From Eledone cirrhosa (taxonomy: Eukaryota): a stretch of 64,000 nucleotides of DNA. The position numbers and the translations under genes are program-made. This document shows, in pieces, positions 1 to 64,000 of the stretch. The stretch's first letter is position 1. Every line of letters begins with the position of its first letter. Below the pieces are notes generated by a model, which worked only from the letters and a program-made list of their open reading frames with translations, ran no database searches and was not told the DNA's origin. The stretch covers positions 28,210,001-28,274,000 of the forward strand of contig OZ024753.1 in NCBI GenBank assembly GCA_964016885.1, in the 5' to 3' direction.

Positions 1-26130: not shown

Positions 26131-29100
26131 TATTTTGTTGCCCGACAAGATGAGGATCACAAGCTGTTGAAGTATCAGCCACTTTCCAATAGGTTTGTTG
26201 TTGAACCTAAAGTGGTGGAAACGTCAGGCATTTTGGGATGGAGTTGACCACCTACAGCAGGAGCAATGGAACTGGAGGAGAATGATTCCCCCAATAATTA
26301 TATTTTTCTCCCCAAACTACCAAAACATACATCTATTTGTATATGCGCTACAATTAATGTACATGTTATGTTTATTGCATATCAATTTTTTTGATATCTT
26401 GGTTGATATTTGATAATAACAACTAAATTGACCAAATTTGGCCACCCTATATTCAGAAATGCTCCCACTGCCCCTGTACAGGGGTGAGCCCAGTGAGTTG
26501 GGTTAACTATTTCAATGTTTCTCGCTTGCTATTTTCAAAGTTAATACTTTCTCTATTCTGTCCATTGGGGCAATGAGGCAGCATGTGTCAGGGGTTCTGC
26601 ATATTGAAGTAGCTAAGTGAATGAACTGGAGAGGTAGTGGAGTATGTGACATCCTATCGTCAACTGGTTGTGTTTCTACTCATATATCTGATATATTTCT
26701 TCTAAAACTGAGACCTAAACTACAGAGGTTCATCGACTTTTGCCATTGTAATTATAGTGAACAAGTGACTGGTGTTTTGGAAATCTGTAACAAAAGATAC
26801 CAGATGATGATGATAATGATGATAATTGTGATGGGGACAGTGGTGGTAGTGGTTATAGTGGTGCTAACAAGAGAAGAATGACATTTTTTTTTTCTGTTTT
26901 ACTAATTATCAATTTAATTTATTTTTGGTCTTTAATTAAAGTTGTGTCACAAAAATTTGTTCTCTCTTTATATTATGTTTCCTTTTTTCCCTCATAATCC
27001 TTTCAAATGTATATTTTTTTTAAAAATCACTATCTAGTTTTTAATTACTATCTGTCTTTTAATTATTGTCTGTCTTGCCCTTGTAGCTAATAAAGAAGAC
27101 ATTGTTATTTTGTAAATTCTCCTCCTTCACCATTCTAGTTGAACATTTTCTAATCTAGAACCACCAATAATTAACTAAAACAATAACTTCTCCACATTGA
27201 GAAATCACAACTCCAGGAGTACTACTGACATGTAGTTAGAATGTGTGTCCTTCGACAGGTCCTTGAGTTACTCGATAGCATGCATAGCTCAGAGATGGGG
27301 GAGTCACTCCAGGTAGAGTTGCTACTTCTCCGAATTGAGAGGTGAGATTACAGTACTATAGTACTACAGACATGATTAGAATCTCCCATGAAAGAATCAC
27401 TGGATAGATTTTATGAACAAACCAAACAGCAGGAAACCCAGAGCAAATTGGCTGGATAACATTGAAGCAGATAAAAAGAATAATAGATAATAGTTGTTAT
27501 TAGTTGTTGGTATATGTGTATCAACAGAGTTCACCAAGATAGCAGCATGTAATAGTAACTAGTTTAGAAGTAAGATAAAATAATGTTGACAACAATTTGT
27601 AGTTCGTTGTAACAGAATTTATTAACAATGTTTAAGGTGAGAAGAGCTGTGTTAGCTGGCATGGTTTCAGTTAGGCACGGTCACTGGCTGAAGCGTTAGC
27701 CAGGCCGGGGTTATGTTGTTGGTTGCAGAGCAAAATAAGAATGTGTTTACCTTAGCAAGGTCAAGCTGCAAGAGATCAAATTTATTAAAAGAAGCGGGAA
27801 ATTCTCCGTTTGGGCAGAAGTTAAAAATACATATCTGTACGTGGGTAACAATTGGCTTAACTTAGCCAAATCACGTGCGGAAAGGGTATCAATGCACCAA
27901 AAGAAGGTAGCTTGCTACAACATCTATGAGCTAGGCTGATCTTACTTGGGAATCTAGCAAGATGATTTGAGGATGCTTGCTTCTGACACAAAGTGGTATC
28001 AAACCTAGAACTTTCTGATTCCAAAGCTAAAATTCTTAACCATTTGGTCATGCTATCTACTACACAACCACAATATCAAGAAAATAAATATGGCAAGTCC
28101 CATAAATATCTAAATGAACTTTGTTTATATCTTTCTCAGTTATAAATATTTTATTTCATTAATGCTGCTTAATATGCTAATGTCTAAAGACATTAATCTA
28201 TCATAATTATAAATTTGTGGTATCATTATTGAAGTGGTGGTGCTGGTGGTATTGTTACTGAAGTGGTTGTGGTGGTAATATTACTGAAGTGGCAGGTGTT
28301 CCAAATGGAAGGAAGAGGACAAAAGTGGTTAAAGCTGATCTCAAGAAACTAAACCTCACAAAGCATGTTGTGCTACACTCTACCAATACTGGCATTACTT
28401 TGAATAATGTAGTCTCATGTACTCTACACCTAAAAACAAGATGGGATGGTTATGGCTGGAGTGTCTTTTATCTGAGGTCTCATTAATCAGAGCAAAGTTA
28501 AAGTCAAAATCCAGACATATAAAAACAAAAGAGACAGTAGAATATAAGCAACAAACCCAAGAGTTCATTGTATAGGCTTCTCTATTTTTTTTTTTCGATT
28601 GTTAAATATTTAATAATAATGAAAATGATTGTGTACAGTGCTCAGGTGCACTACAACTCATCAAAGGTACATGTATAGTACATAGAATAATGTACAAATG
28701 GCAGGAAAGTGAACAGTGTATGAGTCATGATATACACACAGATCCATGTGTGTGTGCATGGAGGGGGAATATTAGGTGTAGCATTGCTGGGTTTCAGGAA
28801 GCATGGAAGTTTTGAAGGATGCATGTCCTGTATTTATTTTACTTTTTAAATGAAAATGAAGTTAATAAAATGTGATAAAAACTGTACAATATAAATGGTA
28901 ATATGGAAACAAAAAGAAAGATAAGAAAAAGAAAAAAAGGAATTAAGCAATGAAAGAAAGAGAAAGGGAACAAGAGACTCTACACCCATGGACAAAATGG
29001 CGAAAGCATTGCTGCAGAGAATAGCCAGCAACACCTGCTACATCAGCCACCCCACCTCATGTGGGTTTCTTCGTCGGGTGGGCTACTTACTGTATTTCCG

Positions 29101-29814
29101 ATCTTACAGAGGAAAACAGCAGAAAACTGAGGGTGGGATGCTGGAGATACCTCATACCTGGTCTTGAAAATTTCTTGAGATATCAAAAAAATTTGCATAT
29201 ATTGAAATCCAGCATTTACAGAAGAGAAGCTAAAAAAAACATTTGTATCTTCTGATAAAATACCTTTCTGAAGCTGTAAGGTACACCTCAAACTATGAAT
29301 CTGTTATTTACACCAATTTTCTTTAATTTCTTTTTTTTACTATCTATATAAAATAGTTTTGCATGATCATGGTTGACCTTGAACTAAACAACTAAAGCAA
29401 TTTATATTAAGCAAGCGATTGTATTCAGTTCATAACATTTTCCAATTCATTAAAATTTTAATTTTATTGAAATTTATTATAATTCTTCAGTTCATGATGA
29501 AACTACCAAATTCAGTTTATTATTTCTTTATTTTTATTTAGACTAAATTTTGAAATGAAGACAATTTGTGTAAAAAAAAAAATGTAAAACATAAAAAATA
29601 TCTTTGTGACATTGAGTCATCTGTATTTGTCAAATAAAATATTATCAGCAACAAACTGGCTACTATTTCTATCAGGTTGAGGAATTAGAATAGGTTCCCA
29701 CAGCTTATACCACCCAAGTAAAGTACAACTGATTTGGCAATCTCCACTGGCTAATAACACTTGATAGAAATACCTTTGTTTCTATTATATCTAATCATTA
29801 TTTACATGCTTATT

Positions 29815-30004
29815 AGGCGGTGGATTGGCAGTATCGGTAGAGGGTCGGATGCCATGCTTTCCATTCCAGCATAGCTGGATTAACGATCTGAGTTCAAATC
29901 CCGCTGAGGTTGACTTTGCCTTTCATCCTTACGGGGTCGATAAAATAAAGTACCAGTAGTAATGCACTGGGTAATTGCTGGCCTTGTGCCAAAAAGTAGA
30001 AACA
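29815..30004 (+). mobile_element. tRNA-derived SINE family A, full length, with 18-bp TSD
   Basis: A-box-like tggattggcagtatcggtaga, B-box gagttcaaatccc, body gactttgcctttcatccttacggggtcgataaaataaagtaccag; TSD attatttacatgcttatt at 29797-29814 and 30005-30022. Confidence 0.9.
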
Positions 30005-33000
30005 ATTATTTACATGCTTATTTTTAAATACAGATTAAAGAAATAAAGATGATTAAAAGCTAAACGATTAATAATTTATTTACACTTTTATATTTATTGT
30101 TTGGTTGTCATGGATTATGCTGAGTATCTGTTATTATGTTATCATCATTTAACTCCTTGTCAGATCTGATCAAAGACACTCCAACCATGACCAGCACTCA
30201 TCTTGTGTTGTTTTTTTTCTTTTATCTCAAATCAACTTTGATCAAAGTTGTTCCAGCACCATGAACATTCCATGTGCTTGTATATCTAAGACTACAGAGT
30301 CTAATATATGCTTCTTATTTAAGACAGTAAGGCATGATTTGGACAACATTTCATTACAGTTTCTAGCAGGTCAAGCAACCATGTAGAGCAGTGGTTTCCA
30401 ACCAGGGTTCACCATGGCTCTTGAGTGTCCATTATGAATGACATATTTCCAAAGAATCAATCCTAGGTTTATCAAATTTCTCACCAAAGTAGATGCTGGC
30501 TGTCAACTCAATATAAAGAAAAACACTTTCTTACTACAGTCCATTGGCTTATATCAGTCATTTGTCTGCTACCTTCTCTGCTATGACCCCTTAGATGACT
30601 ACCAAGTCCCAACATTTGTTTAAATCTTTTATGACAAATGCAACATAGAATTTTGTGAAGAACATAAACAGGAGATAGTCTCTATGTCTTCCACTAATTC
30701 TCTATATTCATCAACCTCTCATAATAGCATTTCCATGCTTTTTTTCTTTAGGGCGTCAGTGATGCTACGTGCACAAACACATTCACACACCAATGGTAAT
30801 ATTGGAAAACAAATGCAAAGCTAATATCAAAAGTGAAACTATCACACACTAACAAGAACTAAAAAAAAATTAGGAAAAATATCTGGTTAAATATTTTTTT
30901 TCAAATTAAAAAAAAATTCTACCATAAAAATAAGAAAACAAAATAAAATTCATTAAACTTTCATTGTTTTTTTTTGTTTTATTTTACATATTTTTTTTCA
31001 ATTTTATTAATTTTTTTTGCTTGTTACATATTTCTTATAATTGCTATGATAATAATAATAATAATAATTAAAATATAAAAAATCCATTTCAAAATGATTT
31101 TTTTATTTTTCAGTACAAGAATATAAAAAAAAATGTCATAAAAATATACGGTTTATGTGTGTTGGTGTGTGTATTTATTAGAATTTTCTCAAAAAAAGAA
31201 TGTAGAATGTGGAAGGAAGTATTTTTGGTTGTTTTTTCCCAGGTGGCGGTGGTAATGGAAGTAGCAATAGTGCAGAAAGACCAAGTTCGTGGGGCCCAGA
31301 AAAAAAAAAAATTTTTTTTGAAGTGTCTGAAATAAAATAAAAGTAAAATTGTATAACAAAGAAAGAATTGAAATTATTTATCACATATTAAATTAAATTT
31401 ATTAGTTATTTTTTTACATTCTGGAGATGTTAGACATTTAATTACAATTGTATAAATTAACAGTAAAGTAACATTACAAATGTTTTAAATATATAAATAA
31501 ATAGCATTGCAAATGCGTAAATAACATTATAAATTGCTCGCAATTCGTTCAGAAGGACATTAAAAATATAATGTCTAAACCGTTGTATAAAGAGTGTCCA
31601 TAAATTATCTTTACAACTTGCACCATTGATAAGGAAATGTTTCAATGGACGTGGTCAGGAACTTAGCATAGTCTACATGTGTTATGTTTACGTACATCTA
31701 ATGAAGTCACATTAAAAGTGTTCTGATGTTTTTAATAAACCTTTGTTTGTATAGCTATCTTTTCCAATAAACCCTATAGAATTATCTTTATTTTTTCTAA
31801 ATTTTTCAAATCGTAAACATAATTTATGGACTCCAGGTATAATGAGCAATCGAAATGTAGAGAGACGGTAGAGACGCTGCTGGTTTTTGGCGACGGCAAC
31901 CCCCTGTTTATGTTTAGCCGTAAGTTAGGCCTAATGAAGCATAACTATAATCAAAGGCTTCCCAGCAATGACTACATTGTCCAATGTGTCTTTATTTTTT
32001 CATAACATTTAGATTAATTTGAGGAAGATATGACTGCTATTTTAAGCAGATCAAATGACCACATAAGTGTCCCTCCGTACTGGTTTTGTTATTGTTGATG
32101 TTTAGCCCCAGATCAATCCCGATCAAAGGGGTTCAAGCCATGACCACTACATCCTTTTAGGAGTGTCTTGAGACAACGTTATCGATTGTTTTTCTCTTTT
32201 CTAAAATGGTAGCGTTGTCACTGATATAACCATTAATAGTGTGGATTTGAGGAAGACTGAGGTAATATTTCTCGCCCCTTTGTTATCATTAATATAACCA
32301 TCAATAGTGCGGATTTGAGGAAGACTTAGCTAATATTCCTCGTCCCTTCGTTATCGCTGATATAACCATTGATCAAATTAATTAGCTGGAGATAACCAGT
32401 AGCATCTTAAGTATTTTTTAAAATTGTTTTGTTCTGAGAGACCAGAATTATTATTATATTTCCAGGGATATGATCTTCCCAGTGCCTGTTGTCATACGGG
32501 GAAATTTCGGCAATCAGAGTTACGTACCTTTGCAAAGGAAGCCACGTTTCCTCCAGTAACTATCAACTGTAACTAGATGTGAATTCGTCGTCTCTACGTA
32601 ACGAGGAGTCTAGTAACAGTTTCTTACTGACCTCATAGTGAAGCTGTTTCTTTGATTTTCTCGTCAGATAAACCAGACATTTAAATTGATTGAACATTAT
32701 CGGACATATATTGATGATAATAGTGTTTGAAAATATTAGAAATGAACTGACGATGATCGATAAATATCTATAGAATCCATCATATGAACTACAGGATGAA
32801 TAAGCCAAAGAGGAAGTTTCAATGCAACCACTCAACCTTTTAGAAATAGCAGCCAAGTTTCCCTCAAATTACACTTTACCGTCTTATTTATAAAATAAGG
32901 ATTTATTGAATAAAAACAATTTCAAAGTAAAAAAAATCTGATGGCTATGATCGGAATACATCTGATCGTCTGCTTGATCAGAGTTTAGCTAGAGATAAAC

Positions 33001-33450
33001 AAGATAGATATAAAAGAAGATTGCTCAGGTTTTGATCAGAAACTAACATTAGACAGTAGCCATGGGATGATATGCTTCTTGTGACCGGCTAATCGACGTG
33101 CATCATTTGTCGATATTTATGTATAAATTAAAATTAATTACACGCTCTCCATATTTAATAAAGTAGCCTTGATGCAAGTGTTTGGTGTTTCCATGAAGAG
33201 TTATCTTCCCGCCTATCGAACTTATTCATTCATCATTATCGAAGTACCAGGTTTAAGACTTAGGTTTAAGTTAAAAGAGCAAATAGAAGATTTAGGATTA
33301 ACTATATTAATGCCTATATCTGCAGACTTGACCACAACATGACCCAAGTTATTTTCCATACTTGTTCAAAAAAATGAAACAACAAACTTATGGTAACCCT
33401 GAGCTATATAAAGACCCCCCCCCCCTCCTCATAAGATTGTCACCTATAAA

Positions 33451-33597
33451 GTGATTATATTTCTAAGGCATTGTATTTGAATGAATTAATGAAGAATTTG
33501 GACGGCAGATATATTATTATTATTATTAATATATCCGCCGTTCAAATTCTTCATCAATTCATTCAAATACAATGTATTTCCTTAGAAATATAATCAC
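33451..33597. repeat. About 147-bp near-perfect foldback
   Basis: gtgattatatttctaagg...cattgtatttgaatgaattaatgaagaatttggacggcagatatatt pairs with aatatatccgccgttcaaattcttcatcaattcattcaaatacaatg...ccttagaaatataatcac. Confidence 0.85.
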
Positions 33598-34341
33598 GAG
33601 GTTACCCTTGCCTGTCATCCTTACAAGGTCGATAAAATAAAGCACCAGTGATGCACTGGGATCGATTTATTCGACGTTTCCCTCCCCACAAATTGCTGAC
33701 TTTGTGCCTAAGTGGAAATCATTATTATTAATAATAGTTATGTCTCTTTATGATCTGATTTCAAATCCCGCTGAGGTTAACTTTGCCTTTCATCCATACC
33801 GGGTCGATAAAATAAAGATAATTGCTGGCCTTGTGCCAAAAGTAGAAACGATTATTAATAATTATTGCATATGCATCCTGTATTTTAGAATAGGTACACT
33901 GTATCCTTGCTTGTCATAAGAGGCAACTCAAAAAGTTGGCATCAGGAAGGGCACCTAGCTATAAAACATTGTCTCAAACCATCCTGTCAAAATCCATGTC
34001 AACAAAGAAGAGTGGATGTAAAAATGATGATGAGGCAGAAATTTCATCGTATTTATAACTTAATAAAGATTCTTGGAAGGTTTTCATTTGAATAGAAACC
34101 ATTTAAAATGATGGTGGTTTTCTTTTGTTGAAACAGAAGTGGTTAGGTATCATCATCATCACCGTTTTACGTCCATTTTTTCCACGCTAGCATGGGTTAG
34201 ACGAGTTGTCCTATTGTGGGCAATGTCAAGTCAGGTGACTGTCTTGCTCATGCATAACTGATTATGGTATAAAAACGAGAATTTCTTTAAGGAAATAAAA
34301 ATAAAACAAAAACAAAAAAATACATACAAAATGTGCCTTAT

Positions 34342-34557
34342 TCACAAAATAGTGCAGAGTCGTTTTTCTTTAAATGGGTTTTCCTTGACCGGATAAATCA
34401 AGGGGTCATTAGGTGCATTCTCATTGCAGTACTGGATGAGAGTCATGATAGTTTGGCTCATATTTTTCCGAGTTATTTTGTAGTTCAATCTCAGCAACTG
34501 TACCTCCTCTCTCAGAACCTTTCGAGACTGAATGGTGTGTTGGTTAGGGTAAGGCAT
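34342..34557 (-). CDS. G-protein gamma subunit-like protein B (71 aa, CaaX = CTIL)
   Basis: EEVQLLR...R..MSQTI..LIQYCNENAPNDPLIYPVKENPFKEKRLCTIL retains DPL, NPF, a basic patch and CaaX; caaaATG start; acceptor ttttttcaacag at 34589-34590. Confidence 0.93.
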   Translation of the reverse strand: MPYPNQHTIQSRKVLREEVQLLRLNYKITRKNMSQTIMTLIQYCNENAPNDPLIYPVKENPFKEKRLCTIL

Positions 34558-35419
34558 TTTGGAAATTATATAAGGAAAGATTTATCACCTGTTGAAAAAA
34601 GATCATAGAAGAAAATTTCAAAACTTGTATAATAATAGTTAAAAGATTGTGTTTAAATACTATAGTATTTAAAATATTCAAACATTAAGTGAATGAACAC
34701 TCAATACATGCAGGTAGAGTGTAAATTTTATTTTCTGAGTAGAAAAATGGCAGCTATTGAAGTGTGCCTTGTGTTGGGTGGTTAAGTCATTAAACCAGCA
34801 CCAGTAGCACCACCACGATATTTCTAATGAAATGTGATTTTCAAATAAGAATTGGGAAGGATTTAATAACATAACTAATTTTCTCATTATCATATTGGTG
34901 TTTTGAGGGCAGTGAAATAGGAGAATTGGATAGAATTTTTTGACAGTATTCATTTTGATATTCTGCATTGAGTTCAAATTTCACGATAGTTAATGTTGCC
35001 TTTCATTCTTTTGGGGATGATAAAATAAAATACCAGTCATGTATGCAGGTCGATATAGTCTGCCCTTAAAATTGCTGGTCTTATGTCTAATTTAGAAACC
35101 AATTATTATGCTGGTGTTTGGAACATAACATAACAAAGGTTCTTATATAAAATTGATGTAAGCTTTAAATGGACAGCTTTGTATCATAGACAGGACCTAT
35201 GAGAGAGGGGGCTAAGAAGGCTCCTCAGCAACCATGCAACATCCATTTGTACCACCTTGCAGAATTTCTCTTGGAGGGCCTGATCATAGAACTAGAGGCA
35301 GTTTCAAGTAGATTGGTATCAGAATGGTTTATCATAGAAGACAAACAATAACTTCACAGATGAAGTTAGAAGATAGTGTAAGTGTATAATCTTCTGATAG
35401 TGCGTGTATATATATTTTG

Positions 35420-35790
35420 AGATGCAGTCATAATCCATGGCTTCTCACTTCATCCAGTGTGGATATCCTCCCACCTTGATCCAAGCTGTATTCACCCATG
35501 CCCTTGACACTGACCACACAACAGACCTTTTACCTAATGACTCTCCTCCTTTCCCCCTCATCTACCACCCCTGCGGTCATTTTTCACTTCTTTCTCAACT
35601 TACCCATCACTGCCTGTAAGTATGCCCATAATCTCCATGACATTCTTGTGTACACTTCCTTCTTCTCCTCCTCCCCTAGGTCTCCACTTGGGTCCCATCC
35701 CAGCTGTAATACCTGTCCCTACATAACAAACCTCACCACACTTACAGGTACAAACCATTCTTTTCTTATTCACCACTCCATCTGCATGTA
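35420..35790 (+). mobile_element. Penelope-like element fragment (RT thumb and linker toward GIY-YIG)
   Basis: GYPPTLIQAVFTHAL...LL...PLIYHP, then NLHDILV...CNTCPYI in a shifted frame; typical PLE motif order. Confidence 0.65.
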
Positions 35791-38700
35791 TAAGAACCTA
35801 CATACACTGGTTGGCAAAGAAAAATAGAATTGCTTAGACGTCATTCACCTGAAAAACAATAGTTGTGCAAGAAGCATAAATAAGTGAACTAGAAATAAAT
35901 GTAGATTTAGTCTATTCTTGTCTTGCTGACCTCTATCTATATTTTGTTATCATTTTACTTGGCTTTTCTGGTGTCTGTGTGTGAATGCATACATTTGTCA
36001 CAAATGCTCAGATATAGGGTAAAGTTGAATTTTTTTTCATTCAGCTTTTTTGTAACTTGTCCTACAATTCTTATTATACATAGGTAGCTTGTGTTTTTTT
36101 TAAAAATATCCATGTTTTTGAATATAATTAAAATGTTATGTAACCATAATGTCCTCCTGGCCTACAACATAAAAGCTTACTTCTTCCATTGTGTTGTGGT
36201 ACATAGCATTGCTTTCATCTCCTTCATTTTTTTTTGGGGGGGGGTGTCTTCTCTTTCCGTGTAATAACCAACCCACCCAGTACCCTTGCGACAACCCACC
36301 CGCAACCTCCACCTGGTGTCCGTGTAGCAATAAAAGAATCCATTATTATGAGGTTAACTATGCCTTTCATCCTTACAGGGTCGATAAAATAAAGTACCAG
36401 TAATACACTGGGTAATTGCTGGCCTTGTGCCAAAAGTAGAAACAATTATTATTATTATTAAGAGAAATTTAATGGTTTATATTTCTGGTGGGACATTAGA
36501 CCACCTTCTTAGTTGTATTAATAGTAGTAATGGCAGTTTGTTGATACAGGGAGGGAGGGGGATAACAGAGAGAGCAGAATGTAAGAGAACAGAGAGAGAA
36601 AAAGACGCTGGGGGTAGGGGTCATAAACAGGTTTTTCAAGCCAGCGTTTACTGAGTTCACATTAATTAAGACCTAACTATCAAACGATATCCATACAAAC
36701 ACAGACAATCTAATCAATAGTGATTAAGAAACTATCAAAGAGCTCATTCAGATTGACAATCAGTTGAGAACAATTAGTGGTTATATATGAGCACAACAGG
36801 ATTATACTGGGTGTATATTGTATCTCATTCTCATGTGACACAAATCGTTATTTCATTCACCATTAAATTGCCTTGACAGTTTTCTATCAAACATCGGACA
36901 ATTTGTCCAAATAAACCAGTCTTAGGGTGGAAGTATTTAAACAATAATGAGATGTATTGCATTTATTTACTCTTTCTCTTGATATATATATATATATTGT
37001 ATTATTTACTTTTAGAATTGTTTTGTGTGTGTTACGTATATCATCTTGTGTATGTTAACTGTGTGTTACATATATCATCTCGTGTATGTTAACTGTGTTA
37101 CATATATCATCGTGTATGTTAACTGTGTTACATATATCATCTCGTGTATGTTAAATGCTTCTCATACACTCAGACATGCATGTGCATGTGTTAATTTATA
37201 CATACAGGGTATCCCAAAATATGCATACACACTGAGTACCTGTACAGGCTATATTTATTAGAATAGCCATGGTTGAACTACTTTTCACTATAAGCTTGCT
37301 CAATTAGGAATGACTTTGGGCTAAACAACAACATGGCCAGCTACTTTTGTAAAGACAACAGATGGCTGGTTGGTTGACTGGGAGACAGCTGGATGCCTGA
37401 CTGATTGTAAAGTGTCACATTGTAAATAGATGAAATATAGAAATGAAATATATAGATTATAAACAAAACATGTTTTAATAAAAGAAACCTCTTAAAAGAT
37501 CAAACAAAATCTTCACTATCTTTTATATAATACTGAGTTTCTCTCCTCTCAAACTTACACACCCACCTAATTAGAAGAGGAGTAACTGTGAATAAAACCT
37601 GACAGTGTGGAAGACACTTTCATTCTGACAAACAACTTCTCTAGTATATAAAATACACTCAATCTATGCTGCAAAGTGGTTATTGATAGGAAGGACACCC
37701 AGCCAATAAAACCATGTTTAATATTGTATACAGAACTAACATTTATCATGCTGAACATGATAGTGGAGTGGGCTGATGGAAACATCTAGCTATATGTTAG
37801 AAACCCTCGTTTGTTATCAAACAATTGTTGCAGAAAACAAACACCAAACTGCAAGCATTCCACAACCAGAAACTCCCTTTTTATTTTGTCAGGTACAAAA
37901 CTTTAGGGTTGCACCAACAAAATTTTGTCATGTCACCAACACAGGCACTTTTTGTCAGGATACCTACATACCACTTTACAAATTAGGGAAAGCTCTGTGA
38001 TTTAAACTCAGGGCATATTTTCACAGCAAGATTAAATATGTGTTATAAACAATTTACTTCAAAGTTTCGGCCAAACTCCCAGCTTCTCAAACCACTGATA
38101 TAAAGATGGCAGCATCAAGAAGAGAGTTTCACAACAGTAGAACAATCTTTTGAGAAGCCCAGAATTTTTTGAGGGGTAGAATTTCAAAGTAAACAGTCAC
38201 TATTAATAATATTGTGGATTGGCAGTATCGGCAAAGCATCAGACATGCTTCATGGTATAGAGTAACGGCCCTTTACGTTCTGAGTTCAAATCCCGCCAAG
38301 GTTAGCTTTGCCTTTCATCCTTACGGAGTCGACAAAATAAAGTACTGGTAATGCATCAGGATGGATTTAATTGACCCCCACCTCCCTAAAATTGTTGGCC
38401 TTGTGCCTAAATCAGAAACAATTATTTTGATTCTATAAACAATAAGAGTCCTTCATTCTGTGTATGGTAAGTATATTTAATATGCAATCCTATAAAAATA
38501 AGCATTCTTTATTAAACACATGGATATGACTCCATAAACATATTTCTTCACAATCTGTTATTAATGTCTTCTTGTAGGTTTTGCTTATTCCACCAGAACA
38601 ATTTACATTGAACAACCCTGTGGTAGATGAATAATTTATCAAAAGAAGATACCTTCCTGTTTTATGATCAACTAAAAAAATAAACAGTAATGACAAATAA

Positions 38701-39059
38701 ATATATTAATGAATAAACAATAGAAACATTTGTTTTTGTTTATTTTATTTTTTTACTTAAGTCTTTTTCCATAGCACAAACACATCTCCTCCCCCCACCA
38801 CATATACTTTTAAAATCTGTTTCTGTGTTATCTTTTATCTTGAAGGGGGGAGCAATGGTACAGTTGACCTGAGATATATATCAATTTAGAAGTACAAAGA
38901 AGCTCCATGCTAGTTATCAATCAAGTTCCTGCAAATGGTGCAGCCAGTCATTGGAGTACCACCAGTGCAGCTAGTCATTGGAGTACCACTCTAGATGTGC
39001 CATTGGTGCAGCCAGTCATTGGGGTACCACTTTACATGTGTCACCAGTGCAGCCAGTCA

Positions 39060-39230
39060 TTAAAGGTGCCATTCTAGATGCTTTCCTAATCAGTCGTTGC
39101 CACTGGCCTCTATTCTTTGTCATGTGTAGAAAGGTCTCAGTATCAGGAGCTGTCCAGTCTTTGATGTCAGACCAGGATTGTCTGCCTCTTCTTCACCTTC
39201 CCACCTTGGAGCGTTCAGGGAGAGAAAATA
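39060..39230 (-). mobile_element. Old RTE-like LINE C-terminal remnant
   Basis: Minus frame RRGRQSWSDIKDWTAPDTETFLHMTKNRGQWQRLIRKASRMAP resembles RGR...W.DNIKEWTG...DR..WR. Confidence 0.5.
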
Positions 39231-40282
39231 CCTTGGTGCCAGCAGTAGCATCATAAGGGATGGGTGGGTACACTGGTTCTCCCTTGACTCTCACTATTGG
39301 CTCTGAAACCTTCTTCAGCCACACTGTAAACTGCTTTTGCTGGCAGGTTAAATTTAGTGAGGGACTGGATGATTGGAGAGGAGATGGGCACAGCCAAACA
39401 TTTCTAAAGCCCACTGAAATACCATGATAGACAAACAGTAAAAGAAAAGAAATAGTTATAATAAATCATTCTTTAGTGTTCTATGTATTTACATATCAGA
39501 TTTAAACCCTCATGTGTTTACGTATCAGATTTAAACAAAATTAGATACACCAACATATCAGATTTAAACAAGACGAGACACACCAACATATTAGGTATAG
39601 AGAAATGAGACACCAAACCAGAACAAAAACAGTAGAAAGAAAAAATATAGAAATTTCCCCACCAATAAAAAAATATTAAAAAATTTAAAATCACTAAAAC
39701 AGAGCAAGTTTACAAAGTGAATATCAGGGAGTTAATAAATAAAACTTCCACCCATGCAAACATCATATAGGAGTAGAAATTAGAAGACAAAACATACAAT
39801 AAGAGTTTTAATCAACCATCAACAATGATATGAGAAAGGAAGAAATAAAAATCTCATTCAGCTGGGCAAATATACAGGCAGATAAAGAGATAGAAAGATA
39901 GACAAAGAGATAAATTACCACATACATAAATAAGCACCACAAACACAAATTGAAAGCTAAACAATAATACAAACCATTGCAAAAGGATAGGACAAATTTG
40001 AAATAAAGAATTAAAATAAGAATAAGTAATTGTAGAACAATGCCATCATTTAAAAACAAGCCTAAACATGCTTTTATTTTATTAAAAATAAAAAAAATTT
40101 GTTTAGTTGCTTTTCTTCTCTCTCATTTTCTAAAGGACATAACCCGAGACTTTATGTACTGGCTTTTTTCATATCTCCTGTGCATTAAACACTAATATTC
40201 TCAGTTTAGACTATCTTCAGTCTTGCTTTTGATTTCCTGTTACTTTGTTCACTGTGTGTGGGTATATGTATATATATGTGTA

Positions 40283-40327
<45 letters not shown>

Positions 40328-40979
40328 AGAGAGAGAGAGAGAGAGATAATAATTACAAAGACCAACATCCGAAGTGGGCACAATAAGGATTATATATATA
40401 TATAGCAAAATGAACACACTGAGGACAATAACTCAGACAAATGATTATCTTAGTCAGTATTGACAGATGTGAGAATAAGTACTCAATACTAGTAGAGATG
40501 ACTAGTTTGATTAAAGTTGATTTAGTCTTCTGTTACTCTGGAGTTTCACCTATGTTTACAAGCTCATAAGACTGTCTGATCATAAAGTCTTTCCCTGATT
40601 TTAAACCTTTAACTCTTTAGCATTCACATTATTCTATATATACTATTATATTTTCATGGTAAATGCTTTATCTCACATAATATCGAATCTATGAGATTTT
40701 GAAAGTATTTATTTTGAGAACAATACTTTAACATCAGTTTGAGTGACCAGTTACAGCCAGTTTCAACAGAAAAAGGTAGAGAATTCTGGCCGGTTTGAAC
40801 ATTAAAGGGCTAAACAAGATAGAAAAACAGTTTTTTGTACACATGAACTTCTACATGGTAAAATCTCAAATAATATCCAAGATATGGTATTTTATAATCA
40901 AGGAAAGACTTTATGCTCATTCTGTATATATGTATATATGCATAAATGAGGAAAATGCAACATATCAGCCATAGATGTA

Positions 40980-41240
40980 ATGTGCTTCAGCTGCCTTACA
41001 CAGTTTTTGCAGCATTATGATTGGGTTTTGAAACAGCTACTAAAATGCTCAAATGTGAATAAGATGTGTCTCGACTTTCCAAACGACTTTGTCAAAGTCA
41101 ACTATGGAATGAAAATTTACATACTGTATGGTCTTGGCAAAGTTGGAAAACTAGGAACATGGGTACATGATTTCTTTAAAGACAGAAGCCCTCTCAAATG
41201 AAAATTTATTGAGAGTGAAGTACCCCAAATAGATTTCTTA
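40980..41240 (+). mobile_element. Degraded CR1-type RT fragment
   Basis: SCLTQFLQHYDW...NV...LDFPNDFVKV...GKLGTWVHDFFKDR resembles SCLTQLL...YLDFAKAFDKV...GKLL.WI..FL..R. Confidence 0.7.
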
Positions 41241-41808
41241 CTACTTGAATAGCAAGAAAGAAAAATATATACTCTGACATAATGTTGTAAGTTCGATTCC
41301 TAGACAGGTTGCTGCATTGTGTTATTGAGCAAAACACTATTTCACATTGCACCTGTACACGTAGCTGAGAGTGAATACCAGCAGTAGCTGGGGAGTTACT
41401 CTTGCGATAGACCAGCATCCTGTCCAGGGAGAGTCTTCTACTCTAAGTTGCTTAATGCCAAGGAAAGCAGGGATAAGCACTGGCCTAATGAGCCTTTGGA
41501 TTAGAACAGACTTTAGATAATTATGACATAATTTCTTCCCTATTTGTTCACAAAAAGTAATGTTTGAAGATGGATAGATGTATAGTTAGATAAATAAATT
41601 CACACACACAGATACATTCATATATATATATACACACACACACACATACAAAGCACGTAATTCAATAAAAGAAAATTCTGTTTTTATTATTATGTATTAT
41701 TTATTACTGATATAATTTTTTGTTATCTACTCAGTTTACTTTTTATATAATTTGTTCATTATTCATTATTTTGCACTCATTTTTATTTCAATGTATTTAA
41801 ACTCCATT

Positions 41809-42024
41809 TCATTTGAAGCACAGAATACATATGTTGTTATCCGTCTTAACATAAGGGTTATCTTTTTGTGGGACAAGCATGTGGTCTGAAGTTTCATTTT
41901 CCCTGCAATAACGAAGCAGTTCCTCTGTTGTTTGACTCAGATTTTCCCGAACCATGCTCTTCTCTCTGCGTAGCTCTTTCACCTCCTCCTTCAGTTGTTT
42001 CTGCATCTCAGCCTGGTAAGACAT
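41809..42024 (-). CDS. Divergent G-protein gamma subunit-like protein C (71 aa, ends CILCFK, no canonical CaaX)
   Basis: LKEEVKELRREKSMVRENLSQTTEELLRYCRENETSDHMLVPQKDNPY aligns with protein B and the GGL pattern; acceptor ctctgctgccatag at 42040-42041; minus-strand AATAAA at 41782-41787. Confidence 0.87.
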   Translation of the reverse strand: MSYQAEMQKQLKEEVKELRREKSMVRENLSQTTEELLRYCRENETSDHMLVPQKDNPYVKTDNNICILCFK

Positions 42025-42344
42025 GCGGAGCTCTATTGCCTATGGCAGCAGAGAGTTGGCAAAAAAATAAGGAGTAAAAGAACAAAAAAAAAAATACAGT
42101 TATCAGCAGAAGGTAGTAATTGGAAGCCATCGAATTGCTTCAGTACATTACAATGAAGGAAGCTGAAGAATATGCTAGGCAATGACAAGAATGACGAGGC
42201 CAAAGGATGACAATGGTAATAAATAGTGATAAGAAATGATGACATTGAAAATGGTCTATGAAGATGTCGAAAAGCCAAAAGATGAGGATTCTGAGAGATA
42301 TGTGTGATGCTGAGACATTCACAAACACCAGGATATATAGATAT

Positions 42345-42523
42345 TGCTGACACAAGAGAGAGAGAGAGAGAGGTATGATGACAAGAGAGAGAGAGACATA
42401 TATGATGACAAGAGAGAGAGAGAGACAGATATGATGACAAGAGAGAGAGAGATATGATGACAAGAGAGAGAGAGAGAGAAACAGAGACAGGTATGGTGAC
42501 ATGGGAGTGAGAGAGGTATGATG

Positions 42524-42588
<65 letters not shown>

Positions 42589-42885
42589 GCAGGTATAAGG
42601 GAGAGAGAGACAGCTATGATGACGAGAGAGAGGCAGCTATGATGAAGAGAGAGAGAAAGAGAGAGGTATAAGAGAGAGAGGCTGCTATGATGAAGAGAGA
42701 GAGCGAGAGAGAGAGAGAGCTGTGATGATGATGTGAGAGAGAGGGGGCAAGTGAGAGCTATGATGATGAGAGAGAGAGAGTGGGGGCAAGTGAGAGCTAT
42801 GATGATGTGAGAGAGTGGGGGCAAGTGAGAGCTATGATGATGTGAGAGAGAAGGGGCACGTGAGAGCTATGATGATGAGAGAGGT
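42345..42885. repeat. (GA)n / gatgatgacaag compound repeat just upstream of the G-gamma C exon
   Basis: Direct inspection. Confidence 0.9.
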
Positions 42886-44381
42886 AAACAAGAAATAAAT
42901 ACAACCTCTGAAAACAAAATATGGCAGTGGTATTGAGATGACAAAGACACAGCAAGAGAATGGTAGCAACAAAATGGCTGAAGTGAAGAGAAAGCAGGAT
43001 GAAGATGATGTCAATGATAAATGATTACGTATGACAATGAAAATATTAACAACTATAATAAAATGATATCAATTATAACAAAACAATAAAATATGATAAA
43101 AGTAACAACAAGTTGCAATAATGATGAAATCAAATATAAAAAAAAAGGAAAAAGAACTTTATAAGGAACAAACGAGCTATGAAATATAGAGGGGGGGGGG
43201 GGGGGGGGGGTTATTAGGAAAGAGTAATTTCAATTAGTAAGTGGAAGAAAGAGAAAGAAACCCTAGAAAAACCAACTAACAAAGGAATTTGGAGTGATTA
43301 TCAAGGCCTACTGTGCTAGTGATTACTCAAATCAGATGAAGAAAAGAAGTGAGTGTACCAGAGTAAAGACGCCCTTTGGTCACAAATGACCATGGGATTT
43401 GCACCTTTCTAGTTCCCCACCGAGGGACAAGTCCTTGAGTGTACTATAAGTTGGATAAAGTATCAACAGGAGTAAAAAGAGTTAAGAAGAAGAAGAATCA
43501 TCATAGGTTTTAATTAATGTAGAAGTGGTTTTGACATGGAAACATTCCATTCGGAATGTTTCCATGTCTATCAAATTTACTTGAAGCCAAGTTCTTCCCA
43601 GGAAATTTCAGGAAATTTCAAATCTCATGTCAGTTTTTGTTAAAGTCATTCTGACACTTTAACTAAAATTGCAACACAGAACTTCTATTGAGGCAATGAT
43701 AAAAACAAAATCTTGCGATTCAGACAATAACAGTAAGGAGTAGCAAGTGTGTAAGATGAGTTAAAAGAAATGTGCAAGGATAAGGAATAGTAATAGAAAT
43801 AATATTAAAAATAAAATAAAATCTGTAAATCTAATTGAATAAGAAGCAGAGGAATTGTAGGAAGAGAAGGAACTGGGAGGAGAGGATTTGGGGTAAGAGA
43901 AAGAACCAGGAGAAACAACTGAAGTATGGAAGTAGAAAAAGAAGGCATATTGAATGAAGAGTAGCAGAAAAAATAATTGATGATATAAGAAGAGGAAGGA
44001 GTAGTTAAAAGTAGAAAGTGGGAGTAGCTAAAAGAGGAAAAAGAAGCAAAAGGCAAAGAAATAATGGTTTCTGATTTAGGTCCAAGCCCAACAATTTGAG
44101 GGGAGGGGAAAGTCGATTAAATCGACCCCAGTGTATTACTGGTACTTGATTTTTTCGATGGAAAAAAGAATAGCAAGTATCACGATTAATAAATACTTGT
44201 TTTTAGTTGAAGTTCTAAGAAGCAACCCAGGAAAATATATAAATAGTAGCAGTTGACATACTGAGAGAGAGGTGTGTGTTGAAAGTAAGAGTAACAGAAG
44301 CCACCTGAGAGCTGAGGAGTATCATGAATTTAAGAGATGAAGGGCTACAAAAGGAGTCAAACTATAAATATCAATGAGTAA

Positions 44382-44720
44382 GGAGGCACATGGCTTAGTG
44401 GTTAGAGCATTGGCCTTGCAATCAAAAGGTTGTAAGTTCAATTCTCAGACCGGGTGATGTGTTGTTTCCTTGAGCAAGACACTTTATTTCACATTGCTCC
44501 AGTTTACTCAGCTGTAGAAATGAGATGATAGGGAGTGGGGTCCATATCATTCCACTTCTAAGTAGTCGTGGAGGTGCCACGGCAAAAAAGCACCCAGCAC
44601 TCACTGTAAATGAGGTTGGTGTTAGGAAGGGCATCCAGCTGTAGAAATCAGGCCAGAATCAGTTCCCGTCCCACCCTTGCAAGCAGGGAAAAAGCGGACG
44701 TAAAATGAAAATGAAAATGA
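44382..44720 (+). mobile_element. tRNA-derived SINE family B (CORE-like central domain, RTE-derived tail)
   Basis: ggaggcacatggcttagtggttagagc (A box), gttcaattc (B box), ccttgagcaagacactttatttcacattgctccag core, tail cccacccttgcaagcagggaaaaagcggacgtaaaatga. Confidence 0.88.
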
Positions 44721-47605
44721 AAGAGTAATATAGAGAAATAATATGAAGAAGAGAAGAGTTATGAAGAAGTTACAACAGGGAATCTGTAGAAGAAGGTGGA
44801 GGAAGTAGAGTGAGAGGAAGAACAGAGAGTAATAAAAGAAGTGGAGTACTGAATATTAAGGAGTATCTGTTGAACCTCTGTTGCTTCTAATGAATACTCC
44901 AATTGATTAAATTAACAGAACAACCTGTTTGTGAACTTAATGAGAGAATTCATCTAACTGATAGAATATAATTACTCAACCGATGAGTACACCAGTTGAT
45001 TCAATTAACGGAACAGCCTGTTTGTGAACTTAACCTGAGAATTTATCTAATTGATTGAATACAATTTACACAACCCAGGAAAATATTATGGGCAAAAGGA
45101 AACATCATATATAAATGAATTGTTTTTGTTGATGATGAAAAGATGCAAAGTAAAAAAAACATAAGGGATTAAAAAGATCTTTTAAGAATATTTATTTAGA
45201 GAAAACAAAACAAAACAGGAATAAAAAATTAAGCAGAAGTAAAAAAAAAAAAGATAAAGTGAAGAAGTGTGAAGGTGGAGGAAGGTAATAGGAATTTTAA
45301 AAACACAACACAGCAACCAAAAAACATCTGCCAGACATTGTTGAAATATATATATATAAATTATATATATACTAATACATATTAGTAATACAGTAAAAAA
45401 AAAAAATAGCGTTATTGATAAAGGTATGTATTTTCATTATCAGAAAACTGTAGAACATAAAATCTACTAGAGGAACGGAGGAAGGAGCAAATCCTATATT
45501 AACAGAACCAAGAAATGTAGGCTCTGCAATGTATAAAGTTGGCTCAATTTGAAGCAACACTAGAGCCACATGATTGCATTTCTCATCTCCACAGCAACAG
45601 AGGGCCTCAGCAATCTGAGAACACTATCTTCTATGTACTTGGTTACTTTACTGATGCCTGCAACATGGCAGTATAACTCTTCCAATGAGGGCCCCCAGGC
45701 AGTCATGTATATATATCAAATGTTTATAATAAACATCCTGTATACAACACATACATATAACACGTGTATAACGCTATATTGGAGCACTTATGCTAAATTA
45801 TATGTGTGTGTATCTATAAGTACATGCTATAAAGGGGTTGGAAGGGCATCCAATTGGAGAAAGGTTGCCAAACAAAAGGTTGGGAGACCCTTCAGTTGTG
45901 TCAAAGACATGATAACTTCTGTAGTGGTGGTGCCTGTCTGGGAGGTTAGTAGATCTGCTTCAGTACGGACTCAGACTGTGAAGATATGACCAACCCTTGT
46001 TAGCAGGGAAAGTGGACATTAAATGGTGATGAAATCAAATGTGTAAAACACACAGTTAATAACCGGTCCCCTTATAAATTAGTAGCCCATACAATAAAAT
46101 ACAAGAATATATTCACCCACACATATCATATACAAGAAGCCAGTTGTAGAATGTATTAACCCTTTAACATTTACATTACTCTATATTTACTATTGTATTT
46201 TCATGGTAAAGGCTTTACCTCACATAATATCGAATCTATGAAGTTTTGATATATATTTTGAGAACAATACATTAACATCAGTATGAGTGGCAGGTTATAA
46301 CTGGTTGGAACAGAAAGAGGTGAGATAATTCTGGCTGGATATGCTAAAGGGTTAAACCAGCTGTATCTGGCCAGAATTCTTTCCCCTTTTTGAAACTGGC
46401 CATAACCAGCAGCTCACACCAATGTTAAGATATTGTCCTTAAAATAAACAATAACATCATTAAAATCCTGTAGTCGAGATTATGCGAGATAATTGTGTGA
46501 GATACAATAGTAAATATAGAGTTTTGTAAATGCTAAAGGGTTAATATGCTATAACACAACATGAATTACATCAAACTACAAACTCACAGTTGAAATATAT
46601 TACACCAGAATGAAGAACCTTCTGATCAACATGCAACCACAGAATGTACTATAATATAAAATGTACTCTGCAATATATAAATTTCAATGTAGTCATCAAA
46701 CAGGGAAATATGTATTTGACATGTTTATAAGTCTATATACTAAAATATGCAAATTTATATACACATTTACAGTCTCGGTTACTTTTGTAGATATATAGAT
46801 ATAAATTTATCATATACTTCAGCTGCTTAGCTCACAAATTAATATACATTTCTGACATATTTAGCATTTGCAAATATATTATCTAAATTTATCAGAAAAA
46901 ACAAAAAAACCATATACAAGGTGTCCCCCAAAAGTGTATACACACTTTGATTACCTGTACAGGCAATATTTATTAGAATGCATAGCCTTTCCCTAAAATA
47001 AAATGTTCTACAGGCATAATTTAAATAATTGTTTCTACTTTAGGCACAAGGCCAGCAATTATCCAGTGCATTACTGGTAAGGCATAATTTAAATAATGCA
47101 TATAAAACAGAATTTATTTTAATGTATTTTGTTGAAGCATGTATGCATTTTTGGGGGGAGACCCTGTATACATAAAACCATCCTCAGCATCATTTTACAG
47201 CTATTTTCCATGCTGGCATGGATGGGTTGGCAAAGTTGTGACATTCCAAGACAAGATAAATTGGATTACTACATCTTGCTCATGCATTCCATATTCTGGC
47301 ATAGTCTGTACAGCGGATGCCATTCCTAATGCCAACCACTTTATAGAGTGTATGTATTGTGTGTATACTGGACACACCGAATGAAATTTCTACCTACTCC
47401 TTTTCTGCATATAGAGCACAGCCATTTATCTCCTTTCCGACTTACTAAAACGTTTGTCTTTGCTAGGTGTATTTTCAGGCTTTTTGGTTCTAGATTTTGT
47501 TCTCATGTAAGAAACTTCTTTCCTAGAGTTTCAGACTGGAACTAGCTGTTGAAACAGCATGAGCTCAGCTGTCGGTTCCCAACACTTTATAATATAGCTA
47601 TACTT

Positions 47606-47755
47606 TACTACCCCAAGTATTGAGTCGAACTAGTTTTAAACTGGTTCTATTCTGATTTATCTCTATATATATAGAGAGATATATAAATTAGAATAGAACC
47701 AGTTTAAAACTAGTTTGACCATTACTCAACAGAGTACTCAATACTTGAGGTAGTA
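47606..47755. repeat. About 150-bp foldback
   Basis: tactaccccaagtattgagt..aactagttttaaactggttctattct pairs with agaatagaaccagtttaaaactagtt..actcaatacttgaggtagta. Confidence 0.85.
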
Positions 47756-48270
47756 TATATATATAGGCACAGGTATTGCAAACACACACTCATTCTTTCT
47801 TTACACACCAATATCTTACTCAAGAGTTTCTTAGAATGAATGAACTCAATTCAAATACTGACCTCTGAATACCACTTCATATCTCAGAGTCAGAGATTAC
47901 CTCAATAATATTTGAATGCTGCAGAAAGCAAATAAGTAGAGGACCAGATAGACAAACAAAGAATTTTCATCAAAATCTCAGTAAATATAATTTATTTTGG
48001 TAAAGTAGTTAACAAAACAAGTGTTCTTATCAAATCAAACAGATAAACTCTAATAACTATACACAAAGATGTTTTATCAGACAATTGTTTGTTGAAAAAG
48101 AAAGAAAAAAATATATCAAATCTCAAAATTGTCAGCAGCCTTTTGCTGACAAGTTTAAGATTTATATGATTTTGAGATATATAAGTAAAGGCTTTTGAAG
48201 ATCTTAATGTAGATATCTTCAATAAAAATAGCAAAACAGTATTTGTCAAAACAAACTGTACTATTAAATA

Positions 48271-48456
48271 CAGGTGAAATTCCATTATAATGACTACCAT
48301 TATAACAAATTTTTCAGTATAACGAAAATCTTTTCAATCCCTGAGGTAACAAACAAATGCTCTATTTGTTTCTGTCGATCCCGTTATAAAGAATTTTTCG
48401 TTACAACAAATTCTTTTTAGGCCCTGTGAATTTTGTTATAACGGAATTTCAGACTG
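48271..48456. mobile_element. Tigger/pogo-like MITE
   Basis: caggtgaaattccattataatga...tgttataacggaatttcagactg degenerate TIRs with internal ataacg repeats. Confidence 0.5.
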
Positions 48457-50895
48457 TCACTGTAGTTTGTTTTACATAATAATGAACAGCAAGGCAGATG
48501 TTTTACCAAATAAATGTATTAGTAAACAGAACCAAAGTTTATCAAAACAATTAGCAGCAATTTAGCCAAATTGATAACTCTAATTCTGATGAATCTATCA
48601 AGGAAGTTTTAGTTTTAAAAAAGATTCAAATCTTTTATTTTTTAATAAATCAAATGTTTAGTAAATGGAATAAAATTTCATCAATCTCAAAAGAAATGAT
48701 TTAGTCAAATAAATACACCATAATGTAGTTATTAAATTGAGGTTTTAGTAATAAACAGGTAGTTCAATAGTTTATCACACCAAAAGGGTTTTATTAAACA
48801 TGCTGAGGTTTTATTAAACAGATAATAAACCGTGTGATACTTCAAACAAACAAGTAAACAAAGGTGTTAGTAAACCAATATATATTTTATCAAACTGGTG
48901 AGGGATTTAGTAAACAGGTATGTTTCAACAGTAAATATTTTATCAAATAAACAATCAGAAGAAAATCAAACAAGTTTCATGGTACAAATAATCAGATGTT
49001 TCAACAAACCAACATCAAGAGGAACATTTTATGAAATAGTTAAAACAAATATAAGGGAAATAAATAGGATATACAAAGGGATGGTAATGGAGTATTGAAA
49101 TAGGTGAGATGGAAAAAAGAAATTCAAGATAGAGATGAGAGAATATGTGTGAGAGAGAAGATAGGTGAGAAAGAAGAGGGGTGAGAGAGAGAGAAGAGAG
49201 GTGAGAAAGAAGGGTGAGAGATATAAGATGTCTAGAAAACATACAAAATTGAATATGATCCTCAACATACAAGCTGTCAAATTGTTGAAATCATCAGTAC
49301 AACATGGCCATTTAGTGAAAGAAAAAGTAATTATGATATTTTCATCAGTTATGAAAAACAATCGGAATATAAGCAACTTTTTTAATATGTCCAACACTAC
49401 TACTAATTTTCTCCAACATCATTTATTATTTTTTATTATAAGTGTGGAAATTGTCGCCAGTGAGTCAAAAACAATTTATTTTTCTGACTTTGAAAGAGCA
49501 GAGAGTGTAAAAGAATTCTTCTGTTTAAATTAACTCCTCTCCAACCCACATCTTACAAGTAATACGTCTGTAGAGGTGCTTATGTTATCATTGAAAATAT
49601 ATAAATTCAATAACATCATTAGAATATGTTCTGCTCTTGTCATATACTTATTTATCTATAGAAAATACTGTTCATTAGACTCAATGTGATATGAAGCTTT
49701 AGTTTAGTCCATCTTTGTAGAGATGGCGCAGAAGACAGAAAGTTGGCTTAACTGTACATTAAAGCTCCAACGTCTGGCAACTGACTTGATGATGATGATG
49801 ATAGCCAATAACCATCTTGAGAAAGAAGTTTCAGGGTCTAGGGTTAGGGATAGGGTTATGAACAATGATGAATTTACCATTGTGCTTAAGCACAGGGCCA
49901 CATTTTCCAGGGGGGAAACATCTTCCTGCCAAAAAACCTTTTGGGGCCTCATAACTTAACTAGCATGGGGCCTCCTTTGTTCTAAATCTGGCACTGGTTA
50001 TGAAGTACTCAAGTTATGGCACCCATAATCTAGTCACAAAACTAGTGCAAAATCAGCCACAAATTATAAAAAAAAAAAATACCACATAAGCAAACATAAA
50101 TTATTGGGTAACATTTCTGGATTTGTTCAGACATTGTTGATTGGCTATATTCACCATCAACCCAGTATATAAATAACACTAAGTGCTTCCTATTACAATG
50201 TCACAGTCAGTATCTTATATCTCATTTGCTCTACTGGATGGAGTCATTAAAAGAAAAAAAAATTATATCTTTTTTTTTTGGTGGTGGGGATTGATATAAA
50301 GCCATGTAAAAGAAGGTTGTTAGCCTTAGTGTGACATTGTGTTTGAATAGTCCCAATATGTACCCATGTATAGAATTGGTAGGTTTAATGGAGAGATAAA
50401 TGTCACAGCTATTGTAGCAATGTAATAATCTGTAGTTTGTTTATGAGAGAGAGACAGTGTGAGAGTGAGTGAAAGAGAGACTGAGAGAGTGGGAGAGAGA
50501 TAGAGTGAGAGAATGAAAAAGTGTGAAAGAGAGAGAGAGAGGAGAAAACTAGTGGAAAAGAGCACATGAAAATCAAAATAGAGAGAGTGTGTGTATATGT
50601 GTGTATTTTTACATGCATATTAGTAAGAGCAAAGACAGGAGGGAAGAGAAAGTAAAAGAGTATGTGAGTGACATAGGTTTGTTGAAAGTGAACTGATACA
50701 ATTGAAGGAGAGATAGTGTGCATGTGAATATGAAAGAGGGTGTGAAATAGCATCAAGTTTTTACATAAACAAGTCACCATGTATATATATATATATCCAG
50801 GGAGTGTAACGCGGAGTTACTGTAGGTTCACCCGGGTAAGCACTCGATGTTTAGGTTCACTTCTGTATCGAGGTGTAGAGTTAGACAGGGTGTAT

Positions 50896-51156
50896 TATAA
50901 TAAAATAAAACAAGGACAAGTAGTTACTCCTTCATTACGTTTATTGGTTGGTGACATGTGTTTTGCCACCAATCAGCTGAAGGTTCGAGCTGTATCGATT
51001 TTTTCATTACCACTAAAAGGGTCTGACGAGCCGCAGATTAGAGTCGGGCTTGAACAATACAGATCAAACCTTGAGCTGATCGGTGGCGAAACGCGCGTCA
51101 CCAACCAATAATCATAATGAAGGAGTAACCACTTGTCCTTGTTTAATTTTATTATA
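50896..51156. mobile_element. Penelope-like inverted pseudo-LTR / retrozyme-like fragment
   Basis: About 90-bp inverted repeats (50896-50985 vs 51067-51156) overlapping the hammerhead motif. Confidence 0.6.
51020..51102 (+). ncRNA. Hammerhead ribozyme motif with extended stem II
   Basis: ggt-CTGACGA-GCCGC...GTGGC-GAAA-CGCGC-GTC-acc; stem II extended by gattag/ctgatc and tcggg/cttga; palindromic stem III acgcgcgt; GUC cleavage triplet. Confidence 0.75.
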
Positions 51157-52153
51157 TATATATATATATTTTGTTATACTTTGGGAGGTCCGTGGTGCCA
51201 ATAAACAAGATGGTGTAGGACAGAACAAAGAAGAGATACAAAATAATAAATCAGTCACAGAATATGTGACGAAAGAGCTTTAAAAATAAATAAACAGTCA
51301 TCTGGTTGTTGAACCAATCAATTGGAAATTTGTAATAAATTGAAGTGAAAACCAACAGGTGCGTATGTTTTTATTGGTAGCATGACCCTCCCGAAGTATA
51401 ACAATGTCTGTTTCCACACGTTTTCAGATAAGAAATCTTGCAAAACAAATTAAAAAATGAAGTGTATGTGTATATATATGGGTGTGGTGGTGGTGGTGGA
51501 GAGAAATAAATTGTAAACAAAATAAAACAACAGTAAAAAGTAATTTAATAAAATTTATAAATGAACTAAACATAAAAAATATGAAAACCATGTCTTTAGT
51601 TTTAAACCTATTCCATTATTATCATAAGGCAATAAATTTGGATATTTGCAACAGATTTTATAAATAATTTTTACAGCTTTATAACCCTTTTAATATCAAC
51701 CCACTCGTAAATTCGATATTATGTGAGATGATAATGTAAAAGAAAGTGTTTACCATGAAAATTCAATAGTAAATATAGAGTAATGTAAATGCTAAAGGGT
51801 TAAAGATAATGTATACACCTGAAAAAATTATCTAATTAACAATACTTATCTCAGACATTTCAATATGTAGTTGTGCTAAAGTTAATCATTTGCTTTTTTT
51901 TTGTCTTCAGTAATTCTATAAATTTGCTTTTAATACATCTAAAAGGGTTGGTGCCAAAAAGAGCATCCAGCTGTAAAATATTGCCTCAAAAAGGATCCCA
52001 TGATGAGTATGATGTCGATCATGGAGCCCACAAGGGTAACCCCTGCATTAGCAGAGAAAATGGCCTTTAAACTTGTTATTGTAGTCAACACTTCATTCCT
52101 AAACCAAATCCCTAAAAAAAGTTAATCAACCATGTAAACTTACAAGAAATAAC

Positions 52154-52330
52154 TGTTTCTACTTTAGGCACAAGGCCAGCAATTACCCAGTGCATTACTG
52201 GTACTTTATTTTATCGACCCCGTAAGGATGAAAGGCAAAGTCAACCTCGGCGGGATTTGAACTCAGATCATAAAGGGACGTAACTATGCTGGAAAGCATG
52301 GCGTCCGACCCTCTACTGATACTGCCAATC
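52154..52330 (-). mobile_element. SINE family A with 18-bp TSD
   Basis: Reverse complement of the 29815 copy; TSD aaacttacaagaaataac at 52136-52153 and 52331-52348. Confidence 0.9.
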
Positions 52331-52527
52331 AAACTTACAAGAAATAACATATACTGGATATTGAGAAATATCTGTAAATAATCCTGCTCAACAGGTTTGA
52401 CAATAATGTTTACACATTTACACAGAGAAGTGGGGGAGGTGTTTAGACTTAGTTTTCACATACAACAAACATTGTAAGATATCAAAGAAATATAAATATA
52501 TGAAATGAAGGGATGTAAGTAACTCAC

Positions 52528-52587
52528 CTTTATAGGCTTATTTCAGTCTAATCAGCAGGTTTACTTCACTGAAGTAGTGGATGGCAG
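52528..52587 (-). other. Candidate 60-nt non-coding (5'UTR) exon upstream of the G-gamma cluster
   Basis: Minus strand atttttcttcttctccttgtag|CTGCC...ATAAAG|gtgagt: strong acceptor and strong donor 60 nt apart in non-repetitive sequence. Confidence 0.45.
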
Positions 52588-53394
52588 CTACAAGGAGAAG
52601 AAGAAAAATAAGGCAATAAATTTCTGTGCACTGAAGAATTTTTCTTGAAATTTGCAGAAACAACATAAGTATTAACCCTTTTGATACCGATCCGCCAAAG
52701 AATTGGCTATGAGTCTATCTATGTAACAAAAAAACAACAACAATAAAACTAATTTCAAAAGGGGTCCATTTCAAATCAAAATCTTCCAACTATTTTATGT
52801 CAGAACCTTTTAACCCGTTAGCATTTACATTACTCTATATATACTATTGCATTTTCACGCTAAACACATCTCACATAACATCGAATCTAAGAGATTTTGA
52901 TAGTATTTGTTTTGAGAACAATACGTTAATATCAGTATTAGCAGCTGGTTACAGCCGGTTTGAACAGAAAGAGGTGAGAGAATTCTGGTTGAATATGGCT
53001 GGTTTAAATGCTAAAGGGTTAAATCCTGTCAGGGCCTACATTTCTAGTTATGGACGAATACCAACATAATGAAATATTAATTTTAGTAAATCCTTCCAAA
53101 TTCTTCATTAATTAATTTAAATACAGTGTATTTCATTAAGAATTTGGAATTGAAGAAAGGATTAAAATGAGAGAGGTTGACATTTCCATGACAATTTCTG
53201 AATTCTATTCCAACAATGTAGCACTGACTACAATGAAAAGCTGGTATGTGCATTAAATGTCAAAAGTGATTCACCTCAGCACAAACATGTCTTCTTGTAT
53301 ACTGTCCCAATTAATCGCTTCTCTATATTATATTTTTCTAGAGAAGCATATAATATCGAATGAATAGAAGTAAACATACACACACACACACGTA

Positions 53395-53815
53395 CTCCAG
53401 GTCCGAACACGGAGGAGCCAAACTCCTACTATCATCGCCTCCATCTCTCATTATTATAAGCAAATGGGCAAATAGGGCGGTGGATTGGCAGTATCGGTAG
53501 AGGGTCGGACGCCATGCTTTCCAGCATAGTTACGTCCCTTTACGATCTGAGTTCAAATCCCGCCGAGGTTGACTTTGCCTTTCATCCTTACGGGGTCGAT
53601 AAAATAAAGTACCAGTAATGCACTGGATAATTTCTGGTCTTGTGCCTAAAGTAGAAACAATTATTATAAGCAAATGGAGTCCCACGCCTTGGCCGCTTCA
53701 CGGCCCCAGTGGACAGAATAGAGAAGGCGTTTTCCCCAAGGATGTTGAGGGAGATGCACTGGAAGAGCCATTCCATCTCCCGAGGCTTCTCTATGATTCA
53801 GGAATCATGAGTTAG
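53395..53815 (-). mobile_element. CRE-like retrotransposon 3' end interrupted by a SINE
   Basis: PREMEWLFQCISLNILGENAFSILSTG resembles the CRE C-terminal FLFQRLS.AIQRGNA.SILGT. Confidence 0.6.
53476..53660 (+). mobile_element. SINE family A with 18-bp TSD; other partial copies near 9265, 13290, 23290, 23410, 33600, 33750, 34970, 36350, 38215, 44065, 47030, 54740, 54910
   Basis: TSD attattataagcaaatgg at 53450-53467 and 53660-53677; same body as the other family A copies. Confidence 0.9.
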
Positions 53816-55564
53816 ATCGTCATAAATTTCACTTAGCATTTTGTGTATAGATTTGTGAATCAAATAGTCCTTCAGTCTATATATTCATGCTGTGTGTGTA
53901 TGTGTATGTATGTGTTAATGAGGATCCTATATATTCATGATGTGTGTGTGTGTGTGTGTGCGCATGTGTATGTGTGTTAATGAGGATCCTATATATTCAT
54001 GCTACGTGTCTATGTGTGTGTGTGTGAGTTAAAGAGGATCTAACCAGATACAATATGAGATTTAGTGAAACAGCTACCCTTACCACAGATTGAGGTCAAT
54101 AACAAAAACAGATTGGCCAGTCATAATAATAGAGGGTCTTTTTTCTTTTTTTTTTTGAGATATGATTTTCACAAGCAGACTCCAGTTACAAGCAGTGATC
54201 AAAACACCAGAGAAAATGGTTAAAAGATCAGAGCCTGTAATGTACACACAGACAAGTATTAGTCCCATACAGCTATTATATTAAAGTAGTAGTATGTTTC
54301 ATGTAAAATTACTAGAGAGAGAGAGGAGGGAGAGAGAGAGAGAGAGAGATATGGTAGCAATGCTAAAAATGTGTTTTTAATCTGACAACTATGGAGTAAC
54401 GCGACTCAATAAAGTGCAAAGTTGAGATATATTGCCCCCAGCCTGGATTGTAGAGCCTGATGCTCTCTCCTCTCTTTCCTTTATACTTGTTTTTTAACTT
54501 TTTTATGCAAACATCAATGAATTTAAAATTTTTTTTTCCATTTTTCAATAAATTTGTTTTGAGATTTTCTCATAAAAAAAGAAAAGAGTTGATATAGAAA
54601 ACTCAAGAGGACATGGATTAATGGAAGCACAAGAGCAGTGGACAAAATGTAGCATTAAGTTACATCTCTTGACATTCTGAATTCAGCTTTACTTTCATTC
54701 TTCCAAGAGTCAATAAAATAGTCTCAAGTACTGGAATAATAATAATTGTTTCTACTTAAGGCACAAGGCCAGCAATTACCCAGTACATTACTGGTACTTT
54801 ATTTTATTGACCCCGTAGGGATGAAAGGAAAAGTTAACCTCGGTGGGATTTGAACTCAGACTGTAAAGGGACGTAACTATGCTAGAAAGCATGGCGTCCA
54901 ACCCTAATGATAATTGTTTCTGATTTAAGCACAAGGCCAGCAATTTTGGGGAAAGGGTAAGTCGATTAAATCACTCCAGAGCATTACTGGCACTTTATTT
55001 TATTGACCCCGTAAGGATGAAAGGCAAAGTCAACCCCGACGGGATTTTAACTCAGACTGTAAAGGACCGTAACTATGCTGCAAAGCAGAGTGTCCGATGC
55101 TCTACCGATTTTGCCAATCCATCGCCTTCAACAACAATAATAATAATAACAATAAACATGAAGTAAATATGTGGTTCATGAATAACAAAGTGGACTGAAG
55201 ATAGAGTCAATTATTACTTTGCTTTAAAAGACAGCAGTGGAGTAGAAGGTCTAGAGTTAGTAATTGGAAGCAATTCTAAATTGGAAATTCAGAATTACTG
55301 GCTATATAGTCAGGAAGATTAAATGGAGTGTGAGGAAAGCGGAGAACGAAGAGAAAAATATTAAAAACCCCCAAGAAAAATATTAAAAATCCTCAAGATT
55401 TCCATAGATAAAACTGCTTTTCATGACATGATTAGATAAGGCAATGATGTCTAACAAATACATGTATGTATGTATGTGTAAATATGAATATATATACATA
55501 TATACATATCTCCAAAATAACTAAAACTGAATACAACTGATTTTTCAGCTAATATACTCTATAA

Positions 55565-56260
55565 CAGGGTTTCCCAACCTGGGCAATATCGCCCACCACT
55601 GGGCGATTAGCAACTGAGCAGAAAATGATGGGCTGGATGATGTAGGATTTTGAATATTAAGAAGGTATTTCAACATATGCTACCCAAAAATAATATTCAA
55701 AGGAGATATGGAAAGAACCTGCATCCCCCCCCCCCAAAAAAAAAAAAACAAAAAAAAACAGCAGGGTAAATGGGAATAACTGGGTCACATTCCTAGATAA
55801 GATATAAGCATCCCTACAAATAAGGGACATTTTGGTATTTTTTATAATTTTGAGAAGAGTCATTAACATCCACATAATTCTTTTGAATGAAATAACATTT
55901 AAAAAAATATATAAATCAGAGGTGAGAAGTCCAAGAACAACTTTGTCAGTAAAATTAAAAAGTGACCTCAGGATAAACTCATCAATGCCACCAGCACCAA
56001 GACACAGGTGCTGAGCTCTAAGAACTCTGACAACAGACCCCAAACTAAATGACCTCAATACATTATTGGAAGGAAAGCAAAAAATGCTTCTTAGCTGTAA
56101 ATCATCCATCATTGCCTTCATTTCTAAATTAACGCTCTATAAGATGAATATTTCAAGACGTCAACTCCAATTTCAATGATTCAATAGCTTAAAAGATGAA
56201 TTGGTTGATGAGGTTGTCATTACATTTCGTGATTATTTGCAACCATTGCATGATGACAAA
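55565..56260 (+). mobile_element. Decayed hAT (Charlie-like) transposon pieces
   Basis: cagggtttcccaacct end at 55565; KLNDLNTLLEGKQKMLLSCKSSIIAFISKLTLYKMNISRRQL (56042-56170) and KSDLRINSS resemble Charlie/ZBED transposase segments. Confidence 0.55.
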
Positions 56261-59200
56261 ATGTTTCTATATTTTATTATCAATATTCATTTTTTGTAAG
56301 TTTTAATATAATGAACTTTTCAGTTATATAATGATTTGTGGTATATTTGGTATTGAATCTTGTACCTTCAGCTGTGTATTAGTCAAAGAGAAGGATGTGA
56401 TTTTGTGAATGGTGTTCATTACAGCCAGATATCCTTCAAATCATTTTACCATTTTAAAAAAATAGGAAAGACACTTTCGATAATATAGTCCTAAATTCTT
56501 GGAGTAGGTGGTGCATTGAGTTCTTGAGCAAAACACTTCATTTCACATTGCTCTAGTACACTCCAGCCAGAATTCCCTCACCTCTTTCTGTTTAAACCGG
56601 TTGTAACCGGTCGCTCATACCGACGTTAAGGTATTGTTCTTCAAATAAATAATATCAAAACCTCATAGATTTGATATTATGTGAGATAAAGCCTTTTCTG
56701 TGAAAATACATTAGTAAATATAGAGAAATGTAAATGCTAAAGGGTTAAACAATTCCTATGATAACCGGTGCCTTGAGAATGATCATATACATGTCAACAA
56801 GTAAATAACTGAAATCTCAGAGCTTACAAATATGCACAACATGCAGGAAATAATACTGCTAGGCACTGCACACATATTACAGAAAGTACTATCAATGATA
56901 GAAAATATAAAACACTGGGGTGCACTAAGTAGTGCAATGAAATCAATGCTGACGACAATGTATTAGTCATATACAGAAGTTATATAATCAGACATAGAAA
57001 TGATGCATAGTTGATATATATACTGGCTAGTGAATGAGGTCACCAAATATTAACAAGTGAGAACAAGAATGTATAACTTGAACTTTCAGACGATATAAAA
57101 AGTCATGTTTGGTATTTGGTTTAAGTAAAATAAAATAAAATAAAATTAGTTTCCTATTCCTGTGCAGAGCTATTCATATATTCATATCAAAGATCACAAA
57201 TGTTTCTCACCTCGTTCTGTTCAAACCGGCTGTAACCGGCAGCTCATACTGATGTTAAGGTATTGTTCTCAAAATCTCATAGATTCAATATTATGTGAGA
57301 TAATTATGTATGGTCAAGCCTTTACTGTGAAAATATAATAGTTTATATAGAGTAATGTAAATGCTAAAGGGTTAATCTTAAATACATCTAAAAGCATTGG
57401 AGAATTATGGATTGAATGGCCGTGATTAAGTCTGACCTGGGGCTAAACAGCAGCTACAACACTCAATAAGTTTTCTGCTTACAGTTGGGTTGGCTGGGTT
57501 GATGCCAACAAAGCAGTTTATAAATTACTTCACAGACTTAATAAAACTGTTTGCAGCTGCAAACACTATACAATCTGAGAAGTTCGCTGATATATGTGTG
57601 TGCGTGTGTCTGTGAGTACCAATATGTATGTGTGTGTGTCCGTGTGTGTGACTTTATATGTCAATGTGAACCATTACATGTATGTATGAATGAACAGAGG
57701 TGGAAAATTGGCAGTCATTAGAAAAAGTCATTCTTTCTTATATCTTTCTCACTTCCCCTCTATCACACTCTTATATATCTCTCACTTCCCTCTCTATCAC
57801 ACTTTTATATATATCTCTCATTTCCTCTCTATCACTCTCTCCTTCTCTGAAAGAAATTGACTTGTGTTTAGACCAGGAAAGAAAGGAATGGGCTCTGACA
57901 AGATTTATAATGCTCAATCAACAGCATGTCATTACAGTGCCACTGCGACTCCATTAGGAATTATGGGTCCATACATACATGAACAGGTGTGTGTGTATGA
58001 GTGAACATTTGAGTGTATGTGTGTGTGTGTGTGCAAACTATTGTATGTATAAGTAAACAATTGAGATGGTGTGTGATGTGAGGCAGTATGCATACATTAT
58101 ACTATGTGTGTGCACTTAAAATAAGATATTGAGTGTGTGTGTGTAAATCTCAGAGGGTGAGACTCATGGTGTTGCTATTTCCCTCCCCATCACACTTTTG
58201 AACATCAGGACCTGGCTTATAGCTCCATGCAAAAAATTATTCTTTAAACTACAGAAAACAATAAAACAAACACTTGTATAGCAAAGAACCTCACCTCTCC
58301 AGCCAAATCTCCCTCAAAACATACCATGCCATCTTCCCCCAAACAACTTGCTTAGGTTTGCGCTCTGGAAAGGAACTTTCCAGATGCATTCTCCTGGTCA
58401 GTCATTAATGAAGGGGGCCCTACATAATCGTTTGACATGTTAGAAACAATTTTGAAAATGGTCCCAGAATTTGGAGAGATTTAATAATATAACTTTCTCA
58501 TTATTAAGCTGGTATCTAAGATTCCTACATAAAATTATAATGGAAAGTTATTAAATGAATATAAATAATAATAATAATGAAAATATTGTGCACAGTGTTC
58601 AGGTGCACTACAACTCATCAAAAGTGTATGTATAGTACATATGGTAATGTACAAACGTCAGGAAAATGAACAGTGCATGAGTCATGATATACACATTTGT
58701 GCATGTGTATGGAGGGGGGACATCAGGTATAGTTTTGGCGAATTTCGAAAGCATGACGGTTTTAAACTGTTTTGTTTCATGTAACCAAGGACAATTTCAC
58801 ATGGTTTGATATCCAAAAGGTTTTGAACAACAATAGCACAACCACTAATACCAGCAAAATAACAACAACAACAAAAAGTTTCCTTTTTGAAATTTGTCAA
58901 ACTTCATTGATATGAGTTCATAAACAAGATTTATCGAAAATAAAATCACATTCACATTTCAAACACTTTCAACGTTTGTAGTAGGATGTCTATATGTCTA
59001 TGTGTGTGTGTGAGGTTTTTAGACAAGAGGCAAATCCATTAGTAAAATAAAAATATCAATTGTTACTAATTGATCTTTTAATTAAATTTCTCTTCACCAA
59101 AATACTATTATATTGTTATTTTTAACATAATTCTATCAAAGTGCAATAAATCTTTTCATTTAATCTTTTTTCTTTTAATCTTAGTAATTAAATATATAAT

Positions 59201-59840
59201 AATCACTTAATTAAATGTTAACATTTTGGTGGAGAGGTTTGCCTGGGTATGGAGTTTTGTTTTATTTTATTTTATCTTATTTTTCCACTCAGGACAAAGC
59301 AATGTCATTATTAGAATTTGAATCACAAATCATATACTGCATTCTTTTAGTTATTTTTACATCTAAATAATAATACAAGGTATATTATATTCTATGATAC
59401 AGAAGTGTTGTATTCTTGAAAATCTTGCCATAACCCTTTACCATTTACGACCTGTGCAGACTGGAAAAGAACGAAGCATGCATGCTCCATTGGATGTGTA
59501 ATACACGAACGGCAAAACATAAATGAACTAAGCGAGAAATTAGGAATAAGAAGGATTAGATGCTGTTTACTTGAGAGAAGATGACGTTGATACGGTCACG
59601 TGATGCGCATGAAAGACGACAGCTGTATAAAAAAGCGCAGGGCGATCAAAATTGATGGAAGTTACAGAGTAGGTAGACCCTGTTTTTTACATTCTAGCAT
59701 ATGCCAGATAGTCCTATACGAGCGAGACATGGTCACTCGACCAACCTTGCCTCAAGTGGGACAACTCCCATCTAACCCATGCTAGCGTGGAAGATAGACG
59801 TTAAACGATGATGATGATGATGATGATGATTACTCTATAG

Positions 59841-60000
59841 CAGGGTTTCCCAAACTTTTTCAAATGTGGAACCCTTTTTGGTTCAGAAACTTTTAGGGGA
59901 ACTCCAAAGTCTAATACTGATATAAATATACTCCTCTATCTTTTTTCATGGAACCACACACACTCTTTTGCAGAACCCTTGGGTTCTGAGGAACCCACTG
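59841..60000. mobile_element. hAT (Charlie/MER5-like) MITE
   Basis: cagggtttcccaaac...gaacccactg ends; 8-bp TSD ctctatag/ctctatac. Confidence 0.75.
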
Positions 60001-60784
60001 CTCTATACTATTGTATTTTTGCAGTAAAGGCTTTATCTCACATAATATCAAATCTATGAGATTTTGATATTATTTATTTTAAGAACAATACCTTAACATC
60101 AGTCTGAGTGACCAGTTACGGCTGGTTTGAACAGAATGAGTTGAGAGAATTCTGACCGGATACGGCCGGTTTAAATGTGGAAAGATGCTGTACTGAGAAG
60201 AGCCCGTCCAACCCATGTGAGCGTGGAACAACGTACGTAAATTGATGATGATCATCATCATATATATATATATTGTTTGGAATTTGATTTTAGATTTGTA
60301 ATCAAATGTTCACATATTCATTTTTTTTATCCTTTGAAAATCTTTCTTTCAGGCATTATTCAATTTAGAATTCAAAGTTCCACAAAACATACCCAAGCTA
60401 TGATTTCCTTCTTGCTACAACAAACATTTACCAGTACTGACCATTACTGTATAAATGTGTATATATATATATGTATGCGATGTATGAACTACGTATATAT
60501 ATGTATGCGATGTATGAATTACGTATGTATATGTGTGTAAGATATATGAGGTGTGTGTGTATGTATGTGTCCAAGTGTATGTGTTTATGTAAATGTGAGT
60601 CACAATAGTCTAGTGGCTGCAAAGAAGCCAATTAATGTTGATTCTTTATAACAGCTATTTTCTGATATTGACTAACTACTAATCAGTAGTGTGTCTTCTC
60701 TCTCACTTAACACCAACACAACATTGCTGTAGCCACCTCTCAGAAAAGGAGGAGAACAGAGTAAAATATACTTAGTATATATAC

Positions 60785-60899
<115 letters not shown>

Positions 60900-60903
60900 T
60901 ACA

Positions 60904-60990
60904 TACAGGGTGTCCCAAAAAATGTATACATACTTCAGCATTCTAATAAAAGTGTGTATACATTTTTGGGGGGGGGGGGGGCACCCTGTA
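60904..60990. mobile_element. Tc1/mariner-type MITE; related copies at 46915-47170 and 37203-37260
   Basis: ta-cagggtgtcccaaaaaatgtatac...gtatacatttttggg...caccctg-ta: TIRs with TA TSD. Confidence 0.7.
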
Positions 60991-61395
60991 TATATGTATA
61001 TATATATATATATATGCCAGTTAAAAAAAGTCTACAGAGAAAAATATCAAAGTGAAAAGCATTTATAGCTACCACTTAACTCTGACAATATCAACAGAAA
61101 TTGTGAAACACTCATTTAATGAACCTCAAAATATAGTAGAGTTAACTTGAAATAAGAACATAATAATCTCAAGTTAACACAAATAAACACAAATTAAAGT
61201 GAAAAGCAAGCAATATCTAGATTAAACTTAAATGTTATAAAATCACATCATACAGAACTTTTGGGACAAGAAATGGAAGGGAGAAAATATCCACCAAATG
61301 AAATGAAGCTTGAGGAAATTAAAGAATAGAATAGTCAATACTTTAAAGAAGCTCAGTACCAAGTCACAGAAGACATTTTCATTTTTTAGCAAGAG

Positions 61396-61430
<35 letters not shown>

Positions 61431-61914
61431 AATTTTGATTAGAGGGAAGAAGTAGCCTCTCTACTTCATCATCGTTTAATGTCCACTTTCCACGCTAGCA
61501 TAGGTTAGACGGGTTGTCCCATTTCAGGCAAGGTGGGTCAGGTGACCATGTCTTGTTCATATAGAACTCTTTCTGGCTAGATTTCTACAGCTGGATGCCT
61601 TCCTGACACCAACCACATTTACAGTGTGGACTAGTTGCTTTTTGTTGTGACTTTTACACGACCAATTTACAGTGGCATCCATATGTAAGTATAAAAACAT
61701 ATATATGGATGCCACACATATATGGCCTACATATATATATGTATAAAAACATGTATATATGTAGGCCTTTTCACACTTAAAAAACCTTCAAAGCACAGGC
61801 ATTGCTTGTTCAGGATCTGTTACAGGTTGGTGAGGCTGGCCGTAGCCTAAAGGTGCACCAAACTCTATAATCTGACAAGCGATTGCAAACTCTTGCAGAG
61901 TTTGCAGCCATCAT

Positions 61915-64000
61915 ATCATCATTATCATTTTACGTCCGCTTTTCCCTGCTTGCAAGGGTGGGACGGGTCTTATTCAGCACAGCATCTCTCCACTCGTCAT
62001 GGTCCTTCGTCATCTCCACCGTGAGCTTCAATGATCTAAGGTCTGTTCTCACCACCTCCGCCCATGTCCCTCGTGGTCCACCTCTACCATGTCTTCCCTC
62101 AACTGGCATCTCCTGGCACCTCTTCACTCATCGGTCATCCTCCATGCGCATCACATGTCCATACCACCCCAGTCTCCTCTCCGCACACTACATTCCATCC
62201 CTCTCAACACATTCATGCTGGGTCGCTCACGCACATTTACACTGCACATCCAACGGAGCATGCTTGCCCCATCTCTCTCCAGCCGTCGCACATCCTCTGC
62301 AGTTGCTGCCCATGTCTCACCACCATGCAGCATCGCGCTCCTCACACAGGCATCATACAACCGGCCCCTCGTACGCAGGGAGAACCCCTTCTTCGTCAAC
62401 AGAGGAAGCAGCTCCCCAAACTTCCTCCAACCCGTCCTTATTCTAGATACTATGGCCTCGGAACACCCTCCTCCCATGCTAATCTGATCCCCTAGGTACT
62501 GGAAGCCACCCACCACCTCCACAGCGCCCCCCTGCATCTGAAAAATGTGTCTATCAATGTGACTTCAACTGTCTAATTTCCCTGTACATCCACTGCACAC
62601 ATACTTCTCCCTACCTGTCAGTTTGCCTGCCATCCCGCTACATCTCTTGTGTACCCAGGATCTGCATTGTGTGCATTTTATAGAATTTATGCCAGTTCCC
62701 TTTCTGCACATCGAACATGGCCATTTCCCTGACGGAATCAGGGTTTTGTCCTCTTTTCTACTCATCAACACTTTTGTCTTAGCTAGGTTCACTCTCAGTC
62801 CTCTTGCTTCCAACTGCTGTTTCCATAGCCAGAATTTATTCTCTATCTCCTCTACTGATTCTGCTATAAGAACCAGATCGTCAGCACAGAGAAGTTCCCA
62901 TGGACAGCCAGTCTTAAACTCCTCTGTTATGGCTTGGAGGACTATAATGAACAAGAGCGGGCTGAGGACCGAACCCTGATGTACTCCTACTTGTATCTGG
63001 AATTCCTCACTAAACTCCATTCCTACCCTGACTTTACTGAGAGTACCTCTGTACAAAGTTTGCACTGTCCTCACAAGCCATTCCTCAACACCTAGCTTCC
63101 TTAGGGACCACCAGATGACAGATCGGGGTACCCTATCAAAGGCCTTCTCTAGGTCAACAAAGGCTAAGTATAGTGGCTTATTTCTCTCTAAGAACCTCTC
63201 TTGCAACTGTCTCACCAAGAAGAGGGCATCTGCTGCACCCCTCCCAGGCACAAAACCAAACCGCATCTCATCCAGTTTGACCCTTTCTCTAATTAGTTGT
63301 GCTAATATCCTTTCTGCCACTTTCATAACCTGATCTATCAGTTTTATACCCCTATAATTGCTCCTCTCCAGAGCATCCCCTTTACATTTGTAGCAATTTA
63401 TGAGAATACTGCTGCACCAGTCTTTGGGTATGACACCACCATATATAGCCTGATTGATGATGCGTGCAACCAGTCTAGTGCCCACATCGCCTGATGCCTT
63501 CAGCATCTCAGCAACTATTCCCGATGGTCCAGCAGCCTTACCATTTTTCATTTCCCTAATCGCCTCTTGGACCCTATATTTGTCAATCTCAATAGCTGGT
63601 CCCTCTGTCGGATCTAACAAGGGTAATTTCTCTCTCTCCCATTCGTTCTCCACATTCATCAGTCTCTCATAATGACATTTTCAGGCCTCCTTTTTCTGAT
63701 CATTGTACACCGGCATCATCCCGGACACATTTATCTCCAACAACATCCTGATTTGTATTGACACACTGCCTTGCAATGTGGAACACCGCACGCCTCTGAT
63801 CTTCCCGTTGCAGAACATTGGCAAACTTCCTACTCTCCACCTCCCTGCGTGCTAAGTACACCCGACGTTCAGCCTCTCTCTTAGTGGCTGTATATTCTTC
63901 CCTACTCCCACCCTTTTTCCAAGCCTTCCATGCTAGTCTTTTGTCTCTAATGGCCTTATCTACTGTGCTGTTCCACCACCAGGTCACTCTCTGTCTGGTT
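61915..64000 (-). mobile_element. RTE-clade LINE, 3' half, disrupted; runs off the window end
   Basis: ORF 62565-63659: KAAGPSG, NYRGIKL, FGFVPGRG, AFVDLEKAFDRV, GVHQGSVLSPLLF, CADD (YADD mutated); frameshifted continuations at 62151-62537 and 61930-62127; ATG-type microsatellite tail. Confidence 0.95.

Follow-up and report, generated by a model that had tools for sequence, protein, structure and literature searches.

How can an animal G-gamma subunit without a CaaX box be genuine, and by what means might it be held at a membrane? Prenylation at the CaaX box, whose Cys stands at position -4, is treated as obligatory for animal G-gammas and sets receptor coupling and beta-gamma translocation, as far as the available parts of the sources state (PMC9678972; PMC3508898), and the accessible text of a 2012 survey of ~150 eukaryotic G-gamma sequences gives CxIL as the animal consensus (PMC3508898). 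The question is raised by a locus of Eledone cirrhosa (GCA_964016885.1, contig OZ024753.1), of which a stretch of 64,000 nucleotides (positions 28,210,001 to 28,274,000), hereafter the window, was analysed. We found that one gene in it, G-gamma C, departs from the CaaX rule of animal G-gammas and is nonetheless real, conserved and expressed.

A G-gamma Gene Ending in CILCFK

Three G-gamma-like ORFs were identified in the window, all on the minus strand, and G-gamma C was the third in tandem:

19512..19745, minus strand: G-gamma A, divergent, ending CHLL (Pfam E 4.7e-4, under the curated cut-off)
34342..34557, minus strand: G-gamma B, with the canonical end CTIL (Pfam E 5e-13)
41809..42024, minus strand: G-gamma C coding sequence, 71 amino acids plus TGA, single exon
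41809..41829, minus strand: non-canonical C-terminus of G-gamma C, C66-I-L-C69-F-K-stop, read from the sequence and kept in runs X1 and X4

The G-gamma C ORF matched Pfam PF00631 with 40.8 bits (curated cut-off 27.1; E 2.2e-10). Its first ESM Atlas match was a GGL cluster (0.90), and its best named PDB match was human G-gamma13 (E 0.0016). The hallmark residues of the GGL fold were retained (L18, R26, S30, Y39, D47, and N56), and an NPY at residues 56-58, of the NP[FWY] type, was found within the extended tail. The AlphaFold2 model, built from a 16-row alignment, contained helices at residues 3-23 and 29-42 and a disordered tail (mean pLDDT 74.8, pTM 0.36, tail <50). Like animal G-gammas (PF00631), the protein has ~70 residues, a two-helix GGL core, the D-x-L and NP[FY] motifs and a 5' non-coding exon; unlike them, it has no Cys at -4, ends in CxxCxK, and carries D-H-M-L for the usual D-P-L-L/I. 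Considering that the GGL core residues are kept, the core likely pairs with a G-beta. The G-beta-like genes of this genome are multi-exon. Two such loci on one contig (C5:1322235-1324712 and C5:9757798-9760275; L008-L011, L016, and L017), 8.4 Mb apart, had equal exon spacing and scores, representing either a recent duplication or an uncollapsed haplotype.

The neighbours of G-gamma C keep the Cys at -4. G-gamma B was 92% identical to an Octopus bimaculoides protein, while G-gamma A had no NPF motif and lay on a very long branch. A fourth copy (L001), canonical and ending CTIL, was located ~0.65 Mb away on the same chromosome, and its cluster bears the name Octopus G-gamma-1-like. A search of the genome with the G-gamma C protein returned only the gene itself, in single copy, and its two neighbours, these counts being lower bounds. 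Each of the three tandem ORFs lies entirely within a single exon and has an AG shortly upstream of its ATG. Either the three are distinct genes, or one promoter might serve them as alternative last exons. Elsewhere in the window, ~8 kb at 10001-18000 had a GC content of 15-18% and probably consists of simple repeats.

The translation of G-gamma C ends NNICILCFK, with cysteines at -6 (C66, 41827-41829) and -3 (C69, 41818-41820), a stop at 41809-41811, and none of the Cys at -4 that marks a canonical prenylated animal G-gamma. The codons (tgt att ctg tgc ttc aaa tga) and the -6/-3 register agree with an earlier, sequence-only reading of this DNA. The tail described there is real as well, and the peptide spans 41809-41838, one codon beyond the range that had been given (41809-41835). 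Among 16 aligned G-gamma-like proteins, 13 had Cys at -4; the other three, namely G-gamma C and two proteins described below (P0001 and P0012), had Cys at -3 and -6.

Transcript Structure

Seven of the 14 listed runs were compared, with X2, X3, X5, X6, and the RAD-seq runs X12-X14 left out. The following features were placed around the coding sequence:

41683..41787, minus strand: 3' UTR stretch with three AATAAA/ATTAAA poly(A)-signal hexamers, starting at 41787, 41705, and 41688
42025..42039, minus strand: 5' UTR part of the coding exon, behind an AG acceptor, where the X4 contig departs from the genome
42040..52527, minus strand: GT-AG intron of the 5' UTR, 10,488 bases long, from the X4 loose end, with the donor AG/GTGAGT
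52528..52587, minus strand: upstream non-coding exon, seen in the contig over 52528-52556, with a putative 5' edge at an AG acceptor

A contig from X4, a second sample under the same organism label (depth 69), was identical to the window over 41660-42041 and then left the genome. Its 27 loose letters matched 52530-52556 exactly (0 such matches expected by chance), and because this match lies beside the AG/GTGAGT donor, the upstream exon is spliced to the G-gamma C exon. No run is recorded as RNA, and X4 was taken as RNA only because its contig is spliced. The upstream exon holds an in-frame TGA, so the start in the X4 form is the ATG at 42024. The same contig spanned the 3' UTR stretch without a joint. 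Within the intron, 42350-42900 is a degenerate purine-rich GA/GATGAT repeat array.

Animals do have an unprenylated GGL fold in the R7 RGS proteins, as an internal domain of large proteins. An embedding of this type, between DEP/DHEX and RGS domains, was contradicted by the in-frame TGA upstream and by the transcript contig, which reads unspliced past the stop into UTR. Unlike the R7 RGS domain, G-gamma C is a stand-alone ORF.

The sequence-only reading had left room for an assembly indel or a splice that restores a CaaX. Run X1 showed no difference within the ORF; X1 is possibly the source of the assembly and hence not independent of it. With the identity of X4 and X1 to the window, and with 0 of 330 single-base indels across the final 66 ORF bases restoring a Cys at -4, an assembly indel is ruled against. 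As for splicing, no joint or loose end was found inside the ORF in the X4, X9, and X10 contigs, from which rare isoforms drop out.

Could a CaaX be restored later, through an uncommon splice variant, A-to-I editing, or removal of FK to expose CILC? We consider this very unlikely. Coleoids edit their RNA heavily, and rare forms would escape the contigs. Against this, the X4, X9, and X10 contigs ran through the ORF unbroken, and A-to-G edits, taken up to three at a time, gave a Cys at -4 in 0 of 1793 sets; to our knowledge, no cytosolic protease unmasks a CaaX by removing two residues. CILC itself would be a good CaaX, with heat-map scores of 3.83 (Ydj1) and 13.8 (Ras) in the accessible data of PMC10320760.

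Conservation of the Tail

Contigs of a related organism (organism B, ~12% divergent) aligned over 41795-42028 with 28 differences, of which 24 were listed, and no gaps. Four runs of organism B covering 41809-41998 each showed 25 differences, and all four (4/4) had TAA where the window has TGA. Three of the four unlisted differences were placed by eye in 41795-41810, and the last falls, without an exact place, in 41812-41824. Of the 39 single changes possible in this interval, none gives a Cys at -4 and 29 keep the cysteines at -6 and -3. By this enumeration, organism B cannot have a Cys at -4. C66 is kept there, and C69 is putative, as it falls within the interval that holds the unplaced difference. 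Behind the TAA, N-E-V-stop follows in frame. Selenocysteine at the UGA of G-gamma C was rejected, since organism B has TAA.

Over codons 1-67 (codons 68-71 left out), comparison of organism B with the window gave 14 synonymous changes (37 sites) and 10 non-synonymous changes (164 sites), with a dN/dS of ~0.12 (Fisher p 2.7e-6). Judged from these counts, G-gamma C is under purifying selection. The gene structure appears to be shared too, because the loose end of the organism B contig X10 fitted the same upstream donor best, ranking it first of 1181 GT-anchored places (score 20 vs 14 for the next).

Another organism B contig, X9, had a loose end resembling 63518-63537 (3 mismatches), which was rejected as a first exon because it lies inside a LINE-like reverse-transcriptase frame. 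The open frame concerned (63303-63665, minus strand, 121 codons or more, GC-rich surroundings) resembles a LINE reverse-transcriptase ORF. X9 joins sequence of this kind to the G-gamma exon, through exonisation of a repeat or else through chimeric assembly.

A third close lineage was represented by P0001 (MBK3499513.1), which was 87% identical to G-gamma C, kept both cysteines, and ended CILCLK. This hypothetical protein comes from a 316-base contig deposited under Campylobacter fetus subsp. venerealis and is likely octopod contamination of the Campylobacter assembly; it is probably 5'-partial and, by length arithmetic, probably has its true stop. It was the one close match in a protein search among 5.8 billion proteins. 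Word-index searches with G-gamma C and with a three-row alignment (longer and shorter proteins left out; 1/1 and 2/116 candidates retained) yielded only P0001 and P0012, and HMMER against 50% representatives gave seven matches, one of them close. A metagenome scan returned one weak 25-residue match (L004, 48%), which was left out of the analysis. P0012, from Logan, is a distant G-gamma, ~41% identical, with cysteines at -9, -6, and -3 (CxxCxxCxx) and none at -4. It lies on a long branch, its placement in the 16-protein tree is unsettled, and it is not a proven orthologue; 2 of the 13 inner branches of this tree were well supported, and the branch of G-gamma C was also long.

These data bear on the suspicion that the ORF is an assembly error or a decaying, non-functional duplicate, which is the least probable of the explanations considered. 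In its favour are the near-total lack of annotation for the protein, with its single close match in the 5.8 billion proteins searched, and its long branch. Against this stand the identical, spliced contig from a second sample, the low dN/dS, and the frame, stop, and upstream exon kept in organism B. An untranscribed or broken ORF, the outcome that would have undone the sequence-only reading, is contradicted by the spliced X4 contig and the intact frame in organism B. The proposed check of the tail in relatives found the stop position kept in organism B and the CILCLK end in P0001. Together, the Pfam match, the transcript, and the conserved stop uphold the central claim of that reading, a genuine G-gamma without a canonical CaaX.

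Origin of the Tail and the Stop Codon

The TTC after CILC needs two changes to become any stop, as had been noted. The conclusion drawn from it, that simple stop loss is unlikely, was right in its codon count and weak as history, and extension of an old CILx end remains a candidate. CILC may be an old CaaX lengthened by two residues, because C66 lies 8 residues past NP[FY], close to the canonical offset of the CaaX Cys (6 residues in the 12 motif-bearing canonical relatives). Alternatively, it is possible that the TGA took the place of a third Cys, since it is one step from a Cys codon (TGY), a point that the sequence-only reading had missed, and the following feature adjoins it in frame:

41797..41808, minus strand: N-G-V-TAA behind the stop, yielding CNGV only if UGA is read as Cys

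Of the 63 single substitutions in the final 21 bases, only the 2 that turn TGA into TGY put a Cys at -4. A stop at the distance of N-G-V-TAA arose by chance in 12 of 136 places locally and in 4.3% window-wide, that is, in ~4-9%.

On the second origin, the visible end would be a stop gained at an old Cys, and partial readthrough of the UGA as Cys might still produce a hidden CNGV CaaX. We regard such readthrough as highly improbable. UGA-A is not a classic leaky context, TAA is not a Cys-readthrough codon, and chance alone accounts for a stop at that distance in 4-9% of places. The one-step path would suit it, as would the third Cys of P0012, which stands three residues past the second, and so would the Ydj1 heat-map score of CNGV, 3.33 against a cut-off of 3 in the available part of PMC10320760. 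The equivalent CNEV of organism B scores 2.20 in the same data, under the cut-off (PMC10320760). Functional readthrough is therefore not conserved, given the TAA and N-E-V in organism B.

How G-gamma C May Be Held at the Membrane

The sequence-only reading proposed that the subunit may be unprenylated, S-acylated on two cysteines, or modified at a non-standard Cxx end, and all three fates remain candidates. A membrane role of G-gamma C would need a different anchor, since mammalian G-gammas stay in the cytosol when prenylation is blocked (PMC10590752). We favour, at somewhat below an even chance, the reading that G-gamma C pairs with G-beta and is membrane-held by S-acylation of C69 and/or C66, with no prenyl group. 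First, its intact GGL core would fold onto a G-beta. The very hydrophobic ICILCF tail, together with a lipidated G-alpha, could then make a first weak membrane contact, upon which a DHHC acyltransferase would acylate C69 and/or C66, as at the CXX ends of RhoU and RhoV. Because a thioester is reversible, the dimer would cycle on and off membranes, in contrast to the permanently prenylated dimers of the CTIL and CHLL siblings.

The closest model comes from these Rho proteins. RhoU (Wrch-1) and RhoV (Chp) end in CFV and are palmitoylated at that Cys, not prenylated, according to the consulted parts of PMC6959303 and PMC4514874. Like them, G-gamma C belongs to a CaaX-type family yet closes with C-F-x, its Cys at -3 being followed by a hydrophobic residue at -2 (C-F-K here, C-L-K in P0001). 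Unlike them, it has an unrelated fold, a terminal K for V, and no polybasic/Trp signal; moreover, acylation is shown for the Rho proteins and predicted here. The missing signal counts against S-acylation, for in RhoV palmitoylation of the CFV end requires nearby polybasic residues and a Trp, as far as PMC6959303 reports in its available text, while the residues before the tail of G-gamma C are VKTDNNI, followed by the hydrophobic ICIL run.

Dual lipidation of a G-gamma is known from yeast Ste18. Arabidopsis AGG2, also dually lipidated, has two cysteines near its C-terminus, as G-gamma C has, one of them a -6 Cys that is S-acylated, according to the accessible part of PMC3508898. Both AGG2 and Ste18 differ from G-gamma C in that they retain a Cys at -4, which is prenylated first. 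The -6/-3 register common to G-gamma C, P0001, and the distant P0012 counts for S-acylation. Only three close lineages were recovered, and at a dN of 0.06 the conservation of the cysteines among close relatives is weak evidence. Organism B, moreover, has a putative C69 and carries I67N, which lowers the hydrophobicity of the tail; both count against acylation. In addition, mammalian G-gammas with the CaaX Cys changed to Ala are fully cytosolic in the available portion of PMC10590752, so that G-alpha alone may not deliver the dimer to an acyltransferase.

The same -3 Cys, shared with P0001 and P0012, could instead be prenylated by farnesyltransferase (FTase), with CFK serving as a shortened CaX motif and C66 perhaps palmitoylated afterwards, which we think unlikely. 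Three-residue ends are modified by FTase in a yeast reporter: with the human enzyme in yeast, 8 of 16 such ends exceeded 50%, CFV reaching 77.6% and CFT 32.2%, in the available data of PMC11152559. In the rows available from the same paper, CFK and CLK had 0 occurrences in the supplement, none of the CaX rows ended in a basic residue, and the best ended in I or V (PMC11152559). For the yeast enzyme, a K, R, or P at position X of four-residue CXXX motifs is restrictive, according to the accessible part of PMC10320760, and the terminal Lys therefore weakens this explanation. CFV, strong on the reporter, is nevertheless palmitoylated and not prenylated in native RhoU and RhoV (PMC6959303), and CaX prenylation of native proteins is left open by PMC11152559 itself, in the text available.

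Finally, G-gamma C might carry no lipid and act within a soluble beta-gamma, either as a sink for G-beta or in cytosolic or nuclear signalling, a reading that we also consider improbable. The three CaaX-bearing paralogues of the genome could serve the membrane role in its stead, and the cytosolic location of unprenylated mammalian mutants (PMC10590752) agrees with it. Precedents exist outside animals, cysteine-free type B G-gammas being common in plants and one Naegleria G-gamma having no motif, according to the available text of PMC3508898. On this reading, a hydrophobic tail with two cysteines would be superfluous, yet three lineages keep its length unchanged, and the -6/-3 register recurs. 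S-acylation of C69 and/or C66 remains our preferred, tentative reading.

Relation to Known G-gammas and Implications

CaaX-less G-gammas have been described in plants, and the Naegleria case is called isolated in the accessible part of the survey (PMC3508898). G-gamma C resembles these plant type B/C and Naegleria proteins in standing beside CaaX-bearing paralogues without a CaaX of its own (PMC3508898, available part). Unlike the plant proteins, which either end without a Cys (type B) or carry a long Cys-rich domain (type C), G-gamma C is an animal protein with a six-residue tail holding two cysteines. Our literature search, in which mostly abstract openings and few subscription papers could be covered, found no paper on G-gamma C, on any CaaX-less animal G-gamma, or on an unprenylated G-gamma as a dominant negative. 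A G-gamma from squid photoreceptors, unusual at its N-terminus, was reportedly cloned in 1992. The G-gamma C gene is nearly absent from protein databases, and its sole close entry is filed under a bacterium.

As a natural, selected protein, G-gamma C lends itself to testing whether a beta-gamma dimer can function through a reversible acyl anchor, through a three-residue prenylation motif, or lipid-free. All three outcomes would be informative, with the adjoining canonical siblings as controls. We hypothesize, with rather less than even confidence, that octopods have an unannotated, conserved G-gamma in which the permanent prenyl anchor was swapped for a reversible two-Cys palmitoylation switch, CxxCxx-stop. 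If this is true, octopods would have an animal beta-gamma dimer whose membrane residence depends on acylation cycling, and G-gamma C would possibly belong, with P0012, to a wider, overlooked class of G-gammas ending in CxxCxx.
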